From Aeromicrobium sp. (GTDB lineage: Bacteria > Actinomycetota > Actinomycetes > Propionibacteriales > Nocardioidaceae), in the NCBI GenBank assembly GCA_045806885.1, contig JBJMIJ010000013.1:150110-214109 (forward strand): a stretch of 64,000 nt of DNA. The letters run 5' to 3'. The notes beneath the pieces are model-generated. The model saw nothing but the letters and a program-made list of their open reading frames with translations, was not told the DNA's origin and did not search any database. The position numbers were made by a program, and so were the translations under genes. Below are positions 1-64,000 of the stretch, piece after piece. Position 1 is the stretch's first letter; each line of letters starts with the position of its first letter.

Positions 1-226
1 TGACGAGGACGTCAAGCCCGCCGAGCTCGGCCTCGACCCAGGTTCGGGCCGCGGCCCAGTCGGCGTCCGAGGTTACGTCGAGGCGGAGGTAGTCAGCGCC
101 GGGCGGCGGAGTGAAGTCGTCGGCCAGGTCCGTGACGAGCACCCGGTCCCCGCGCTTGAGGAACTCAGCGACCAGAGCGGCACCGAGCCCGGATGCGCCG
201 CCGGTGACAAGAACACGCCGGCTCAC
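1..226 (-). CDS. short-chain dehydrogenase/reductase, N-terminal part (gene runs off the left edge)
   Basis: Reverse translation from GTG (226..224) reads VSRRVLVTGGASGLGAALVAEFLKRGDRVLVTD, a TGxxxGxG Rossmann N-terminus. GTGA start/stop overlap with the upstream ACAD. Confidence 0.7.
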   Translation of the reverse strand, partial: MSRRVLVTGGASGLGAALVAEFLKRGDRVLVTDLADDFTPPPGADYLRLDVTSDADWAAARTWVEAELGGLDVLV

Positions 227-1497
227 CGCTCGTGCCCGTACTTCATGAGCTCGAGCCGTGCGATGAGACCGAGATGGACCTCGTCGGGACCGTCGGCAAA
301 GCGGAGCGAGCGCGCGCCCGTCCAGGCCGCCGCCAGCGGGAAGTCGTCGGTCAGGCCGCCGCCGCCGTGCAGCTGCATCGCGAAGTCGATGATCTCCAGT
401 GCCATCCGCGGCGCGGCCACCTTGATCTGCGAGACCTCGCTGATCGCGTTCATCGGGCCGCCTTGATCTAGCTTCCAGGCCGCGTTGAGCACGAGCAGCC
501 GGGTGGAGTCGATGGCGATGCGCGCTTGCGCGATACGCTCACGGTTGCCGCCCAGGTTCACGAGCGGCTTGCCGAACGCCACACGGTCGGTGCCGCGCTT
601 GCAGGCCAGCTCCAGCGCCTTCTCGGCCAGGCCGACCGTGCGCATGCAGTGGTGCACGCGACCCGGGCCGAGTCGGCCCTGCGCGATGGCGAAGGCCTCC
701 CCCGGGCCGCCGATGAAGTTCGTGATCGGGACCCGGACGTTCGTCAGCGAGACCTCACCGTGGCCGTGCGGCTCGTCGAAGTAGCCCATGGTGGTGAGCA
801 TCCGCTCGACCTTTACGCCGGCGGCGTCCCGTGGGACGAGCACCATCGAGTGCCGGCGGTGCCGGTTGGCCCCAGAATTTGGCTCAGAGTCGGTCAGGCC
901 CATGACGATGAAGATCTCGCAGTCTGGGTGGCCGACACCGGTGGAGAACCATTTGCGTCCGTTGAGGACGATCTCGTCGCCGTCGACGACCGCCGTGAGC
1001 TCCATGTTGGTGGCGTCGGACGACGCGACTCCGGGCTCGGTCATCAGGAAGGCGCTGCGAATGCGTCCGTCCAGCAGCGGGTCGAGCCAGCGGTCCTTCT
1101 GCTCCTGGGTGCCGTACTTGAGCAGCACCTCCATGTTGCCGGTGTCCGGCGCGTTGCAGTTGAAGACGTAGGGAGCCATGAACGACCGGCCGGTGAGCTC
1201 GGCTATCGGGGCGTAGTCGACGTTGGAGAGCCCGCTGCCACCGAGGGTGCCGTAGCGCTCGGCGTAGGGGCCCTCGTGACCGGTCGGTACGAAGAGGTTC
1301 CACAGGCCTTGGGCCCTGGCCTTGGCCTGCAGCTCGGCCATGATCGGCTGCTCGTGCCAGTTCTCGCCCTGGCCCGCCTCGCGGCGCCGCTTGATCTCGG
1401 CGAAGTACTCGGCCTCGATGGGTTCGATCTCGGTCTCGATGAACTGCTTGACCAGTGCGGTGAGCTCCCCGGCGCGTTCGGAAGGTGCAAAGTCCAT
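223..1497 (-). CDS. acyl-CoA dehydrogenase
   Basis: ORF 223..1650 trimmed to ATG 1497 (MDFAPSERAGELTALVKQFIE...). ACAD-like over its full length. The upstream 51 codons are Arg/Ser-rich and overlap the divergent TetR gene. Confidence 0.85.
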   Translation of the reverse strand: MDFAPSERAGELTALVKQFIETEIEPIEAEYFAEIKRRREAGQGENWHEQPIMAELQAKARAQGLWNLFVPTGHEGPYAERYGTLGGSGLSNVDYAPIAELTGRSFMAPYVFNCNAPDTGNMEVLLKYGTQEQKDRWLDPLLDGRIRSAFLMTEPGVASSDATNMELTAVVDGDEIVLNGRKWFSTGVGHPDCEIFIVMGLTDSEPNSGANRHRRHSMVLVPRDAAGVKVERMLTTMGYFDEPHGHGEVSLTNVRVPITNFIGGPGEAFAIAQGRLGPGRVHHCMRTVGLAEKALELACKRGTDRVAFGKPLVNLGGNRERIAQARIAIDSTRLLVLNAAWKLDQGGPMNAISEVSQIKVAAPRMALEIIDFAMQLHGGGGLTDDFPLAAAWTGARSLRFADGPDEVHLGLIARLELMKYGHER

Positions 1498-1518
1498 GGC
1501 TTGACTATGCCACAGTTG

Positions 1519-1533
1519 TTGAGCAATGCTCAA
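1519..1533. promoter_or_regulatory. perfect 6-3-6 palindrome TTGAGC-AAT-GCTCAA, probable TetR operator
   Basis: Read directly from the sequence. Lies in the 28-nt gap between the divergent ACAD and TetR genes and covers the TetR ATG. Confidence 0.5.
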
Positions 1534-2122
1534 TAGCGTGAGCGAATCCACGGCAGTCCGAACCCGGCTCAGCCCGGACGACCGGCGCCGGCAATTGCTC
1601 GGCATCGGGCTGCGGATGCTCGTGGAAAAGCCCATCCAGGACCTGTCCATCGATGCGGTCGCCGCCGAGGCCGGAATATCGCGCAGCCTGCTGTTCCACT
1701 ACTTCCCCACCAAGACCGACTACTACGACGCCGTCGTCGGCGCCGCGGTGCGCCGGGTGGTGCGGAACGTCTCGCCCGATGAGGGCGCTGCACCTGAGGT
1801 CGCCCTTCGGCAGTTCATCGAGCGCTTCTATGCGCAGATCGAGCGCCGCCGTCCGTTCTACCTGGCACTCGTCTTCGGCAGCGGCTCCCTGTCGCTGGGC
1901 AGCGAAGGCGTCGACTCGCTGCGGATGACCGCAGCCCGCCGCGTCATGGCTGCCGTCGGCGTCGACGAATCAGCCCTTCCGGCCGTCCACGGCTGGGCGG
2001 CCTACGTCGAGGACCGGGCGGTTCGGTGGTCGGGCACCTCGAAGGCCCACCGCGCAAAACTCGCCGCCGAGGTCGACCACTGCGCACAGGCGCTGCACGC
2101 CCTCCTGGACATCGACGCTTGA
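1526..2122 (+). CDS. TetR/AcrR family transcriptional regulator
   Basis: N-terminal HTH IDAVAAEAGISRSLLFHYFPTKTDYY. Alternative in-frame GTG start at 1538. Confidence 0.85.
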   Translation: MLNSVSESTAVRTRLSPDDRRRQLLGIGLRMLVEKPIQDLSIDAVAAEAGISRSLLFHYFPTKTDYYDAVVGAAVRRVVRNVSPDEGAAPEVALRQFIERFYAQIERRRPFYLALVFGSGSLSLGSEGVDSLRMTAARRVMAAVGVDESALPAVHGWAAYVEDRAVRWSGTSKAHRAKLAAEVDHCAQALHALLDIDA

Positions 2123-2151
2123 CCGCCCGCCGAGTGGAGCGCCTAGCGCGC

Positions 2152-3639
2152 TTACGCGAATTCGAGTGACTCGTCCTCGATCGGTTGGTGCTTGATGACG
2201 CGCTTGTCGAAGTACCAGTTGTTCTTCAGCCGCCACGGGTCCTTGTCGCCGGCGATCGGCATCGCTCCCTGCGCGCGCTGCAAGTAACCCGAGCTCAAGT
2301 CCATCAGCGGGCTCGGCGCGAGGCTGCCCCGAACGCGCGGGATGACCACCTGGAAGTTGTGCTCGTCCATGTAGTCGAGCAGCCGGACGACGTACTCGCA
2401 GACGAGGTCGGCCTTCAGCGTCCACGACGCGTTCGAGTATCCGATCGTGAACGCCGAGTTCGGGATGTCGTTGAGCATCAGCGCCTTGTAGGTGAAGTGC
2501 TCGCCGATCTTGACCGGCTCACCGTCGACCTCGAGGGCCGCCTTGCCCATCGTCACGACCTTGAGCCCGGTGGCGGTGATGATGATGTCCGCCTTCAGCT
2601 CACGCCCCGACTTGAGCCGGATGCCGTCGGCGGTGAAGGAGTCGATGTGGTCGGTGACCATGTCGACCTTGTGGCTGTGCATCGCCTTGAACAGGTCGCC
2701 ACCGGGGACGGCACAGAGCCGCTGTTCCCACGGGTTGTACGGCGGCGACAGGTGCGTGTCGTAGTCGAAGTCGGCCGGCAGGAAGGGCTGCGCGCTCCGC
2801 TTGATGATCGACTTGCCCAGCTTCGGATTGCGCCGCATGAGCTGGTAGGTACCGATCGTGATGCCTGCGTAGATCTTGTGCATCTGCTTGTTCGCCAGCT
2901 CGCGCGGCAGAACCTTGCGCGCAAGCTTGGCCGCCGGAAGCATCTGCGGCACGCTCATGATGTAGGTCGGCGTGCGCTGCAGCATCGTGATGTGGCCGGC
3001 GTCGCGGGACATCGACGGGATGAGAGTCACGGCAGTGGCGCCGCTGCCGATCACGACGACCTCCTTGCCGGTGTAGTCCAGGTCCTCCGGCCAGAACTGC
3101 GGGTGGATCACCTGGCCCTTGAAGTCCTCGACGCCGGGGAACTCCGGCGTGTAGGCCTCGTCGTAGTCGTAGTAGCCGGACGTCCACCAGACGAAGTCGG
3201 CGGTCAGCTTCGACGTCGCCCCCCGGTCGTTGGGGGTACCCCCTGCACCTTCGGTGCTTGGGGGATGTTCGACGTCGACGGTCCAGAGCTTGTCTGCGCT
3301 CGACCAGGACGCCTTGGTGACCTTGTGGTTGTACCTGATGCGCTCGTCGACACCGGTCTCGCGAGCGGCCTCCTTCAGGTAGGCCAGGATGTCGGGCCCG
3401 TCCGCGATCGCCACATCGCCGTTCCACGGCTTCCAGCCGAAGCCGAGGGTGAACATGTCGGAGTCGGAGCGGATCCCGGGGTACTTGAACAGACTCCACG
3501 TCCCACCGAGCTCGTGGCGTTGCTCCAGCACGGCGTAGTTGCGGCCGGGGAACGCCTTGGCGATGTGCGCCGCGGCGTCGATTCCGGACAGGCCGGCACC
3601 GATGATCAGGACGTCGAGGTGGGTGGCTTCACTCGTCAT
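2152..3639 (-). CDS. FAD-dependent Baeyer-Villiger-type monooxygenase (EthA-like)
   Basis: GxGxxG IIGAGLSGI, BVMO fingerprint FKGQVIHPQFWP, second Rossmann VIGSGATAV. ATG 3639 lies 4 nt after the upstream stop and is preferred over GTG 3657. Confidence 0.85.
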   Translation of the reverse strand: MTSEATHLDVLIIGAGLSGIDAAAHIAKAFPGRNYAVLEQRHELGGTWSLFKYPGIRSDSDMFTLGFGWKPWNGDVAIADGPDILAYLKEAARETGVDERIRYNHKVTKASWSSADKLWTVDVEHPPSTEGAGGTPNDRGATSKLTADFVWWTSGYYDYDEAYTPEFPGVEDFKGQVIHPQFWPEDLDYTGKEVVVIGSGATAVTLIPSMSRDAGHITMLQRTPTYIMSVPQMLPAAKLARKVLPRELANKQMHKIYAGITIGTYQLMRRNPKLGKSIIKRSAQPFLPADFDYDTHLSPPYNPWEQRLCAVPGGDLFKAMHSHKVDMVTDHIDSFTADGIRLKSGRELKADIIITATGLKVVTMGKAALEVDGEPVKIGEHFTYKALMLNDIPNSAFTIGYSNASWTLKADLVCEYVVRLLDYMDEHNFQVVIPRVRGSLAPSPLMDLSSGYLQRAQGAMPIAGDKDPWRLKNNWYFDKRVIKHQPIEDESLEFA

Positions 3640-3643
3640 GGGG

Positions 3644-4603
3644 TCATGCTGCCGCACGAGCCGGCTCGCTGCGATAGCGCGCCGGACGTCCGTCGATCTT
3701 CAACAGCTTCCAGACACGGCGCGACGCGGGGTTCATCAGGTTGGCGTCCTCGGCCAGCATGCGAACGTCGGAGAAGAGGTCGCGCAGCATCTTGCGGGAC
3801 TCCGGGGAGCTCCAGTAGAGCTCCTTGACCACCTTGCGGGGAACGCCATACTCCGCGACGAACTGCGGGGTCGGCTTGACGATGATGTCGCACAGCACCC
3901 GCATGACGATCGGGAACACCAGCGAGAACACGAACCGGTTGAGCGAGCCCATCCGGTCAGCCGTCCGCTTGAGGTATTCGTGCGCCCACGAGATGTGGCG
4001 GGCCTCCTCGGCGATGTGGATCTGCATGACGCGCCGCAGCAGCGGGTGCTGGTTCTCACCGGAGCGGATGATCAGCTTCTGCACGTGGTCGATCGGCTCC
4101 TCGCCGGCGAGCACGCCGGTGATGAAGATCGCCGGCAACCAGCGCCCGGCCAACGGCAGGAACGTCTGGATCGACTTGAACCACGGGCGCGCACCGGGGG
4201 TGTCGACGCCGATGCGGTTGACCAGCTCCTGGAACATCTGGATGTGGTGCGTCTCCTCGGTCACCTCGTGCATGAGGTAGCGGAACTGCGGGTCCTGGTT
4301 CTTCGACCAGAACGTGTACTCGAGGATGCCGCGGATCAGGACGCTCTCGAACTGCCAGCCGACCTTGGCTATGCCAGCCTGTCGCGCCATGCCGATCTCG
4401 ATCTGGCGGCCCAGCGGCAGCGAGCGGTACCAAGGGTGACTGCCGAGCGGGTCGACGGCGGGAAGAACCCACCGCGGGTCGTTCGGGACGACCGCGAATT
4501 CCGGGTCATCCCAGGCGATGTCCTCAAAGGCGTCGAAGTGCTTGTTGACCGAGCCCTCGGACAGTGTCCGCAGGAAGTCGGCGTACTCAGCGGTGGCAGT
4601 CAT
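3644..4603 (-). CDS. AurF-like diiron oxygenase family protein (paralog 1)
   Basis: Two ExxH pairs (VTEETHHIQMF, IAEEARHISWAH) typical of four-helix-bundle diiron carboxylate oxygenases. Clear paralog of 7119..8099, including a shared GRPxRYRSEP C-terminus. Confidence 0.7.
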   Translation of the reverse strand: MTATAEYADFLRTLSEGSVNKHFDAFEDIAWDDPEFAVVPNDPRWVLPAVDPLGSHPWYRSLPLGRQIEIGMARQAGIAKVGWQFESVLIRGILEYTFWSKNQDPQFRYLMHEVTEETHHIQMFQELVNRIGVDTPGARPWFKSIQTFLPLAGRWLPAIFITGVLAGEEPIDHVQKLIIRSGENQHPLLRRVMQIHIAEEARHISWAHEYLKRTADRMGSLNRFVFSLVFPIVMRVLCDIIVKPTPQFVAEYGVPRKVVKELYWSSPESRKMLRDLFSDVRMLAEDANLMNPASRRVWKLLKIDGRPARYRSEPARAAA

Positions 4604-4756
4604 GCGATGTGATCCTTCCCGCAGGTGGGAGAACTTGTGTGTAACACAATGTCACACTTACTATCGAGGCTGTCAACACAACCTGACCTGCAGTTATGTG
4701 GCACGCGCCACAGTTGAGCGGGCCAGCCCGACGCACGTCTCCGGAGAGGCCGACCG

Positions 4757-6331
4757 ATGCCCCACGTCGTCACCCAGCCCTGCTGCGCGGACGCCTCGTG
4801 CGTTCTCGCGTGCCCGGTCAACTGCATCCATCCCGCCCCCGGCGAACCCGGCTTCGGGACGGCCGAGATGGTCTTCATCGACCCGGCCGAATGCGTCGAC
4901 TGCGGCGCCTGCATCACCGCATGCCCGGTGGGCGCGATCAAGCCCCACGACAAGCTCGAGGTGCCGGAACAGCGATTCCTCGACCTCAACGCCGAGTACT
5001 TCGTCGCCAATCCGCACCCCGACCGCCCGCCGCTGGCACTCGTCGACAAGCACCCCAGTCCCCCGTGGGGGCACCTCCCGCGTGCGGGGGAGAACGTTTT
5101 TCGTGTCGCCATCGTCGGCGCCGGGCCGGCCGGGCTCTACGCGGCCGATGAGCTGCTGAAGTACCCCGGCGTCACGGTGGACGTCTACGACCGGCTGCTC
5201 ACTCCGCACGGGCTGGTGCGCGCCGGCGTCGCTCCCGACCACCAGCACACGAAGCTCATCCAGAACCTCTTCCGCAGCATCGAGGAGGAACAAGGTTTCG
5301 CGTATCACCTTGGCGTCGAGGTCGGGAAGGACATCACGCACGCGGAGTTGGCAGCGAGCCATGACGCCGTCGTCTATGCGGTCGGGGCAGCGACCGATCG
5401 CGCGCTCGGCATCCCCGGCGAGAACCTCGACGGGAGCATCTCGGCGACCGAGTTCGTGGCTTGGTACAACGGCCATCCCGACCAGGCCGGACGAACGTTC
5501 GACCTCAGCAACGAGCGCGCCGTTGTCATCGGCAACGGCAACGTCGCGCTCGACGTCGCGCGCGTGCTGACGCAGGACGTCTCACACCTGGAGAAGACGG
5601 ACATCAGCGACGCCGCACTGGAAGCCCTGCGGCACGAGAAGGTCACGGAGGTCATCGTGCTCGGTCGGCGCGGTCCTGCCGACGCCGCGTTCACGCTGCC
5701 CGAGCTGATCGGCCTGGCCGGCGTCGACCACATCGACGTCGTCGTCGAAGGGCCGCCGGTCGAGGTGACGTCCGACAAGACCGCGCTCCTCGCAGAGCTG
5801 CAGGCGCGACGCGTCCGGCCTGGCGTGCCGCGCATCATCTTCCGCTTCAACGCCGGCCCCACCGAGATCGTCGGCGACGCGTCCGGGCGCGTCCGCCGCA
5901 TCGAGACCGCAGCGGGCCCCATCGACACCGCACTCGTGATCCGGGCGATCGGATACCGCGCTCACCCGGTGGCCGACCTGCCGTTCGACGAAGAACGTGC
6001 TGTCGTCCCCAACGAGCACGGCCGGGTCAAGCCCGGCACGTACGTCACGGGGTGGATCAAGCGCGGCCCGAACGGGTTCATCGGGACGAACAAGACCGAT
6101 TCGGAGGACACCGTTGCCTCTCTACTCGCCGACGCCGAGGCGGGCCTGCTCAGCGCGCCGACGGCGGAACGCCCGACCCTTGCGGCCCTGGACCGGGACG
6201 GCTGGTTGCGCATCGACGCCGCTGAGCGCGCCGCTGGCACCGCAGCCGGGCGACCGCGGGTGAAATTCCTCGAAACTGAGGCGCTTCGCGCCGCCGCGAG
6301 CCCTCCAGCGCGGCGGGCACGCCGTCTGTAG
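4757..6331 (+). CDS. fprB: ferredoxin--NADP(+) reductase with fused N-terminal ferredoxin domain (FprB-type)
   Basis: N-terminal Cys clusters CCADASCVLACP and CVDCGACITACP, followed by the VAIVGAGPAGLYAA FAD/NADPH reductase module. SD GGAGAGG 7 nt upstream. Confidence 0.8.
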   Translation: MPHVVTQPCCADASCVLACPVNCIHPAPGEPGFGTAEMVFIDPAECVDCGACITACPVGAIKPHDKLEVPEQRFLDLNAEYFVANPHPDRPPLALVDKHPSPPWGHLPRAGENVFRVAIVGAGPAGLYAADELLKYPGVTVDVYDRLLTPHGLVRAGVAPDHQHTKLIQNLFRSIEEEQGFAYHLGVEVGKDITHAELAASHDAVVYAVGAATDRALGIPGENLDGSISATEFVAWYNGHPDQAGRTFDLSNERAVVIGNGNVALDVARVLTQDVSHLEKTDISDAALEALRHEKVTEVIVLGRRGPADAAFTLPELIGLAGVDHIDVVVEGPPVEVTSDKTALLAELQARRVRPGVPRIIFRFNAGPTEIVGDASGRVRRIETAAGPIDTALVIRAIGYRAHPVADLPFDEERAVVPNEHGRVKPGTYVTGWIKRGPNGFIGTNKTDSEDTVASLLADAEAGLLSAPTAERPTLAALDRDGWLRIDAAERAAGTAAGRPRVKFLETEALRAAASPPARRARRL

Positions 6332-6340
6332 GCTCACGGT

Positions 6341-7045
6341 GTGGCCGATCCCGTAGCGTCCTCCGGCCGCGCCGCGCGCTGGAAGGAACACAATGCCGAA
6401 CGACGCGAACGCGTCGTGGCGGCGGCCGTTCGCGTCATCGAGTCATCGCCGACGGATGCCGAGCTGAGCGTCCAGCGCGTTGCCGACGAAGCCGGCATCG
6501 TCCGGACCGTCATCTACCGCCACTTCGACGGCAAGCCCGAGCTCGTTCGCGCCGTCCAGGCGCACATCGTCGCCGAGCTGCGCGGCTCACTGGACGCCGA
6601 TCTTCGCCTCGACCGCAGCCTGCAGCAGATCATCAATGCGGCAGTCGCCACCTATGTCACCTGGGCCGACAAGAACCCAAACCTCTACGTCACCATCGAG
6701 CGCGAGGTGGGCGACGGCAAGCCGAGCGAGCTGTCCGGCGCCATCGAGCACATCGCGCAGCGCGTGCTCGCCATGGTGCGGCTCGGCGCCGACATGATGG
6801 AGATGGAGATCAGGGGCGTCGACTACGCCATTCTCGAGACGGTGGTCTACGGACTCATCGGCCAGATCCGCGGGACCGTCGGGCACTGGCTTCGGTCCAC
6901 GCCGCGGCAGCCTTCTGCGGACGACCTCGCGACGATCCTGTCGCGGTCGCTGTGGTTCCAGATGGCGGGCCAGGCCAAGGACATCGGCATCGAGCTCAAC
7001 CCGTCCACAGCCCTGCGCCAGCTCTTCGCCAGCGGTAATTCCTGA
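6341..7045 (+). CDS. TetR/AcrR family transcriptional regulator
   Basis: HTH VQRVADEAGIVRTVIYRHFDGKPEL. GTG start 9 nt after the fprB stop. Confidence 0.8.
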   Translation: MADPVASSGRAARWKEHNAERRERVVAAAVRVIESSPTDAELSVQRVADEAGIVRTVIYRHFDGKPELVRAVQAHIVAELRGSLDADLRLDRSLQQIINAAVATYVTWADKNPNLYVTIEREVGDGKPSELSGAIEHIAQRVLAMVRLGADMMEMEIRGVDYAILETVVYGLIGQIRGTVGHWLRSTPRQPSADDLATILSRSLWFQMAGQAKDIGIELNPSTALRQLFASGNS

Positions 7046-7118
7046 GCGTTATTGCCCCTGCGCCCATTACTGTGACACCTTGTAGCGGTTGTCAGGTAGT
7101 TTGACGTTTGGAGGTGCC

Positions 7119-8099
7119 ATGACGCTCATGGATCACAATGCCCCGGCGCTGCCCGGTCCATCGGTCGAATACCGCGAACGACTCCAGCTGCTCTCACAGG
7201 CGTCGGTCGAGCGCTCGTTCGCGGCGTTCAAGGATGTGCCCTGGGACGACCCGGCCTTCCAGATCCCCGATGACGACGACCGCTGGGTTCTGCCGGAAGC
7301 CGACATGCTCGGTGGGCATCCCTGGTACCGGGCGCTCCCCCGTGAACGCCAACTGGCCGTCGCCCGGCACCGCACGACCGCCATGACGAAGACGGGTGCC
7401 CAATTCGAGCAGCTCCTGCTCATGGGCGGCACCCAGTTCCTGCTCCGGCTGCGCAACCAGAACCCCGAGTTCCGCTACTTCCTACATGAACTGACCGAAG
7501 AGACCCACCACATCCAGATGTTCCAGGAGTTCACGAACCGGACGTGCCCGGAGGTATCCGGATGCCCCCGCTGGCTCGTGCGGGTCTTCCCATTCGTGGC
7601 CCACATCGGCACGTTCTGGCCCGGCCTGTTCTTTGCGATCATCCTCGCCGGCGAGGAGCCGATCGACCACTACCAAAAGATGATCCTGCGGACGAGCAAG
7701 ATTCCACCGCTGCTCCAGCGGATCATGGCGATCCACGCCGCCGAGGAGGCCCGTCACATCGGGTTTGCCCATGCCTGGCTGATCGAGCACACCCCCCGGA
7801 TGTCCTGGCTCAGCCGCATGGCCATTGCCATCCTCACGCCGATCGTCATGCGCATCGGGGCCGACGCGATCATCGTCCCGTCGCGCGCCGATCGGCAGAT
7901 GATGGGATTGCCGCGCAAGGTTGTCCGCGAGGTGTGGTTCCGCGGCGCGCAGGCCCGCCACGACCGGGCGCTGCTGTTCGCCGATGTCCGCATGCTCTTC
8001 GACCAGCTGGGCATGCGCACCCGCGCGACGCGTTGGATATGGCGTCTCGTCGGCGTCGATGGACGCCCGTCGCGGTACCGATCCGAACCGCGTTATTGA
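7119..8099 (+). CDS. AurF-like diiron oxygenase family protein (paralog 2)
   Basis: LTEETHHIQMF and AAEEARHIGFAH motifs. Start moved to ATG 7119, which has GGAGG 4 nt upstream, instead of TTG 7089. Confidence 0.7.
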   Translation: MTLMDHNAPALPGPSVEYRERLQLLSQASVERSFAAFKDVPWDDPAFQIPDDDDRWVLPEADMLGGHPWYRALPRERQLAVARHRTTAMTKTGAQFEQLLLMGGTQFLLRLRNQNPEFRYFLHELTEETHHIQMFQEFTNRTCPEVSGCPRWLVRVFPFVAHIGTFWPGLFFAIILAGEEPIDHYQKMILRTSKIPPLLQRIMAIHAAEEARHIGFAHAWLIEHTPRMSWLSRMAIAILTPIVMRIGADAIIVPSRADRQMMGLPRKVVREVWFRGAQARHDRALLFADVRMLFDQLGMRTRATRWIWRLVGVDGRPSRYRSEPRY

Positions 8100-8102
8100 G
8101 AC

Positions 8103-8936
8103 CTAGCGCGGTGCGCCACCCATGATGCGGGTGGCACCGGCGGCGAAGACGTTCTGGTACCGGGCCCCGGCGAACTTGGCGAACTGGTGGAGTGCGTGGG
8201 CGTCCAAGCCGACCAGAATGCGTGGCTTGTGGGCGAGCGCGGCGTCGAGGATGATCTGCGCCGCCTTGTCCGGAGTCGTGCGCGCGAGCTTGTCGAAGGT
8301 CTTGTCGAGGGCATCGGAGTCAAGCGACGCAACCTTGCGGCCGTTGCGCGCGATCCCGGTCTTGATGCCGCCGGGATGCACGCAGGTCACGCCGACCGGG
8401 TGCTTGCCGACCAGCATCTCCTCACGTATCGCCTCGGTGAAACCACGCACTGCGTACTTGGTCGCGTTGTAAGCGGACTGCTGCGGCATCGAGATGAGGC
8501 CGAACAGCGAGGAGATGTTGACCAGGTAGCCGTCGCCGGATGCGATGAGGTGCGGCAGGAACTCCTTGGTGCCGTTGACCACCCCGTTGAAGTTGATGCC
8601 CACGATCCAGTCGAACTCGTCGTACGACATCTCCAGGAAGTCGCCGGTCATGGAGACGCCGGCGTTGTTGACGACCATGTTGACCTGGCCGAAGTGAGCG
8701 GCAACGCCAGCGGCCCACGCCGCGATGGCCGCGCGATCGGCCACGTCGACCCGTGCGCTCGTGACCAGGGTTCCTGACTTGAGTAAGGCAACGGTCTCGG
8801 CGAGACCCACCTCGTTCCAGTCCGACAGCGCGAGCTTCGCACCGCGCTCTGCCGCGAGCTGCGCCAGCGCGCGTCCGATGCCACTGCCGGCGCCCGTGAT
8901 GGCGACGACCTTCCCGTTCAGATCACGCTTTGCCAT
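8103..8936 (-). CDS. short-chain dehydrogenase/reductase
   Basis: VVAITGAGSGIGRALA Rossmann motif and YNATKYAVRG catalytic YxxxK. Confidence 0.85.
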   Translation of the reverse strand: MAKRDLNGKVVAITGAGSGIGRALAQLAAERGAKLALSDWNEVGLAETVALLKSGTLVTSARVDVADRAAIAAWAAGVAAHFGQVNMVVNNAGVSMTGDFLEMSYDEFDWIVGINFNGVVNGTKEFLPHLIASGDGYLVNISSLFGLISMPQQSAYNATKYAVRGFTEAIREEMLVGKHPVGVTCVHPGGIKTGIARNGRKVASLDSDALDKTFDKLARTTPDKAAQIILDAALAHKPRILVGLDAHALHQFAKFAGARYQNVFAAGATRIMGGAPR

Positions 8937-8966
8937 GTCAGTCAGTATTCCCGTCGCTCGTGACCG

Positions 8967-11174
8967 TCACACCGCGGGCTTGGGCTCGGCGTCACGCGGC
9001 AGGCCGAGCATGCGCTCGCCGATGACGTTGAGCTGGACCTCGGTGGTACCGCCGTAGATGGTCGTTGCACGTCCGGAGATCAGCTGCTCTATGGCATGGT
9101 CGCTCCGCTCGCCCGGAACCGACACCGTGCCGGCCACGCCGAGCTCGGCGACGATGTACTCGGCGATCTTCTGGCTGATGCCCATCGCCAGCAGCTTGCC
9201 GGCGCTGGACGTCGTGCTCACGTCGGCACCAGCAAGCTGCTTCAGAACCACCCGAGTGCTGATGACGTCAATGGTCTGGCTCTCCGCGACGAGCTCGCCG
9301 AGGCGGTACTTCGCGATCGCGCTCAGCTCATGGCGCGCGGCGAACTTGAGCAGGTCACTGTCGTTGGCGTACGCCTCCATCTTCTGGCTCAGCGCCACCC
9401 GCTCGCCGGCCAGCGTCGTCCGCGCGACGGCCCAGCCGCCGTTGACCTCACCGACGACGTTCTCGTCCGGGATGAAGACGTCGTCGAGGAAGACCTCGTT
9501 GAACAGGGCCGAGCCCGTCATCTCGCGCAGCGGACGCACCTCGACGCCGGGCGTCTTCATGTCGAGCACGAAGTACGTGATGCCGGCGTGCTTGGGCGCG
9601 TCGGGGTCCGTGCGCGCGATGAGCATGGCCCAGTCGGAGAACTGCGCGACCGTGGTCCAGATCTTTTGCCCGGTGACCTGCCAGCCACCGTCGACCTTGA
9701 CCGCCTTCGTCTGCAGCGACGCCAGGTCGGATCCGGCCCCCGGCTCACTGAACAGCTGGCACCAGACGACCTCGCCGCGCAGGGTCGGGACGACGAGATG
9801 CTGTTTCTGCTGCTCGGTGCCGTGCGGAACGATCGCGCCGACGGCCCACGTGCCCATGAGCAGGTTGGGGACCAGGATGCCGGCGGCCTTGATCTCCTGG
9901 CCGATGACGATCTGCTCCAGCGGGCCGGCACCGCGGCCATGGGGCTTGGGCAGGTGCGGCTGGACCCAGCCGCCGTCGCCCAGCGCGACGAGCCGCTCCG
10001 TCTCGTCCTCGATGGCGGCGATGGCCGCCAGCTCTGGCCGGACGGCGGCGCGGATGGGCTCGGCCTCGTCCGGCAGCTCGATCTCGAGCTCGCGACGGAC
10101 GCCGGCCAGCGCCTGCTCGGCCAGCCGCAGCGCCCGCTCCTCGCGTCCGCCCAGGACACCACGGACGGCGAGCGCACGCCGGTAGTACAGGTGCACGTCG
10201 TGCTCCCAGGTGAACCCGATGCCGCCGTGCACCTGGATGCAGCTCTGCGCAACCTCGACCGCTGCTTCGGGCACGAAGACGGCGGCCACGTCGGCCGCGT
10301 AGTCGGCCGTGTCGTCGGCCTTGTCGAGGGCGGCGGCCGCATCCCAGATGGCGGCGCGGGCCTGCTCAAGTGCGATGCCCATACGGGCGCACGTGTGCTT
10401 GACGCCCTGGAACTGGCCGATCGGGCGGCCGAACTGGATACGGATCTTCGCGTACTCGGCGGCCTCAGCGACGCACCATGCCATGACGCCAACGGCCTCG
10501 GCGCCGAGGATCACGGCGGCGATCGAGCGGGCCCGCTCTACCGGCAGCGACTCCAAAAGCGCATCGGCGGCGAGCGTCAGCGCGTCCGCGACGACACGCG
10601 CCGAGCCGCGGACGACGTCGACGCTGTCCTGACGGCTCACCGTGACCGCGGCCGGATCGACGACGGCCCACACGGTCGCGCCGTTGATACCGACTGGGAG
10701 GAGGAGCACGTCAGCGTGCTCCCCGCCGAGGACGCCCTCCCAGGCGCCGGTCACGGTTCCGTTCTCGAGCGCGGGAACGCCAGAGGCCTCGAGGGCGACT
10801 GCGGCAGCGGTGGACCCGTCAATGAGCCGTGCGACCTCGTCCGATGCGCCAGCGGCCTGCAGGAAGGCCGAGGCGAGCACCGTGGGTACGAACGGGCCGG
10901 GCGCTGCGCGGCGGCCCAGGGCCTCCAGCGCCACGGCAAGGGTGAGCAGGCCACCCCCCGCTCCCGCAGCCGACTCGGCGACATGCAACCCGAGCAGGTC
11001 GTAGTCGACGAGCGCCTTCCAGAACGGCGGGAACTTCTCCTCGCCGTTCCGGTCGATGTCGGCGCGGATCACGTCGGACGTGATCTGGTCCTCGGCGAGG
11101 TCGGCGACCGCGTCGGCGAGCGCGCGGTGCTCCTCCGTCAGACCGATGCCGAGCTCATATGCCTGACGTGCCAT
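8967..11174 (-). CDS. tandem (fused two-domain) acyl-CoA dehydrogenase
   Basis: 735 aa made of two ACAD-length halves. Only the C-terminal half carries the FAD-contact motif QLFSEPGAGSDLASL. Confidence 0.8.
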   Translation of the reverse strand: MARQAYELGIGLTEEHRALADAVADLAEDQITSDVIRADIDRNGEEKFPPFWKALVDYDLLGLHVAESAAGAGGGLLTLAVALEALGRRAAPGPFVPTVLASAFLQAAGASDEVARLIDGSTAAAVALEASGVPALENGTVTGAWEGVLGGEHADVLLLPVGINGATVWAVVDPAAVTVSRQDSVDVVRGSARVVADALTLAADALLESLPVERARSIAAVILGAEAVGVMAWCVAEAAEYAKIRIQFGRPIGQFQGVKHTCARMGIALEQARAAIWDAAAALDKADDTADYAADVAAVFVPEAAVEVAQSCIQVHGGIGFTWEHDVHLYYRRALAVRGVLGGREERALRLAEQALAGVRRELEIELPDEAEPIRAAVRPELAAIAAIEDETERLVALGDGGWVQPHLPKPHGRGAGPLEQIVIGQEIKAAGILVPNLLMGTWAVGAIVPHGTEQQKQHLVVPTLRGEVVWCQLFSEPGAGSDLASLQTKAVKVDGGWQVTGQKIWTTVAQFSDWAMLIARTDPDAPKHAGITYFVLDMKTPGVEVRPLREMTGSALFNEVFLDDVFIPDENVVGEVNGGWAVARTTLAGERVALSQKMEAYANDSDLLKFAARHELSAIAKYRLGELVAESQTIDVISTRVVLKQLAGADVSTTSSAGKLLAMGISQKIAEYIVAELGVAGTVSVPGERSDHAIEQLISGRATTIYGGTTEVQLNVIGERMLGLPRDAEPKPAV

Positions 11175-11187
11175 GGGTCAGTTCCCT

Positions 11188-12057
11188 TCAGCCCAGCCGG
11201 TTGGCAAGTTCGTCGATGGTCCAAGGGCCATCGCTCTCGATGGTGCTCACGTCGTGCCAGCCGGCGAGCTCGGAGATGCCGCCACCCTGGACGGCGAAGA
11301 CCTTGCCGGTCAGCTTGCAGTCGGCGGCGGCGAGCCGGGCGACCAGCGGCGAGATGTTGGACGGGTGGAAGGCATCGAACTCGCCTTCGGGCACCTCGGC
11401 GGCGAACAACGCACCCATGCCGGGCGTCGCCAACGTGAGGCGGGTGCGGGCGATCGGCGCGATGGCATTGACGCGCACGCCGTAGCGCTCGAGCTCTTCG
11501 GCGGCGACCAGCGTCAAGGCCGCGATGCCGGCCTTCGCGGCGCCGTAGTTGGCCTGTCCGGCATTCGGCATGAACGTGCCGGACGCCGACGCGGTGTTGA
11601 TCACCGAAGCGCTGACCTCTTCGCCTGCCTTGCTCTGGGCCTTCCAGTAGGCGGCGGCGTGATGCAGCGGTGCGGCGTGGCCCTTGAGGTGAACCGTGAT
11701 GACCGCGTCCCACTGCTCCTCGGTCATGTTCGGGATGAAGGCGTCGCGCAGGATGCCGGCGTTGTTGATGAGCACGTCGAGCCGGCCGAACTCGTCGATC
11801 GCCTGACCGACCAGGCCTTCGGCGCCCTTCCACGACGCGATGTCGTCGGTGTTGGCGACCGCCTTGCCACCATTGGCCTTGATCTCGTTGACCACCTCTT
11901 GCGCGGGACCGGCGTCGGCGCCGTCGCCTTCGTTCGAGCCACCGAGGTCGTTCACGACGACGCTCGCGCCCTCCTTCGCCACCAGCAGTGCGTGCTCACG
12001 GCCGATGCCCCGGCCGGCGCCGGTGACGATCGCGACGCGTCCATCCAAGGTGCCCAT
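11188..12057 (-). CDS. SDR family 3-hydroxyacyl-CoA dehydrogenase-like oxidoreductase
   Basis: ORF 11188..12558 trimmed to ATG 12057 (MGTLDGRVAIVTGAGRGIG...). Catalytic NYGAAKAG. The upstream extension is Arg-rich out-of-context sequence. Confidence 0.85.
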   Translation of the reverse strand: MGTLDGRVAIVTGAGRGIGREHALLVAKEGASVVVNDLGGSNEGDGADAGPAQEVVNEIKANGGKAVANTDDIASWKGAEGLVGQAIDEFGRLDVLINNAGILRDAFIPNMTEEQWDAVITVHLKGHAAPLHHAAAYWKAQSKAGEEVSASVINTASASGTFMPNAGQANYGAAKAGIAALTLVAAEELERYGVRVNAIAPIARTRLTLATPGMGALFAAEVPEGEFDAFHPSNISPLVARLAAADCKLTGKVFAVQGGGISELAGWHDVSTIESDGPWTIDELANRLG

Positions 12058-12101
12058 GGAAATCCCTTCGAAGTGGTGTGAGTGTTCGGTTGCGCGGAGC
12101 C

Positions 12102-12953
12102 CTACCCCGCGAAGACGGCGAGCCCATCTTTGATGACGGCGGCATCGCCGACGCTGGTCTCGAAGCCGTAGGACCCGGCGCCGAGATCCCAGAACCGGGT
12201 GGTCATGTCCTGGCCGGGCAGCACCGGCTTGGCGAACCGGACGGCGAAGCGGCGGAGCCTGGAGACGTCGCCGTCCGCGAACTCGGTGAGGGCGGCCCAC
12301 GACGTGAACGCCATCGTGCAGAGGCCGTGGTTGATGATGCCCGGCAGGCCAGACATCCGCGCGATCTCGTCGTCCAGGTGGATCGGCATGGGGTCGCCCG
12401 ACGCCGGTGAGTACCGGAACGTCTGGTCGTCGTCGATGTGCTGTTCGACGACGGCCGCCGGAACCGATGACGTGACGGCGGGGTCGAGCTCGTGGCCAGG
12501 AGCCTGGCCACCGACGGTCTTGCCGGCGTCGGCGCCGCGGAAGAACGCCGTGATCCACTGCTCGTTGACCAGCTCGCCGTCGGCGCCGCGCGTCTCGGCG
12601 TACACCGCGACGGTCGAGCCCGTACTGACAGCCGCATAGCCCGTGGCCCTGCTGCGGCAGGTCAGGACGTCGCCCGGCCGGATCGGCCGGTGGAAATGGA
12701 AGTCCTGCTTGCCGTGGACCAGCTTCATCAGCAGGTCGACGGGTGCGACCTCGAGCGCCGCCGGAGCCATCGAGAAGAAGGTCGGCACGACCGCGAACAC
12801 CGGCGAGGCAACCTCACCCTTGAGGTGCGCCTCGATCGGGTCATTGGTCGCCGCCGCGTACTCGGCCATGCGCTCGGCGCTGACCTCGAAGACGAGGTCG
12901 TCAGTCCAACTGTCGAGGCCCGCGTCGTTGAAGGCCACCGCCGTCAGAGTCAT
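12102..12953 (-). CDS. double hot-dog MaoC-like (R)-specific enoyl-CoA hydratase
   Basis: 283 aa, two hot-dog halves. Hydratase-2-like motif YSPASGDPMPIHLDDEIA in the C-terminal half. Confidence 0.8.
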   Translation of the reverse strand: MTLTAVAFNDAGLDSWTDDLVFEVSAERMAEYAAATNDPIEAHLKGEVASPVFAVVPTFFSMAPAALEVAPVDLLMKLVHGKQDFHFHRPIRPGDVLTCRSRATGYAAVSTGSTVAVYAETRGADGELVNEQWITAFFRGADAGKTVGGQAPGHELDPAVTSSVPAAVVEQHIDDDQTFRYSPASGDPMPIHLDDEIARMSGLPGIINHGLCTMAFTSWAALTEFADGDVSRLRRFAVRFAKPVLPGQDMTTRFWDLGAGSYGFETSVGDAAVIKDGLAVFAG

Positions 12954-13384
12954 GCGGCGACGAGCTCGGCCAGCTTCGCGAGCGACGCCTCGAGATCAGC
13001 CGAGGCGTTCTTGGCCACGGCCGCGCCGATCGGGCCCACGATCATCGCGCCACTGAAGTCGGCGTCGATCGTCGCGGTCGAGCCCGCGTCGGCCGGCGCG
13101 ACGGACAGCGTGAACTTGATCTTGACGCCGGCCATTCCGGTGCCCTCGATGGTGACCGTGTTCGGCACGTCGAGCTCGGTGATGGTCCAGTCGATCTTGT
13201 TGGCCATGCCCATGACCGAGACAACCTCGGTGACCTGGGTGCCGACCGAGATCTCGGACGGGAGCTCGCTCTTCCAGCTCTGGTGGATACTCAGCCAGTT
13301 CTCCCAACCGGCCAGGTCGGACAGGTTGTCCCACGCGGTCTGCGGGTCGACGGGCAGGGCCTGGGTGACGGAAACGCTTGTCAT
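12950..13384 (-). CDS. SRPBCC (START/polyketide-cyclase-like) ligand-binding protein
   Basis: ORF trimmed to ATG 13384 (MTSVSVTQALPVDPQTAWDNLSDLAGWENWL...). ATGA overlap with the MaoC gene start. Confidence 0.7.
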   Translation of the reverse strand: MTSVSVTQALPVDPQTAWDNLSDLAGWENWLSIHQSWKSELPSEISVGTQVTEVVSVMGMANKIDWTITELDVPNTVTIEGTGMAGVKIKFTLSVAPADAGSTATIDADFSGAMIVGPIGAAVAKNASADLEASLAKLAELVAA

Positions 13385-13392
13385 GATTCTCC

Positions 13393-14592
13393 TCAGTTGG
13401 CTTTCTTGTAGGCGGTGACGACGACGGCGCCGCCGAGGCCGATGTTGTGCTGGAGCGCGACGCCGCCGGGCTGCGCGGTGCGCTCGACCTGGCGGGCGTC
13501 GGCGGTGCCGCGCAGCTGCCAGGTGAGCTCGCTGCACTGGGCGAGGCCAGTGGCACCAAGCGGGTGGCCCTTCGAGATCAGGCCGCCCGACGGGTTGACG
13601 ACCCAGCGGCCGCCGTACGTCGTGTCGTCGTTGTCGATGAGCTTGCCGGCGTCGCCGTCGGCGCACAGCCCGAGGGCTTCGTAGGTCAGCAGCTCGTTGG
13701 CCGAGAAGCAGTCGTGCAGCTCGATGACGGACACGTCCTCCGGGGTGATGCCGGCCTGGCCGTAGACCTCCTGGGCCGCGCGACGCGTCATCTCCTTGCC
13801 CACCAGCGACTGCGCAGACTTGTCGGCGAAGGTGCTCTCCATGTCCGTGACCATTGCCTGGCCGATGATCTCGACCGCCTGGCCGCCCAGCCCGTGCTTG
13901 TCGACGAAGGCCTCGCTGGCCAGGATCGCGGCGCCGGAGCCATCCGACGTCGGCGAGCACTGCAGCTTGGTGAGCGGGCTGTAGATGACCGGGGCGTTCA
14001 GGATGTCGTCGAGGCTGTACTCGACCTGGAACTGTGCATACGGGTTGTTGACGGAGTGCTTGTGGTTCTTGTAGCCCACCTTGGCGAACTGCTCGAGCGT
14101 CGTCCCGTACTTCTCCATGTGCTCACGACCGGCAGCACCGAACATGTACGGCGCCGGCGGCATCGCGAACTCCTGCAGCTCGGCGAGGGCCAAGAGGTGC
14201 TTCATCATCGGCTGCTCGCGGTCGTCGAAGGTCGAGCCGAGCGAGCCCGGCTGCATCTTCTCGAAGCCGAGGGCGAGCGTGCAGTCGGCGAGGCCGCCAC
14301 GGATCGCCTGTGCCGCGAGGTACAGCGCGGTCGAGCCGGTCGAGCAGTTGTTGTTGACGTTGACGACCGGCAGCCCGGTCATACCGAGCTCGTAGACGGC
14401 GCGCTGCCCGGACGTCGATTCGCCGTACACGTAGCCGACGTAGGCCTGCTGCACCTCGCGGTAGTCGATGCCGGCGTCCTCAAGCGCCTTGGTGCCCGAC
14501 TCGCGGGCCATGTCTGGATAGTCCCAGTCCTTGGATCCGGGCTTCTCGAACTTCGTCATGCCGACGCCGACGACGTAAACCTTGTGGGACAC
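13393..14592 (-). CDS. SCP2/SCPx-type thiolase (lipid-transfer protein Ltp-like)
   Basis: [11 protein letters not shown] active-site Cys loop and thiolase C-terminal GLGGAVV. GTG 14592 with GGAAGG 8 nt upstream ([15 protein letters not shown]). Confidence 0.85.
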
Positions 14593-14778
14593 AGGAATAC
14601 CTTCCGAATTAAGTGGAACACCCTGTCGCGGACAAATTACGTGCCGCTGCGGCATCAGTCAAATCGACACACCCACGGTATTCCGGTGTTAAATCGCAGG
14701 TCAAGTGGGATTTCGATGAACATATCGCTACAGTTTGTCACGGTTGTAAATCCACGATTCGTCCGAAGGAACCTTCCG

Positions 14779-15939
14779 ATGCCTGCACGCCGCCCCACCT
14801 GGATGAACCAGGAACTCGACGATCTCCGCGATCTCGCCCGCACGTTCAGCGAGAAGGAGATCAAGCCGAACATCGAGACGTTCATCAAGAACAAGCAGGT
14901 CGACCGTGAGCTGTGGACCAAGGCCGGCGCGCTCGGCCTGCTCTGTATCTCCATCCCGGAGGAGTACGGCGGAGGCGGCGGAACGTTCGCCCACGAGACG
15001 GTCATCATCGAGGAGCAAGCGCGGGTCGGCGACAGCTCATGGGGCGTCGCGCTGCACAACGGGATCGTGGCGCACTATCTCCTCGCGTACGGCACCGAGG
15101 AGCAGAAGCACTACTGGCTGCCCAAGATGGCCAGCGGTGAGGTCGTCGGCGCCATCGCCATGACCGAGCCCGGCACCGGGTCGGACCTCCAGGGCATCAA
15201 TACGAAGGCCATCCGCGAGGGCGACCAGTACGTCGTCAACGGCGCGAAGACGTTCATCACCAACGGCGTCCAGGCCGACATGGTCATCGTCGCGGCCAAG
15301 ACGAACCCGGAAGAGGCCGCCGCCGGCATCTCACTGGTCATAGTCCCGACCGACGCCGAGGGCTTCCGCCGCGGGCGCGCGTTGGACAAGATCGGCATGA
15401 AGGGCCAGGACACCTGCGAGCTGTTCTTCGACAACGTCCGCATCCCGACGGCCAACCTGCTGGGCACCGAAGAGGGCCAAGGCTTCATCCAGCTGATGTC
15501 GCAGCTGCCGCAGGAGCGCCTGATCGTCGCCGTGAGCTGCGTAGCCGCGATGGAATTGTGCCTCGATCAGACGCTGGAGTACGTCCACACCCGCACGGCG
15601 TTCAACCGGCCGATCTTCGCGTTCCAGAACACCAAGTTCGAACTCGCTGAGATCGCCACCGAGGCGCGCGTATCGCGCTCGTTCGTCGACGAGTGCCTCG
15701 AGCTGCACCTCAAGGGTGAGCTCGACATCCCGACGGCCGCCATGGCGAAGTACTGGGCGTCGGAGCGAGCCGGCATCGTCGTCGACAAGTGCCTGCAGCT
15801 GTTCGGCGGCTACGGCTTCATGGAGGAGTACCCGATCGCGCGGGCGTACACCGATTTGCGCGTGTCGCGGATCTACGCCGGCACGACGGAGATCATGAAG
15901 GAGATCATCAGCCGCACGCTGCCGACACCGCAGTTGTAA
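14779..15939 (+). CDS. acyl-CoA dehydrogenase
   Basis: Frame of ORF 13447..15939. ATG 14779 preceded by GAAGGA. AMTEPGTGSDL FAD motif and C-terminal ARAYTDLRVSRIYAGTTEIM. Alternative ATG at 14803. Confidence 0.85.
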   Translation: MPARRPTWMNQELDDLRDLARTFSEKEIKPNIETFIKNKQVDRELWTKAGALGLLCISIPEEYGGGGGTFAHETVIIEEQARVGDSSWGVALHNGIVAHYLLAYGTEEQKHYWLPKMASGEVVGAIAMTEPGTGSDLQGINTKAIREGDQYVVNGAKTFITNGVQADMVIVAAKTNPEEAAAGISLVIVPTDAEGFRRGRALDKIGMKGQDTCELFFDNVRIPTANLLGTEEGQGFIQLMSQLPQERLIVAVSCVAAMELCLDQTLEYVHTRTAFNRPIFAFQNTKFELAEIATEARVSRSFVDECLELHLKGELDIPTAAMAKYWASERAGIVVDKCLQLFGGYGFMEEYPIARAYTDLRVSRIYAGTTEIMKEIISRTLPTPQL

Positions 15940-15959
15940 CGCCACTAGGCTCCGGGACC

Positions 15960-17810
15960 ATGGATACGTCGCGGAACTGGGGCCACGAGCTCATCGATTC
16001 GCTGATTTGGCTGTCGTGGGTCTTCCCCCTCACCTTCGTCGTCTCGATCGTCGTGATCGCCATCTTGCTGCGGACGACGAAGTGGGGACGCCAGGTGTGG
16101 GCGGTCTCGGGCGGCTATTTCCGCGGCAGGGACGCCTTGCCGGTGTACGCCATGCTGGCCCTGCTGCTGTTCTTCTCGCTGTTCGCCGTGCGCCTCAACG
16201 TCCTGTTCTCCTACTGGAGCAACGACTTTTACAACTCACTGCAGTTCGCCGCTCAGGCCATCGCGACGAAGGACCACGCCAGCCTCGACAAGTCGGTGGC
16301 GTTCTTCTGGAGCTCACTCGGGCTGTTCGGCATCCTGGCCGCCATCCACGTCGTTCGGTCCCTGATCGCCTACTTCGTGGGCGAAGCGTTCGAGATCCGC
16401 TGGCGGCTCTGGCTCACCGACCACGTCACGGCCGACTGGCTCACCGGCAACGCCTACTACCGCAACCGCTTCATCGACGAGACCATCGACAATCCCGACC
16501 AGCGCATCCAAGCCGACATCACCGCCTTCGTCGGCTCGTCGCGCTCGCTGGCGTTCGGCGCGATCAGCTCCGTCGTCACGATCTTCGCGTTCATCCCGGT
16601 GCTCTGGAAGCTGTCGGGCACCCTCACGGTCTTCGGCGTCGACATCCCGCGCGCGATGATGATCATCGTCCTCGGCTACGTGCTGGTGACGACCGTGATC
16701 GCCTTCTGGCTGGGCCGTCCGCTGATCCGGCTGAACTTCATGTACGAGGCGGTGACGGCCACCTTCCGCTATGCGTTGGTCCGCGTCCGCGAAGGAGCCG
16801 AGAACATCGCCTTCTACCGCGGTGAGAACGTCGAGCGGACCGGATTGTTCGCCCGGTTCCGCGCGGTCATCGCCCAGTACTGGCGCATCGTCTACCGGAC
16901 GCTGAAGTTCGACGGCTGGAACCTGTCGGTCAACCAGCTGGCCGTGATCTTCCCCTGGCTCATCCAGGGACCCCGGTTCTTCGCCGGCCAGGTCACCTTC
17001 GGTGACGTCACCCAGACCGACCAGGCGTTCAGCCAGATCCACGACTCTCTCTCGTTCTTCCGTGAGGCGTACTCGGACTTCGCGGCCTACCGCGCCTCCA
17101 CCATCCGTCTCTACGGCCTGCTCGAGGCCGACCAAGAATCGCGCGATCTCCCGAAGATCACGGCCAACGACAGCGAGGCCGGAGTCCAGATCTCCAAGGT
17201 CGACGTCCGGCGCCCGGACGGCGTGGCACTGATCGACGACCTCGACCTGCGTCTCGTCGCCGGCGAGGCGCTGGTCATCAAGGGCGCATCCGGGACGGGC
17301 AAGACGACACTGCTGCGCACGCTCGCACAGATCTGGCCGTACACCGATGGCTCAATGAGCGCCCCGGCCGGCAACGAGACGCTTTTCCTCTCGCAGATCC
17401 CGTACCTGCCGCTCGGCGACCTGCGCACCGCCGTGGCCTATCCGGCGCAGGCATCGGACATCGACGACGAGACGCTCAAGGCGACCTTGGTGAAGGTCTC
17501 GCTGCCCAACCTGGTCGACCATCTCGACGAGGCCGAGGACTGGTCGAAGGTGCTGTCGCCGGGCGAGCAGCAGCGCATCGCGTTCGCCCGCATCCTGCTG
17601 ATCCGGCCGAAGGTCGTCTTCCTGGACGAGGCGACGTCGGCGATCGATGAGGGTCTCGAGTACGCGCTCTACCAGCTCGTTCGCACCGAGCTGCCGCAGA
17701 CGATCTTGGTCAGCGTCGCCCACCGCAGCACCGTCGACGTGCACCACACGCAGCGCCTGGAGCTGTCCGGCACCGGAGCTTGGGAGCTGTCTGCCGTCGG
17801 AGCTAGCTGA
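15960..17810 (+). CDS. SbmA/BacA-like transmembrane domain fused to ABC ATPase (Rv1819c-type transporter)
   Basis: ATG 15960 (MDTSRNWGHELIDSLIWLSW...). Six-TM N-terminal half. Walker A GASGTGKTT, signature LSPGEQQR, Walker B VVFLDEATSA. Confidence 0.8.
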   Translation: MDTSRNWGHELIDSLIWLSWVFPLTFVVSIVVIAILLRTTKWGRQVWAVSGGYFRGRDALPVYAMLALLLFFSLFAVRLNVLFSYWSNDFYNSLQFAAQAIATKDHASLDKSVAFFWSSLGLFGILAAIHVVRSLIAYFVGEAFEIRWRLWLTDHVTADWLTGNAYYRNRFIDETIDNPDQRIQADITAFVGSSRSLAFGAISSVVTIFAFIPVLWKLSGTLTVFGVDIPRAMMIIVLGYVLVTTVIAFWLGRPLIRLNFMYEAVTATFRYALVRVREGAENIAFYRGENVERTGLFARFRAVIAQYWRIVYRTLKFDGWNLSVNQLAVIFPWLIQGPRFFAGQVTFGDVTQTDQAFSQIHDSLSFFREAYSDFAAYRASTIRLYGLLEADQESRDLPKITANDSEAGVQISKVDVRRPDGVALIDDLDLRLVAGEALVIKGASGTGKTTLLRTLAQIWPYTDGSMSAPAGNETLFLSQIPYLPLGDLRTAVAYPAQASDIDDETLKATLVKVSLPNLVDHLDEAEDWSKVLSPGEQQRIAFARILLIRPKVVFLDEATSAIDEGLEYALYQLVRTELPQTILVSVAHRSTVDVHHTQRLELSGTGAWELSAVGAS

Positions 17811-18450
17811 CCTCGCCGAGTTCAGCCCGCAAGCGCGCCACCCACTTCGGCTCGTCGCCGTATCGCTGAGTCTTGATGAGCCTGCCGGCGGCGCAGTTCT
17901 CGACCAATTCGGCCATGCGACGATCGCGCGTCGCCTGTTGCTTCGCCGACAGGACCCAGCTCTTGGCGTGCTTCCGGTACGACGGTGTCGCGGCCGCCCA
18001 GAACCGGGCGGCACGCGGTTCGGCATCAATCAGCCGGGCGTACTCATCGGGCAGGTCTGGGTCGGAGTTCTCGTAGAAGTAGATGCCTGACCGCTCCGGC
18101 TTACGCCGCTCGAATGCGGCAAGCCCGGATGGTTGCATGCGGCCTTCGGCCGTGAGGCGGGCGACGAGGTCGATGTTGACCCGGCTCCAGACGCTCGACG
18201 TCCGGCGCGGGGTCCACCGCTGTCGGACGGCGTCCTCGTCGATGCGTTCGACCCGTGAGTCGATCCAGCCGAAGCAGAGCGCCTCCGGCACGGCCTGCTC
18301 CCATGTCAGACCGCGCTGGTCGACGTGCTTCTTGTGGAGGCCCATCCACAGCTCGGTCGCGGTGTCGTGGTTGGCCGCGAGCCAGGCTCGGAACTCGTCA
18401 GCATCGGCAAAGAAAGTCGCCGGTCGCTCGGGGGTGCCGCCGGTGTGCAT
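17803..18450 (-). CDS. YdeI/OmpD-associated family protein
   Basis: ORF trimmed to ATG 18450 (MHTGGTPERPATFFADADEFRAWLAANH...LWMGLHKK...GWIDS), the typical family N-terminus. Confidence 0.65.
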   Translation of the reverse strand: MHTGGTPERPATFFADADEFRAWLAANHDTATELWMGLHKKHVDQRGLTWEQAVPEALCFGWIDSRVERIDEDAVRQRWTPRRTSSVWSRVNIDLVARLTAEGRMQPSGLAAFERRKPERSGIYFYENSDPDLPDEYARLIDAEPRAARFWAAATPSYRKHAKSWVLSAKQQATRDRRMAELVENCAAGRLIKTQRYGDEPKWVARLRAELGEVS

Positions 18451-18479
18451 GGGTCCAGCCTGCCAAAGCCCCCCGAGGC

Positions 18480-19118
18480 TTAGGAGAGCCCGAGGTCTTC
18501 GCGAGTGAGCGGACGGCCCGGCAGCGGCTCCCGGGGGCCTGCACGCAACGCGTCGAGCATGAGCGCGAGCAGGCGCTGCGAGGACATCGGTGCCGCCTCG
18601 ATGTGCGGCGCCGTGATGCGACGCGCAAGAAAGACGAACGCCATGGCCACGTCGCCGGTCCCGATGTCGGTGCGGATCGAGCCCTCCGTTTGCGCCCGCC
18701 GGACGACCTCGTCGAAGACGGCCATCATCTGACGCTTCAACACGGCCGCGTCCGCGTCGTCCTCGAGGACGCGCCGGGCCGAGGGCGAATCGAGCGCAAA
18801 CCGCATGGCGAGCCGGAGATGCTGGGACTGGCCGAAGATGCGCACCAGCGCATCCCATCCCGTCGGCTCTTCCTGGGCGGCCGCCTGAACCTCCGTCACC
18901 GTCTTGGCGAAGTTCATCAGGGCCACGCCGCGGATGAGCGCCTGCCGGTCGGGGAATCGTCGGTACAGCGTTCCCACCGCGACGCCGGCAGCCGTCGCGA
19001 TCTCCTCGACCGGGGTGTCCGGGCCGCTGCGCGCGAAGGCCTCGGCGGCCGCTTCCAGGATGCGGTCGCGATTCCGCTGGGCGTCAGCGCGGAGCGCGGG
19101 ACTCGGCGTGGATGTCAC
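18480..19118 (-). CDS. TetR/AcrR family transcriptional regulator
   Basis: HTH VEEIATAAGVAVGTLYRRFPDRQAL. GTG 19118 has GAAGGAGAG 8 nt upstream, whereas GTG 19127 abuts the SD. Confidence 0.85.
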   Translation of the reverse strand: MTSTPSPALRADAQRNRDRILEAAAEAFARSGPDTPVEEIATAAGVAVGTLYRRFPDRQALIRGVALMNFAKTVTEVQAAAQEEPTGWDALVRIFGQSQHLRLAMRFALDSPSARRVLEDDADAAVLKRQMMAVFDEVVRRAQTEGSIRTDIGTGDVAMAFVFLARRITAPHIEAAPMSSQRLLALMLDALRAGPREPLPGRPLTREDLGLS

Positions 19119-19151
19119 GCGAATCACTCTCCTTCGGCCGCCGATCGGCCA

Positions 19152-19180
19152 TTGCGTCGGCCGTTACTGGCTAGTATAAG
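19152..19180 (+). promoter_or_regulatory. housekeeping-type promoter candidate TTGCGT-N17-TATAAG for the adaptor/MFS operon
   Basis: Read in the unusually AT-rich 19128..19233 intergenic region. Confidence 0.3.
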
Positions 19181-19233
19181 TGGAAGACGAGTCTCTCATT
19201 TATTCTTCTTCCCAGTCTTGCAGGAGTTTGACG

Positions 19234-20739
19234 ATGGTGCGCCCTCCCCTCAGGCACGTGGTGGCAGGTGTCGCGGTGGCGATCCTCGCGACCGCGGGCA
19301 TCCTCACGTCGTGCGGATCCTCGGAGGACGCCCGGCCGACGACGGCCGCCGTGCAGATGACTGCGTTCTCGCCGGGTATCGCGTCGACCGGGTCGCTGTC
19401 GGCCCACAGCGAGCAGAACCTCGGATTCGCGAAGGGTGGGCAGCTGACTTCCGTCCTGGTCAAGGTCGGCGACCACGTCGAGGCCGGGCAGGAACTGGCC
19501 AGCATCGACCCCCTGCCGGCCAAGCAGGCCCTCGCCGCGCAGCGGGCGCAGCTCCAGGCGGCCGTGGCGCAACTCGACAAGGCCAAGGACTCCCCCGCGG
19601 TGGACGACGCCGAGGACTCACTGGACCAGGCCAAGGATGTCCTCGACGCCGTGCGCAACCAGGTCGCCCAGCAGGAGCAGGCTGACCAGGTCGCCGTGGA
19701 CAACGCGCAGCAGCAGTTCGCCGCCGACCAGAACTCCGCGGCCAGCGCCGCAAGCGTCCGGAGCACCGCGTGCATGAGTGGCCCGTCGCCGAACTGCACG
19801 AGCGCCCAGGCGTCCGAGTCGGCGGCGAACCAGAAGGCGCTCAGCTCGCAGAACGCTCTCCGGTCGGCTGAGCAGAAGCTCCAGATCGACCAGGCCTCCG
19901 GGCAGGTGAGCATCGAGAATGCCCAGCAGGGCGTCGTCATGGCCCGGAACAGCGTCGACACCTCTTCCTCCGATCGCCCGCACACGATCGACCAGCAGCA
20001 GGCCTTGGTCGCGGCCGCACGAGCCGCTGTCGTACAGGCCGAACGCGACCTCGCGAACACGACGCTGCGCGCCCCGGTCGCCGGCACGGTGACCGCTCTC
20101 AACGGCGCGGTCGGCGAATACGTCGCACCGAGCACGGGGACGAGCGCACTCGCACCGGGGAGCGACGCGGCCATCCCGGGCGCCAGCGGATCCTCCAGCG
20201 GCGGCTCGGCCTCCAGCGCCAACCCGGCTGCGGCAACGTCCCCGGCCCGGCCGGGCGGCGCGCAGTTCCTGGTCCTGAGCGACGTGCACCAGCTGCAGGT
20301 CGTGGCCCTGTTCAACGAGAGCGACGCTGCTGCACTCGAGCAGGACGAGTCCGTGGACGTCACGTTCGACGCGCTGCCGGACCTCACGGTCCCGGGCACC
20401 GTGGCCTCCGTCGCCCCGAGCGGCACCTCGGTCGCCGGCGTGATCAGCTACTACGTCACCGTCAACCTGGACGACACCGATCCGCGTCTCAAGGCCGGCC
20501 AGACCGCCACCGTCAGCGTGTCGAACGGCGACTCCGACGAGGCGCTGACGGTGCCGACGCCCGCCGTCCACACCTACCAGGGCCGGACCGCCGTCACCGT
20601 GGTGGAGGGCGACAAGACCCGCAACGTCACCATCGAGACCGGAACCGTGAAGAACGGCCGCACTGAGGTGCTCTCCGGACTCCGTGCTGGCCAACGGGTC
20701 GCGCTTCCGTCCGGCAATCAGGGAGGTGGCCGCTCATGA
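19234..20739 (+). CDS. HlyD-family periplasmic adaptor (membrane fusion) lipoprotein
   Basis: ATG 19234 with AGGAG upstream. Signal peptide plus lipobox LTSCGSS. Long Ala/Gln coiled-coil region and C-terminal beta-barrel (TVVEGDKTRNVTIETGTVKNGRTEV). Confidence 0.75.
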   Translation: MVRPPLRHVVAGVAVAILATAGILTSCGSSEDARPTTAAVQMTAFSPGIASTGSLSAHSEQNLGFAKGGQLTSVLVKVGDHVEAGQELASIDPLPAKQALAAQRAQLQAAVAQLDKAKDSPAVDDAEDSLDQAKDVLDAVRNQVAQQEQADQVAVDNAQQQFAADQNSAASAASVRSTACMSGPSPNCTSAQASESAANQKALSSQNALRSAEQKLQIDQASGQVSIENAQQGVVMARNSVDTSSSDRPHTIDQQQALVAAARAAVVQAERDLANTTLRAPVAGTVTALNGAVGEYVAPSTGTSALAPGSDAAIPGASGSSSGGSASSANPAAATSPARPGGAQFLVLSDVHQLQVVALFNESDAAALEQDESVDVTFDALPDLTVPGTVASVAPSGTSVAGVISYYVTVNLDDTDPRLKAGQTATVSVSNGDSDEALTVPTPAVHTYQGRTAVTVVEGDKTRNVTIETGTVKNGRTEVLSGLRAGQRVALPSGNQGGGRS

Positions 20740-21494
20740 CCGACGGCTCGATCGAAGAGGCAACCGCGCTGAGCGGCGCCGCAACCCACGGCGACGATGA
20801 GGAGTCCCCTGCCGAGGAGGGCTCCAAGCGCCGGCCGCTCAAACCGTCGACCCGCCGGGCGCTGATCGTCGTGGGGATCGTCGCCGTCCTGATCGTCGTC
20901 GGCCTCATCTACGTCTACGTGATCGAGGGCAGCAAGTACGTCACGACCGACAACGCCCAGATCGACGGCGACCAGATCTCGGTCAACGCGCCCGCCAGCG
21001 GCACGCTGATCGACTGGTCAGCCACCCAGGGAACCGAGCTCACCAAGGACCGCGTCGTCGGGCACATCCGGATCCAGGGCGGCTTCGCCCAGCCGCAGCA
21101 GCCGATACGCGCACCGGGCAACGGCACGGTCGCGGTGGACAACGGGGTCGAGGGCGCCTTCGTCTCGGCCGGGACGCCGCTGGCCATCGCCTACGACTTC
21201 TCCAAGATCTTCGTCACGGCACGCGTGGACGAGACGGACATCGACGAGGTCCGGCCCGGCCAGATCGTCGACATCTCCGTCGACGCCTTCCCGGATGCCG
21301 ACCTCACCGGCACGGTCACCGAGGTTCAGGGTGGTGCGGCCGGCGTGTTCTCCGCGTTCCCCCAGTCGAACACGGCCGGCAACTACCAGAAGGTCACGCA
21401 GGTGATCCCGGTCAAGATCACCCTCGACAATGCCGACGGCCTCGAGCTCGTGCCGGGCATGAACGTGACGGTGAAAATCCACAAGAGCGACTAG
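20736..21494 (+). CDS. HlyD/EmrA-family secretion adaptor with N-terminal TM anchor
   Basis: ATGA overlap with the previous gene. TM helix ALIVVGIVAVLIVVGLIYVYV. Lipoyl-like and barrel motifs (DGDQISVNAPASGTL, VPGMNVTVKI). Confidence 0.75.
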   Translation: MTDGSIEEATALSGAATHGDDEESPAEEGSKRRPLKPSTRRALIVVGIVAVLIVVGLIYVYVIEGSKYVTTDNAQIDGDQISVNAPASGTLIDWSATQGTELTKDRVVGHIRIQGGFAQPQQPIRAPGNGTVAVDNGVEGAFVSAGTPLAIAYDFSKIFVTARVDETDIDEVRPGQIVDISVDAFPDADLTGTVTEVQGGAAGVFSAFPQSNTAGNYQKVTQVIPVKITLDNADGLELVPGMNVTVKIHKSD

Positions 21495-21507
21495 ATGAGC
21501 CCCTCGT

Positions 21508-23034
21508 ATGAGCACTGACCATCAGGAGCGCTGGGGCATCCCGCTCGCCGTCCTCGTCTCCGGCATGTTCATGTCGGTGCTCGACACGAGCATCGTCAAC
21601 GTCGCCGTGCCGACCATCGAGACGACGTTCGGCGCCACGACGGACGAAGTCGCCTGGATCGTCACGGCCTACGCGCTGGCGCTCGGTGTCGTCGTGCCGC
21701 TGTCGGCCTGGCTGGCCGCGCGCTTCGGGCCGGCTCGCGTCTACGCGGCCGCGCTGTTCATGTTCGGGGCGGCGTCCGCGCTGTGCGGACTTGCGTGGAA
21801 CCTGGAGAGCCTCATTGCATTCCGGGTGCTGCAGGCCGTCCCGGGCGGCATCCTGCCGCCGCTGTCCATGGCGATGCTCTACCGGATCGTCCCGCCGCAG
21901 AAGATCGGGCGCGCGATGGGCATGTACGGCCTGGGCATCATCGTCGCTCCGGCGATCGGCCCGACGCTGGGCGGCTACCTGGTCGAATACGTCGACTGGC
22001 GGTTGATCTTCTTCATCAACGTGCCCGTCGGGCTTGCCGCGACCTTCGCCGCGATCACCATCCTGCCGAAGTTCCCGCCGAGCGGCCGCCCCAAGTTCGA
22101 CGTCATCGGCTTCATTGCCATCGCCAGCGGCTTCTTCTCCCTCCTGCTCGCGCTGTCGGAGGGCGAGTCGTGGGGATGGACGTCGTTGCCGACCGTGGCG
22201 CTGCTCTGCTACGCCGTGCTCGCGTTGGCGATCTTCGCCATCTGGGAGCTCGAGACCGACGAGCCACTGCTCGACATTCGTGTCTTCAAGTACTGGGAGT
22301 ACACGAACTCGCTGCTGATCATCTCGGTGCTGTCGATCGGCATGTTCACGGTGCTGTTCTATGTACCGGTCTTCCTGCAGGTGGCCCAGGGACTCGGGGC
22401 GTTCAGGGCAGGATTCGTGCTGCTGCCCCAAGCGCTCATCATGGCCGTCATGATGCCGATCGCCGGCCGCATCTACGACCGCCTCGGGCCACGCCTGCCA
22501 GCGCTCGTCGGGCTGGCGATCTGCACCCTCGGGTCCTTCCTGCTGCACGGCCTTTCGGTCGACACGTCGCGGGGCACCGTCGCCCTCTTGCTGATGCTCC
22601 GAGCCGCCGGGATGGGCATGGCGATGATGCCGATCATGACGGGCGGACTTGCAGCCGTGCCGCCCGAAATCGTCCCGTCGGGCAGCGCGTTCAACAACGT
22701 CGTCCAGCGCGTTTCGGCCTCGCTCGGGCTTGCCATCCTCGGCGCCGTGCTGAGCACGAGCAATGCCCAGTTCCTCGCCGACCGCGGCGGACTGCTGACC
22801 GACACCAGCGCCGTGCCGTCACTCGGGCCCGGCCCGCAAGGACACATGTTCGGGCTGTACTTCACGTACCGGCACACCGCCAATCAGGTGTTCGTCGACT
22901 CCGTCGACAACCTGATGATCCTGACCACCATCGTCACGGCCATCGGGTTCCTGCTCGCGCTGTTCCTGCGCTCGGGCGCCAAGGACCACTCGGCGACCGA
23001 TGCCGAACCCGGCCACGCCATGGCCGTGGAGTGA
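21508..23034 (+). CDS. DHA2 (EmrB/QacA) family MFS efflux transporter, 14 TM
   Basis: MFMSVLDTSIVNVAVPTI N-terminal signature; 508 aa. Confidence 0.85.
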   Translation: MSTDHQERWGIPLAVLVSGMFMSVLDTSIVNVAVPTIETTFGATTDEVAWIVTAYALALGVVVPLSAWLAARFGPARVYAAALFMFGAASALCGLAWNLESLIAFRVLQAVPGGILPPLSMAMLYRIVPPQKIGRAMGMYGLGIIVAPAIGPTLGGYLVEYVDWRLIFFINVPVGLAATFAAITILPKFPPSGRPKFDVIGFIAIASGFFSLLLALSEGESWGWTSLPTVALLCYAVLALAIFAIWELETDEPLLDIRVFKYWEYTNSLLIISVLSIGMFTVLFYVPVFLQVAQGLGAFRAGFVLLPQALIMAVMMPIAGRIYDRLGPRLPALVGLAICTLGSFLLHGLSVDTSRGTVALLLMLRAAGMGMAMMPIMTGGLAAVPPEIVPSGSAFNNVVQRVSASLGLAILGAVLSTSNAQFLADRGGLLTDTSAVPSLGPGPQGHMFGLYFTYRHTANQVFVDSVDNLMILTTIVTAIGFLLALFLRSGAKDHSATDAEPGHAMAVE

Positions 23035-23046
23035 CCGCAGCGAACC

Positions 23047-24150
23047 TCAGCTGACCAGCGTCGGGTAGTCGGTGTAGCCGGCTTCGCCGCCGCCGTAGAA
23101 CGTCGACAGGTCCGGCGCGTTCAGCTCCGCGCCCGTGCGCAGGCGCTCCGGCAGGTCGGGGTTGGCGATGAAGGCGCGACCGAAGGCGACGGCGTCCACC
23201 AGGTCGGCATCGAGCAGTCGTTCAGCCTTCTCCGGCGTGTAGTTGCCGGCGCCGACGATCACTCCGTCGTACGCCCCGCGGAGACGCTGTCGGAAGCCGT
23301 CGTCGACGGCCGGGCCGCCCGCCCAGTCCGGCTCGGACAGGTGGACGAAGGCGAGGCCCCTCTTGGCGAACTCGGCCGCCAGGTACAGGGCCATCGGCTC
23401 GCCGTCGACCTCGTCCAAGCCGTTGAAGGAGCCGAAGGGAGAGATGCGGATGCCGACGCGGGACGCGTCCCACGCGCCGATCACGGCATCGACCACCTCC
23501 AGGACGAGGCGCGCCCTGTTCTCCAGCGAGCCGCCGTATTCGTCGTCACGGTGGTTGCTGGTCGCGCTCGTGAACTGGTGCAGCAGGTAGCCGTGTGCGC
23601 CGTGGATCTCGACGGCGTCGAAGCCGGCGGCGCGCGCGTTCTCGGTCGCCCGGCGATAGTCCTCGACGGTCTCGGCGATCTCGGCGACGCTGAGCGCGCG
23701 CGGCGTCGGACAGTTGACCCGGGTCGGCTCACCGTCCTCACCGCGGACGGTGGTGCGATTCCGGTACGGCAGGGCCGAGGCCGAGACCGGCAGCTCGCCA
23801 TCGTGGAACGACTCGTGCGACACCCGCCCCACGTGCCAGAGCTGGGCCGCGATGTGGCCGCCCTCGGCGTGCACCGCGTCGGTGACCTTTCGCCAGCCGG
23901 CCACCTGCGCGTCACTGTGGATGCCGGGCGTGTCCATGTATCCCTTGCCCATCGGCGAGATCTGGGTGCCCTCGCTGACGATGAGACCGGCACCGGCACG
24001 CTGCCGGTAGTACTCGACCATCAGGTCGTTGGGGACGTCGTCAGGCTGCGTGGCGCGCATCCGGGTGAGGGGCGCCATCACGACCCGATTGCCGAGTTCG
24101 AGGTCGCCGAGCGCCAGCGGCGCGAAGAGGTTCGTCACAGGGACGACCAA
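23047..24150 (-). CDS. Old Yellow Enzyme family NADH:flavin oxidoreductase (NemA-like)
   Basis: NRVVMAPLTRMRA, GAGLIVSEGTQISP and HGAHGYLLHQF motifs. Confidence 0.85.
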   Translation of the reverse strand: MVVPVTNLFAPLALGDLELGNRVVMAPLTRMRATQPDDVPNDLMVEYYRQRAGAGLIVSEGTQISPMGKGYMDTPGIHSDAQVAGWRKVTDAVHAEGGHIAAQLWHVGRVSHESFHDGELPVSASALPYRNRTTVRGEDGEPTRVNCPTPRALSVAEIAETVEDYRRATENARAAGFDAVEIHGAHGYLLHQFTSATSNHRDDEYGGSLENRARLVLEVVDAVIGAWDASRVGIRISPFGSFNGLDEVDGEPMALYLAAEFAKRGLAFVHLSEPDWAGGPAVDDGFRQRLRGAYDGVIVGAGNYTPEKAERLLDADLVDAVAFGRAFIANPDLPERLRTGAELNAPDLSTFYGGGEAGYTDYPTLVS

Positions 24151-24189
24151 CCGCGCCGCCGGCTCGGCTATTCCCGATGAGGCCGGCGA

Positions 24190-24990
24190 CTAGGCGGCCA
24201 ACGCCTCGCGGAACCCGCGGAGGATGCGGGACTCCACCCGCGAGACCTGCATCTGGCTGATGCCGATGCGCTTGCCGACCTCGCTCTGCGTCATGCCGTT
24301 GAAGAACCGCAGGACGATGAGCTTGCGATCCCTCGGAGGCAGCTGGTCAAGCAGCGGCTCGATCAGGACCCGAGCCTCGGCTTGGTCGAAACCGGCGTCC
24401 TCGCCGCCCGTCCCATCTCCGACGGTGGCGGCGCGGCCGTCGTCACCCTTGGGCCGGTCGAGGCTCTCTGGCCGGTAGCAGTGATCGGCACCGCGGGCGT
24501 CGCTCACGGTATCCGGGTCGAGGCCCGTCTCGGCAGCCAGCTCGTCCACGGTGGGGTCACGCCCCAGCGCATTGCTCAGGTCGCTCTGGATCTCGTTGAT
24601 CGCCAAGCGGGCTTCCTGGATCCGGCGCGGCGGGCGCACCATCCAACCCATGTCGCGGAAGTAGCGCTTGAGCTCGCCCCGAATGCTCGGCACGGCGTAC
24701 GCGAGGAACGAATGCTCCCCCGCACCGTGGAACCGACGCATCGCCTGAACCAACGCCGTCCGCGCGACCTGGCGGAGGTCATCCATCGGAACGCCTCGTC
24801 CGCCGTAGTGCGCGGCCAGCCGGTCAGCGACCGGCAATGTGCGTTCGATGATCTGGTTGCACAACTGCTGCCGACGCTGGATCTCGTCGGCCGTGCGGCC
24901 AGAACAATCACCCAGCTGTTCGAGCAGGGTTGACGTGGAAACGTCCGACTCCGGGATGGTGTCGGACGGTGTTGCAAGGGTGCCGTTCAT
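24190..24990 (-). CDS. SigB/SigF-like group 3 sigma-70 factor
   Basis: Region 2 (SIRGELKRYFRD), region 3, and region 4.2 HTH (MTQSEVGKRIGISQMQVSRVESR). SD GAGGAG 6 nt upstream. Confidence 0.8.
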   Translation of the reverse strand: MNGTLATPSDTIPESDVSTSTLLEQLGDCSGRTADEIQRRQQLCNQIIERTLPVADRLAAHYGGRGVPMDDLRQVARTALVQAMRRFHGAGEHSFLAYAVPSIRGELKRYFRDMGWMVRPPRRIQEARLAINEIQSDLSNALGRDPTVDELAAETGLDPDTVSDARGADHCYRPESLDRPKGDDGRAATVGDGTGGEDAGFDQAEARVLIEPLLDQLPPRDRKLIVLRFFNGMTQSEVGKRIGISQMQVSRVESRILRGFREALAA

Positions 24991-25061
24991 GTCGGCTCCT
25001 CACAAGGAGGTACAGACCCCGCGCGGCCGACTGTGTGACCGCAGGTCTGACTCCAGACCTA

Positions 25062-25086
25062 CTACCCGAGGGGTTCAATTTCAAAC
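25062..25086 (-). promoter_or_regulatory. SigB/F-type promoter candidate GTTT-N15-GGGTAG upstream of the sigma gene
   Basis: Minus-strand -35 at 25086..25083 and -10 at 25067..25062, 71 nt upstream of the ATG. Confidence 0.55.
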
Positions 25087-25089
25087 TTT

Positions 25090-25416
25090 TCAGCGGCCCA
25101 CCGCCCGCTCCAGTTGAGCCTTGTTCATCCTGGAGCGTCCCTTGATTCCCTTCCGCTTCGCCTCGGCGTAAAGCTGATCGCGGGTCCGGCCGCCCTCGCC
25201 CTTGTGGGACCTCAGGCCGCCGCGCCGACCAGAGGAAATGTCCTCGGTCGAGGTCCGCGACGCCTCCTTCGCCTCGCCGTGGCGAGCCCGCTCCTTGTTG
25301 ACCGTCCGAGCCGCGATCTCCTCCGCCTCGTCTGCGCCGTGCCCGCGCTCGCGAAGCGACTCCTTGATGTGGTCGTACTGCCGTTCACGCTTGTCATTCC
25401 AGGCACCCTGCGGCAT
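25090..25416 (-). CDS. Rho_N (SAP-like) domain-containing small stress protein
   Basis: C-terminal RDQLYAEAKRKGIKGRSRMNKAQLERAV matches the Rho N-terminal-domain motif. ATG 25416 has GAGGGG 8 nt upstream. Confidence 0.65.
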   Translation of the reverse strand: MPQGAWNDKRERQYDHIKESLRERGHGADEAEEIAARTVNKERARHGEAKEASRTSTEDISSGRRGGLRSHKGEGGRTRDQLYAEAKRKGIKGRSRMNKAQLERAVGR

Positions 25417-25461
25417 GGCGATCACCCCTCATCTCGACGGATCGAACCTCCCGCGGCTCCC

Positions 25462-25486
25462 CTACCCACCCGCGGCGGAGGCATGC
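25462..25486 (-). promoter_or_regulatory. promoter candidate GCAT-N15-GGGTAG for 25090..25416
   Basis: Minus-strand -35 at 25486..25483 and -10 at 25467..25462, counted base by base. Confidence 0.5.
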
Positions 25487-25505
25487 CCGGTCGGCGAACG
25501 GGTAC
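25481..25505 (+). promoter_or_regulatory. promoter candidate GCAT-N15-GGGTAC for 25534..25731
   Basis: -35 at 25481..25484 and -10 at 25500..25505. Shares the GCATGC palindrome with the divergent promoter. Confidence 0.5.
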
Positions 25506-25533
25506 GCCTGATCGCGAAGGAAAGGACACCACA

Positions 25534-25731
25534 ATGGGAATTGGAACAGGCATCGTCCTGCTGCTTCTCGGACTGATCCTGCTGCTGGGCGTCGTCAACG
25601 TCGACCTGCCGTGGATCGACGACTACCAGCTCGGCCTCCTGCTGACGATCCTCGGGGCCGTTGCCCTCGTGCTCGTCATGGTGCTGGGGGCCCGCCGCCG
25701 GTCGACGGTGATCGAGCGCGACGTGACGTGA
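25534..25731 (+). CDS. small two-TM membrane protein (DUF6458-like)
   Basis: ATG 25534 with GAAGGAAAGGA upstream. MGIGTGIVLLLLGLILLLGVVNVDLPW... Confidence 0.6.
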   Translation: MGIGTGIVLLLLGLILLLGVVNVDLPWIDDYQLGLLLTILGAVALVLVMVLGARRRSTVIERDVT

Positions 25732-25755
25732 CGACCCGGCCGACCGCGGTCGGCC

Positions 25756-25781
25756 GCATGGCTCGGCGCCTGCATGGGTAG
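25756..25781 (+). promoter_or_regulatory. promoter candidate GCAT-N16-GGGTAG for the csbD-like gene
   Basis: -35 at 25756..25759 and -10 at 25776..25781. A second GGGTAA lies at 25796..25801. Confidence 0.45.
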
Positions 25782-25831
25782 TGCGAGCCACGTAAGGGTA
25801 AACATCCACACATCGATCCCAGGAGGATTCC

Positions 25832-26038
25832 ATGGGCGACTTTGAGAACAAGACTGACGAATGGCAGGGCGAGGTCAAGGAGACCGTCGGCGACGCAACC
25901 GACAACGAGGATCTCCAGGCCGAAGGCGCCGCCGAGAAGGTCAAGGCCAGGACCAAGCAGACGTTCGAGGACGCCAAGGACAACCTTGAGGACGCGACGG
26001 ACGCCGCGAAGGACAAGATCCGGAGCACGCTGGACTAA
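25832..26038 (+). CDS. CsbD family general stress protein
   Basis: 68 aa, KxxGxxKExxGxxTxN-type repeats (WQGEVKETVGDATDNEDLQAEG). SD AGGAGGA. Confidence 0.8.
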   Translation: MGDFENKTDEWQGEVKETVGDATDNEDLQAEGAAEKVKARTKQTFEDAKDNLEDATDAAKDKIRSTLD

Positions 26039-26208
26039 TGACCTCTGTTCTTGTGGGCGGGATCGCCCTGCTCGTGGTCGTCGCGGCTGCGTTCATGATC
26101 CTCTGGGTCGTGGACGCACGCCGCGCCGACCGCGTCGCGGCGGACCCCGAACGCGTACAGGGACACCCGCCCCGCCGGCGCTGGTGGGCGCACTCGCGGC
26201 AACGCTGA
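26038..26208 (+). CDS. hypothetical small single-TM protein (56 aa)
   Basis: Own translation: MTSVLVGGIALLVVVAAAFMILWVVDARRADRV... TAATG overlap with the csbD stop. Below the ORF-track size cutoff. Confidence 0.35.
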   Translation: MTSVLVGGIALLVVVAAAFMILWVVDARRADRVAADPERVQGHPPRRRWWAHSRQR

Positions 26209-26217
26209 GCGCCCGCC

Positions 26218-26736
26218 ATGCCCAGCAGCTATGACAAGCGGCTCAGCCGCAACTGGCACGAGCTCCTTCAAGAACTCCGCGTCACCCAGACCGGAACGCA
26301 GATCCTGACCGGTTTCCTCTTGACGCTGCCTTTTACGTCGCGCTTCGTCGAACTGGACGAGCGGCAAAAGCTCACCTTTCTGGTAACGATCGTGGGATCG
26401 GTCATCACGACGGGCCTCATCGTGGCGCCGGTTGCGTTTCACCGCGTCCTGTTCCACAAGCGGCAGCGGCCGTGGCTCGTCGCTGCGGCGGACATCACGG
26501 CCAAGATCGGCCTGTTCATGTTGGCACTGACCACGTCGGCGGTGATCCTGCTGGTCTTCGACGTGGTCCTCTCCTGGCGAGCCGCGCTCATGGCCGCGCC
26601 AACCACCTTCGTCGGGTTGATCGCGCTGTGGGGAGTCACGCCCTGGCTCGCCCGCCGCAACGGGCGGCTGGACGCCTACTCAACAGAGCCCGGCGCGGGG
26701 CCCTCAATCCGGAAGGCTTCGCCGCGACACCAGTAG
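26218..26736 (+). CDS. DUF6328-like integral membrane protein
   Basis: NWHELLQELRVTQTGTQILTGFLLTLPF N-terminus followed by TM helices. Confidence 0.6.
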   Translation: MPSSYDKRLSRNWHELLQELRVTQTGTQILTGFLLTLPFTSRFVELDERQKLTFLVTIVGSVITTGLIVAPVAFHRVLFHKRQRPWLVAAADITAKIGLFMLALTTSAVILLVFDVVLSWRAALMAAPTTFVGLIALWGVTPWLARRNGRLDAYSTEPGAGPSIRKASPRHQ

Positions 26737-27378
26737 CTGCGCGACATCGCGCAGCTTGAGGTTCTTGCCCTGCGAGTAGCGCAGCAGGACGGCGAAGGCC
26801 TGGTCGGCGTTCAGGTCGAAGCGCTCCATCAGGATGCCCTGCGCCTGACCCACGAGCTTGCGGGCGTCGATGGCCATCCAGAGGTTCTCGGCCCGGCGCG
26901 CTGAGACGAGTGCAGCCGCCGCGTGGCGCGCCAGGATCGAGGCGACCGCCTCGTCGTCTGCGTCGAAGGCGTCGGGCTCGGTGTGGAAGAGGTTCAGGGT
27001 GCCCAAGTCACCTTGCGTCGTCGACAGCTTCGCGACGAGAACGCTGCGGACGCCGTGGTCGGCCACCCGACGCGCCCATTCATCCCACCGTCGATCCAGC
27101 TTGGTGTCCGAGACACGCAGCGTCATTCGTTCGCTGAGGTCGAGGCCCGGACCTTCACCACACTCGATCTGGATGAGGTCGAGCTGCTCGACGAGTGGGT
27201 CGGTGGCGGCTGCTGTCTCTACCTTGTTTCCGTCATGGACGAGCATGACGCCGGCGTACTGGCAGTCGACTGCCTTGAGCGCGTAGTGAACGACGTAGTC
27301 GACCGTCTCGACGACGGTCGGCTCGTCGTGCAACCGAACGGCGAGGTCGGCGAAGTCCGACGCGGTCACCTCGAGCAC
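26704..27378 (-). CDS. GAF + ANTAR domain RNA-binding antitermination regulator
   Basis: GTG 27378 with GAGGAGG 5 nt upstream. C-terminal ANTAR motif IDARKLVGQAQGILMERFDLNADQAFAVLLRYSQGKNLKLRDVA. Confidence 0.75.
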   Translation of the reverse strand: MLEVTASDFADLAVRLHDEPTVVETVDYVVHYALKAVDCQYAGVMLVHDGNKVETAAATDPLVEQLDLIQIECGEGPGLDLSERMTLRVSDTKLDRRWDEWARRVADHGVRSVLVAKLSTTQGDLGTLNLFHTEPDAFDADDEAVASILARHAAAALVSARRAENLWMAIDARKLVGQAQGILMERFDLNADQAFAVLLRYSQGKNLKLRDVAQLLVSRRSLPD

Positions 27379-27410
27379 GGCGCCTCCTCTCGGCCGGCGG
27401 ATGCATCCGC

Positions 27411-27435
27411 GCATGACGCCTGACCAATGGGGTAT
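27411..27435 (+). promoter_or_regulatory. promoter candidate GCAT-N15-GGGTAT for 27478..27819
   Basis: -35 at 27411..27414 and -10 at 27430..27435. Confidence 0.45.
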
Positions 27436-27477
27436 GGGGCCAGCAAGAGCCGACGGGCGGAACGAGAGGAAACAGTC

Positions 27478-27819
27478 ATGGCCATGTACCCCTCCGACGG
27501 CGGAACACTGACAGGGACTCCAGACAAGGTTTATAACATTCTTTGGTTCACCGAGGCCTGTCTCAGCAACGTTTTGCGCCTCGACCAGTACATCGCCGAT
27601 GCCTTCGATGCCAACGATCAGGAACTGGTCGAATTCTTTCGCAGAGCCCAGCGGGAAAGCCGCAGGGGCGCGGAGGAAGCCAAGCAGCTGCTGGCCGCGC
27701 GGATTACTCACGCGCCTAGTCACAACTGTGGCGACCACCGGGCGAATCCAGGCATCAGGTGCACCACATCGGAGATGTCCCGGACATCCGACCAGTCGAC
27801 CAGGAACGTGTCGCGCTGA
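27478..27819 (+). CDS. hypothetical protein (helical N-terminal ~75 aa; C-terminal tail doubtful)
   Basis: ATG 27478 with GAGAGGAAA upstream. The last ~33 codons overlap the convergent PRC-barrel gene. Confidence 0.4.
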   Translation: MAMYPSDGGTLTGTPDKVYNILWFTEACLSNVLRLDQYIADAFDANDQELVEFFRRAQRESRRGAEEAKQLLAARITHAPSHNCGDHRANPGIRCTTSEMSRTSDQSTRNVSR

Positions 27820-28043
27820 CGCCACGCGAAGTAGCGGTTCACCAGAGCAGGGCGGTCAGTCGACCGGCGCTCATAACCCAAGAACACTGGTCCGCGGCGG
27901 CGACCAACCACGAGGCCCAGGAGTTCTGGCCGGCCCGGCGCGTCGCCGTCCGTCTCGGCGACCACGAATCGGGCATCGACGACGCGGCCGACCTCCTCGT
28001 CCCCGGCCAGCACCCGCAACTCGAGCAACTCACTCAGGATCAT
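27720..28043 (-). CDS. PRC-barrel domain protein
   Basis: ATG 28043 with GGGAGGG upstream. MILSELLELRVLAGDEEVGRVVDARFVV resembles a PRC-barrel N-terminus. Confidence 0.55.
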   Translation of the reverse strand: MILSELLELRVLAGDEEVGRVVDARFVVAETDGDAPGRPELLGLVVGRRRGPVFLGYERRSTDRPALVNRYFAWRQRDTFLVDWSDVRDISDVVHLMPGFARWSPQL

Positions 28044-28416
28044 GGCGCCCTCCCGGGATGTGGCTGATGACGTGCTTGCGCAGCCAACGTTCACGCTCGG
28101 TTGTCTTGACGTCGTCGCGGGACACCGTCAGACGAAGCGCAGCCTCAATGGCGGCGATCGACCCCCACTGAACTCGCTCGGTCAAATCTGCGCGGCCCCG
28201 CCCACGCCGAAGGGGCGCAAGGACTCCTGAGCTGACGTCGAGGTGGGTGATCACCGGACGGCCTGCCCCGGCGAGGTCGATCTCGAGGTCGTCGACGATC
28301 CCGATCGGGACGTCGTTGCGGTCGGTCACCGTCCGGTTCAGCAGGTGGAGCGAAGCATCGAGCAGGCGATCCTGCGCGTCGGGCGGCCGATCAGGATGCT
28401 GCGGGAAGGTCTTCAC
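28030..28416 (-). CDS. PRC-barrel-like domain protein
   Basis: GTG 28416 forms a GTGA overlap with the Nramp stop. LLNRTVTDRNDVPIGIVDDLEIDL motif. Confidence 0.5.
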   Translation of the reverse strand: MKTFPQHPDRPPDAQDRLLDASLHLLNRTVTDRNDVPIGIVDDLEIDLAGAGRPVITHLDVSSGVLAPLRRGRGRADLTERVQWGSIAAIEAALRLTVSRDDVKTTERERWLRKHVISHIPGGRHDPE

Positions 28417-29639
28417 GATGACCCCATCCCGGTCAGGATCGTCAGCGGGATCGCCGCCACCGCGGCTACCACGATGAACACGAGAAGCACCATCGCGAGG
28501 CCGTTCATGACGTGCCCATTGACGCGCTCGCCGACGTACTGCGGATCGTTCGCCACGATGAGAACCGGCGCGTAGGTCAGTGGCAGCCCAACCGCGCTGA
28601 ACACGACCGAGACCTCCGTGACCTTGATCGGGTCGACGCCCGTCGCCAGGATCGCGACGGCCAGCGCGATCGACGCGAGCATCGTCACGTGGAACTGGGG
28701 TGCCGCGACCGGCCGCAGCCGCTTGCCCCACGGCCATCCGGCGTACTGGGCGAGACCGTAGCCGCAGGACAAGGCCGTCTCCAGGGCCGCGCCCGCGGTT
28801 GCGGCGAGGATGCCCAGGAGCACGATCGCCAGGCCCGCCGTCCCGAGCGCGATGCTCACGGGGTGCACGACATCGCCCATGGTTTCGACGGTTTTGCCGG
28901 CCGGCCGGAACACCAGTGCGGCACAACCCGCGATGCCGACCGAGAGCAATCCGCCGAGCGGGAAGCCGACGCCGGAGTTGAGCCGAGACAACATGAGGTC
29001 GCGCGGACCCCAATGCTCCTCGGCCGCGCCGGAGGAGAAGAAGAACACCTCGTAGGGCGTCATGGCCGCGCCGAAGAGCGCCACCACGAAGTACCAATAG
29101 GAGAGGCTGCCGAACGGGGCGTCCTGGGCGGTCACCTGACGCGCAACGGTCGACCATCCGGGCTCGAGCGCGACGAACGCCACCACAAAGACGATCAGCG
29201 TCAGTCCCAGCAGGCCGGCGACCGTCTCCATGATCGAGAACTTGACCGACCACAGCACGAGCCAGACAGCCGCGGCAGCGAGGCCGATCCAGACCGCTGG
29301 CGGGGCTCCGGTCATCAGCTGCAGCGCCAGCGCCATGCCGCCGATCTCGGCGGTGAGCGTCAAGAGGGTCATCAGCATCGTGGCCGCGAGGTTCGCGAAC
29401 GCCGCCCGCGCGCCAAGCCGCTCACGGATGACCTCGAACGTCGCGCGCCCGCTGAGGGCCATGACCTTCCCGGCCATGTGTGCATACAGCGTGATGGCGA
29501 CGACGCCCACGACGACGACCCACACCAGCGAGAGCCCGAACCGTGATCCGGCCACCGCGTTGGTGACCAAGTCACCGGCGTCCACAAAGCCACCGACGGC
29601 CGTCAGGATGCCGAGCGTCACGGCCAGGTAGCGCTTCAC
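28413..29639 (-). CDS. Nramp-family metal ion transporter, non-canonical binding-site variant
   Basis: 408 aa, about 11 TM. TM1 reads FVDAGDLV (canonical DPGN) and TM6 reads GAAMTPYEV (canonical AxxMPH). GTG start. Confidence 0.75.
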   Translation of the reverse strand: MKRYLAVTLGILTAVGGFVDAGDLVTNAVAGSRFGLSLVWVVVVGVVAITLYAHMAGKVMALSGRATFEVIRERLGARAAFANLAATMLMTLLTLTAEIGGMALALQLMTGAPPAVWIGLAAAAVWLVLWSVKFSIMETVAGLLGLTLIVFVVAFVALEPGWSTVARQVTAQDAPFGSLSYWYFVVALFGAAMTPYEVFFFSSGAAEEHWGPRDLMLSRLNSGVGFPLGGLLSVGIAGCAALVFRPAGKTVETMGDVVHPVSIALGTAGLAIVLLGILAATAGAALETALSCGYGLAQYAGWPWGKRLRPVAAPQFHVTMLASIALAVAILATGVDPIKVTEVSVVFSAVGLPLTYAPVLIVANDPQYVGERVNGHVMNGLAMVLLVFIVVAAVAAIPLTILTGMGSS

Positions 29640-29646
29640 GCCTCGT

Positions 29647-29672
29647 GACTACCCATCGCGCCACGCGGGTAC
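29647..29672 (+). promoter_or_regulatory. promoter candidate GACT-N16-GGGTAC for the small ORF 29698..29856
   Basis: -35 at 29647..29650 and -10 at 29667..29672. Confidence 0.35.
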
Positions 29673-29674
29673 TC
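29649..29674 (-). promoter_or_regulatory. promoter candidate GAGT-N16-GGGTAG, 9 nt upstream of the Nramp GTG
   Basis: -10 at 29654..29649 and -35 at 29674..29671. Confidence 0.4.
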
Positions 29675-29697
29675 ACGGGTCAGGAGGCACACACACC

Positions 29698-29856
29698 ATG
29701 CGAAAAGCGAAGCGGCACGAACAGCGGACGCACCCGGATGACAGCGGGCCGGAGCCCGACGCCGAGTCGGAGGAGGACCTGCAGCCCAAGGACCCCGGGG
29801 AGGTCCCCCGCGCACCGCAGAACCCGGTGAACCCGGGTCCGGAAGTGGCGAGCTAG
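29698..29856 (+). CDS. hypothetical 52-aa acidic/proline-rich protein
   Basis: Own translation: MRKAKRHEQRTHPDDSGPEPDAESEEDLQPKDPGEVPRAPQNPVNPGPEVAS. SD CAGGAGG 9 nt upstream. About 88% G/C at third positions. Confidence 0.4.
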   Translation: MRKAKRHEQRTHPDDSGPEPDAESEEDLQPKDPGEVPRAPQNPVNPGPEVAS

Positions 29857-29993
29857 CCGCTTGTGAAGAGGCACCCCGCGGCGGTCGGTTCTTCACGTTT
29901 CAGATCCGCTCAACCCTGAATCAGCCACCGCCGCCGGGTCCGGACGCGGCCGCAGGCTCCTGTCGGGGGCGGTGAATTGCGGGAGATCGCGAG

Positions 29994-31382
29994 CTAATCG
30001 CTTGCGTGCTGCTTCATCGGGCGAACGGCCGGGCCCTCGATCACCGCACCGTCCGGGGTGAAGCGCGATCCGTGCAGCGGGCAGTCCCACGTGCTCTCCG
30101 CGTCGTTCCAGCACAGCACGCCGCCGAGGTGACTGCAGATCGGCCGCTCGCCGGAAACTCTCGACGGGAGCGATCGGACGAGATGGCTCGCGACACTGCC
30201 GTTGAAGGTGGCCAAGTCCTTGAGCGACCGCGGCGTGACGTGGGCGGACAGCTGCTGAGCCCATTGCGGCTTCTCGCCCAGCGTGTCTGCACTGATGGTG
30301 AGCGCCGCGGCAACCCCATTCGTCAGGCCCCACTTGCCGTAGCCCGTCGCGACGTGGATACGGCCGTCGGACCACGGCAGGACCTCCACCTCTGGCAGCT
30401 GGTCAAACCGCGCATAGTCCTGCGCAGACCACGACGCCACCTCCGTGGCATCCGGGAACGTCCGCAAGGCCCACGACCGAAGTCGCTCGACGTGCGCGAG
30501 ATCGGAATCGGCTCGCCCGGTCACGTGGCCGAATCCCCCCACCAGCACGAGCCCCCGCTCCGGCACGTCACGCACGGAGACCGTGTTGGGACTACCGATC
30601 GACAGGAACATTCCATCTGGCGGTTCGGCGTCGGCGAGGGCGATGAGGTACGAACGCTGGGCCTGCAACTTGGCGAAGTCCAGCCCACGGTCGAGGACCG
30701 GCGTGCCGGTGGCCAGCACGACGTGAGCGGCCGAGACCTGCTCACCGTCGGCGAACGTGACGCGCACCAGGTCGCCGGACGGGTCGATGTCCACGGCACG
30801 GCGGAACACGCAGATCGAACCGTCATGCTTCTGCACTTGGTCGGCAAGCACCTCGGCGACGAGGAACGGGTCGACCTGCGCCTGGTCCTCCAGGACGATG
30901 GCTGCGTGCACCTCGAACGGGGCAGGCAGCTGCGGCATCCACGTCGACTCAAGGCCGAGCTGTTGCTCCACCTCGAACTCCCGCTCGACCGCCGAGACCG
31001 CCTCGGGACGTTCGGCGAACGTGATGGCGCGCCGCCGCTGGAAGGGCACGCCATGCTCCTCGCAGAAGCGGAGCAGCCACGCCTGGCCCTCGCGATTCGC
31101 CGCCAGATAGGCGGCGCCGACGGACGTCGGATGCCGCTGAGCGATCTCGGACAGGCGGCTGCCGTGCAGCAGGCTGACCTTGGCCGAGCTCGCGCCAGTT
31201 GTCCCTGAACCGACACCTCCGGCATCGACGACGGCGACCCGGCGGCCTGCGCGGGCCAGCAGCAGACCGGTGACCAGTCCGGTGAGTCCAGCCCCGATGA
31301 CGAGGTCTTGAACCTGCTCAGGAAGCTCATCACCGATGACCGTCGACGGACGTTCTCGCCAGATCGAACCTGTTTGCCGCAT
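29994..31382 (-). CDS. FAD-dependent oxidoreductase fused to a C-terminal Rieske [2Fe-2S] domain
   Basis: DLVIGAGLTGLVTGLLLA dinucleotide fold. Rieske CSHLGGVLCW...CPLHGSRF. ATG 31382 chosen (10 nt after GGGTAG); alternative ATG at 31415. Confidence 0.75.
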   Translation of the reverse strand: MRQTGSIWRERPSTVIGDELPEQVQDLVIGAGLTGLVTGLLLARAGRRVAVVDAGGVGSGTTGASSAKVSLLHGSRLSEIAQRHPTSVGAAYLAANREGQAWLLRFCEEHGVPFQRRRAITFAERPEAVSAVEREFEVEQQLGLESTWMPQLPAPFEVHAAIVLEDQAQVDPFLVAEVLADQVQKHDGSICVFRRAVDIDPSGDLVRVTFADGEQVSAAHVVLATGTPVLDRGLDFAKLQAQRSYLIALADAEPPDGMFLSIGSPNTVSVRDVPERGLVLVGGFGHVTGRADSDLAHVERLRSWALRTFPDATEVASWSAQDYARFDQLPEVEVLPWSDGRIHVATGYGKWGLTNGVAAALTISADTLGEKPQWAQQLSAHVTPRSLKDLATFNGSVASHLVRSLPSRVSGERPICSHLGGVLCWNDAESTWDCPLHGSRFTPDGAVIEGPAVRPMKQHASD

Positions 31383-31392
31383 GGTTTTCCGG

Positions 31393-31417
31393 CTACCCCA
31401 AAGGGCGCTCCGCATGC
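31393..31417 (-). promoter_or_regulatory. promoter candidate GCAT-N15-GGGTAG for the FAD-Rieske gene
   Basis: -35 at 31417..31414 and -10 at 31398..31393. Confidence 0.45.
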
Positions 31418-31426
31418 GCGTGCGGC

Positions 31427-31453
31427 GGTTTCGGGGCCCTGCCCGACGGGTAC
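31427..31453 (+). promoter_or_regulatory. SigB/F-type promoter candidate GGTTT-N16-GGGTAC for the NTase operon
   Basis: -35 at 31427..31431 and -10 at 31448..31453. GTG 31464 lies 10 nt downstream. Confidence 0.55.
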
Positions 31454-31463
31454 GTCCGAAGGC

Positions 31464-32033
31464 GTGCCCACCTTTCAGGAACAGCGTGAAGTACTGAAGT
31501 CCGTCGCGACTTCTCTCAAACGCGAGGAGATACCGTTCGCGCTGGCCGGCGGATACGCCGTCTGGGCTCGCGGCGGCCCGGAGAGCGACCACGACGTGGA
31601 CTTCGTCGTACAACCCGAAGCCGCGGAGGCGGCGCGCAAGGTGCTGTTGCGGGACGGCCACGAGCCCGTGGTCTCCAACGAGGACTGGCTGGACAAAGTG
31701 AGCCAGGACGGCATCGTCGTCGACATCATCCATCGCCTTCCCATCGGGGACGTCGACGAGGCACTGTTCGGACGGTGCGACCTGTTGGCCGTGGACTCGG
31801 TACGGATGCTCGTCATGCCGCCCACCGACCTGCTCCTGTGCCGTCTACTGGCGCTCGGCGAGAACTCCTGCAACTTCGCGCCGCTGCTCGGCTGGTCCCG
31901 CTCGCTCCGCGAGCAGATCGACTGGCCGGAGATCGAGCGGCGGGCCGGCGACAGCCCCTTCGCCCGCAGCTTCCTCGACCTGCTCGTCGCGCTCGGGGTG
32001 ATTGACTCGGAGGCTTTCCATGCCCGGCCGTGA
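31464..32033 (+). CDS. minimal nucleotidyltransferase-fold protein
   Basis: FALAGGYAVWARGGPESDHDVDFVV (GG...DxD pol-beta-type NTase motif). Start is uncertain: GTG 31464 is inferred from the promoter spacing. Confidence 0.55.
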   Translation: MPTFQEQREVLKSVATSLKREEIPFALAGGYAVWARGGPESDHDVDFVVQPEAAEAARKVLLRDGHEPVVSNEDWLDKVSQDGIVVDIIHRLPIGDVDEALFGRCDLLAVDSVRMLVMPPTDLLLCRLLALGENSCNFAPLLGWSRSLREQIDWPEIERRAGDSPFARSFLDLLVALGVIDSEAFHARP

Positions 32034-32784
32034 CACTCCGGTGAGGATCGCCGCCGTCGGCGACGTCCACATGGCGGACGACCTGCGCGGACGGTACTCG
32101 CCCGCGCTGGCGACCCTCCCCGAGCAGGCTGACGTCCTGCTCGTCGCCGGCGACCTCACTCAACACGGAACCTTGGCCGAAGGAGCCGCCTTCGCCGAGG
32201 AGTTCAGCCCGACCACCTGCGGGATCCCGGTGTTCGCCGTACTCGGAAATCACGACCACCACTCCGGCCTCGAGGCTGAGATCCGCGAGTTGATCGAGCG
32301 ATCCGGCATCACCGTCCTGGAAGGCGAGGGGCGTCACGTCGACACACCGGCCGGGCGCATCGGCATCGCCGGCGCCAAGGGTTTCTGCCTCGGGTTCACC
32401 GGACGCTGCGCCGCCAACTTCGGGGAGACCCAGATGAAGGCGTTCACCCAGCACGGCATCGACAGCGCCGGCCTGCTCCGTCGGGGGTTCGACGAACTCG
32501 ACGCCGACGAGCGCAAGCCGGACATCCTCATCGCCCTGACGCACTTTTCCCCCACGACGACGACTCTGCGCGGCGAGCCGGCGGAGATCTGGCCCTTCCT
32601 CGGCAACCACATGCTCGGCGAGGTCATCGATGACGCCAGGGCCCACTTCGCCGTCCACGGCCACGCGCACGGCGGCAGCGAACGCGGCCAGACCGAAGGC
32701 GGCGTGCCCGTCCGGAACGTCGCGCAGCCGGTGATCCGGAGCGCATTCCGCATCTACGAAGTCCCCGTGAAGGTGCCGGCATGA
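32020..32784 (+). CDS. metallophosphoesterase
   Basis: GDVH, GDLTQHG and GNHDHH motifs. ATG 32020 with GGAGG upstream. 14-nt overlap with the NTase gene. Confidence 0.8.
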   Translation: MPGRDTPVRIAAVGDVHMADDLRGRYSPALATLPEQADVLLVAGDLTQHGTLAEGAAFAEEFSPTTCGIPVFAVLGNHDHHSGLEAEIRELIERSGITVLEGEGRHVDTPAGRIGIAGAKGFCLGFTGRCAANFGETQMKAFTQHGIDSAGLLRRGFDELDADERKPDILIALTHFSPTTTTLRGEPAEIWPFLGNHMLGEVIDDARAHFAVHGHAHGGSERGQTEGGVPVRNVAQPVIRSAFRIYEVPVKVPA

Positions 32785-33035
32785 ACACGTCACACGCCAA
32801 TCAGCGGCTCGAACAGGCCATCGCGAACGACCTGCGGACCAACGAACTGGGCATCCGCGTGCAGGTCATCGACCATCGGGTCGTTCTACGCGGCGAAGTG
32901 GCCAGCGAGGAGCGCCGCGCGGCGGTGCTCACGGTCGCACAGGAGCACATGCCCGCGTCGCACATCATCGACGAAATCCGGCTCAGCGACGCGGCCGATC
33001 CACCCGACGGCACCGAACGCGTCGATCCGCTCTGA
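32781..33035 (+). CDS. BON domain protein
   Basis: 84 aa; LEQAIANDLRTNELGIRVQVIDHRVVLRGEVASEERRAAV. ATGA overlap. Confidence 0.7.
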   Translation: MNTSHANQRLEQAIANDLRTNELGIRVQVIDHRVVLRGEVASEERRAAVLTVAQEHMPASHIIDEIRLSDAADPPDGTERVDPL

Positions 33036-33055
33036 ACCACCGGGGCAGCGGAGAA

Positions 33056-33093
33056 CCTCCGGGGGCGGACGGGTGGTTGCCCGCCCCCGGAGG
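33056..33093. terminator. bidirectional stem-loop (13-bp perfect stem CCTCCGGGGGCGG / CCGCCCCCGGAGG, 12-nt loop)
   Basis: Lies between the convergent BON and hemerythrin genes. No U-tract. Confidence 0.55.
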
Positions 33094-33114
33094 TGGTCTC
33101 GTGCTCCGGTTCCG

Positions 33115-33693
33115 CTAGCTGGCGTTACGCAGCGCGTCGCGGGCGCGATCGATGATCGACGCAACGGGCAGGCTTGCAATTGTCGCGAGCGGATGTCCGG
33201 CGACGCTCGGATGCGGATGGGTCGGCGCGATGTTCTCGGTCGCCCGGAGGAGCTTGCCCATGCGCTGTCGCTCTTCGATCGTGTAATCGGCAACGATCGC
33301 CGGGAACTCCTCGACCTCCTCGGCCTCGGCGTGGTCGCTCACGGCCTTCTCGAAGTCGGCGAAACTGGCCGCGAAGGCCGGTGAGTCGACATCGAGGTGC
33401 TCCAACTCGGCCAAGGCCTTGGTGGCCTCGATCTCTTCCTCGGTCCTCGCCTTGGCGATCCGCTCGTTCACCTTCTCGGCGGTATTCGGCCGCAGCACGA
33501 TCTGCTCAGCGGTCTCATGGACTGCCAGCAGGGCGCGCAACTCGTTGAACCGGTCGCGCTTCTCATCGCTGGAGGCTCCACGCACCGCTTCGAAAAGCTC
33601 CTTGATGCGGGCGTGCTGCTCCAGCAGGATTCCCACGACGTCGCCCTCGGGCAGCATCGCAGCCGTCAGTCGATCCTGCAGTGGGTCACCCAT
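33115..33693 (-). CDS. hemerythrin domain protein
   Basis: ATG 33693 with AGGAGAGG upstream. HxxxE-type motifs (EQHARIKELF, VHETAEQ, DHAEAEE). Confidence 0.75.
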   Translation of the reverse strand: MGDPLQDRLTAAMLPEGDVVGILLEQHARIKELFEAVRGASSDEKRDRFNELRALLAVHETAEQIVLRPNTAEKVNERIAKARTEEEIEATKALAELEHLDVDSPAFAASFADFEKAVSDHAEAEEVEEFPAIVADYTIEERQRMGKLLRATENIAPTHPHPSVAGHPLATIASLPVASIIDRARDALRNAS

Positions 33694-33732
33694 GGTGAAA
33701 TCACCTCTCCTGATTGGTGGGTTACTTCGCGC

Positions 33733-33757
33733 ATACCCATGCGCCCGGGACTCATGC
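33733..33757 (-). promoter_or_regulatory. promoter candidate GCAT-N15-GGGTAT for the hemerythrin gene
   Basis: -35 at 33757..33754 and -10 at 33738..33733. Confidence 0.5.
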
Positions 33758-33786
33758 GCGGCCCAACGCATGGGTACGCATCCGCC

Positions 33787-33969
33787 GTGACCATTCCGGA
33801 AGACGACACCATCGAATTTCCCGAGCCGGCGCCTGCGACGCATCGGGCGTCGAAGCACGGGCTCAAGGCGTTCCTGGCCGCCGGTGCCGTGGCCTCCGCC
33901 GTCGCGTGCGGCGCGCGGTACCGCCGCAGGCGCGCCGCCGCAGGTCAGAGGGCGAATACGGACTCCTGA
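33787..33969 (+). CDS. hypothetical 60-aa protein with C-terminal hydrophobic segment (candidate leaderless)
   Basis: GTG 33787 lies 9 nt after GGGTAC (33772..33777), in frame with ORF 33397..33969. VTIPEDDTIEFPEP...LKAFLAAGAVASAVACGARYRRRR. Confidence 0.3.
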   Translation: MTIPEDDTIEFPEPAPATHRASKHGLKAFLAAGAVASAVACGARYRRRRAAAGQRANTDS

Positions 33970-33978
33970 CGTGGGTAA
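33954..33978 (+). promoter_or_regulatory. promoter candidate GAAT-N15-GGGTAA
   Basis: -35 at 33954..33957 and -10 at 33973..33978, upstream of the small ORF 34022..34183. Confidence 0.35.
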
Positions 33979-34021
33979 TCGCTGACTGATACGAAATCCG
34001 TGACTCGGGAGGCGGCAGACC

Positions 34022-34183
34022 ATGCCCGACATCGTCAGATGCGTGGCCCTGTTGTGTGCACCGGCTATGGCCGTGGTGGCGCGCTTGGCCGATTCGCCCG
34101 ACGACCGGCGCGATCGCGCTCGGCGCCACCAGTTGACCCACCTGTGGGAGCAGTTTCAGGAAGACCATCCAGCCGCTCCATGA
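34022..34183 (+). CDS. hypothetical 53-aa protein
   Basis: Own translation: MPDIVRCVALLCAPAMAVVARLADSPDDRRDRARRHQLTHLWEQFQEDHPAAP. GGGAGG 9 nt upstream. Antisense to the 3' tail of the DUF72 gene. Confidence 0.25.
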   Translation: MPDIVRCVALLCAPAMAVVARLADSPDDRRDRARRHQLTHLWEQFQEDHPAAP

Positions 34184-34979
34184 GTCGGAGGGCGTCGCGT
34201 GGGGCATGACCGCGCGCATCGTTGTCGAAGTAGACGAAAACCGGGCCGCCGCGTGCCCACGTACGACACCGCTCGGCCCACTGGTCGAGTGATCGACTGC
34301 TGTAGCGACTCGCATAGAGCTCGCTGTGGCCGTGCAGTCGCACGTACGTGAAAGTCGCCGGACCGGGTTCGAACAAGGGCCATCGCGGGCTGTCCGACAC
34401 GACAAATGCCATGTCGCGGTCCGCCAGCAGGCCCCGGAACTCGGCGGTGTCGAAACTCGGGTTTCGCGGCTCCAGGGCGTGGCGTATCGGCAGGTTCTCT
34501 TCGTAGGCCACGTGCGCCCGGCCCTTGAGCTTGGCATCGTGCCGACTGCCAAGCGCGCTGGCGGCAGCCATCGACGTCGGCAGCAGGGCCAGGAAACGCC
34601 GGACGGTTTCTTCCTCGAACGTCATCGCCGCCGGGAGCTGCCAGAGGACCGGGCCCAGCTTGCGGCCCAACGCGAGCGGGCCGGACGCAAAGAAGTTCGC
34701 GAGACCCTGCTCCACGTCCCGGAGACGCCGAAGATGCGTGATGTAGCGGCCGCCCTTCAGCGCGAAGCAGAAGCCAGCAGGCGTCGCGTCGCGCCACCGT
34801 TCGTACGTGGACGGCCGCTGCAGCGAGTAGAACGACCCGTTGACCTCAATCGTCGGGAAATGCTGGGCGGCGAAGGGCAGACGCTCGCGCGCCGGGAGTC
34901 CGCGCGGATAGAAATCGCCCTGCCAGGCCGGGTAGTCCCAGCCGGACAACCCGATCCGAATCGCGTGCTCCTCGCGCAT
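34065..34979 (-). CDS. DUF72 family protein
   Basis: ATG 34979 (MREEHAIRIGLSGWDYPAWQGDFYP...), the typical DUF72 N-terminus. The ~40-aa Pro/Gly/Arg C-terminal tail is atypical. Confidence 0.75.
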   Translation of the reverse strand: MREEHAIRIGLSGWDYPAWQGDFYPRGLPARERLPFAAQHFPTIEVNGSFYSLQRPSTYERWRDATPAGFCFALKGGRYITHLRRLRDVEQGLANFFASGPLALGRKLGPVLWQLPAAMTFEEETVRRFLALLPTSMAAASALGSRHDAKLKGRAHVAYEENLPIRHALEPRNPSFDTAEFRGLLADRDMAFVVSDSPRWPLFEPGPATFTYVRLHGHSELYASRYSSRSLDQWAERCRTWARGGPVFVYFDNDARGHAPRDALRLMERLDGLPETAPTGGSTGGAERDRAGRRANRPSAPPRP

Positions 34980-34987
34980 GCCGACGA

Positions 34988-34993
34988 CTACCC
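34988..34993 (-). promoter_or_regulatory. -10-like GGGTAG, 8 nt upstream of the DUF72 ATG
   Basis: Read on the minus strand. No convincing -35. Confidence 0.3.
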
Positions 34994-35027
34994 GATCGAG
35001 CCTTGGACGCCACATCCACCGCGTCCC

Positions 35028-35052
35028 TCATGCCTCAGCGTCGATCGGGTAC
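35028..35052 (+). promoter_or_regulatory. promoter candidate TCAT-N15-GGGTAC for the SRPBCC gene
   Basis: -10 at 35047..35052. Confidence 0.4.
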
Positions 35053-35079
35053 CGAAGCCACCCAAGGAAAGGAGCAACG

Positions 35080-35568
35080 ATGAGTGTCATCGAGAAGTCC
35101 ATTGAGGTTGACGTCCCGCGACGCACGGCCTACGACCAGTGGACGCAGTTCGAGAGCTTCCCCGAGTTCATGGAGGGGGTTGAGGACGTCCGCCAGATCG
35201 ACGACAGCCATCTCCACTGGAAGGGCGAGATCGCTGGGGTGGAACGCGAGTGGGATGCCGAGATCGTGCACCAGGAGCCGGATGAACGCGTGACCTGGCG
35301 TGCCACGAGCGGCGCCAAGAACGACGGCACCGTGTCCTTCGGATCGATCAACCCCGAGCGGACGCAAGTGACGTTGCGGCTCGACTTCGAGCCGGAAGGC
35401 TTCGCCGAGAAGGCCGCCGACGTCCTGCACATCGTCGACCTGCGGGTCGACAAGGACCTCCACAACTTCAAGAGGTTCATCGAGGAGCGGGAGACGGAGA
35501 CCGGCGCGTGGCGCGGGTCGGTGAAGCCGACCGGTGAGGTCGACTCAGGGCCCGAACAGACGCCCTAA
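35080..35568 (+). CDS. SRPBCC family (cyclase/dehydrase-like) protein
   Basis: ATG 35080 with AAGGAAAGGAG upstream. SIEVDVPRRTAYDQWTQFESFPEFMEGV. Confidence 0.75.
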   Translation: MSVIEKSIEVDVPRRTAYDQWTQFESFPEFMEGVEDVRQIDDSHLHWKGEIAGVEREWDAEIVHQEPDERVTWRATSGAKNDGTVSFGSINPERTQVTLRLDFEPEGFAEKAADVLHIVDLRVDKDLHNFKRFIEERETETGAWRGSVKPTGEVDSGPEQTP

Positions 35569-35596
35569 CCGGCAGTCTCGCTGAGCCGGCCGAGCG

Positions 35597-35902
35597 TCAC
35601 GCGCCGGCCGGCTCAGAGCCTGGTTGACGACGGGATTCGGTCACCACGGTCAAGACGACTGGCCGCCGAAGCCCGTCGGGCGCGAGCCGGTGGCTTCCGT
35701 CGCACCATGGCTTCCTTCGGCTGAAGCCGCAGTTGCACACGGCGACCAGCGGGCGCTCAACGTCGACCGAATCACCCTCCGGACCGCGCAGCGCCGACGC
35801 GAACCGGACAAGTGCCGGACCGTCAGGCACGCATTCGATCTCGATCGGTCGATCCGCAAGGACCTCGTACCGACGCACGCGCTGCTTGTCACCTGATGCC
35901 AC
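35597..35902 (-). CDS. CDGSH iron-sulfur domain protein
   Basis: CNCGFSRRKPWCDGSH matches the CxCx2(S/T)x3PxCDG(S/A/T)H signature. GTG 35902 lies 9 nt after GGGTAC. Confidence 0.75.
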   Translation of the reverse strand: MASGDKQRVRRYEVLADRPIEIECVPDGPALVRFASALRGPEGDSVDVERPLVAVCNCGFSRRKPWCDGSHRLAPDGLRRPVVLTVVTESRRQPGSEPAGA

Positions 35903-35911
35903 ACCGTCGCC

Positions 35912-35937
35912 GTACCCAGACACCTGCCACAGCAGTC
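35912..35937 (-). promoter_or_regulatory. promoter candidate GACT-N16-GGGTAC for the CDGSH gene
   Basis: -10 at 35917..35912 and -35 at 35937..35934. Confidence 0.4.
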
Positions 35938-35942
35938 GCTCC

Positions 35943-35967
35943 GAATCGCACCGGCACCACCGGGTAA
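35943..35967 (+). promoter_or_regulatory. promoter candidate GAAT-N15-GGGTAA for the haem-oxygenase-like gene
   Basis: -35 at 35943..35946 and -10 at 35962..35967. GTG 35977 lies 9 nt downstream. Confidence 0.4.
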
Positions 35968-35976
35968 TTGGAGGGT

Positions 35977-36942
35977 GTGCGCCTGCCCGCCCCACGTGGC
36001 CCCTACAGCGAAGAGCTCTTCGACAGCTTGGCGAATCGCACCCGGCTCTTCGCCCCGCCGGACGAACTCGCCGACGACGACCGGCACATCGCCCTGTGGG
36101 CCCTGTACGAGCTGCACTATCGCGGATTCGCCGGCGTCGACGAGGACCGGGAATGGGACCCCGTGCTGCTGCGGGCGCGCGCAGGCTTGGAGGCACCCTT
36201 CGAGGCGGACCTGCGCGCCCGGTCCGCAGAGGTGGTCAAGCGCACGCTGTCGGAGGGCAGCGGCGTCGTCGAGCAGCTGGGCATCATCGCCACGCGTCGT
36301 GGCTCGGGATTGCCCACATTCCTGGAGCGCAGTGCGACCGAGGCGCAGTTCGCCGAGTTCCTGACCATGCGCAGCGTCTACACGCTCAAGGAGTCCGATC
36401 CGCACGCGTGGGCACTGCCGAGGATCACCCATCATGCGAAGGCGGCCCTCGCCGAGCTCCTGTACGACGAGTTCGGCAGCGGCTCGGGCAACCGCGTACA
36501 CCAGGAGCTGTTCGCCGCCGCTCTTCGCGAAGCGGGCCTAGACCCCATCTACGGCGCGCTGGTCGACCAGGCTCCAGCACACGTTCTCGCCGTCAACAAC
36601 GCGATGAGCCTGTTCGGCCTGCATCACCGCCTGCGTGGCGCCCTGCTCGGCCACCTCGCCGCATTCGAGATGACGAGCACGACACCGTGCCGACGGATCG
36701 CGAAGGGGGCTCAGCGACTCGGTCTCGGCCCTGCCGTCCTGAGGTACTACGAGGAGCACATCGAGGCCGACGCCGTCCACGAGCAGCTCGCGTCCCGCTC
36801 GATCTGCGGCGCGTTGGTCGACGCCGAACCCGCCCTGCACGATGACGTGCTCCTCGGCGCAGCCACCTGCGTCGTGCTGGAGAAGACGTCGGGCATCGCG
36901 ATGCTGAAGGCGTGGGCTGACGGTCGGTCAGCCCTGCGCTGA
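35977..36942 (+). CDS. iron-containing redox enzyme family (haem-oxygenase-like diiron oxidase fold) protein
   Basis: All-helical, about 320 aa. DDDRHIALWALYELHYRGF and EEHIEADAVHEQ resemble this family. The start could also be TTG 35968. Confidence 0.55.
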   Translation: MRLPAPRGPYSEELFDSLANRTRLFAPPDELADDDRHIALWALYELHYRGFAGVDEDREWDPVLLRARAGLEAPFEADLRARSAEVVKRTLSEGSGVVEQLGIIATRRGSGLPTFLERSATEAQFAEFLTMRSVYTLKESDPHAWALPRITHHAKAALAELLYDEFGSGSGNRVHQELFAAALREAGLDPIYGALVDQAPAHVLAVNNAMSLFGLHHRLRGALLGHLAAFEMTSTTPCRRIAKGAQRLGLGPAVLRYYEEHIEADAVHEQLASRSICGALVDAEPALHDDVLLGAATCVVLEKTSGIAMLKAWADGRSALR

Positions 36943-36948
36943 GCCTCG

Positions 36949-37674
36949 TCAGCGGGCCAGCAGCGTCTCCCATGCGTACGCGAGCTCTTTCCACTCGTCG
37001 CGGCACAGTTTGGCGCGGTACTTGGTGAGGGGATCCCCGTCGACGAGGTGCTTCCACGCCTTGGGCTCGGACCCGTACAGCCAGCAGTAAAGGTTCACGG
37101 CGCGCTGGCCGTCGCTGCCGTGCTCGTCGTCGTCGGTCTGCTCGTAGAGGTCATTGTCGATCTGATACTCATACGCGTCCGACAGCACGATGTCCGGGTC
37201 CTTCAGGCCGACGATGGCCTGCCAGACCGCGAACTGGTCGGCCGCGTCCTCTTCGCGCCCCGTCACCGGCAGATGACGGACGTCGATCAGGGCGTGGCCA
37301 AGCTCATGCAGCAGCGTGCCCTCCGCGACACCGAGCATCGTCCCGCGGATGTCCTTCTCGCCGCCGTCCTTGATCGCCTTCTTGGTGTCGACGAAGTCCT
37401 GCAGGCACAGTTCCACGACACCCTCGCCGGTGACGTATCCCGTGCCGTCGGTGCAGGACTTGAGGCGCACGACGATGTCGTCCGGCGGATGACCAACGCG
37501 CGCGGCTTGCCGGGCTGCGCGCTCGAGGACACCGCTCTTGCGCAGCATCGTCTGCATGGGACGCAGTTCTTTCTTGACCTTCGGGTATTCGACGGTGACA
37601 TCGCCGTCGCCCGACAGGGCGGGCGAGCAACCGCCTAGGAGGAGCAACGCGGCCAGCAGGAATCGCATGCTCAT
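36949..37674 (-). CDS. DUF4344-like putative zinc metallopeptidase lipoprotein
   Basis: Signal peptide plus lipobox LLLLGGCS. HELGHAL zinc motif. 11 nt downstream of the arsC stop. Confidence 0.65.
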   Translation of the reverse strand: MSMRFLLAALLLLGGCSPALSGDGDVTVEYPKVKKELRPMQTMLRKSGVLERAARQAARVGHPPDDIVVRLKSCTDGTGYVTGEGVVELCLQDFVDTKKAIKDGGEKDIRGTMLGVAEGTLLHELGHALIDVRHLPVTGREEDAADQFAVWQAIVGLKDPDIVLSDAYEYQIDNDLYEQTDDDEHGSDGQRAVNLYCWLYGSEPKAWKHLVDGDPLTKYRAKLCRDEWKELAYAWETLLAR

Positions 37675-37685
37675 CGTCTACACCA

Positions 37686-38087
37686 TCAGGACCCGTCGAG
37701 GTCGGCGATCAGCGCCTTGACCCGCTCCTTGATCGCGTCGCGGATCGGCCGGACGGCGTCGATCCCCTGCCCAGCCGGGTCATCCAGGTCCCAGTCCTCG
37801 TACCGCTTGCCCGGGTAGAACGGGCAGGTGTCGCCGCACCCCATCGTGATGACGACGTCCGATTCCTGCACGGCGGCGTCGGTCAGGAGCTTGGGCTGCC
37901 CGCCCGCGATGTCGATGCCCTCTTCGGCCATCGCCTGGACCGCGACCGGATTGATCTGGTTGCCGGGCTGGGACCCGGCGGACACCACGTCGATGCGGTC
38001 GCCGGCCAGGTACTGCAGGTAGCCGGCAGCCATCTGCGACCGGCCGGCGTTGTGCACGCAGACGAAGAGAACGGTGGGCTTGGTCAT
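37686..38087 (-). CDS. arsC: arsenate reductase, LMW-PTP type
   Basis: CVHNAGRS (CX5R P-loop) and downstream Cys pair GCGDTCP. ATGA overlap with the channel gene. Confidence 0.85.
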   Translation of the reverse strand: MTKPTVLFVCVHNAGRSQMAAGYLQYLAGDRIDVVSAGSQPGNQINPVAVQAMAEEGIDIAGGQPKLLTDAAVQESDVVITMGCGDTCPFYPGKRYEDWDLDDPAGQGIDAVRPIRDAIKERVKALIADLDGS

Positions 38088-38761
38088 GGCAGGGCTCTCG
38101 TCGGGAAGGTGAGGCGGACGAACAGCAGGCCCAGCAGGCCGCCGAGCGCCTGCATGAGCACGAAATACAGGACCGAGCTCGGCGCGATGCCGGCGAAGGT
38201 GTCGGAGAACATCCGGGCGACGGTGACCGCCGGGTTGGCGAAGCTCGTGGACGACGTGAACCAGTAGGCCGCGGCGATGTACCCACCCACGGCGAAGGCG
38301 ATGGTCTCGGAACGACCGGTGCGGATCGACCCGAAGATGACGACCACCAGGCCGAAGGTGGCGACGACCTCTCCGAGCCAGAGGCCCGAGCCGGAACGCT
38401 CGTGGCCGGAGAAATGAACGGCCGGCAGGTCGAACATCAGGTTCGCGACCATGGCACCCAGGATGCCGCCTGCCAGCTGCGCGACGATGAGAACCAGGGC
38501 GCTGACGACCTTCAGTTGGCCAAGGGCCACCTCAATGAGCGTGACGACCGGATTGAAGGCGGCCGAGACGGGTTGCAAGGCCAGGATCAGGGCGACGAGT
38601 GCAGCGCCCGTTGCGACGCTGTTCTCCAGGAGCTGCAGGCCGACGTCGTCGGACAGCCGGCTGGCCATGATTCCCGACCCGATGACGGTCGCGACCAGGA
38701 AGGCGGTGCCAACGAACTCGGCAGCGACCTTCCGCGGAAGGTGATACGTCGGGGGCGCCAT
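38084..38761 (-). CDS. MIP-family channel (aquaglyceroporin, AqpS-like arsenite channel)
   Basis: ATG 38761. NPV (AAFNPVVT) and NPA (SFANPAVT) boxes. Six TM. Confidence 0.8.
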   Translation of the reverse strand: MAPPTYHLPRKVAAEFVGTAFLVATVIGSGIMASRLSDDVGLQLLENSVATGAALVALILALQPVSAAFNPVVTLIEVALGQLKVVSALVLIVAQLAGGILGAMVANLMFDLPAVHFSGHERSGSGLWLGEVVATFGLVVVIFGSIRTGRSETIAFAVGGYIAAAYWFTSSTSFANPAVTVARMFSDTFAGIAPSSVLYFVLMQALGGLLGLLFVRLTFPTRALP

Positions 38762-39114
38762 CAGGCTCCCCCGATCAGCGCCGCGAGGTCGGCCAGGGCG
38801 TCTCCGCGCACCGCGTAGTACACCCACGTCGCGCGCTTCGTCCGGTCGAGCAGGCCCGCCTCGTGCAGGACCTTGAGATGGTGGCTGATCGTCGGCTGCG
38901 ACAGGTCGAAGGCCTCCTGCAGCTCGCACACGCAGGCCTCCCGCCCTTCATGCGCCGCGACGAGCGACAACAGACGCAGCCGGACGGGGTCGGCGATGGC
39001 CTTGAGCAGCGGCGCAATGCGCTCGGCCTGGTCGGCAGACAGCGGGGACGACGTCAGAGGCGAACAGCACGCGACGGTCTCGATCGGCGTGAGCTGAAGA
39101 ACGGACTTCGACAC
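38761..39114 (-). CDS. arsR: ArsR/SmtB family metalloregulator
   Basis: ACVCELQ As(III)-site-like CVC, wHTH LSQPTISHHLKVLHEAGLL. GTG 39114 preferred, because the longer form to ATG 39189 would translate the AT-rich operator region. Confidence 0.8.
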   Translation of the reverse strand: MSKSVLQLTPIETVACCSPLTSSPLSADQAERIAPLLKAIADPVRLRLLSLVAAHEGREACVCELQEAFDLSQPTISHHLKVLHEAGLLDRTKRATWVYYAVRGDALADLAALIGGA

Positions 39115-39131
39115 ACATACATATTGACACA

Positions 39132-39174
39132 CGTCGATATAGCGTGGTGCGATGTATCGATGAACATCTATATA
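39132..39174. promoter_or_regulatory. AT-rich ars control region with direct repeats TATAT(C/A)GA(C/T)G spaced 33 nt (minus-strand reading)
   Basis: Plus-strand cgtcgatata at 39132..39141 and catctatata at 39165..39174. Local GC is far below the surroundings. Confidence 0.4.
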
Positions 39175-39187
39175 CGAGGAGGTCGAC

Positions 39188-39226
39188 ATGTGCTGCGATG
39201 ACTGCTGCCCCGGCGGCTGCTGCTGA
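39188..39226 (+). CDS. 12-codon cysteine-rich micro-ORF MCCDDCCPGGCC
   Basis: GAGGAGG (39176..39182), 5-nt spacer, ATG 39188, six TGC codons, TGA 39224. Followed by a GC-rich stem-loop. Confidence 0.35.
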   Translation: MCCDDCCPGGCC

Positions 39227-39252
39227 GCTCGCCCGCGTGCGCGGCGACTGAG

Positions 39253-40581
39253 TCAGCGCGGCGCGAGCGAGATCTCGGCCGGGTAGACGTCGAACGCGTA
39301 CGGGAGCCGTTGGTTCCGGCGCAGGCGTGGGCCCGCTGTCAGTTTGGGCTCCGCCTGCGTGACGAGCTGTCCGAGGAAGGCCTGCCCGAGGAAGATCGAC
39401 AGTCCAGCGCCGGGACATCCCTGCGGGCCATGGCTGAAGAAGTTGAAGGACCAGTCGGAACCCGCGTTGCCCTCGCTCCACTCCTGCGGCGCGAAGTCGT
39501 CGGCGTACGGGATTCGTCCGCGATTGCGGTGGTTGAACAGGTTGTGAATGAGCAGCGGCGTGCCCGCCGGGGTCTTCTGGCCGTTCTCCCAGCGGTAGTC
39601 CTCGGCCTGGACGCGGCCGAACAACGCCGTCGTGGGCCAGAGGCGCATGGCCTCCAGGATGCATCCGGCCAGATACGTCGACTCGGTGACCGTCTTCACG
39701 GTGGTGAGCTTCTTGGAGCCGATCTCGTCCCGGGCACGCTGCAGCGCATCGGGATGTGTCGCCAGCAACGCGAGCACCCTGAACAGGTTGGTCGGCAGAG
39801 TGTCGCCCATGGCGAACAGCCAGTGGATGAGCTGGCCGGGAACATCGGTCTCGGCGTCCGCGGGTGCCCCCGCGATCATGCCGGTCAGCGCGTTCGCGTC
39901 AGGGGTGTCGACGTATGCGGCGATGTGCGCGTGGAAGCGGTCGTAGCCGGCAGCCGGCTTGCCCGGCATCTTGTTGCCGGCGGCCATCAGCTCGCCCAGC
40001 TGCGCGGTGAGCTCCGTGTCGTCCGCCGCCGCATCGCCGAAGACGACGCGTCGCGCGAGTCGCTGGAAAGCGGCGTTGAGGTCGTCAAAGCGCAGCGGAC
40101 CCTCGCCGGCCAGCAGGTGATCGGCCGTCTCGACCGCGATGGTGGCGAAACGACGCGCCAACGGGTGTGCGGGCGACTCCGGCTTCAGCACCGCCTCGGC
40201 GAAGGCCCGGCGCTTGGCCCACACGTCGCCCCGCGAGATCGTCAGGGCATCGGGCTGGAACGCCGCCATGCCCTTGCGCTTGGCCTCGGGATCGGCGGCG
40301 AAGGGACTGGGTGATCCCCCGAGGACCGTTCTGATGTCGTCCGGATGCGTGAGCAGCAGGGTCTCCTCAGCGCCGACGCGCACCCAGAACGGGTCCGGGC
40401 CGTACTTGCGGGCCAGGCCTTCGACCAGCCGGTAGGCCAGGGCCTCGGCCGGCAGCTTGCTCACCACCGTGACCACGGCCTCCCGCTTGCGGAACAGACC
40501 CTGGGCGACGTTGGGAATGCCCACCTGCGCGGTGAAGCGAACGCCCTCGACGATCGAGGCGTGCTTGAAGTCCAGCGTCAT
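39253..40581 (-). CDS. cytochrome P450
   Basis: ATG 40581. Haem loop FSHGPQGCPG, ExxR (EAMR), I-helix AMGDT. Confidence 0.85.
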   Translation of the reverse strand: MTLDFKHASIVEGVRFTAQVGIPNVAQGLFRKREAVVTVVSKLPAEALAYRLVEGLARKYGPDPFWVRVGAEETLLLTHPDDIRTVLGGSPSPFAADPEAKRKGMAAFQPDALTISRGDVWAKRRAFAEAVLKPESPAHPLARRFATIAVETADHLLAGEGPLRFDDLNAAFQRLARRVVFGDAAADDTELTAQLGELMAAGNKMPGKPAAGYDRFHAHIAAYVDTPDANALTGMIAGAPADAETDVPGQLIHWLFAMGDTLPTNLFRVLALLATHPDALQRARDEIGSKKLTTVKTVTESTYLAGCILEAMRLWPTTALFGRVQAEDYRWENGQKTPAGTPLLIHNLFNHRNRGRIPYADDFAPQEWSEGNAGSDWSFNFFSHGPQGCPGAGLSIFLGQAFLGQLVTQAEPKLTAGPRLRRNQRLPYAFDVYPAEISLAPR

Positions 40582-40603
40582 GCCCCCACCTTGATGTGCA
40601 CGG

Positions 40604-42433
40604 TCAGCCCCACGGCAGGTAGGACTTGACCGTGTCCGCCGCGCGCACGATGACCGGCTTCTTGCCCGGCTCGGTGGCACCCAGCTCGTGCCACGGCGCG
40701 AAGACGCGCTCGACGTCGCCGATGACCGGCTCCAGCTCCGGGTAGTGCCGCAGCAGGACGTCCTTCATCGATGTGTGGTTGACCCAGTCGAAGCCGGTTT
40801 TCGTGTAGATCTCCGGGCGGAAGTCCGTGGTGAAGAATCGGTCGCTCTTGAGCCGGCGCGACGCCATCAGGATGAAGATGCGGAACGCGGTGTCGGAGAA
40901 GCCGAAGCCCTTTGGCGGCTGCTCGGCCTGCATGCCGATCTGCAGGTCGACGGCGTCGACGTCGCCGTTGTAGATCTCGTTCATCTCCTTGGCCCACTGT
41001 TTGTTCGGCGTGATGTCGTCGATGCTCTTGCGCCGCGGCATCCGCAGGACTTCGCGGAAGTCGTTGTAGCGCGGGATGCCACGCTCGCGGTCGCGCACGA
41101 TGTCGAGCGTCGCGAGGTCGGTGATCTGGCCGTCGATGCGCGTCAGGTTGCGCAGAGCGTTCGGGTAGTTGTGCAGGCACACCGCCCCCGCGCTCGCCTT
41201 GCCGATGGAGTACCACTGGTCGCCCATCGTCATGCTGTCCATGAAGTCGCGGGTGAAGCGGCCCTGGATGTCGGTGAAGTACGCGTCGCGCAGGTGCTCG
41301 CCCGACTCCACCGAGTAGAAGGACCAGTCGTCCGGGATGAGCGGGTGCATCCGGTAGACCGACACGAACTCCTCGGTCAGCGAGAACGGTGCGCTGTGGT
41401 GGTCGGTTGCGGAGCCGATGATGCCGGAGAGCGTCTCGCTGTCGCCGATGCGGCCGATCTTGCCCTTGAACGTCTCGCCGAGGGCGCCGAACCAGTTGGC
41501 GTTCATGCCGATCTGCAGCGCCGGGTGCCGCAGGACGCAGGTCGTCCACTCGACGGTGTGAATCTTGGCGATGAGCGCCGAGACGACGAGAACGCCGAGC
41601 TCGAACAGGCGCTGGTCGCTCAGCTCCGGCTGCGCCTTCTTGATGGCCTCGACCACGGAATTGTGCTCGCGGGCGAACAGGGTGTGCAGCAGACCGGGAC
41701 CGAACCAGTAGTTCTCCTGCATGCCCGTCAGGTCGACGCCCGGGATGTCGCTCGCCGGCAGGCGGCCGTTGTCGTCGACCTTGATCTTGCCGTCGACGAA
41801 CGTGCGAATCGTGCCCTGCTTGTCGGCGCCGCTGCCGTAGATCTGCGAGCCGTCCCACCAGTGCGTCTCGGCGTTGGCGAACACGGGGGCCGGGCAGCCG
41901 TCCTTGATCTCGCCGTGCATGGGAATGGTCTCGCGGATCCGCATCGGGTTCTCGGGGAAGTCGTCGCCCGGCTGGAGCGGGATCTCGATGACGTGGTCGG
42001 CAAGGCCGTTGCCGTGGAAGAACCAGTTGTGGTTCTCAAACTGCAGCCAGGCCGCGCCAAGCGCGTTGAGGATGCCGGCCGGCTTGAAGTCGTCGCGCGC
42101 CATCAACACCCGGCTGATCTCGCGCGGGTCGGGCGTCAGCAGCCGCTTGCGATCGACGATCGTCTTCTCGATCGGCGCGTTGCGACCGAAGCCCGTGCCC
42201 TTCGCCCCCATCGCCGGGCAGCCGAGGTCGTTGTACGTGCCATCCGGCATGCGGGCCGTGAGCGCCTCCTCCGGCGGCTCGGCGCTGCCCCCCTCCGGAC
42301 GGATGTCCTCGTGCTCGAACAGGTTTTTCTCCCGCAGGTCGTCACGCTCCGACGACAGGGCCGACAGCTGCAGTACCAGTGAAGGGTGCTCGTACCACTG
42401 CAGATGGAGGGGGTTCGGGATCCGTGGGGTCAT
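40604..42433 (-). CDS. animal-haem-peroxidase superfamily protein, fatty-acid alpha-dioxygenase/COX-like
   Basis: ATG 42433 with AAGGAG 6 nt upstream. Distal-His motif ETHWWDGSQIYG and Tyr-x-x-His motif VYRMHPLIP. Confidence 0.75.
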   Translation of the reverse strand: MTPRIPNPLHLQWYEHPSLVLQLSALSSERDDLREKNLFEHEDIRPEGGSAEPPEEALTARMPDGTYNDLGCPAMGAKGTGFGRNAPIEKTIVDRKRLLTPDPREISRVLMARDDFKPAGILNALGAAWLQFENHNWFFHGNGLADHVIEIPLQPGDDFPENPMRIRETIPMHGEIKDGCPAPVFANAETHWWDGSQIYGSGADKQGTIRTFVDGKIKVDDNGRLPASDIPGVDLTGMQENYWFGPGLLHTLFAREHNSVVEAIKKAQPELSDQRLFELGVLVVSALIAKIHTVEWTTCVLRHPALQIGMNANWFGALGETFKGKIGRIGDSETLSGIIGSATDHHSAPFSLTEEFVSVYRMHPLIPDDWSFYSVESGEHLRDAYFTDIQGRFTRDFMDSMTMGDQWYSIGKASAGAVCLHNYPNALRNLTRIDGQITDLATLDIVRDRERGIPRYNDFREVLRMPRRKSIDDITPNKQWAKEMNEIYNGDVDAVDLQIGMQAEQPPKGFGFSDTAFRIFILMASRRLKSDRFFTTDFRPEIYTKTGFDWVNHTSMKDVLLRHYPELEPVIGDVERVFAPWHELGATEPGKKPVIVRAADTVKSYLPWG

Positions 42434-42503
42434 GCGTGCTCCTTGACGGTGGGGCTCGTTGTGCACTTTAGGCACTCGGACGGCTTGGTGGGCTCGATTC
42501 GGG

Positions 42504-43145
42504 CTAGGGGGTGCGGAGAGCGAAATATCCGATGCGCTCGAAGCGCGAGTCGCCCACCAACGACGGAACGCGGAAGAAGATCTTCCCGAGATAGGCGCCC
42601 GGGACGAGCTCGACCAGCTCGTCACGGATGCTCTTGATCACGAGCTTCGGGTTGTCCGGGACGCTCGCATAGTCGATGACGAGGACGCTGACGTCAGGGT
42701 CCTCGACGCCGGCCTCGACGTACGTGTTGAAGTCGAACGCGGACCTGCCGTCGGCGTCCGTCCGCATCCCGTAGACCGGCCACAGGATCTTGCCGACGAG
42801 GCGCGACGACTCGGTCATCCGGTTGTCGCCTGTCGATGAGTCCGCGTCGAAGCGCTTGCCTCGCCACGGCATCCACACGCTCGTCAGGGCTTTGACCGCC
42901 GCATCCAGCGCCCGGTTCGTTGTCGTCGCGACGAGGATCCCGTCGGTCGCTCCGTCGAGACCGGTCGGGACGGCGCCGGCCGCGAACAGCTCGTTGAGGA
43001 TTGGCTCAGCGGCATCCGTGTCGTGCTGCGCGAGGTCCTGCAGCGCGACGAGGATCGACCAGGCATCGTCCGCCGTGACCGCCGCGTCGCCGCGCAGCGC
43101 GTCGAGGGTGGACTGGGCGTCCGAGGAGAGCTGCGATGCCGTCAT
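42504..43145 (-). CDS. GXWXG / DUF4334-like protein
   Basis: ATG 43145. MPWRGKRFDADSSTGDN and C-terminal IDYASVPDNPKLVIKSIRDELVELVPGAYLGKIFF...YFALR resemble the two-domain family. Confidence 0.45.
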   Translation of the reverse strand: MTASQLSSDAQSTLDALRGDAAVTADDAWSILVALQDLAQHDTDAAEPILNELFAAGAVPTGLDGATDGILVATTTNRALDAAVKALTSVWMPWRGKRFDADSSTGDNRMTESSRLVGKILWPVYGMRTDADGRSAFDFNTYVEAGVEDPDVSVLVIDYASVPDNPKLVIKSIRDELVELVPGAYLGKIFFRVPSLVGDSRFERIGYFALRTP

Positions 43146-43220
43146 GGGACCCCCTGGTGCGCTGGCGAAACACGTGTGACCCACGTCACGGTGCGTGACT
43201 GAAGCACCCTAGCGCGCGGG

Positions 43221-44321
43221 TTGCCGGTGTGCCACGGTGGCGGAATGGGTGATCGGCTGGAGCGCGTCGCGACGCTTGTTGGCGAGCTGGCGGTCGAGGA
43301 GGCGGGGCTGCTGACCGGCCATCCAGTTGTCTTGTGGCCGAGCCTCTACTGCGACGCGATGGTCTTCGCCGACCAGGTCGCGGCATTGGCGGACACACAC
43401 CGTCTGCTCGTCCTCGATCCGCCCGGGCACGCACGCAGCGGCCTTCCGCCCGTCCGGTTCAGCCTGGCGGACACCGCGCAGGCCACCTTCCAGGTGCTGG
43501 ATGCCTTCGGCATCGAGCGGGCTGCATTGATCGGCGGCGCCTGGGGCGGGATGGTCGGCGTCCAGATGGCTGCGCTTCATCCGGCTCGGCTGTCTGCCAT
43601 CGTGCTCATCAACAGCCCACTTGACTGCTGGCGCGGATGGCAGCGCGTCGAGATGACCGGTCTGCTGGCCCTGATTCGCGTAGGCACCGGCACCGAACTG
43701 GACGGCCGGATCCTCAAAACCATCCTGGACGCCTACACCGCACCCCGCCGTGACCACCTCGACCCCGCCGAAGACCCGTACGAGACCCACGAACACAAGC
43801 AGGGCATCGCGTTCAGCCAGCTGCTCCAACACATCCCAACCGACCAGCTCCCCACCAGCGGTGGCACCCCCATCCGGGTCGTCGTCACCATCGACGAGTC
43901 AAAGCTGCAGTCGAAGGTGGCTGCAGCCACGTTGGCCACCGGCGAACGCATCTCCGCCGGCGAGCTGCGCCGGCTGGCCGCCAACCACGGCATCATCCCC
44001 ATGGTCCTCGGCAGCGATTCAGTGCCCATCGACCTCGGCCGCACCCAACGCCTCTTCACCAAAGCCCAACGCGACGCCCTGGCCGTCATGGACGGCGGCT
44101 GCACCGCCCCCGGCTGCGACCTGCCACCCAGTTGGTGCGAAGTCCAACACACTGATCCCTGGCAAACCGGCGGGATGACCAACCTCGACAACGCCACCCT
44201 GCACTGCAGCGCCTGCCACCACCGCGCAGACCAAGAACACTGGAAATACAAGAGAATCCGTGGCCGCATCCACATCAACCGCGGCAAAGGCTGGGAAACC
44301 AACCACCGGTATAGGCCCTAA
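43221..44321 (+). pseudogene. chimeric ORF: truncated alpha/beta-hydrolase (nucleophile Ser replaced, GGAWGG) fused in frame to the C-terminal half of a DUF222/REP13E12-type HNH endonuclease
   Basis: N-terminal ~165 aa are hydrolase-like (VVLWPSLYCD...LIGGAWGGMVG). The C-terminal ~190 aa carry GCTAPGCDLPPSWCEVQHTDPW...NLDNATLHCSACHH. Codon usage shifts (CAA/AAA/GAA, ACC-rich) from about 43710. Confidence 0.6.
43750..44321 (+). mobile_element. remnant of a DUF222-HNH (13E12-repeat-like) element; left boundary approximate (43700-43760)
   Basis: HNH motif and typical flanking sequence (IIPMVLGSDSVPIDLGRTQRLFTKAQRDAL). Lacks the N-terminal DUF222 half. Confidence 0.5.
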
Positions 44322-45142
44322 ACCGAATGAGCCGCGTCGTAGACCGTCTTGCGGCGCACCCCAGTCTCCTTCGCCACAGCAGCGACCGCGTCCTTGCTGG
44401 ACATGCCGGTGGCTTGGCGCTCGGCAACGAGTCGACGCAGCTCGGCCGCATCGAATTCACGCTGCTCGGCGCCGGCAACCACCAACGTCACCTCGCCCCG
44501 CACGCCCTGCTCCTGGACATCCGCCCACCCGAGGAGGTCCGCGAGGCTGCCGCGGACGACTTCCTCGTGCGTCTTCGTGAGCTCCCGGCAGAGCGCGGCC
44601 CGGCGGTCAGCGCCGAAAGCCTCTGCCATCGCGGCGAGCGCCTCGTCGGTTCGCCGCGGCGACTCGAAGAACACCATCGTCCGCCGCTCGTCGGCCAGCT
44701 CGGCCAACTGTGACCGGCGCTCGCCGGACTTCCGGGCCAGGAAGCCCTCGAAGGTGAAGCGATGCACCGGTAGGCCGCTGACGGCCAGCGCCGTGAGCAC
44801 TGCGGACGGACCCGGGATCGCGGTCACCTCGAGCCCGGCCTCCATGCACGCCGCCACCAGCCGGTATCCGGGGTCGGCGACGCTTGGCATGCCGGCGTCC
44901 GTGACCAGGACGACGTCCAGCCCGTCCCCCACGGCCTGGACGAGTTCCGGCGTCCGCTCCCGCTCGTTGCCGTCGAAGTAGGAGACGACGCGGCCGCTGA
45001 CGGTGACGCCGAGATCAGCCGCGAGTCGGCGGAGACGACGAGTGTCCTCAGCGGCAACCACGTCGGCCGCTGCCAAGGCCTCCCGCAGCCGCGGCGACGC
45101 GTCATCGGGCCGCCCGATCGGCGTGGCCGCGAGGATCAACAC
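44318..45142 (-). CDS. rsmI: 16S rRNA (cytidine1402-2'-O)-methyltransferase
   Basis: GTG 45142 (VLILAATPIGRPDDASPRLREALAAADVVAAEDTR...TDAGMPSVADPG). The upstream ORF extension is Arg-rich. Confidence 0.85.
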   Translation of the reverse strand: MLILAATPIGRPDDASPRLREALAAADVVAAEDTRRLRRLAADLGVTVSGRVVSYFDGNERERTPELVQAVGDGLDVVLVTDAGMPSVADPGYRLVAACMEAGLEVTAIPGPSAVLTALAVSGLPVHRFTFEGFLARKSGERRSQLAELADERRTMVFFESPRRTDEALAAMAEAFGADRRAALCRELTKTHEEVVRGSLADLLGWADVQEQGVRGEVTLVVAGAEQREFDAAELRRLVAERQATGMSSKDAVAAVAKETGVRRKTVYDAAHSV

Positions 45143-45195
45143 GCCCCCATCCAACCAGCCCGCAATCCCCCGCGCTGAGTCCTTAGGCTTGCGGG

Positions 45196-46737
45196 GTGAC
45201 CGAGCGGGCCAAGGGCTGGTACTACTCCAGCGTCGTGAGCCTGTTCGCCCTCGGGCTGCGGATGTGGCACCTCGACCGGCCACGCAGCCTGTCGTTCGAC
45301 GAGCGGTACTACGCCGAGAACGCCTGGTCGATGCTGCACGTCGGGTACGCGCAGGATTTCGTGGACGGCGCCGAGAAGCGCATCGCACACGGCGACCTCA
45401 CCAACCTCTTCGTCGTCGGCCAGCCCACGCAGGTCGTCCACCCGGACGCAGGCAAGTGGCTGATCGCGGTGGGCGAGGCGGCCTTCGGGTTCAACTCGTT
45501 CGGCTGGCGCATCGCGTCCGCGATCGTCGGCGCCCTCACCGTGCTGGTGGTCTGCCGGCTTGTCCTGCGGCTGACGCACTCCGTGCCGTTCGCTTGTCTC
45601 GCCGGCTTCCTCGTCGCGCTCGATGGCCTCCACCTGACGATGTCGCGGCTGGCGCTGCTCGACATCTTCGTCACGTTCTGGACGGTCTGCGCGGTCGCCT
45701 GCCTGGTCGCCGACCGCGACTGGATCGCGGCCCGCATCGTGGGCCCGGACGCCCGGTTCCGGGTCTGGCGACCCTGGCAGCTCGCCGCGGGCGTCTGCTT
45801 CGGCCTGGCCTGCGGCAGCAAGTGGAACGGCGTATACGCACTCGCTGCATTTGGCCTGACGATCGTCCTGTGGGAAGTCGTCCTGCGCCGGTCGCGCGGT
45901 GACGGCCGCCCCATCCGGACCACGCTCGCCGTCGGGCTCCCCGCCTTCGGCTGGCTGGTCGTCGTCGCAGCTGCCGTCTACTTGGTGACGTGCCTCGGCT
46001 GGCTCGTCAGCCACCAGGTCTACGAGCAGCGCTTCGGCCACGGCTACGGCGACGAGCCGAAGTGGGGCGCCTACGTCGACCATCCCGCCGCCGGCCCGGT
46101 GGGCCAGACGACGGACGCACTGCGCTCGCTATGGCACTACCAGGGCATGTCGTATCGCTTCCACACCGGCGAATACCTGGCAAAGCAGACACACCCCTAT
46201 GAGTCCCACGCCATCGGCTGGCTCGTGCAATGGCGCCCGGTGAGCGCCGCCGTGGACCTCCACCTGAAGGCCGACCGCTGCGGGGCGCCGAAGGGCTCGT
46301 ACTGCATGCGCGAGACCTTGCTGATGGGCAACCTCGCCGTGTGGTGGTCAGGTGTGCTCGCCGTGATCGTGTGTGCGGCCGCGTGGCTGAACCCGCGCCG
46401 GCAGCGGGCGGCAGCCACCGAACGCTGGAAGTACTCCGTCCCGGTCGTCGGCGTACTGGCCACGTGGCTGCCGTGGCTGCCGATCACCGATCGGCCCGTC
46501 TTCTCCTTCTACGCCGTGACGACGCTGCCGTTCCTCGCCATCGCACTCGCCCTGGTGCTGCATGCGGAGACGCAGCGAGCGAAGACCCCCCGGCAGCGCT
46601 ACCTGGCCGCGCTCAACGTCGGCCTGCTCGTCACACTGACCATCGCCGCGGCGGTCTACTTCTGGCCGATCTGGACGCACCAGCTCATCCCGTGGAACGC
46701 GTGGAACTCCCGGATGTGGCTGCGGACGTGGGTCTAG
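45196..46737 (+). CDS. pmt: dolichyl-phosphate-mannose--protein mannosyltransferase
   Basis: LGLRMWHLDRPRSLSFDERYYAENAW N-terminal loop with the DE motif. Polytopic. Divergent from rsmI, as in mycobacteria. Confidence 0.8.
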   Translation: MTERAKGWYYSSVVSLFALGLRMWHLDRPRSLSFDERYYAENAWSMLHVGYAQDFVDGAEKRIAHGDLTNLFVVGQPTQVVHPDAGKWLIAVGEAAFGFNSFGWRIASAIVGALTVLVVCRLVLRLTHSVPFACLAGFLVALDGLHLTMSRLALLDIFVTFWTVCAVACLVADRDWIAARIVGPDARFRVWRPWQLAAGVCFGLACGSKWNGVYALAAFGLTIVLWEVVLRRSRGDGRPIRTTLAVGLPAFGWLVVVAAAVYLVTCLGWLVSHQVYEQRFGHGYGDEPKWGAYVDHPAAGPVGQTTDALRSLWHYQGMSYRFHTGEYLAKQTHPYESHAIGWLVQWRPVSAAVDLHLKADRCGAPKGSYCMRETLLMGNLAVWWSGVLAVIVCAAAWLNPRRQRAAATERWKYSVPVVGVLATWLPWLPITDRPVFSFYAVTTLPFLAIALALVLHAETQRAKTPRQRYLAALNVGLLVTLTIAAAVYFWPIWTHQLIPWNAWNSRMWLRTWV

Positions 46738-47357
46738 GGCACGGTGACGCGCGCCGCCGCCTGGATGCCGGCGATCGCCAGCTCGACAAGTTGGGCGATG
46801 TCGGCAGCCGCGTCGGCCGGCGGCTTCGACGGCCGGACGACGTGCGACAGCACCAGCCGCACGATGGCCTCGGCAGCCATGTCCAGCTCAGTGGCGCTGA
46901 AGGGCAACGGCGAGTAGATCTCGATGACGTTGGCCCGCACGGCCTCGACCGCCGTGTCGACGATGAACCCGGAGTCGATTGTGAGCAGCTTGAGCAGCTC
47001 GTCGTCCGTCTCGTGCGGGATGGAGCCGAGGACCGTGCGCAGCAGCAGGTTCCGCTCGGCCTGCTCGAGGACGCCCTGGGCGGCTGACCGAATGCCGGCG
47101 ACCAGGTCGGTCTCGGCGGCAAGCCGCGCATGGACGAACGTGAGGAAGTCGAACAGCTCACGCTGGACGAGGGACTCGGCCAGCTGATGCTTGGTGCCCA
47201 GCTCGGTGTGCGCCGTCTGCCGGCTCACGCCCACGACCGCCGCCAGCTTGCCCATGGTGACCGAGCCCCAACCGGACTTCTCGATCAGCTGCTTGGCAGC
47301 ATCGAGCAGCCGCTCACGAATGGAGCCGGGCTTTGCGTCGGGCAGAGCGAGGTCCAT
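46734..47357 (-). CDS. TetR family regulator downstream of alkB-rubredoxin (AlkU-like)
   Basis: HTH MGKLAAVVGVSRQTAHTELGTKHQL. 12 nt after the rubredoxin stop. Confidence 0.8.
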   Translation of the reverse strand: MDLALPDAKPGSIRERLLDAAKQLIEKSGWGSVTMGKLAAVVGVSRQTAHTELGTKHQLAESLVQRELFDFLTFVHARLAAETDLVAGIRSAAQGVLEQAERNLLLRTVLGSIPHETDDELLKLLTIDSGFIVDTAVEAVRANVIEIYSPLPFSATELDMAAEAIVRLVLSHVVRPSKPPADAAADIAQLVELAIAGIQAAARVTVP

Positions 47358-47369
47358 GGCGCGGCCAGA

Positions 47370-47600
47370 CTACTGACTCGCCTGCGAGCGAGTCTCCGCC
47401 GAGATGATCTGGCCGTCCTGATCGTTGTGGACGAACTCCTCGATCGGGATGAAGTCGACCTGCTCGCGCACGCCGCAGTCGGGGCACGTCCATGCGGGGT
47501 CGATCTCGGCGAACGCCGTGCCCGCCGGCCACCCCTCGTGGGGGTCGCCGATGGCCTCGTCGTAGACGTATTCACAGTTGGGGCAGATGAACTGGCTCAT
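47370..47600 (-). CDS. rubA: rubredoxin
   Basis: ATG 47600 (ATGA overlap with the alkB stop). CPNC...CPDC iron site. Confidence 0.85.
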   Translation of the reverse strand: MSQFICPNCEYVYDEAIGDPHEGWPAGTAFAEIDPAWTCPDCGVREQVDFIPIEEFVHNDQDGQIISAETRSQASQ

Positions 47601-48826
47601 GCGGCCACCTCTTCGGACGCCTCCGGCACCGGGTACTTCGCCAGATACTTCGCAGCGGTCCGCGGATGCAGGTTGGCCTGCGAGATGTCGCCGTCGAAGT
47701 GTGCGACGACCTTCTTGTCCATGACCCGGCGCCAGAACGGCGTCGCGTAGGCAAGGACGATCATGCCCGCGTAGCCGGTGGGCAGCACCGGAGCCTGCGG
47801 GAAGTCGCGCAGCGCCTGGTACCGCCGCGTCGGGTTGGCGTGGTGGTCGCTGTGCCGCTGCAGGTGGTACAGCAGGATGTTCGTGCCGATGTTGTTGCTG
47901 TTCCAGCTGTGGCTGGGGTTGACCCGCTCGTACCGGCCGGAGTCGAGCATCTTGCGCTTCATGCCGTAGTGCTCGAGGTAGTTGACCGCCTCCAGCAGGC
48001 TGATGCCGATGGCCGCCTGAACGACCAGGTACGGGAGGATCTGCCAGGTCTGCAGGCCGAGCACGGCGTTCACGACCATGGCGGCGCCCCAAAGGATCGG
48101 CGTGAACATCCAGGCGTTGATCAGGTCGCTGTGGAAGCTCCACGGCGACTGGCCCTTGCGGGCGAGGCGCGTCTTCTCCAGGTCCCAAGCGCTCTTGAGG
48201 CTGCCGAGGACGGTGCGGGGCAGGAATTCGTAGATGGTCTCGCCGAGCTTGGAGCTGGCCGGGTCCGGCGGCGTGGCCACGCGGACGTGGTGGCCCCGGT
48301 TGTGCTCGATGTAGAAGTGGCCGTATGCCGTCTGCGCCAGCGCGATGCGGGCGTACCAGCGCTCGAGCTTCTCCTTCTTGTGGCCCAGCTCGTGCGCGGT
48401 GTTGATGCCGATGCCGGCGACCATTCCCATGCCAGTGGCCAGGCCGAGCTTCTGCACCCAGGTCAGCGACTCGGTGACCGTCCAGAGAGTGCCGCCGCCA
48501 AGCAGGTAGCAGCCCCAGAGGAAGCCGACGATCTGCAGCGGGATGAACAGGTAGGTGACCCAGCGGTAGAAGCGGTCGTTCTCCACCATCTCGATGATCT
48601 CGTCCGGGGGGTTGTTCGGATCGAGACCGAGGACGAGGTCCATCAGCGGAATGATGACGAAGACGAAGAACGGCCCGAAGAACCAGATCGGCGTCCAGTG
48701 GGTCGCGCCCCACATCGGCATGATGAGGAACGGGATCAGCGGGATGATGCCGCTCAGGATCCAGAAGTAACGCTTCGGGTCGCGCCAGGTGATCTTCTGG
48801 CCTTCTGCGGTCACTGCTTCATACAT
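47597..48826 (-). CDS. alkB: alkane 1-monooxygenase
   Basis: His boxes HELGHK, EHNRGHH and LQRHSDHH. ATG 48826 with GGGGAGA upstream. Confidence 0.9.
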   Translation of the reverse strand: MYEAVTAEGQKITWRDPKRYFWILSGIIPLIPFLIMPMWGATHWTPIWFFGPFFVFVIIPLMDLVLGLDPNNPPDEIIEMVENDRFYRWVTYLFIPLQIVGFLWGCYLLGGGTLWTVTESLTWVQKLGLATGMGMVAGIGINTAHELGHKKEKLERWYARIALAQTAYGHFYIEHNRGHHVRVATPPDPASSKLGETIYEFLPRTVLGSLKSAWDLEKTRLARKGQSPWSFHSDLINAWMFTPILWGAAMVVNAVLGLQTWQILPYLVVQAAIGISLLEAVNYLEHYGMKRKMLDSGRYERVNPSHSWNSNNIGTNILLYHLQRHSDHHANPTRRYQALRDFPQAPVLPTGYAGMIVLAYATPFWRRVMDKKVVAHFDGDISQANLHPRTAAKYLAKYPVPEASEEVAA

Positions 48827-48864
48827 GGAAAATCTCCCCTGCCGTTCAATACTGCTGACGAGCA

Positions 48865-48901
48865 CTTGACATCAACGTACGACATGTCAAGCAACTTGAC
48901 A
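48865..48901. promoter_or_regulatory. inverted repeat CTTGACAT-N11-ATGTCAAG plus a third CTTGACA copy; probable alkB operator/promoter
   Basis: 48865..48872, 48884..48891 and 48895..48901; 39-75 nt upstream of the alkB ATG. Confidence 0.5.
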
Positions 48902-48978
48902 AGTGGCTCTGGAATGTAAAGCGCGAGATTTTCGCGCACACGTCGAGACGGTCGGCTGCGGCGCGACATAGTGAGGGT

Positions 48979-49524
48979 GTGACCGATGAGTTGACGCAGC
49001 TGGCAAAGGCGCAGGTCGGGGACCGGGACGCCTTTGCCGGTCTCTACGACCGCCACGTGCGGCCGGTGTACTGGCAGGCGTACTCCGTGGTGCGGGATCG
49101 CGAGATCGCCGAGGACGTGACGCAGGAGGTCTTCGTCACGACGTGGCGCCGCATCCGCACCATCGCCCCGGTCGACGGCTCGATCCTGCCGTGGCTGCTC
49201 TTGACCGCGCGGTACACCGCCTACAACACCGCGCGGAAGGAACGCCGCCGGCCGGCGGACGGGCTCGACACCGACCCGGTCGGCGGGCACGGCGCCGACG
49301 TCGACGCCGAGGCGTCCTTCGTCCGGGCCGAGATCGACAAGGCCGTTGCCGCCCTCTCCCCCGTCGACCAGCAGCTGTACGCGCTCTGCGTCGACGGCGG
49401 CGCCACGTACGAGCAAGCCGCCAAGGAGCTCGGCGTGAGCCACAGCGTCGTCCGCAATCGCATCCATCGACTCCGCACGCGCTTGCGTGCGGATCTCAGC
49501 GCCCTGAGGGGGGCCGCATCATGA
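48979..49524 (+). CDS. ECF (group 4) sigma-70 factor
   Basis: Region 2 (AEDVTQEVFVTTWRR) and region 4 (YEQAAKELGVSHSVVRNRIHRLR). GTG start. Confidence 0.8.
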   Translation: MTDELTQLAKAQVGDRDAFAGLYDRHVRPVYWQAYSVVRDREIAEDVTQEVFVTTWRRIRTIAPVDGSILPWLLLTARYTAYNTARKERRRPADGLDTDPVGGHGADVDAEASFVRAEIDKAVAALSPVDQQLYALCVDGGATYEQAAKELGVSHSVVRNRIHRLRTRLRADLSALRGAAS

Positions 49525-50507
49525 ACGTTCAGCTTTCCGACGACCGCATCGACGCGATGCGGTCCAACCTGCTCGACAACATCGACGACGAGATCGCCCG
49601 GCGCGGCCGCCGTACCCGCAACGCCATCGCCGGCGGCGTGGGGGCGCTCGCGCTCGTCACCGTGCTCGGCGTGGGCATCCCAGCGCTCACCGGGAGCCCT
49701 TCACAGGAAGTCGCCGCCTCACGCGGCGCCGACAGCTCGACGGGAACCGTCGCGATGCCGGCGCCCGCGGGTGGGGCGCCCGAGGCGTCGACGATGAAGG
49801 ACATGGCGCCGGTTCCCCCGCCGGACCAGCCGCTGACCGCGCCCGGCAAGCACCGCGAAGTCGTCACGACCGGATCGGCCACCGTGACGGTGAAGGATCC
49901 GGCCGACCGCGCCACCCGGTTCACCGCGTGGGTCGAGAACCACGGCGGACGCGTCGATGCCCGCAGCGAGTCGCGGGACGACGAGGGCCACACGTCGGCC
50001 CACATCGTCGCCCGCATCCCGAGCAAGCAGGTCTCGGCCGCCGTCACCGTGCTGCGCACGTATGGCGTGGTGGAGTCCGTTGACCTGCAGCGCGATGATG
50101 TCACCGCCCAAGGCCAGGATCTCGACGCCCGGATCAAGGCGCTCAAGATCTCTGTCGCGCGGCTCGAGGGAATCTTGCAGCGGGCCGGATCGAGCAGCGA
50201 CGTCATCGACGCCGAAACCGCCCTCAGCGAGCGTCAGCAGGAGCTGGAGTCGTTGCAGCTGCAGCGTCGATCGCTGAACGACCAGGTCTCGCTTTCCACG
50301 ATCTCGGTGTCGTTCATGCAGGACGCCAAGCCGGGCGCCGTCGCTCCCGGCGGATTCCGCGGCGGCCTGGTGAAGGGCTGGAACGCCCTCGTCGACACCG
50401 TCAACGCGATCGTGACGGCGGCCGGCGCTGCCGTCCCGTGGCTCGGCATCGCCGGTGCCGTCGCGCTGGCGTGGTGGGGCGTCCGCCGCGCCCGCCGGCG
50501 GACGTAA
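49521..50507 (+). CDS. DUF4349 domain membrane protein (probable cognate anti-sigma partner)
   Basis: ATGA overlap with the sigma stop. N-terminal cytoplasmic segment, TM helix, DUF4349-like coiled coil, C-terminal TM. Confidence 0.65.
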   Translation: MNVQLSDDRIDAMRSNLLDNIDDEIARRGRRTRNAIAGGVGALALVTVLGVGIPALTGSPSQEVAASRGADSSTGTVAMPAPAGGAPEASTMKDMAPVPPPDQPLTAPGKHREVVTTGSATVTVKDPADRATRFTAWVENHGGRVDARSESRDDEGHTSAHIVARIPSKQVSAAVTVLRTYGVVESVDLQRDDVTAQGQDLDARIKALKISVARLEGILQRAGSSSDVIDAETALSERQQELESLQLQRRSLNDQVSLSTISVSFMQDAKPGAVAPGGFRGGLVKGWNALVDTVNAIVTAAGAAVPWLGIAGAVALAWWGVRRARRRT

Positions 50508-50508
50508 C

Positions 50509-51036
50509 TCAGTCCGCTGGCCCGGGATAGGTCACATCCACTCCGCCGACGACCGCGAATGGCGTCAGCCGGCGCAGCGTCGGCTCACCAGCGTTGATGA
50601 TGTCGAAGACGCGAACGCCCCGCGCGATCAGTGCGTCGGCCACCAGCGAGCGGTGGCAGCGCCACGGCACAGCCTCGGCGCACATGATCGCGGTCGGCGC
50701 CGACTCGCTCACATGGAGCAGCTCGGCCAGGCCATGCCGGAACTGCTCGGTCTGCATATAGTCGGCGTAGTTGCGGAACGACTGGTTCCGCCAGCCGGCG
50801 TTCGACGATTCCGAAACCTTCGGCCGCAGTCCGCCGAGCGCCTTCAGGTAGACGTATGCAATCCCGGCCTCGGTCAATGCCGTTGCGAGTGCGTCCTGCT
50901 CGTACTGCGGGTTGTGTCGGGTGCGCGGCACCGTACGGATGTCGACAAGCTGCGTGATCGCCTGCGCCTGCAGCAGGCCGATGAACTCGTCGATGGGGCG
51001 CGTCGAGTGACCGATCGTGTAGACGGGCTGGCTCAC
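50509..51036 (-). CDS. DUF488 family protein
   Basis: VYTIGHSTRPIDEFIGLL...VDIRTVPRTRHNPQY. Confidence 0.7.
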   Translation of the reverse strand: MSQPVYTIGHSTRPIDEFIGLLQAQAITQLVDIRTVPRTRHNPQYEQDALATALTEAGIAYVYLKALGGLRPKVSESSNAGWRNQSFRNYADYMQTEQFRHGLAELLHVSESAPTAIMCAEAVPWRCHRSLVADALIARGVRVFDIINAGEPTLRRLTPFAVVGGVDVTYPGPAD

Positions 51037-51043
51037 TCCGCCA

Positions 51044-51706
51044 TCATCGCTGCGACGGATCGCCGGCCTGGACGACGGCGGGCACGAGGAACGCCCGGAT
51101 GATTGCGCGTGTGGCGTCCGGGTCGTCGAGGGCGATAGTGCTGTCGGGAGTCAGGGCGAAGGAGACGGCAAGGCGGGCCATGACCTCGGCGAGCGGCTCA
51201 ACGTCGTACGGCGGCAGCTTCCCCTCCCGTTGCAGCCCGTGCATGAACTCATTGAGGTAGTCGCGACCCAGCGCGATGATGGGCCCGCCGTTCACGGTCA
51301 GCAGGGGCAGCACGATCTCGGGTTCGGTGCGCAGGAGGCGTTGCAGCAGCTTGTTGCGCCGGATTCCGTCGATGACGGCGAAGCCCAGTTCGGTCAGGAG
51401 CGTCTCGACGTCGGCGTCCTGGGACTGGAGCTCGGCGAGCAGGTCGTCGGCATCGGCCAGGAAGCGGCGGACCTCCCGGAGGCCGACAGCCTGGACGATG
51501 GCTGACTTGCTGGCGAAGCGGCGGTAGAGAGTGGCCGGGCTGATGCCGCTGCGGCGGGCGATGTCGCTCATGCTGGTGCGACGCATGCCGAGGTCGACGA
51601 AGGCCGCCAGCGCGCCGTCGAGCACGGAGCCGCGGCTGGCGTCCGCGTCTGCTGCGTGATCCGAGCCGCGGACGAGGCTGAGCAGGCGATCTGGCTTGGT
51701 GGCCAC
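51044..51706 (-). CDS. TetR/AcrR family transcriptional regulator
   Basis: HTH MSDIARRSGISPATLYRRFASKSAI. Confidence 0.85.
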   Translation of the reverse strand: MATKPDRLLSLVRGSDHAADADASRGSVLDGALAAFVDLGMRRTSMSDIARRSGISPATLYRRFASKSAIVQAVGLREVRRFLADADDLLAELQSQDADVETLLTELGFAVIDGIRRNKLLQRLLRTEPEIVLPLLTVNGGPIIALGRDYLNEFMHGLQREGKLPPYDVEPLAEVMARLAVSFALTPDSTIALDDPDATRAIIRAFLVPAVVQAGDPSQR

Positions 51707-51750
51707 GGCTAACCCCTCCTTGACAGTGTGCCGAACGATACCTTGACGCG

Positions 51751-51779
51751 ATGAGAGAATTATTGCATTGTTCTCTCAT
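51751..51779. promoter_or_regulatory. inverted repeat ATGAGAGAA-N11-TTCTCTCAT, probable TetR operator
   Basis: Perfect 9-bp arms in the AT-rich gap between the divergent TetR and MpaB-like genes. Confidence 0.5.
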
Positions 51780-51792
51780 GGGTGCCGAACCG

Positions 51793-52683
51793 ATGATCAG
51801 CGATGTCCCGGAGCAAGACTTCACGCAGGGCGACGACCAAGAGTCCGCCTACTCCGACGAGCTGACCGAGGCGCAGGTCAAGCTCCTGAACCGCCGGACT
51901 GACGGGATCGCGATCTTCCTGGCCGGACCTGCGAATGTGGCCATCCAGCTCGCCCTCCTGCCGGTCGGGCGCGGAGTCGTTGAAAGCACGGTCTACTCCG
52001 GCCAGGCCACCCGGCATCCGTTCAAGCGCTTCCGCACCACGATCGGCTATCTCGACATCGCGATGCGCGGTGACGACAAGCTGCGCGCCGACTACCGCCA
52101 TGCGGTGAACACCTCGCACCGCCCGGTGCGGTCCGGACCGGACAGCCCGGTGAAGTACAACGCCTTCAACCGCGAGTTGCAGCTGTGGGTCGCCTCCTCC
52201 ATCTACTACGGCTACCGCGACAGCATGATCCGGATGCACGGACCGTTCTCGGCCGAGGAAGAGGAACTGCTCCTTCAGGCCTCCCGTCGGCTCGGCACAA
52301 CACTGCAGGTGCCGGCCGAGATGTGGCACGCCAATCGCGCCGAGTTCGAGGCGTACTGGAAAAAGGGACTCGACCAGATCGAGGTCGATGGTCAGACCAA
52401 GGCCTACCTGCGCGATCTCATCGCCCTGAAGATCCTGCCCAGCCCGCTGAACCGCGTGTTCGGCCCGCCGCTGCGGTTCTTCAACGTCGGTTACCTGCCG
52501 CCCGAGGTGCGCGATGCGCTCGGGTTCAGCTGGTCCGATCAGCAGGAGCAGAGGTTCAACACGATCCTGCGCACGTTGGGCGCCCTCAGTCGACCGCTCC
52601 CGCCCGTCGTCCGTCGCGTCCCGATGAACTGGATGACCATGAACATCCGAGCGCGACGAGCCCTGGGCAAGCCGCTCGTCTAG
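51793..52683 (+). CDS. oxygenase MpaB/DUF2236 family protein (Lcp-related fold)
   Basis: Family-like core (GPANVAIQLALLPVGRGV...RTTIGYLDIA...). Start set to the third ATG, outside the palindrome; 51751 and 51778 are also possible. Confidence 0.6.
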   Translation: MISDVPEQDFTQGDDQESAYSDELTEAQVKLLNRRTDGIAIFLAGPANVAIQLALLPVGRGVVESTVYSGQATRHPFKRFRTTIGYLDIAMRGDDKLRADYRHAVNTSHRPVRSGPDSPVKYNAFNRELQLWVASSIYYGYRDSMIRMHGPFSAEEEELLLQASRRLGTTLQVPAEMWHANRAEFEAYWKKGLDQIEVDGQTKAYLRDLIALKILPSPLNRVFGPPLRFFNVGYLPPEVRDALGFSWSDQQEQRFNTILRTLGALSRPLPPVVRRVPMNWMTMNIRARRALGKPLV

Positions 52684-54341
52684 GCGGGCAGGCGTAGGGC
52701 GCCCGGCGCGTGCTCCGGCACGGCCGGATGGCGGGGTTCCACGGGCGCGACACGTCGATACGGCGAGCCCAAGGCTGGCCGCGGATCCGCCTCGCCCTTG
52801 TTGGGCCAGAAGGCCATCGCGCGTTCCGCCTGTGCCGTGATCGTGAGCGAGGGATTCACGCCCAGGTTCGCCGTGATGGCACTGCCGTCGGCGATGTGCA
52901 GGCCCGGGTAGCCGTGGACGCGCTGGAACCCGTCGATGACGCCGGTCTCCGGCCCGTCGCCGATCGTGCAGCCGCCGATGTAGTGCGCGGTGGCCGGGAT
53001 GTTGAAGATGTCGGTGATGACGTTGCCGGTGAAGCCGTCCGCGTGTGCGGCGTACTCCCGGGCGATGTCGTGCGCGAGCGGAATCCAGTCGGGATTCGGC
53101 TCTCCCGTCCCCTGCTTGGTCACCAGACGGCCGCGCCGGAGGTAGGACGTCAGCGAGTTGTCGAGCGACTGCATCACCAGCAGGATCACCGAGCGCTCGG
53201 AGGCGCGGTAGACGTTCTGCGTGCGCAGGAAGTTCACCGGATGCAGCACGATCGACAGCAGGAACCGCAGGAAGCGGAACGCACCGCCGTCGATCATGGG
53301 CACGGTCTGCAGCTGAAGCGCGTTTTGCCCCTTGCCGAACGTGCACACCTCGACGTGCGTCTGCGGCTCCGGGTGGATCGAGGACGTGATCGCGACGCCT
53401 TGCGAGAAGTCCATGCGACTCGTGCTCCCGACGCCGATGATCGCCTCGGAGTTGCTGCGAGTGAGCTCGCCCAGACGCGGCGACAGCTCGGCGAGAGTCC
53501 CGTTGTTGCGGAGCCGATGCAGGAGCCGCTGGGTGCCGAGTGCGGCCGCGGCGAACACGACTTGCTCGGCGGTGAAGGTCCGGCGCCCCTTGCTCAGGTG
53601 CCCGTTCGAGCGAATCGTCTCGACGACGTAACCGCCCTTGCCGTCCGGTGCCACCGACGTGACCGTCGTCAGCGGGTGGATCTCAGCGCCGTTGGCCTCG
53701 GCGAGGTGGAGGTAGTTGGTCGTCGTGGTGTTCTTGGCATTGTGCTTGCAGCCGGTGAAGCACTCCGAGCAGTGGATGCAGCCGGCCCGACGCGGTCCGG
53801 CGCCGCCGAAGTACGGGTCATCGACCTCGACACCCTCCTGGCCCTCGTTGAAGAACACGCCGACGTCGGTGTGGTGGAACGTGTCGGCGACACCGCGGTC
53901 CTGCGCGACCTGCAGCAGCACGTCGTCCTTGGGTCCCGTGCGCGGATTGGGGACGACGCCGAGCATGCGCTTGGCCTGGTCGTAGTAGGGCGCCAGCTCA
54001 TCCTTCCAGTCGGTGACATGCGCCCAGGCCTTGTCCTTGTAGAAGTCAGGCAGCGGCTCGTACAGCGTGTTGCCGTAGATGAGCGAGCCGCCGCCGACAC
54101 CGCAGCCGCTGAACACGAGGCACTTGCCCAGCGAGCTGATCTGCTGGGTCCCGGTGAGACCGAGCCGCGGCGCCCAGATCGACTTCCGGATGTTCCAGTT
54201 CGTCTTTGGGTAGTCGCCAACGTCCCAACGGCGGCCCGATTCGAGCACGCCGACGCGGTAGCCCTTCTCGGTCAGCCGCAGCGCCGTGACGCTTCCGCCG
54301 AAGCCCGAGCCGACGACGATGACGTCATAGTCGTAAGCCAT
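52680..54341 (-). CDS. GMC family oxidoreductase (cholesterol-oxidase ChoD-like)
   Basis: YDVIVVGSGFGGSVTALRLTEKGYRVGVLESG FAD fold. C-terminal HIADGSAITANLGVNPSLTI. Confidence 0.8.
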   Translation of the reverse strand: MAYDYDVIVVGSGFGGSVTALRLTEKGYRVGVLESGRRWDVGDYPKTNWNIRKSIWAPRLGLTGTQQISSLGKCLVFSGCGVGGGSLIYGNTLYEPLPDFYKDKAWAHVTDWKDELAPYYDQAKRMLGVVPNPRTGPKDDVLLQVAQDRGVADTFHHTDVGVFFNEGQEGVEVDDPYFGGAGPRRAGCIHCSECFTGCKHNAKNTTTTNYLHLAEANGAEIHPLTTVTSVAPDGKGGYVVETIRSNGHLSKGRRTFTAEQVVFAAAALGTQRLLHRLRNNGTLAELSPRLGELTRSNSEAIIGVGSTSRMDFSQGVAITSSIHPEPQTHVEVCTFGKGQNALQLQTVPMIDGGAFRFLRFLLSIVLHPVNFLRTQNVYRASERSVILLVMQSLDNSLTSYLRRGRLVTKQGTGEPNPDWIPLAHDIAREYAAHADGFTGNVITDIFNIPATAHYIGGCTIGDGPETGVIDGFQRVHGYPGLHIADGSAITANLGVNPSLTITAQAERAMAFWPNKGEADPRPALGSPYRRVAPVEPRHPAVPEHAPGALRLPA

Positions 54342-55786
54342 CAGGACACCGCCTCGTAGTCGGCCGGATCGAACTTAGCCTGCTTTTTGTACTGGATCCC
54401 GAGGAACGGCCAGTTGACCGTGATGCGGCCGTCGGACGTGCGATACCAAGAGTTGCACTGGGTCCAGACGCTGTCGGCCAGCCCAGCCTGGATCCGGCGG
54501 TCATGGGCCTCGCCGACCTCGAGCCGCAGGTCCAGCGGCATCCGCCGGCGCGCGACCTCCTCGACCAGTTCGCCCAGATAGCGGGCCTGCGCTTCGAGGA
54601 AGTAGACGACCGAGCCGCCGCCGGTGTTGGTGTTCGGGCCGTACATGATGAACAGGTTGGGGAAGTGCGCAACGGTCATGCCGAAGTACGCGTGCGCTCC
54701 GCCGGACCACTCTTCGTGCAGGTCGCGTCCGCCCGCACCGGTGATCTTCATCGGCGCGAGAAACTCGGTGGCCTTGAACCCGGTGCCCCAGACCAGGACA
54801 TCGGCCTCGTGCTCGGTGCCGTCCTCGGTACGGACGCCGGTGGGCGTGATCTCGGCGATCCGGTCGGTCACGACGTCGACGTGCGGCTCCGCGAGCGCGG
54901 GCAGGTAATCGTTGGAGAAAAGGACGCGCTTGCAGCCGATCGGGTAGTCCGGCCAGACCTTCTCGAACAGCCCGGGCTTCGCGCGCGCTCCCCGCTTCAT
55001 ATGCCAGCGCGAAGAGACCTTGAGGACCGAGGCCACCAGGCGGGAGTACACCCAGGCGATGCTGAGCGTCTCGACCATGCCGTACCAGGTGCCGCGTTCG
55101 ACGAGCTGGGTGACGGGGAGCTTCTCGAACACCCGGTGGTGCAGCGGGGAGAACTCCCGGTCGGGCCGAAGCAGGAGGTAAGGCGCCGAGCGCTGGAACA
55201 GCGTCAGGTGGCTCACCTCGGGCACGATCGCCGGGACGAACTGGATCGAGCTCGCGCCGGTGCCGATGACGGCAACCCGCTTGCCGGTCAGGTCGACATC
55301 GTGGCGCCACGTCGCCGAGTGGAACGACGGCCCCTTGAAGTCGTCCCGCCCCGGGATGTTTGCGTAAGCGGGCCGGGACAACTGGCCGACGGCCGACACG
55401 AGAACGTCGACTTCGATCGACTCCCCCGTGCTGAGATCGACTCGCCACGTCCGTGCGTCGTCGTCATACGTCGCGGCAACGACCTCGGTGCCGAACTGGA
55501 TGTGGCGTCGGACGTCGTACTTGTCAGCGACGTGACGCAGGTAGTCGAGGATGGCCGGCTGCCGCGAGAAGCGGTGCGGCCAGCGCGGGTTGGGCTCAAA
55601 GGAGAACGAATAGAAGGGGGACGGCACATCACAGGCGGCTCCCGGATAGGTGTTCTCCCGCCAGACGCCGCCGACGTCGTCTGCCTTCTCGATCACGACG
55701 ATGTCGTCGTATCCGCGCTTCCTCAGCTCGATGGCAGCGGCGAGCCCGCCGAAGCCTGCTCCGATCACGGCGACCTTGGGCGTCAT
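54341..55786 (-). CDS. flavin-containing/Baeyer-Villiger-type monooxygenase
   Basis: VAVIGAGFGGLAAA, fingerprint FKGPSFHSATWR, second Rossmann VAVIGTGASSIQ. Confidence 0.8.
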   Translation of the reverse strand: MTPKVAVIGAGFGGLAAAIELRKRGYDDIVVIEKADDVGGVWRENTYPGAACDVPSPFYSFSFEPNPRWPHRFSRQPAILDYLRHVADKYDVRRHIQFGTEVVAATYDDDARTWRVDLSTGESIEVDVLVSAVGQLSRPAYANIPGRDDFKGPSFHSATWRHDVDLTGKRVAVIGTGASSIQFVPAIVPEVSHLTLFQRSAPYLLLRPDREFSPLHHRVFEKLPVTQLVERGTWYGMVETLSIAWVYSRLVASVLKVSSRWHMKRGARAKPGLFEKVWPDYPIGCKRVLFSNDYLPALAEPHVDVVTDRIAEITPTGVRTEDGTEHEADVLVWGTGFKATEFLAPMKITGAGGRDLHEEWSGGAHAYFGMTVAHFPNLFIMYGPNTNTGGGSVVYFLEAQARYLGELVEEVARRRMPLDLRLEVGEAHDRRIQAGLADSVWTQCNSWYRTSDGRITVNWPFLGIQYKKQAKFDPADYEAVS

Positions 55787-55851
55787 GCGCAGACATTAGC
55801 AACGACGACCGTGGACCGTTACACCTGCGCTGCCAACATCACTGCGCCACG

Positions 55852-57186
55852 TCAGCGGCCTAGTCGCCGGCACACCCGCGTCACGCCGCCCTTGTGCGGC
55901 GCGGTGGCGACGCCGCGATTGTGGAACCGCTCATCTCGGGCATCGGTCTGCACCAGTTCGAAGTCGGTGAGGAGCGTCCGCAGCACCACGTTCAGCTCCA
56001 TGTCGGCGAAAGCTGCCCCGATGCAACGTCGGACTCCCCCACCGAACGGGACCCAGGAGTACAGGTCGGGGTGCTGGCCGACGAAGCGGTCCGGGTCGAA
56101 CCGCTCGGCGTGCGGGAACACCCTGTCGTCGGTGTGGATCAGGTCGAGTCCGACGATCACCTTGTGCCCGCGCGGGATCCGGTACGGGCCCAGCTCCAAC
56201 ACATCCGCACGCACGGTGCGCCCCGCGAAGTCGATCACCGGGCGGATGCGTTGGGTCTCGTAGATCGTGGCGCGACGCAGCTCGTCTCCGCCGGCCCGAT
56301 TCTCCGCGACCAGGCGATCCCACACGTCGGGGTGGCGTCGAAGTCGTTCGACCAGCCACGCCAAAGTGGTGGCTGTCGTCTCGTGCCCGGCGGCCAGCAT
56401 GGTGAGCAGTTCGTCCGCCAGGTCGCTCGTCGTCATGGCGGTGCCGTCGTCGTACCGGGCGCGAATGAGGATCGACAGCACGTCGGCGCGTTCGTCGAGA
56501 TTGGGGTCAGCCTTGGCCTTGCTCACCAGACTGCCGACGAGGGAGTCGAACTCGGCGCGATACTCGGTGAACCGACGCCCCGGGCTCCATCGTCCGAGGT
56601 CGCGAGACAGCCCAGGGACGACGGCGAAGCGCGAACCCAGTTCGACGAACGGCGGGAGGACCCGGCGCAGGCCGTCGAACTCCTCGCCCTCGGCGCCGAA
56701 CACGGCGCGCAGGATGGCGTTGAGCGTGACTCGCATGGTGGACGGCAGGATCGGGAACTCTCGATCCTCGGGCCAGGTGGCGGCCTCGGCCCGGAACTCT
56801 TCCTCGATGATCTGTTCGTACTCGAGCATCCGCTTGCCGTGGAACGGCGGGGCGAGCAGCTTGCGTCGGTTCTTGTGGGCGGTCTTCTCAAGGTTGAAGA
56901 TCGAGCCCTCCCCCAGCACCCGCCCGAGGTTGGGGTCAATGTTGCTCACGATCTCGTCGCTGGTCTTGAACAGCTGCTTGGCAAGTACTGGGTCGCTCAC
57001 GAACATCGTGCGTCCGAACATCGGCAGGTCGATCACGAACTCCGAGCCGTGGCGCCTGCGCAACGCGTGCGTGAGCCGACGACGGTTGGCGAGGAACCCC
57101 GCCGCAACCATCGGCTTCGGCAGCCTCGAGGCCGGGGGCAAGCGAAGGTCCGCGACGGAGCTTTCCGGCGTGACGGTGGCGACCAT
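55852..57186 (-). CDS. cytochrome P450
   Basis: ATG 57186. AAGHETT I-helix, ETQR (ExxR), haem loop FGGGVRRCIG. Confidence 0.85.
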   Translation of the reverse strand: MVATVTPESSVADLRLPPASRLPKPMVAAGFLANRRRLTHALRRRHGSEFVIDLPMFGRTMFVSDPVLAKQLFKTSDEIVSNIDPNLGRVLGEGSIFNLEKTAHKNRRKLLAPPFHGKRMLEYEQIIEEEFRAEAATWPEDREFPILPSTMRVTLNAILRAVFGAEGEEFDGLRRVLPPFVELGSRFAVVPGLSRDLGRWSPGRRFTEYRAEFDSLVGSLVSKAKADPNLDERADVLSILIRARYDDGTAMTTSDLADELLTMLAAGHETTATTLAWLVERLRRHPDVWDRLVAENRAGGDELRRATIYETQRIRPVIDFAGRTVRADVLELGPYRIPRGHKVIVGLDLIHTDDRVFPHAERFDPDRFVGQHPDLYSWVPFGGGVRRCIGAAFADMELNVVLRTLLTDFELVQTDARDERFHNRGVATAPHKGGVTRVCRRLGR

Positions 57187-57194
57187 TCCTCCAC

Positions 57195-57210
57195 GGTACG
57201 CTTGCGTACC
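57195..57210. promoter_or_regulatory. 7-2-7 palindrome GGTACGC-TT-GCGTACC, probable TetR operator
   Basis: Fills most of the 24-nt gap between the divergent P450 and TetR start codons. Confidence 0.5.
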
Positions 57211-57795
57211 ATGGAGGACAACGTGACCGCGGCCACATTCCGCGAGCGTCTCCTCGTCGGCCTTGCCGCCTCGATCGCGGAGCGCGGGTTCGCCGCGACG
57301 ACCATCGCCGACATCGTCCGGGAGGCGCAGACATCGCGCCGCACGTTCTACGCCGAGTTCGCCACTCGCGAGGACTGCTACGTCGAACTCCTCCGCACCA
57401 TCAACGAAACGCTCGCTCAGCGGATCGCCGACGGAGTCGATCCTGACGCCTCGTGGCGCACCCAGGTCAGACAGGCGGTGGACGCGTACGTCGACGCCAC
57501 GTCGCCGGAGCGACACCTCACCCTGACCTGGATCCGCGAGCTCCCGGCACTGGGCGCACTGGGCCACGATGTGCAGAAGGCTGCCACCGACACGATGGTC
57601 GATCTCGTCGTGGTGCTGAGTCGGGGCCAGCAGTTCGCCGAGGCCGGGATCCCGCCGCTGACGCTCCCCCAGGCTCGGCTCCTGATCGGCGGGATCCGCG
57701 AGCTCACGGCACGGACGTTGGAAGATGGCGAGGACCTCGTCACCCTGCGCGCCACGATTGGGCAGGCTGCCACGGCCTTGCTTGCCGGGAGGTGA
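57211..57795 (+). CDS. TetR/AcrR family transcriptional regulator
   Basis: ATG 57211, in frame with ORF 55894..57795. HTH IADIVREAQTSRRTFYAEFATRED. Confidence 0.85.
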   Translation: MEDNVTAATFRERLLVGLAASIAERGFAATTIADIVREAQTSRRTFYAEFATREDCYVELLRTINETLAQRIADGVDPDASWRTQVRQAVDAYVDATSPERHLTLTWIRELPALGALGHDVQKAATDTMVDLVVVLSRGQQFAEAGIPPLTLPQARLLIGGIRELTARTLEDGEDLVTLRATIGQAATALLAGR

Positions 57796-57876
57796 GTGGA
57801 AACGGTCGCCTTGCTCTAGCGAGCGAGTCCGGCTTGAGGCAGTCGCCCGTGAAACTCCGTCAGCACCAAGTCGAAG

Positions 57877-58836
57877 CTATTTGGGCATGAGCCTGGTTCC
57901 GGTGCGGATGGTGGAGCGTCGAAGCCTCTCCGCGAGTCGGGCCATCGAGCTCCCCACGCCCGAAGCGTGCGGCGGGTCGAAGTCGACCTCATCACCGACC
58001 GACAGCATGCCACCGGCAGCCACATCGGCATAGACGCCGAAGCACCGTTCGCCGTGGCGCGAGAGGGTCTTGACCACGGCGGGGTCAGCCTTCAGCCCGG
58101 GCTGTTCACGGAGCGGCACTGAGCATCGGATTGCCGGTATCTCGACGTTGATCGACACATCGGCCGAGTGCAGCTGCCCGCCGAACCACTCCAACTCAGG
58201 GAGACCAGCGCCGGGCGTCTCCACGAGGATGTTCGGCCGGAACCGACGCACGTTGAAGTCGCCGCCGTGCTCGGCCATGGTTGCAAGTCCCGAGGTCGTG
58301 ACGATGTGGACCGGGTAGGCGTCGGCGAAGATTCCAATCGGAGTTGCGAAGATGGCTAGTTCGGCCATCTTCCGGATAGGGAACATCGTGAAGTCCGGAA
58401 GTGGCTCGTCTGGCCCCAAGTCCCACTGCTGTCGGATGTCGCGCTTACTGGCTAGGACGCCTCGGTATGCCGCCTTGTCATGCAGTGGCGGAAGCGGCAC
58501 AAGCGCGACTGGCTTGCCGACCAACTCTGACAGCGCAGCGTTCATCCGGTCCGGTTCGGTGCTCTGCACCTGAGAACCGTCGGGGAAGGTCACCACTACG
58601 TCGGAGACGTTTCCTGGACCGACACCGACTGGAGGTTCGCTGATGAAACGCGCCGTACAGCCGAGCAGGAGCGGCAGTCGCCGCGCCGTGGTGACGGCGT
58701 TCAACTCAAGGTCACGAACCGCCCATAAGCGGTCGGCGTGAAACGCTCGTTGATCCACGATCGAGGTGGTGAGCTCCTCGCCCCCCATTGATTTCACGGG
58801 GTAGCGCCACAATCCAGCAATCGTGCCAACGGCCAT
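57877..58836 (-). CDS. MOSC domain protein
   Basis: MAVGTIAGLWRYPVKSMGGEEL N-terminal beta-barrel and C-terminal MOSC (RCSVPLREQ...GVYADV). Visibly lower GC than its neighbours. Confidence 0.75.
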   Translation of the reverse strand: MAVGTIAGLWRYPVKSMGGEELTTSIVDQRAFHADRLWAVRDLELNAVTTARRLPLLLGCTARFISEPPVGVGPGNVSDVVVTFPDGSQVQSTEPDRMNAALSELVGKPVALVPLPPLHDKAAYRGVLASKRDIRQQWDLGPDEPLPDFTMFPIRKMAELAIFATPIGIFADAYPVHIVTTSGLATMAEHGGDFNVRRFRPNILVETPGAGLPELEWFGGQLHSADVSINVEIPAIRCSVPLREQPGLKADPAVVKTLSRHGERCFGVYADVAAGGMLSVGDEVDFDPPHASGVGSSMARLAERLRRSTIRTGTRLMPK

Positions 58837-58926
58837 CGGGTGACCATAGCGCGGCCCGGCCACTGGCCGAAGCTGAATTGGTCAGGGCAATTCCTCAATG
58901 AAGTGCAGGCCTGACGGCGGTGCCGG

Positions 58927-58944
58927 GTGGAGCATAGGAGATTC
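58927..58944. repeat. 18-nt direct copy of the 3' end of tRNA-Ala (gtggagcataggagattc; second copy at 59056..59073)
   Basis: Identical strings read in both places, 129 nt apart. Confidence 0.8.
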
Positions 58945-59024
58945 TCCCCCCAGCTCTCCGGGCCTACGACGCTCCGAGCAGGGGCGCACACCCCACGCCG
59001 CGCGTACGACTTGTCCCACAACGC

Positions 59025-59047
59025 AAAAGGGCCGGCAAAGCCGGCCC
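59025..59047 (-). terminator. intrinsic terminator of tRNA-Ala (GGGCCGGC-TTT-GCCGGCCC followed by TTTT on the minus strand)
   Basis: Perfect 8-bp stem at 59029..59047, with the T-tract as complement of 59025..59028. Confidence 0.6.
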
Positions 59048-59056
59048 ACTGCGTTG

Positions 59057-59129
59057 TGGAGCATAGGAGATTCGAACTCCTGACCTCTTCGATGCGAACG
59101 AAGCGCGCTACCAACTGCGCCAATGCCCC
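59057..59129 (-). tRNA. tRNA-Ala (anticodon CGC)
   Basis: Folds by hand: acceptor GGGGCAT/ATGCTCC with the G3:U70 Ala identity pair, D arm GCGC/GCGC, anticodon stem CTTCG/CGAAG with loop TTCGCAT, T arm AGGAG-TTCGAAT-CTCCT. 73 nt, CCA not encoded. Confidence 0.9.
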
Positions 59130-59153
59130 AAGGGCATCGAGAATATCAGGCGG

Positions 59154-60089
59154 TCACTCGCCGGCAGCGCGGCGCTGACCGTCGGCTGCGGAGTCCTCGG
59201 AGGCGGCCGCCGGCAGCTCGGTTTCTTCGCCCTCGACGTGGCCTGACGTCCACACGCCGGGCGCGTCGAAGTCGATCGTCCGTACGGTCCGGCCCGCCCT
59301 TGGCTTGGTCACATAGGTCGGCAAGGTGACGGGCAGCGGGTCCCACACCATCGCGCCGTGGCTGGCCGCCGACGGCACCGCGATGACCAGTTGCTCGTCG
59401 AGCGCATCGGCCTCCAGCGGCACGTTCTCCATGATGTGCTTGCGGTCCGGCTCGACGTCCTCCAGCTGGCCGGACACCTGGACGGTGTCCTCCTCGACCG
59501 CGGCCGAGGTGCTCAACCGGACGACGTGCGCCATGCGCGGCTTGATGGACTTGAGCGAGATGCTCGGCATCCGGACCGCGCGTTCGGTGACGATGCCGTA
59601 CTCATGGCGAACCTGGACGCGGCACGCCACGAGCCACGCCACCAGCAACGCAGCCGGGATGGCGATGCTCCAGACCGGGACGACCTGGAAGGCCAGCAGC
59701 ACGCCGACGATCACGTTGGCGCCGAGCAACGTCAGCAGGACCCGACGACGTCGACGCGCGGCGACGCGCGCAGTCGTGCGGGTGTGACCCGCACGAGCGG
59801 CACGGGGCGCCCTCACGACAGGCGCGGAAGCATCTTCGGCGGCCTCGACGCTGTCCTCAACATCATCGACGTCGTCGACCTCGACGGCGGCAACGTCCCT
59901 GGCCGACGAGCGGCGAATGACCCGGCTCAGCGGGGTCAGGACCTCGAGAGCCGAGTTGTTGTGCGCCTCGTCGTAGCGACGCAGCGCAAGCGGTACGAAA
60001 TACGCCGCCCACACGGTGACGACGAATGCGACTATCAAGCCGGTGCCCACGGAAAAACCGTAGGCCCGCGGCGGCGAGATTCCCGGCAA
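59154..60089 (-). CDS. membrane protein, SepX/GlpR-like by position and architecture
   Basis: N-terminal TM (GLIVAFVVTVWAAYFVPLALRRYDEA), acidic linker, Arg-rich segment, two more TMs. Sits beside the moeA/glp-type gene cluster. Confidence 0.45.
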   Translation of the reverse strand: MPGISPPRAYGFSVGTGLIVAFVVTVWAAYFVPLALRRYDEAHNNSALEVLTPLSRVIRRSSARDVAAVEVDDVDDVEDSVEAAEDASAPVVRAPRAARAGHTRTTARVAARRRRRVLLTLLGANVIVGVLLAFQVVPVWSIAIPAALLVAWLVACRVQVRHEYGIVTERAVRMPSISLKSIKPRMAHVVRLSTSAAVEEDTVQVSGQLEDVEPDRKHIMENVPLEADALDEQLVIAVPSAASHGAMVWDPLPVTLPTYVTKPRAGRTVRTIDFDAPGVWTSGHVEGEETELPAAASEDSAADGQRRAAGE

Positions 60090-60118
60090 CGCGGCCGTGT
60101 CGCGTGGAAGTTGTGGGA

Positions 60119-60715
60119 CTACTGGTGCTTGGGCAACCTGTCGACGACCTTGGCTTCGACGTCATCGACGACCAGCTGGAACAGCCGATGGTCGCGCCAC
60201 TGCCCGGCGATGTGCAGGTAACTGGGCGCCAGGCCGACCTCGGTGAAGCCGAGCTTCTCGACCACGCGGAGGCTCCGCTCGTTCTCCGGCCGGATGGCGA
60301 TCTCGATGCGATGCAGCTGGGCCACCTCGAACAGGTGGTCGCAGATCATCGCCACTGCAGTCGGGATGATGCCTCGGCCGGCGTGCGTCCGCGTCACCCA
60401 ATAGCCCAGGTTGGCGCTGCGGCTGGAGCCCAGGATGATCCCGTTGACCGTCAGCAGGCCGACCATGTCGCCCTCCCACGTCACCACGAACGGCAGCGAT
60501 TGCCCCGTCCGCGCGCGGGCGAGCATCGCCTTGACCATCGCCCGGTGCGACGCGAACGGAGGCTGGGTGTCGGGCGGCAGCGTCGCCTCCCACGGGCCGA
60601 GCCAGTCCACCTGTGCACCGCGCAGCTGCTGCCACGTACCTGCGTCGCGCAGCCGCAGGGACCGTACGCCGACCGGACCGCGCCGAAGCGATACGGGCCA
60701 GAGCGCCCCGCTCAG
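60119..60715 (-). CDS. rimJ: RimJ/RimL-like GNAT N-acetyltransferase; start codon unresolved (CTG 60715 proposed; first canonical start is GTG 60610)
   Basis: GNAT core (GYWVTRTHAGRGIIPTAV...HRIEIAIRPENERSLRVVEKLGF...GQWRDH). 35 in-frame upstream codons encode the conserved first strand (VGVRSLRLRDAGTWQQL) with no ATG, GTG or TTG. Confidence 0.6.
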   Translation of the reverse strand: MSGALWPVSLRRGPVGVRSLRLRDAGTWQQLRGAQVDWLGPWEATLPPDTQPPFASHRAMVKAMLARARTGQSLPFVVTWEGDMVGLLTVNGIILGSSRSANLGYWVTRTHAGRGIIPTAVAMICDHLFEVAQLHRIEIAIRPENERSLRVVEKLGFTEVGLAPSYLHIAGQWRDHRLFQLVVDDVEAKVVDRLPKHQ

Positions 60716-61182
60716 TGGTCGACCCCGCGGATCTGGCTGACCGCGTGCGGGACGACGTCGGCCAGCACCTCGATCGCGTCCTTCACGCCGCCGCGGGAGC
60801 CGGGCAGGTTGACGACGAGGGTCTCCCCCGCCACGCCGGCGACGCCGCGCGACAGCGCAGCCGTCGGCACGCCCTTGGCGATGCCGAAGGCGCGAATCGC
60901 CTCGGCCACGCCCGGGAGCTCGCGGTCCAGCACAGTCGTCGTGACCTCCGGAGTCCGGTCGGTCGGGCTGATGCCGGTGCCACCCGTGGTGAGCACCACG
61001 GCCACCTGATCGGCGATGGCTTCGCGCAGGGCATCAGCCACTGGCTCGCCGTCAGGCACCACGACCGGCGCTGGCGTCTCGAATCCCCAGTTCGTCAGCG
61101 CCTCGACGATGAGGGGTCCGGTGTCGTCGGCGTAGACGCCCGCCGCCGCCCGGTTGGACGCGACGATCACCCGAGCCTTCAC
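60712..61182 (-). CDS. MogA/MoaB family molybdenum cofactor biosynthesis protein
   Basis: VVLTTGGTGISPTDRTPE motif; 156 aa. Confidence 0.85.
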   Translation of the reverse strand: MKARVIVASNRAAAGVYADDTGPLIVEALTNWGFETPAPVVVPDGEPVADALREAIADQVAVVLTTGGTGISPTDRTPEVTTTVLDRELPGVAEAIRAFGIAKGVPTAALSRGVAGVAGETLVVNLPGSRGGVKDAIEVLADVVPHAVSQIRGVDH

Positions 61183-61643
61183 TCGGCGCTCCAGTCCCCA
61201 CTGCGGCCGCCCGACTTCCCGACGACGCGGACGTCGGTGATGCGCGCGTGCTTGTCGACTGCCTTCACCATGTCGATGACCGTCAGCGCGGCCACGGTGA
61301 CGGAGGTGAGCGCCTCCATCTCCACGCCGGTGCGGGCGGTCGTGCGGACCTCGGCCCGGATCTCGACGGCGTCATCGACAACGTCAAGGTCGACGGTGAC
61401 TCCATCGATCGCCAGCGGGTGGCACAGCGGCACGAGGTCGGGCGTTCGCTTGGCCGCCTGGATTCCGGCGACGCGTGCGACGGCGAGAGCGTCGCCCTTG
61501 GGCACGCCCTCTCCGCGCAGGAGCCGCACGACCTCCGCAGAGACGTTGACGCGGCCCCTGGCGACGGCCGTGCGGACGGTGACGTCCTTGCCCGACACAT
61601 CGACCATACGAGCGGCCCCCGCGTCGTCGACGTGCGAGAACAT
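61179..61643 (-). CDS. moaC: cyclic pyranopterin monophosphate synthase
   Basis: MVDVSGKDVT...LVPLCHPL...TGVEMEALT motifs. ATGA overlap downstream and TGATG overlap upstream. Confidence 0.9.
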   Translation of the reverse strand: MFSHVDDAGAARMVDVSGKDVTVRTAVARGRVNVSAEVVRLLRGEGVPKGDALAVARVAGIQAAKRTPDLVPLCHPLAIDGVTVDLDVVDDAVEIRAEVRTTARTGVEMEALTSVTVAALTVIDMVKAVDKHARITDVRVVGKSGGRSGDWSAE

Positions 61644-62929
61644 CAGAACGGCCTGTCGAGGACGAGCGTGCGGACGGTCTCGCCCATGTTGAGCGCGGTC
61701 TCGTCCTCACCCACGACGATGAGGGCGTTCGCCTTGGCGAGGGCGCCGATGCGATGCGACTCGTGGCCGAGGATGGGCGTGACCTTGGCGCCGCGGTGCG
61801 TGACCTCGAAGAACCCTCGGACGTACTGCCGGAAGCCGGGCTTCGACTGGATGTCGGACGCCAGGACGGCATGGACCATCGGGCGTCGGTACGGCGTCCG
61901 GCCCATCATCCGGCGGATGGCCGGCAGGACGAACACTTCGAACGACACGTAGGCAGACACCGGGTTGCCGGGCAGCGTGACGATCGGCGTCTCCTCCTCG
62001 AAGAGCGTGCCGAAGCCCTGCGGCTTGCCCGGCTGCATCGCGACCTTGTCGAACTGGACCGTCCCGAGGCTGGTCAGAAACTGCTTGACGACGTCCTTCT
62101 CGCCCTCGCTCACACCGCCGCTCGTCACGACGAGGTCAGCGCGCACGAGCTGCTCGGCGAGCGACTCCTGCAGCACGCGCGGGTCGTCGGCCACCGCCCC
62201 GACGCGGTAGGCAATGGCACCGGCGGCCCGCACGGAGGCCGCCAGCATGTAGCTGTTGCCGTCGTAGATCGAGTCGTACTCGAGGTGTGCACCGGGCTCG
62301 CGCAGCTCATTGCCCGTGGACAGGACGACGACGCGCGGCCGCGGCCTGGCCCGTACACGGGACGACCCGAGCGATGCGAGCAACCCGATCTCCCGCGGGC
62401 CGAGCACCGTCCCGGCCGGCAGCACGAGGTCGCCGGCCTGGACGTCCGCGCCGGTCATTCGGACGTTTGCCCCGGCCTCCACCGCCTGGCGGATCTCGAC
62501 GCTCGTAGAACCGCGGTTCGTCTGCTCGAAGGGGACCACCGCGTCGGCCCCGCGCGGCACCGGAGCCCCGGTCATGATCTTGACTGCCGTGCCCGCGCTG
62601 ATCGCGAACGGCTTTCCGCCGCCGGCATGGATCTCGCCGACGACCGGCAGTGTCACGGCACTGTTCTTCGACGCGCCGGCGACGTCCTCGGCGCGCACGG
62701 CGTAACCGTCCATCGCCGAGTTGTCGAACCGCGGCAGGTCGATCGGCGCAATCAAGTTCTCGTGCAACGGGAGCCCGAGCGATTCGACGACTGGCTGGTC
62801 GTAGGCCTCGAGTGGCCCAAGCGCGCGCAGGATGCGCTCAAGGTGGTCCTCGACGGTGATCAGTCCGTCCGGAACGCTCGACGGCTTGACCCGCGCCGAA
62901 CCATCGGAGGGGGGCGCCATGGACTTCAC
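61643..62929 (-). CDS. moeA: molybdopterin molybdotransferase MoeA family (could equally be the gephyrin-like Glp paralog)
   Basis: NSAMDGYAV, TGAPVP and STGNEL motifs; 428 aa. Confidence 0.8.
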   Translation of the reverse strand: MKSMAPPSDGSARVKPSSVPDGLITVEDHLERILRALGPLEAYDQPVVESLGLPLHENLIAPIDLPRFDNSAMDGYAVRAEDVAGASKNSAVTLPVVGEIHAGGGKPFAISAGTAVKIMTGAPVPRGADAVVPFEQTNRGSTSVEIRQAVEAGANVRMTGADVQAGDLVLPAGTVLGPREIGLLASLGSSRVRARPRPRVVVLSTGNELREPGAHLEYDSIYDGNSYMLAASVRAAGAIAYRVGAVADDPRVLQESLAEQLVRADLVVTSGGVSEGEKDVVKQFLTSLGTVQFDKVAMQPGKPQGFGTLFEEETPIVTLPGNPVSAYVSFEVFVLPAIRRMMGRTPYRRPMVHAVLASDIQSKPGFRQYVRGFFEVTHRGAKVTPILGHESHRIGALAKANALIVVGEDETALNMGETVRTLVLDRPF

Positions 62930-64000
62930 CCTAGCCGGGTGTGATCCGGGACTCGGCGCGCCGTTCCGTCATCCTCGAGCCGCACGTCGGCGGTGACGGC
63001 TACGTCCGAACCCAGCGTCCAGTCGCCCTCGACCGTGAACGACGTGGCGTCCCGCAGGGACGGCGCCGCCGGGACCCGCGCCTCGAAATCGGCGATCGTC
63101 TTGAAGAAGCGCGGGTCGAGCCGGACGAGCGGTGGGTCGACCACCGCATGCAACACGCCGTCCTCCCCCATGTCGTAGACGTCGGAGCGCACGAGCAGCA
63201 GGTCGTTCGTGGACTTCACCGGACGCATGCGCGACCGGCTCACTTCGATCGCCACGGCGCCCTCGAACACCTCGACGGCTGCGCCCATCGCGGACTCGAT
63301 CTGCACGACCGGCGGCGTGGACGCGTCGGTGGGGTCGACCGTCTTGACGTTACGAATGAGCGGGAGGCCCAGCACGCCGGACCGCTCGGCCAGCGCGGCC
63401 GCGAGCTGCTCGAGGTCGAACCAGAGGTTGTTGGTGTTGAAGTAGCGATGGCGCTCGATGTCTGCGGCGAACTCGGCATCCTCCGGGGGCGTCTGCGCGG
63501 TCTCGCGGAGCACGAGCCGGCCGTCCGAGCGCCGGACGACCAGCTGGCCGCCCTTCACGTCGGCGGCCGTGCGGCGACTGACCTCCATCGCGAACGGCGC
63601 ACCGCTGGCGGCGAACCACGCCATCATCGCCGGATCCGGGACCGCACCGAGGTTGTCCGAGTTGGAGACCGACGCGTAGCGGATCCCCGCATCCAGCAGG
63701 GCACGCAGCACGCCCGATGTCTCGAGCGCGGTGTAGAGGTCGCCGTGACCGGGCGGGCACCACTCGAGTCGGGGGTCGGCCGGCCACTCGATCGGCGTCA
63801 GGTCGTCCAGCCTGAGCTTGGGCTCCTGGTTCTGAAGGAACGCCAACGGCAGGCCGTCGACCTCGAGCCCGTATGGCTTGAGCGCGGCGAGCGTGTCGTC
63901 GTGCGTCGCGAAGCTGTTCATGAACATGATCGGCAACCGGACGCCCAGCGACTCGCGGACGTGCTGCACCTGGCGGACGATGATGTCGAGGAACGTGAGC
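62926..64000 (-). CDS. UDPGP-family (eukaryotic-type) UTP--glucose-1-phosphate uridylyltransferase, 5' end outside the window
   Basis: MNSFATHDDT, PPGHGDLY and NSDNLG motifs. The frame stays open to position 64000. Confidence 0.7.
   Translation of the reverse strand, partial: LTFLDIIVRQVQHVRESLGVRLPIMFMNSFATHDDTLAALKPYGLEVDGLPLAFLQNQEPKLRLDDLTPIEWPADPRLEWCPPGHGDLYTALETSGVLRALLDAGIRYASVSNSDNLGAVPDPAMMAWFAASGAPFAMEVSRRTAADVKGGQLVVRRSDGRLVLRETAQTPPEDAEFAADIERHRYFNTNNLWFDLEQLAAALAERSGVLGLPLIRNVKTVDPTDASTPPVVQIESAMGAAVEVFEGAVAIEVSRSRMRPVKSTNDLLLVRSDVYDMGEDGVLHAVVDPPLVRLDPRFFKTIADFEARVPAAPSLRDATSFTVEGDWTLGSDVAVTADVRLEDDGTARRVPDHTRLG

What the first reader, a model, noticed from the sequence alone, without database searches (positions are those of the whole stretch)
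39253..43145. Operon pairing an alpha-dioxygenase/COX-like haem enzyme with a P450: a split bacterial counterpart of fungal Ppo / linoleate diol synthases
The 609-aa protein carries ETHWWDGSQIYG (distal His region) and VYRMHPLIP (catalytic Tyr and proximal His spacing). These are the hallmarks of the fatty-acid dioxygenase branch (plant alpha-DOX, COX, fungal LDS) of the animal haem peroxidase superfamily. Twenty-two nt downstream starts a P450 (FSHGPQGCPG). In fungi the same two activities are fused in one protein: the dioxygenase makes a fatty-acid hydroperoxide and the P450 domain rearranges it. Here the P450 keeps a normal O2-activating I-helix (AMGDT), so the chemistry may differ, for example hydroxylation or handling of the Cn-1 aldehyde or acid. 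A GXWXG/DUF4334-like protein lies 70 nt upstream on the same strand. The locus sits beside alkane and lipid oxidation genes. Bacterial oxylipin pathways of this type are poorly characterised.
Basis: partly seen in the sequence, partly recalled or inferred. Interest (0 to 1): 0.7.

Follow-up and report, generated by a model that had tools for sequence, protein, structure and literature searches.

The report
Bacterial alpha-dioxygenase and P450 operon
This is a real three-gene operon in which a fatty-acid alpha-dioxygenase sits next to a cytochrome P450 and a small barrel protein; the dioxygenase-P450 pair recurs in dozens of actinobacterial species, I found no study of it, and it probably forms a bacterial lipid-oxidation pathway whose P450 step is still unknown.

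Summary
Three minus-strand genes lie at the stated coordinates: a 213-aa protein (42504-43145), a 609-aa haem dioxygenase (40604-42433) and a 442-aa P450 (39253-40581). The gaps are 70 and 22 nt.

The haem protein is an alpha-dioxygenase, not a COX or LDS type. Its E-value is 5e-113 to rice alpha-DOX and about 1e-13 to COX. Both haem histidines, the catalytic Tyr and 12 of the 13 listed substrate-channel residues (including the carboxylate anchors) are kept, and all are invariant in 81 orthologues.

The pairing is not chance. In 80 species-representative genomes, a P450 orthologue lies within 6 kb in 73 of 77 informative loci. Usually it is under 10 nt downstream, sometimes in another order, and the flanks differ. 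The 213-aa protein accompanies it in about 64% of informative loci.

Corrections:
The true distal His is His135.
- No GXWXG/DUF4334 HMM match exists.
- The alkB neighbourhood is coincidental (0 of 80 loci).

Most likely the dioxygenase makes a 2-hydroperoxy fatty acid and the P450 takes over that product. More distant relatives are fused to catalase-related, P450 or caleosin domains. Four orthologues replace the Asp-Thr pair with Ala-Asn under purifying selection. A conventional monooxygenase role remains nearly as likely.

The parts
42504..43145 (-). Conserved 213-aa accessory protein (HYP). It has no Pfam family. The predicted structure is N-terminal helices followed by a beta-barrel.
   Evidence: ORF and translation. 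Exact database match P0241 and 566 homologues, all named hypothetical and without Pfam domains. No Pfam hit in any of 30 members. 49 invariant columns across the 30 members, including the WMPWxGK, GDNR and IRDELVE motifs. AF2 model with pLDDT 79.9 and pTM 0.81. Foldseek best match 4MVE (E 1.6e-4), followed by weak lipocalin, streptavidin and fHbp barrel matches. Lies immediately upstream of DOX in 44 of 74 informative loci.
42434..42503 (-). 70-nt spacer between HYP and DOX, carrying an AAGGAG ribosome-binding site 7 nt before the DOX ATG.
   Evidence: Sequence read. No terminator-like site in the spacer.
40604..42433 (-). 609-aa haem fatty-acid alpha-dioxygenase-like enzyme (peroxidase-cyclooxygenase superfamily).
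   Evidence: PF03098 E 5.9e-90. PDB best hits are rice alpha-DOX 4kvj (E 5e-113) and Arabidopsis alpha-DOX 4hhr (1.5e-109), against COX at about 1e-13. 39% identity over 564 columns to rice alpha-DOX. His135, His292, Trp296, Thr297, Phe356, Tyr360, His363, Phe517, Phe520, Ile521, Ala524 and Arg526/527 match the rice functional residues and are invariant or nearly so in 81 sequences.
40582..40603 (-). 22-nt spacer between the DOX stop codon and the P450 start codon.
   Evidence: Codon arithmetic. In orthologous loci the estimated spacing is mostly under 10 nt. The called genes overlap by 1-7 nt in three loci.
39253..40581 (-). 442-aa divergent cytochrome P450, the conserved partner of the dioxygenase.
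   Evidence: PF00067 at 78 bits; only residues 250-408 align. A profile against PDB hits only the I-helix-to-Cys-loop half, best to 7wzl, CYP97, CYP3A, CYP4B1 and CYP102. ExxR (Glu310-Arg313), the Cys loop F-x-S-H-G-P-Q-x-C389-P-G with Gln387 invariant, and the I-helix FAMGD260T261 in 64 of 68 orthologues. Four orthologues carry Ala-Asn at that position.
43146..43244 (.). 99-nt divergent intergenic region upstream of HYP, the presumed promoter region of the operon.
   Evidence: Sequence read. No sigma-70-like consensus was found, which is not informative for actinobacteria.

Best explanation
This is a co-transcribed two-haem lipid-oxygenation module.

Step 1 is strongly inferred from sequence. 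The 609-aa enzyme is a fatty-acid alpha-dioxygenase. A tyrosyl radical at Tyr360 is generated through the haem, which is bound by His363 (proximal) and His135 (distal). The radical abstracts hydrogen from C2 of a free fatty acid whose carboxylate is held by His292 and Arg527. O2 is then added to give a 2-hydroperoxy fatty acid.

Step 2 is inferred. The P450 encoded directly downstream takes over this DOX-specific, unstable hydroperoxide. It cleaves the O-O bond at its thiolate haem, either rearranging or dehydrating the product or using it as its own oxidant. Otherwise the hydroperoxide would decay to the Cn-1 aldehyde and CO2. On this reading the pair is a functional analogue of the fungal DOX-CYP fusions and of the cyanobacterial 10S-DOX plus catalase-related lyase.

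Step 3 is weakly inferred. The 213-aa barrel protein binds or hands over the hydrophobic substrate or product.

In about a quarter of genomes an acyl-CoA oxidase gene follows the pair, which places the module in fatty-acid catabolism or remodelling.
For: - DOX identity: with every alpha-DOX catalytic and substrate-anchoring residue conserved in 81 orthologues.
- Coupling from the DOX side: a P450 orthologue lies within 6 kb of DOX in 73 of 77 informative species-representative loci. It is immediately downstream in 65, and four other gene orders occur against unrelated flanks.
- Coupling from the P450 side: two P450 orthologues picked independently are also adjacent to DOX, and their called genes overlap it.
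- Discrete cassette: nucleotide similarity to the nearest loci (L001, L004) stops at the start of DOX and within about 20 nt of the P450 stop.
- Co-inheritance: DOX and P450 identities co-vary (Spearman 0.44, p 8e-5).
- Hydroperoxide hand-over at family level: among the 150 best representative clusters of this DOX family, 30 are fused to one class of extension. All three members of that class that were Pfam-scanned carry a catalase-related domain. One further cluster is fused to a P450 whose I-helix (AGAPLE) lacks the acid-alcohol pair, and one to a caleosin domain. These partner types are known from established oxylipin biochemistry to act on fatty-acid hydroperoxides.
- Variant orthologues: four operonic P450 orthologues (L075, L079, L081, L083) carry Ala-Asn in place of Asp-Thr. 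They remain full length, syntenic and under purifying selection (dN/dS 0.09-0.20). Asn at this position is the residue found in LDS/EAS, plant AOS and PGIS (PMC13049297).
- No recurrent ferredoxin or reductase family appears among the neighbours.
Against: - The Asp260-Thr261 acid-alcohol pair, the hallmark of conventional O2-activating P450s, is kept in 64 of 68 orthologues, including the window's.
- The nearest solved relatives are ordinary monooxygenases (CYP97, CYP3A, CYP4B1, CYP102). No CYP74, PGIS or TXAS is among the 60 listed hits.
- The four Ala-Asn sequences represent one evolutionary event.
- Missing redox-partner genes are common for actinobacterial P450s. ORFs under 70 aa were not clustered, and a motif scan gave only noise.
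- No activity data exist for any member.
- The barrel protein is absent from about a third of loci and also occurs without DOX.
Confidence: 0.42

Rival explanations
1. The operon and the alpha-dioxygenase step are as above, but the P450 is an ordinary O2- and NAD(P)H/ferredoxin-dependent monooxygenase served by housekeeping redox partners. It would hydroxylate the same fatty acids, or oxidise or deformylate the Cn-1 aldehyde or the 2-hydroxy acid. The module would then be a catabolic alpha-oxidation plus hydroxylation route.
For: - The Asp-Thr pair is conserved in 64 of 68 orthologues, ExxR is intact, and the Cys loop is intact apart from Gln387 replacing the usual Arg/His.
- The closest solved relatives include enzymes that act on fatty acids (CYP4B1, CYP102), alongside CYP97 and CYP3A.
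- An acyl-CoA oxidase gene follows the pair in 21 of 80 loci.
- The only fused P450 found in the wider family has lost the pair, whereas the operonic one has not. This suggests different chemistry.
Against: - The Cn-1 aldehyde is a generic metabolite that a dehydrogenase could handle, which fits poorly with a roughly 95% conserved, closely spaced DOX-P450 pairing.
- Four orthologues keep the operon but carry Ala-Asn instead of Asp-Thr, under purifying selection.
- No recurrent redox-partner gene was found.
Confidence: 0.35
2. The pair does not act on ordinary fatty acids. It would tailor another carboxylic acid, for example a branched or mycolic-type lipid, a sterol side chain or a secondary metabolite. 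The barrel protein would act as the specific carrier.
For: - A HYP homologue in M. lacus stands alone next to hsa and mce4-type (cholesterol-catabolism-type) genes.
- A second DOX copy in one genome sits next to a thiolase-like gene and a carotenoid-cleavage oxygenase.
- DOX is unusually conserved, at 74-92% identity across two actinobacterial orders.
Against: - 12 of the 13 substrate-channel residues defined for rice alpha-DOX with palmitate are identical, and the thirteenth change is conservative (Met to Leu) (residues from PMC8720084).
- The flanks carry no PKS, NRPS, terpene or other biosynthetic genes.
Confidence: 0.12
3. The haem protein is a plain peroxidase used for oxidative-stress defence. 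Its adjacency to the P450 would reflect shared regulation only, with no metabolic hand-over.
For: Database annotation is "peroxidase family protein". The Pfam family is named animal haem peroxidase.
Against: - Similarity to true peroxidases is marginal (lactoperoxidase E 8e-15, over 174 residues only), against full-length E 5e-113 to alpha-DOX.
- The catalytic Tyr, the fatty-acid carboxylate anchors and the channel residues are all invariant.
- The pairing persists through several gene-order changes.
Confidence: 0.04

Closest known systems
Plant and cyanobacterial fatty-acid alpha-dioxygenases (rice and Arabidopsis alpha-DOX, PDB 4KVJ/4HHR; CalDOX and LepDOX, PMC8720084)
   Same: Same fold and full-length homology (39% identity to rice, E 6e-122). 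The distal and proximal His, the catalytic Tyr, the His/Arg carboxylate anchor, the C2-positioning Thr and 12 of 13 channel residues are identical. Residue numbering is almost the same as CalDOX (H131/H361 against H135/H363 here). Kim et al. 2021 already placed actinobacterial sequences with the cyanobacterial alpha-DOXs in their tree.
   Different: No actinobacterial member has been characterised in the literature I could search. The residue after the distal His is Asn rather than Asp (plant sequences). This gene is locked to a P450, and often to a barrel protein, in an operon, whereas the characterised alpha-DOXs were studied as stand-alone enzymes.
Fungal DOX-CYP fusion enzymes (Ppo proteins; linoleate diol, allene oxide and epoxy alcohol synthases; reviewed in PMC13049297)
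   Same: A peroxidase-cyclooxygenase-type dioxygenase is paired one-to-one with a P450. In the fungal enzymes the P450 consumes the hydroperoxide made by the dioxygenase. Four bacterial orthologues carry Asn at the I-helix position where LDS and EAS have Asn.
   Different: Here there are two separate genes, not one polypeptide. The DOX is of the alpha-DOX type, attacking C2 of saturated or unsaturated acids, rather than an 8-, 9- or 10-DOX acting on linoleate. Most of these P450s keep the Asp-Thr pair and have Gln, not His, two residues before the Cys ligand. No specific homology between the bacterial P450 and the fungal CYP domains was shown.
Nostoc punctiforme linoleate 10S-DOX with its neighbouring catalase-related 10S-hydroperoxide lyase.
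   Same: It is a bacterial, unfused, two-gene arrangement of a COX-like dioxygenase with a second haem protein that processes its hydroperoxide. The catalase-related partner type is also the commonest fusion partner in the wider family of the window's DOX (30 of 150 representative clusters fall in that extension class).
   Different: The partner here is a P450, not a catalase-related protein. The dioxygenase here is alpha-DOX-like rather than 10S-DOX-like.
Tcur_1030 of Thermomonospora curvata (PDB 4MVE), an uncharacterised protein; for the 213-aa protein only
   Same: It is the best, and the only significant, structural match to the predicted barrel domain (Foldseek E 1.6e-4, probability 1.00, TM 0.54 normalised to the target).
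   Different: Sequence identity is 16%, and a profile search of PDB does not find it. The window protein has an extra N-terminal helical region of about 55 residues. Neither protein has a known function.

Membership tests
Fatty-acid alpha-dioxygenase (alpha-DOX clade of the peroxidase-cyclooxygenase superfamily) | Animal-haem-peroxidase (PF03098) catalytic domain over the full length | tested here: met
   E 5.9e-90, residues 61-568 covering profile positions 2-523 of 530.
Fatty-acid alpha-dioxygenase (alpha-DOX clade of the peroxidase-cyclooxygenase superfamily) | Closer to characterised alpha-DOX than to COX or to true peroxidases | tested here: met
   Rice alpha-DOX E 5e-113 and Arabidopsis 1.5e-109, both full length. 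COX-2 scores about 5e-13 and lactoperoxidase 8e-15, over short stretches only. 39% identity to rice. LDS and 10S-DOX have no solved structures and were not compared directly.
Fatty-acid alpha-dioxygenase (alpha-DOX clade of the peroxidase-cyclooxygenase superfamily) | Catalytic Tyr and proximal His in a Y-x-x-H motif (rice Tyr379/His382), plus the distal His (rice His157) | tested here: met
   Tyr360, His363 and His135 align to these residues and are invariant in 81 sequences.
Fatty-acid alpha-dioxygenase (alpha-DOX clade of the peroxidase-cyclooxygenase superfamily) | Carboxylate anchor His311/Arg559 and C2-positioning Thr316, with the remaining substrate-channel residues (list taken from PMC8720084) | tested here: met
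   His292, Arg527 and Thr297 are present. 12 of the 13 channel residues are identical and Met325 becomes Leu306. All are at least 80/81 conserved.
Fatty-acid alpha-dioxygenase (alpha-DOX clade of the peroxidase-cyclooxygenase superfamily) | Converts fatty acids to 2(R)-hydroperoxy acids or Cn-1 aldehydes | not testable with these tools
   Requires enzyme assays.
Fungal DOX-CYP fusion enzymes (Ppo/LDS/AOS/EAS) | Dioxygenase and P450 domains in a single polypeptide | tested here: not met
   A stop codon and a 22-nt spacer separate the two ORFs. Orthologues are likewise separate genes.
Fungal DOX-CYP fusion enzymes (Ppo/LDS/AOS/EAS) | P450 is self-sufficient and has lost the acid-alcohol pair (Asn, Thr or a non-polar residue at the axial I-helix position, per PMC13049297) | tested here: inconclusive
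   The window P450 and 64 of 68 orthologues keep Asp-Thr. Four orthologues have Ala-Asn. Because 8R- and 9R-AOS also keep a Thr, the motif alone does not decide the question.
Fungal DOX-CYP fusion enzymes (Ppo/LDS/AOS/EAS) | DOX domain of the 8-, 9- or 10-DOX (linoleate) type | tested here: inconclusive
   No LDS sequence was available for direct comparison. Indirectly, the full set of alpha-DOX-specific C2-positioning residues argues against this feature.
Cytochrome P450 superfamily | PF00067 match, ExxR in the K-helix and an F-x-x-G-x-x-x-C-x-G haem-thiolate loop | tested here: met
   78.4 bits against a cutoff of 22.8. Glu310-x-x-Arg313 and Phe382...Cys389-Pro-Gly391 are present and conserved. 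Gln387 replaces the usual Arg/His.
GXWXG / DUF4334 proteins (PF14231 / PF14232), for the 213-aa protein | HMM match to either Pfam model | tested here: not met
   No hit for the window protein at E<=1, nor for any of 30 family members at E<=5. HMMER's filters drop most hits above E about 0.1.
GXWXG / DUF4334 proteins (PF14231 / PF14232), for the 213-aa protein | A literal G-x-W-x-G motif | tested here: not met
   The invariant motif is W-M-P-W-x-G-K, that is P-W-x-G.
GXWXG / DUF4334 proteins (PF14231 / PF14232), for the 213-aa protein | Shared fold | tested here: inconclusive
   The predicted barrel's best match is 4MVE. I could not establish the Pfam family of 4MVE with these tools.

The most novel reading that the evidence does not exclude
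The trio would be a bacterial oxylipin pathway built like the plant LOX-AOS-AOC route. The alpha-dioxygenase makes a hydroperoxide from O2 alone. The P450 uses that enzyme-made hydroperoxide as both substrate and oxidant, needing no NAD(P)H or redox partner. This gives a short-lived intermediate such as an alpha-lactone, epoxide or 2-oxo species. The conserved barrel protein then captures that intermediate and steers it, as allene oxide cyclase or dirigent proteins do, towards a defined product, possibly a signalling or volatile lipid of environmental mycobacteria and Nocardioides.
Probability: 0.12. Interest if true: 0.8.

Novelty: new variant of a known kind. Interest (0 to 1): 0.58.

Why it matters
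Among bacteria, alpha-dioxygenases have been characterised only in cyanobacteria, as far as the papers I read report. Dioxygenase-P450 partnerships are described there only as fungal fusion proteins.

This locus shows that a tightly conserved, unfused alpha-DOX/P450 cassette, often with a third family-less protein, is widespread. It occurs in soil and freshwater Actinobacteria, including many Mycobacterium and Mycolicibacterium species. There it is annotated only as "peroxidase", "cytochrome P450" and "hypothetical protein".

If the P450 consumes the 2-hydroperoxide, three things would follow. It would define a new fate for alpha-DOX products. It would give a prokaryotic model for how DOX-CYP systems arose. 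It could also offer reductant-independent P450 chemistry for fatty-aldehyde or hydroxy-acid biocatalysis.

The natural Asp-Thr to Ala-Asn variants provide a ready-made mechanistic experiment.

Tried and rejected
1. GXWXG/DUF4334 assignment of the upstream protein. Pfam scans of the protein and of 30 homologues were negative, and a profile search of PDB found nothing meaningful. A literature search for DUF4334, GXWXG, 4MVE or Tcur_1030 gave nothing useful. The claim is downgraded to "unassigned barrel protein".

2. Link to the alkane hydroxylase. alkB-rubredoxin-tetR is real in the window, but alkB is absent from all 80 related loci. Rejected as coincidental.

3. Dedicated redox partner. Clustering of neighbouring ORFs of 70 aa or more found no recurrent ferredoxin or reductase. 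A regex scan for ferredoxin Cys motifs returned only out-of-frame noise and is uninformative.

4. AlphaFold model of the P450. Mean pLDDT was only 62.6 from a shallow alignment, so no fold search was run on it.

5. A conserved regulator. A PucR-like regulator lies divergently upstream in Skermania, Gordonia and N. kongjuensis. It is found in only 5 of 80 genome loci and not in the window.

6. An alternative partner in the four P450-less loci. The neighbours there are unrelated: a metal ATPase, a beta-lactamase, a flavoprotein, and a thiolase plus carotenoid oxygenase.

7. Literature. Five searches found no report of a bacterial alpha-DOX-P450 operon. This shows absence from the searchable library only. 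A search for 7WZL, the closest solved P450, found nothing.

8. NCBIfam. There was no family for the DOX or for HYP, and only sub-threshold hits for the P450.

9. The window's P450 could not be located on a public contig by exact look-up.

Full report
**1. What is in the sequence**

The window has about 67% G+C and the codon-position G+C pattern of a high-G+C actinobacterium. Three ORFs lie on the minus strand between 39253 and 43145.
- A 213-aa protein (HYP) lies at 42504-43145.
- A 609-aa protein (DOX) lies at 40604-42433.
- A 442-aa protein (P450) lies at 39253-40581.

The start codons are supported in several ways.
- The P450 and HYP appear in the protein collection at exactly these lengths and 100% identity (P0121 and P0241).
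- The best DOX relative is also 609 aa long.
- An AAGGAG ribosome-binding site sits 7 nt before the DOX ATG.

No terminator-like structure lies in either spacer.

**2. The haem protein is an alpha-dioxygenase**

Pfam gives An_peroxidase at E 5.9e-90 over the whole domain. Against all PDB sequences the three best hits are the rice and Arabidopsis alpha-dioxygenases. Their E-values are 5e-113 to 1.5e-109, and the alignments are near full length. The next hits are lactoperoxidase and the cyclooxygenases, at 1e-15 to 1e-11 over only 110-190 residues. Identity to rice alpha-DOX is 39% over 564 columns.

I mapped the functional residues listed for rice alpha-DOX in PMC8720084 (citing Zhu 2013, Goulah 2013 and Koszelak-Rosenblum 2008) through that alignment.

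| Role | Rice alpha-DOX | Window DOX |
|---|---|---|
| Distal His | His157 | His135 |
| Proximal His | His382 | His363 |
| Catalytic Tyr | Tyr379 | Tyr360 |
| Stacking Phe | Phe375, Phe552 | Phe356, Phe520 |
| Carboxylate anchors | His311, Arg559 | His292, Arg527 |
| C2-positioning Thr | Thr316 | Thr297 |
| Remaining channel residues | Leu53, Arg57, Trp315, Ala331, Phe549, Ile553, Ala556 | Leu26, Arg30, Trp296, Ala312, Phe517, Ile521, Ala524 |
| Only change in the channel | Met325 | Leu306 |

All of these residues are invariant or at least 80/81 conserved in the window protein plus 80 orthologues. The protein therefore meets every sequence-level criterion of an alpha-DOX. Its activity remains untested.

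His191 in that motif aligns with Ala or Pro in the plant enzymes, although it is invariant within the actinobacterial clade. From my own knowledge of the superfamily, this stretch corresponds to the Ca2+-binding loop.

**3. The P450**

Pfam p450 scores 78 bits, but only residues 250-408 align. A 22-sequence profile likewise matches solved P450s only from the I-helix to the Cys loop. The best matches are 7wzl, CYP97 carotene hydroxylases, CYP3A4/5/7, CYP4B1 and CYP102. No CYP74, PGIS or TXAS appears among the listed hits. The protein is a divergent P450 family member.

Conserved features across 68 orthologues are:
- ExxR (Glu310-Arg313);
- an F-S/A-P-x-E-W variant of the PERF motif;
- the Cys loop F-x-S-H-G-P-Q-x-C389-P-G, in which Gln387 is invariant where Arg or His normally stands;
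- the I-helix H-W-L/M-F-A-M-G-D260-T261-L-x-A-N265.

The AlphaFold model was poor (mean pLDDT 62.6) and was not used.

**4. The 213-aa protein**

It has no Pfam or NCBIfam match. None of 30 homologues hits GXWXG or DUF4334, even at E<=5.

It nevertheless defines a well-conserved family. There are 566 homologues, all named hypothetical, and the 30 aligned members share 49 invariant columns, including the WMPWxGK, GDNR, LWPxY, VIDY and IRDELVExxxGxYLGK motifs.

AlphaFold (pLDDT 79.9, pTM 0.81) predicts about 55 residues of helices followed by a beta-barrel. Foldseek finds one significant match, the uncharacterised actinobacterial protein Tcur_1030 (4MVE, E 1.6e-4). Weak matches to lipocalins, streptavidin and the fHbp barrel follow. 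A small-hydrophobic-ligand barrel is a reasonable reading, but it is an unproven one.

**5. Is the pairing more than chance?**

A scan of one genome per species (185,579 species) found 191 loci that encode a DOX relative. The best 80 were kept, at 74-92% identity. They come from Aeromicrobium, Nocardioides, Marmoricola, Mycobacterium, Mycolicibacterium, Antrihabitans, Smaragdicoccus, Williamsia, Jatrophihabitans and many MAGs. Searching them with tblastn for the window's P450 and HYP gave these results.

| Position of the P450 orthologue relative to DOX | Loci |
|---|---|
| Immediately downstream, same strand (estimated spacing mostly under 10 nt) | 65 |
| Downstream with a spacing of more than 150 nt (an acyl-CoA oxidase gene lies between them in L006) | 2 |
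| Upstream, same strand | 2 |
| Upstream, divergent | 4 |
| Uninformative (contig ends too close to DOX) | 3 |
| Absent within 6 kb | 4 |

That is 73 of 77 informative loci. Further points support a real association.
- Flanking genes differ widely.
- Nucleotide similarity to the two nearest loci stops at the start of DOX and within about 20 nt of the P450 stop.
- Two P450 orthologues chosen from the P450 search alone are also adjacent to an An_peroxidase gene, and their called genes overlap it.
- Gordonia has the order HYP-P450-DOX.
- DOX and P450 identities co-vary (Spearman 0.44, p 8e-5).

An association that survives several rearrangements is the classical signature of functional coupling.

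HYP lies immediately upstream of DOX in 44 of 74 informative loci and nearby in three more. It is a frequent but dispensable member of the cluster. In M. lacus it occurs without DOX, beside hsa and mce4-type genes.

An acyl-CoA oxidase gene (PF22924/PF01756) follows the pair in 21 of 80 loci but is absent from the window. alkB occurs in none of the 80 loci. The window's alkB-rubredoxin-tetR cluster (46734-48865) is separated from HYP by rsmI, a protein mannosyltransferase gene and a chimeric ORF, so that neighbourhood is incidental.

**6. How it probably works**

Step 1, alpha-oxygenation of a free fatty acid to a 2-hydroperoxy acid, rests on the complete conservation of the alpha-DOX machinery.

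For step 2, three observations favour the P450 acting on that hydroperoxide.

(a) More distant members of the same DOX family are often fused to other oxylipin-enzyme domains. Among the 150 best 50%-identity representatives (5033 hits in all), 92 have no extension of 200 aa or more beyond the DOX domain. Thirty carry one class of extension, and all three members of that class that I Pfam-scanned contain a catalase-related domain. Six fall in a class with lipoxygenase-domain hits. One is fused to a P450 (P0447), whose I-helix reads AGAPLE with no acid-alcohol pair. One is fused to a caleosin domain. From established oxylipin biochemistry, catalase-related proteins, such P450s and caleosins all process fatty-acid hydroperoxides.

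(b) The hydroperoxide is the only DOX-specific product. According to PMC8720084 it decarboxylates spontaneously, so a closely linked downstream enzyme makes biochemical sense.

(c) Four operonic orthologues (L075, L079, L081, L083) have F-A-L-K-A260-N261 in place of F-A-M-G-D-T. They are nevertheless full length, 79-91% identical to one another, syntenic with DOX, and under purifying selection (dN/dS 0.09-0.20). An Asn at this position is what LDS/EAS, plant AOS and PGIS carry (PMC13049297).

Several points weigh against this model.
- The Asp-Thr pair is retained in the other 64 orthologues.
- The nearest solved relatives are ordinary monooxygenases.
- The four variants reflect a single evolutionary event.
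- A few true monooxygenases also lack the Thr (my own knowledge).

I therefore put the hydroperoxide hand-over model at about 0.42. A conventional O2/NAD(P)H-dependent monooxygenase acting on the same acids or on the aldehyde stands at about 0.35. The broader claim, that this is an alpha-DOX functionally coupled to its P450, I hold at about 0.8.

**7. Comparison with what is known, and novelty**

The DOX is a new member of the alpha-DOX family. Kim et al. (PMC8720084) noted actinobacterial sequences in a phylogeny but characterised only two cyanobacterial enzymes, and they do not mention a P450.

The system as a whole resembles two known arrangements: fungal DOX-CYP fusions, and the Nostoc 10S-DOX plus catalase-related lyase pair. 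It differs from both. The dioxygenase is of a different type. The two proteins are unfused. The P450 mostly retains the conventional I-helix signature. A third, family-less protein is often present.

Oliw's 2026 review (PMC13049297) discusses only one prokaryotic DOX, the 10S-DOX. Five full-text searches found no description of this operon. I rate it a new variant of a known kind. It is interesting to oxylipin and P450 specialists and directly testable, but it is not conceptually unprecedented.

**8. Origin**

The nearest DOX relatives are an Aeromicrobium MAG (92%) and other Nocardioidaceae. The window probably comes from that family.

Noticed in passing
window 43245-44321 (+): This is a chimeric ORF lying divergent to the operon. 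An alpha/beta-hydrolase N-terminal half (profile positions 14-110 of 245) is joined in frame to the last 85 positions of a DUF222 domain plus an HNH nuclease. It looks like a recombination or deletion scar next to the cassette.
   Followed up: partly
window 37686-39189 (-): An arsenic-resistance set (ArsR regulator, MIP aquaglyceroporin, LMW-PTP-type ArsC) starts about 63 nt after the P450 stop codon on the same strand, with no predicted terminator. The same block is 76.6% identical in L001, where it lies upstream of DOX-P450. Read-through transcription is possible.
   Followed up: partly
window 46734-48865 (-): This is an alkB - rubredoxin (47370-47600, overlapping the alkB stop by 4 nt) - TetR alkane-hydroxylase cluster. 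It is not linked to the DOX cassette in any other genome.
   Followed up: yes
proteins P0361-P0510 (representative search): The wider alpha-DOX-like family shows many domain fusions. Thirty of 150 clusters share one class of extension, N- or C-terminal, that is catalase-related in the three members scanned. Six fall in a lipoxygenase class. One cluster each is fused to a P450 (P0447), a caleosin domain (P0432) and an nSTAND NTPase (P0461). A further class of 7 has an extension of about 300 aa with no Pfam match.
   Followed up: partly
L006, L014, L048-L081 (21 loci), e.g. L073 9174-11123: A gene of about 650 aa for an acyl-CoA oxidase family protein (PF22924, PF01756) directly follows DOX-P450. 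In L006 and L014 it sits directly after DOX (ahead of the P450 in L006; the L014 contig ends before any P450). The window has no orthologue.
   Followed up: partly
L075, L079, L081, L083 (P450 genes): A clade of freshwater Mycobacterium-like MAGs has the I-helix sequence FALKAN in place of FAMGDT, so Asp-Thr becomes Ala-Asn. The gene is still intact, operonic and under purifying selection.
   Followed up: yes
L084 6001-6609 (Mycobacterium lacus): Here a homologue of the 213-aa protein stands alone, without DOX or P450. It lies between hsaA/D/C/B-like genes, a GMC oxidoreductase gene and an mce (MlaE/MlaD) operon.
   Followed up: no
L026 and L038 (both on OZ257262.1): One Mycobacterium MAG chromosome carries two DOX copies. 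One sits in the full HYP-DOX-P450 trio. The other lacks a P450 and is followed by a thiolase-like gene, a carotenoid-cleavage oxygenase (RPE65 family) and an HxlR regulator.
   Followed up: partly
L002 5856-7091, L085 4648-5823, L087 1716-2918: A PucR-like regulator (RsbRD_N, GGDEF_2, HTH_30) lies divergently upstream of the cluster in Skermania, Gordonia and Nocardioides kongjuensis. It is found in only 5 of the 80 genome loci and not in the window.
   Followed up: yes
window DOX residue 136 and P450 residue 387: There are two invariant departures from family norms. Asn follows the distal His, where the plant alpha-DOXs have Asp (from my own knowledge, a Ca2+ ligand in related peroxidases). 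Gln stands two residues before the P450 Cys ligand, where Arg or His normally contacts the haem propionate.
   Followed up: no
L055 (MAG labelled Burkholderiaceae) and P0035 (MAG labelled Thermoguttaceae): DOX orthologues of 78-82% identity sit in bins assigned to non-actinobacterial taxa. L055 carries the whole HYP-DOX-P450-ACOX arrangement typical of Mycolicibacterium. Binning contamination is more likely than horizontal transfer.
   Followed up: no
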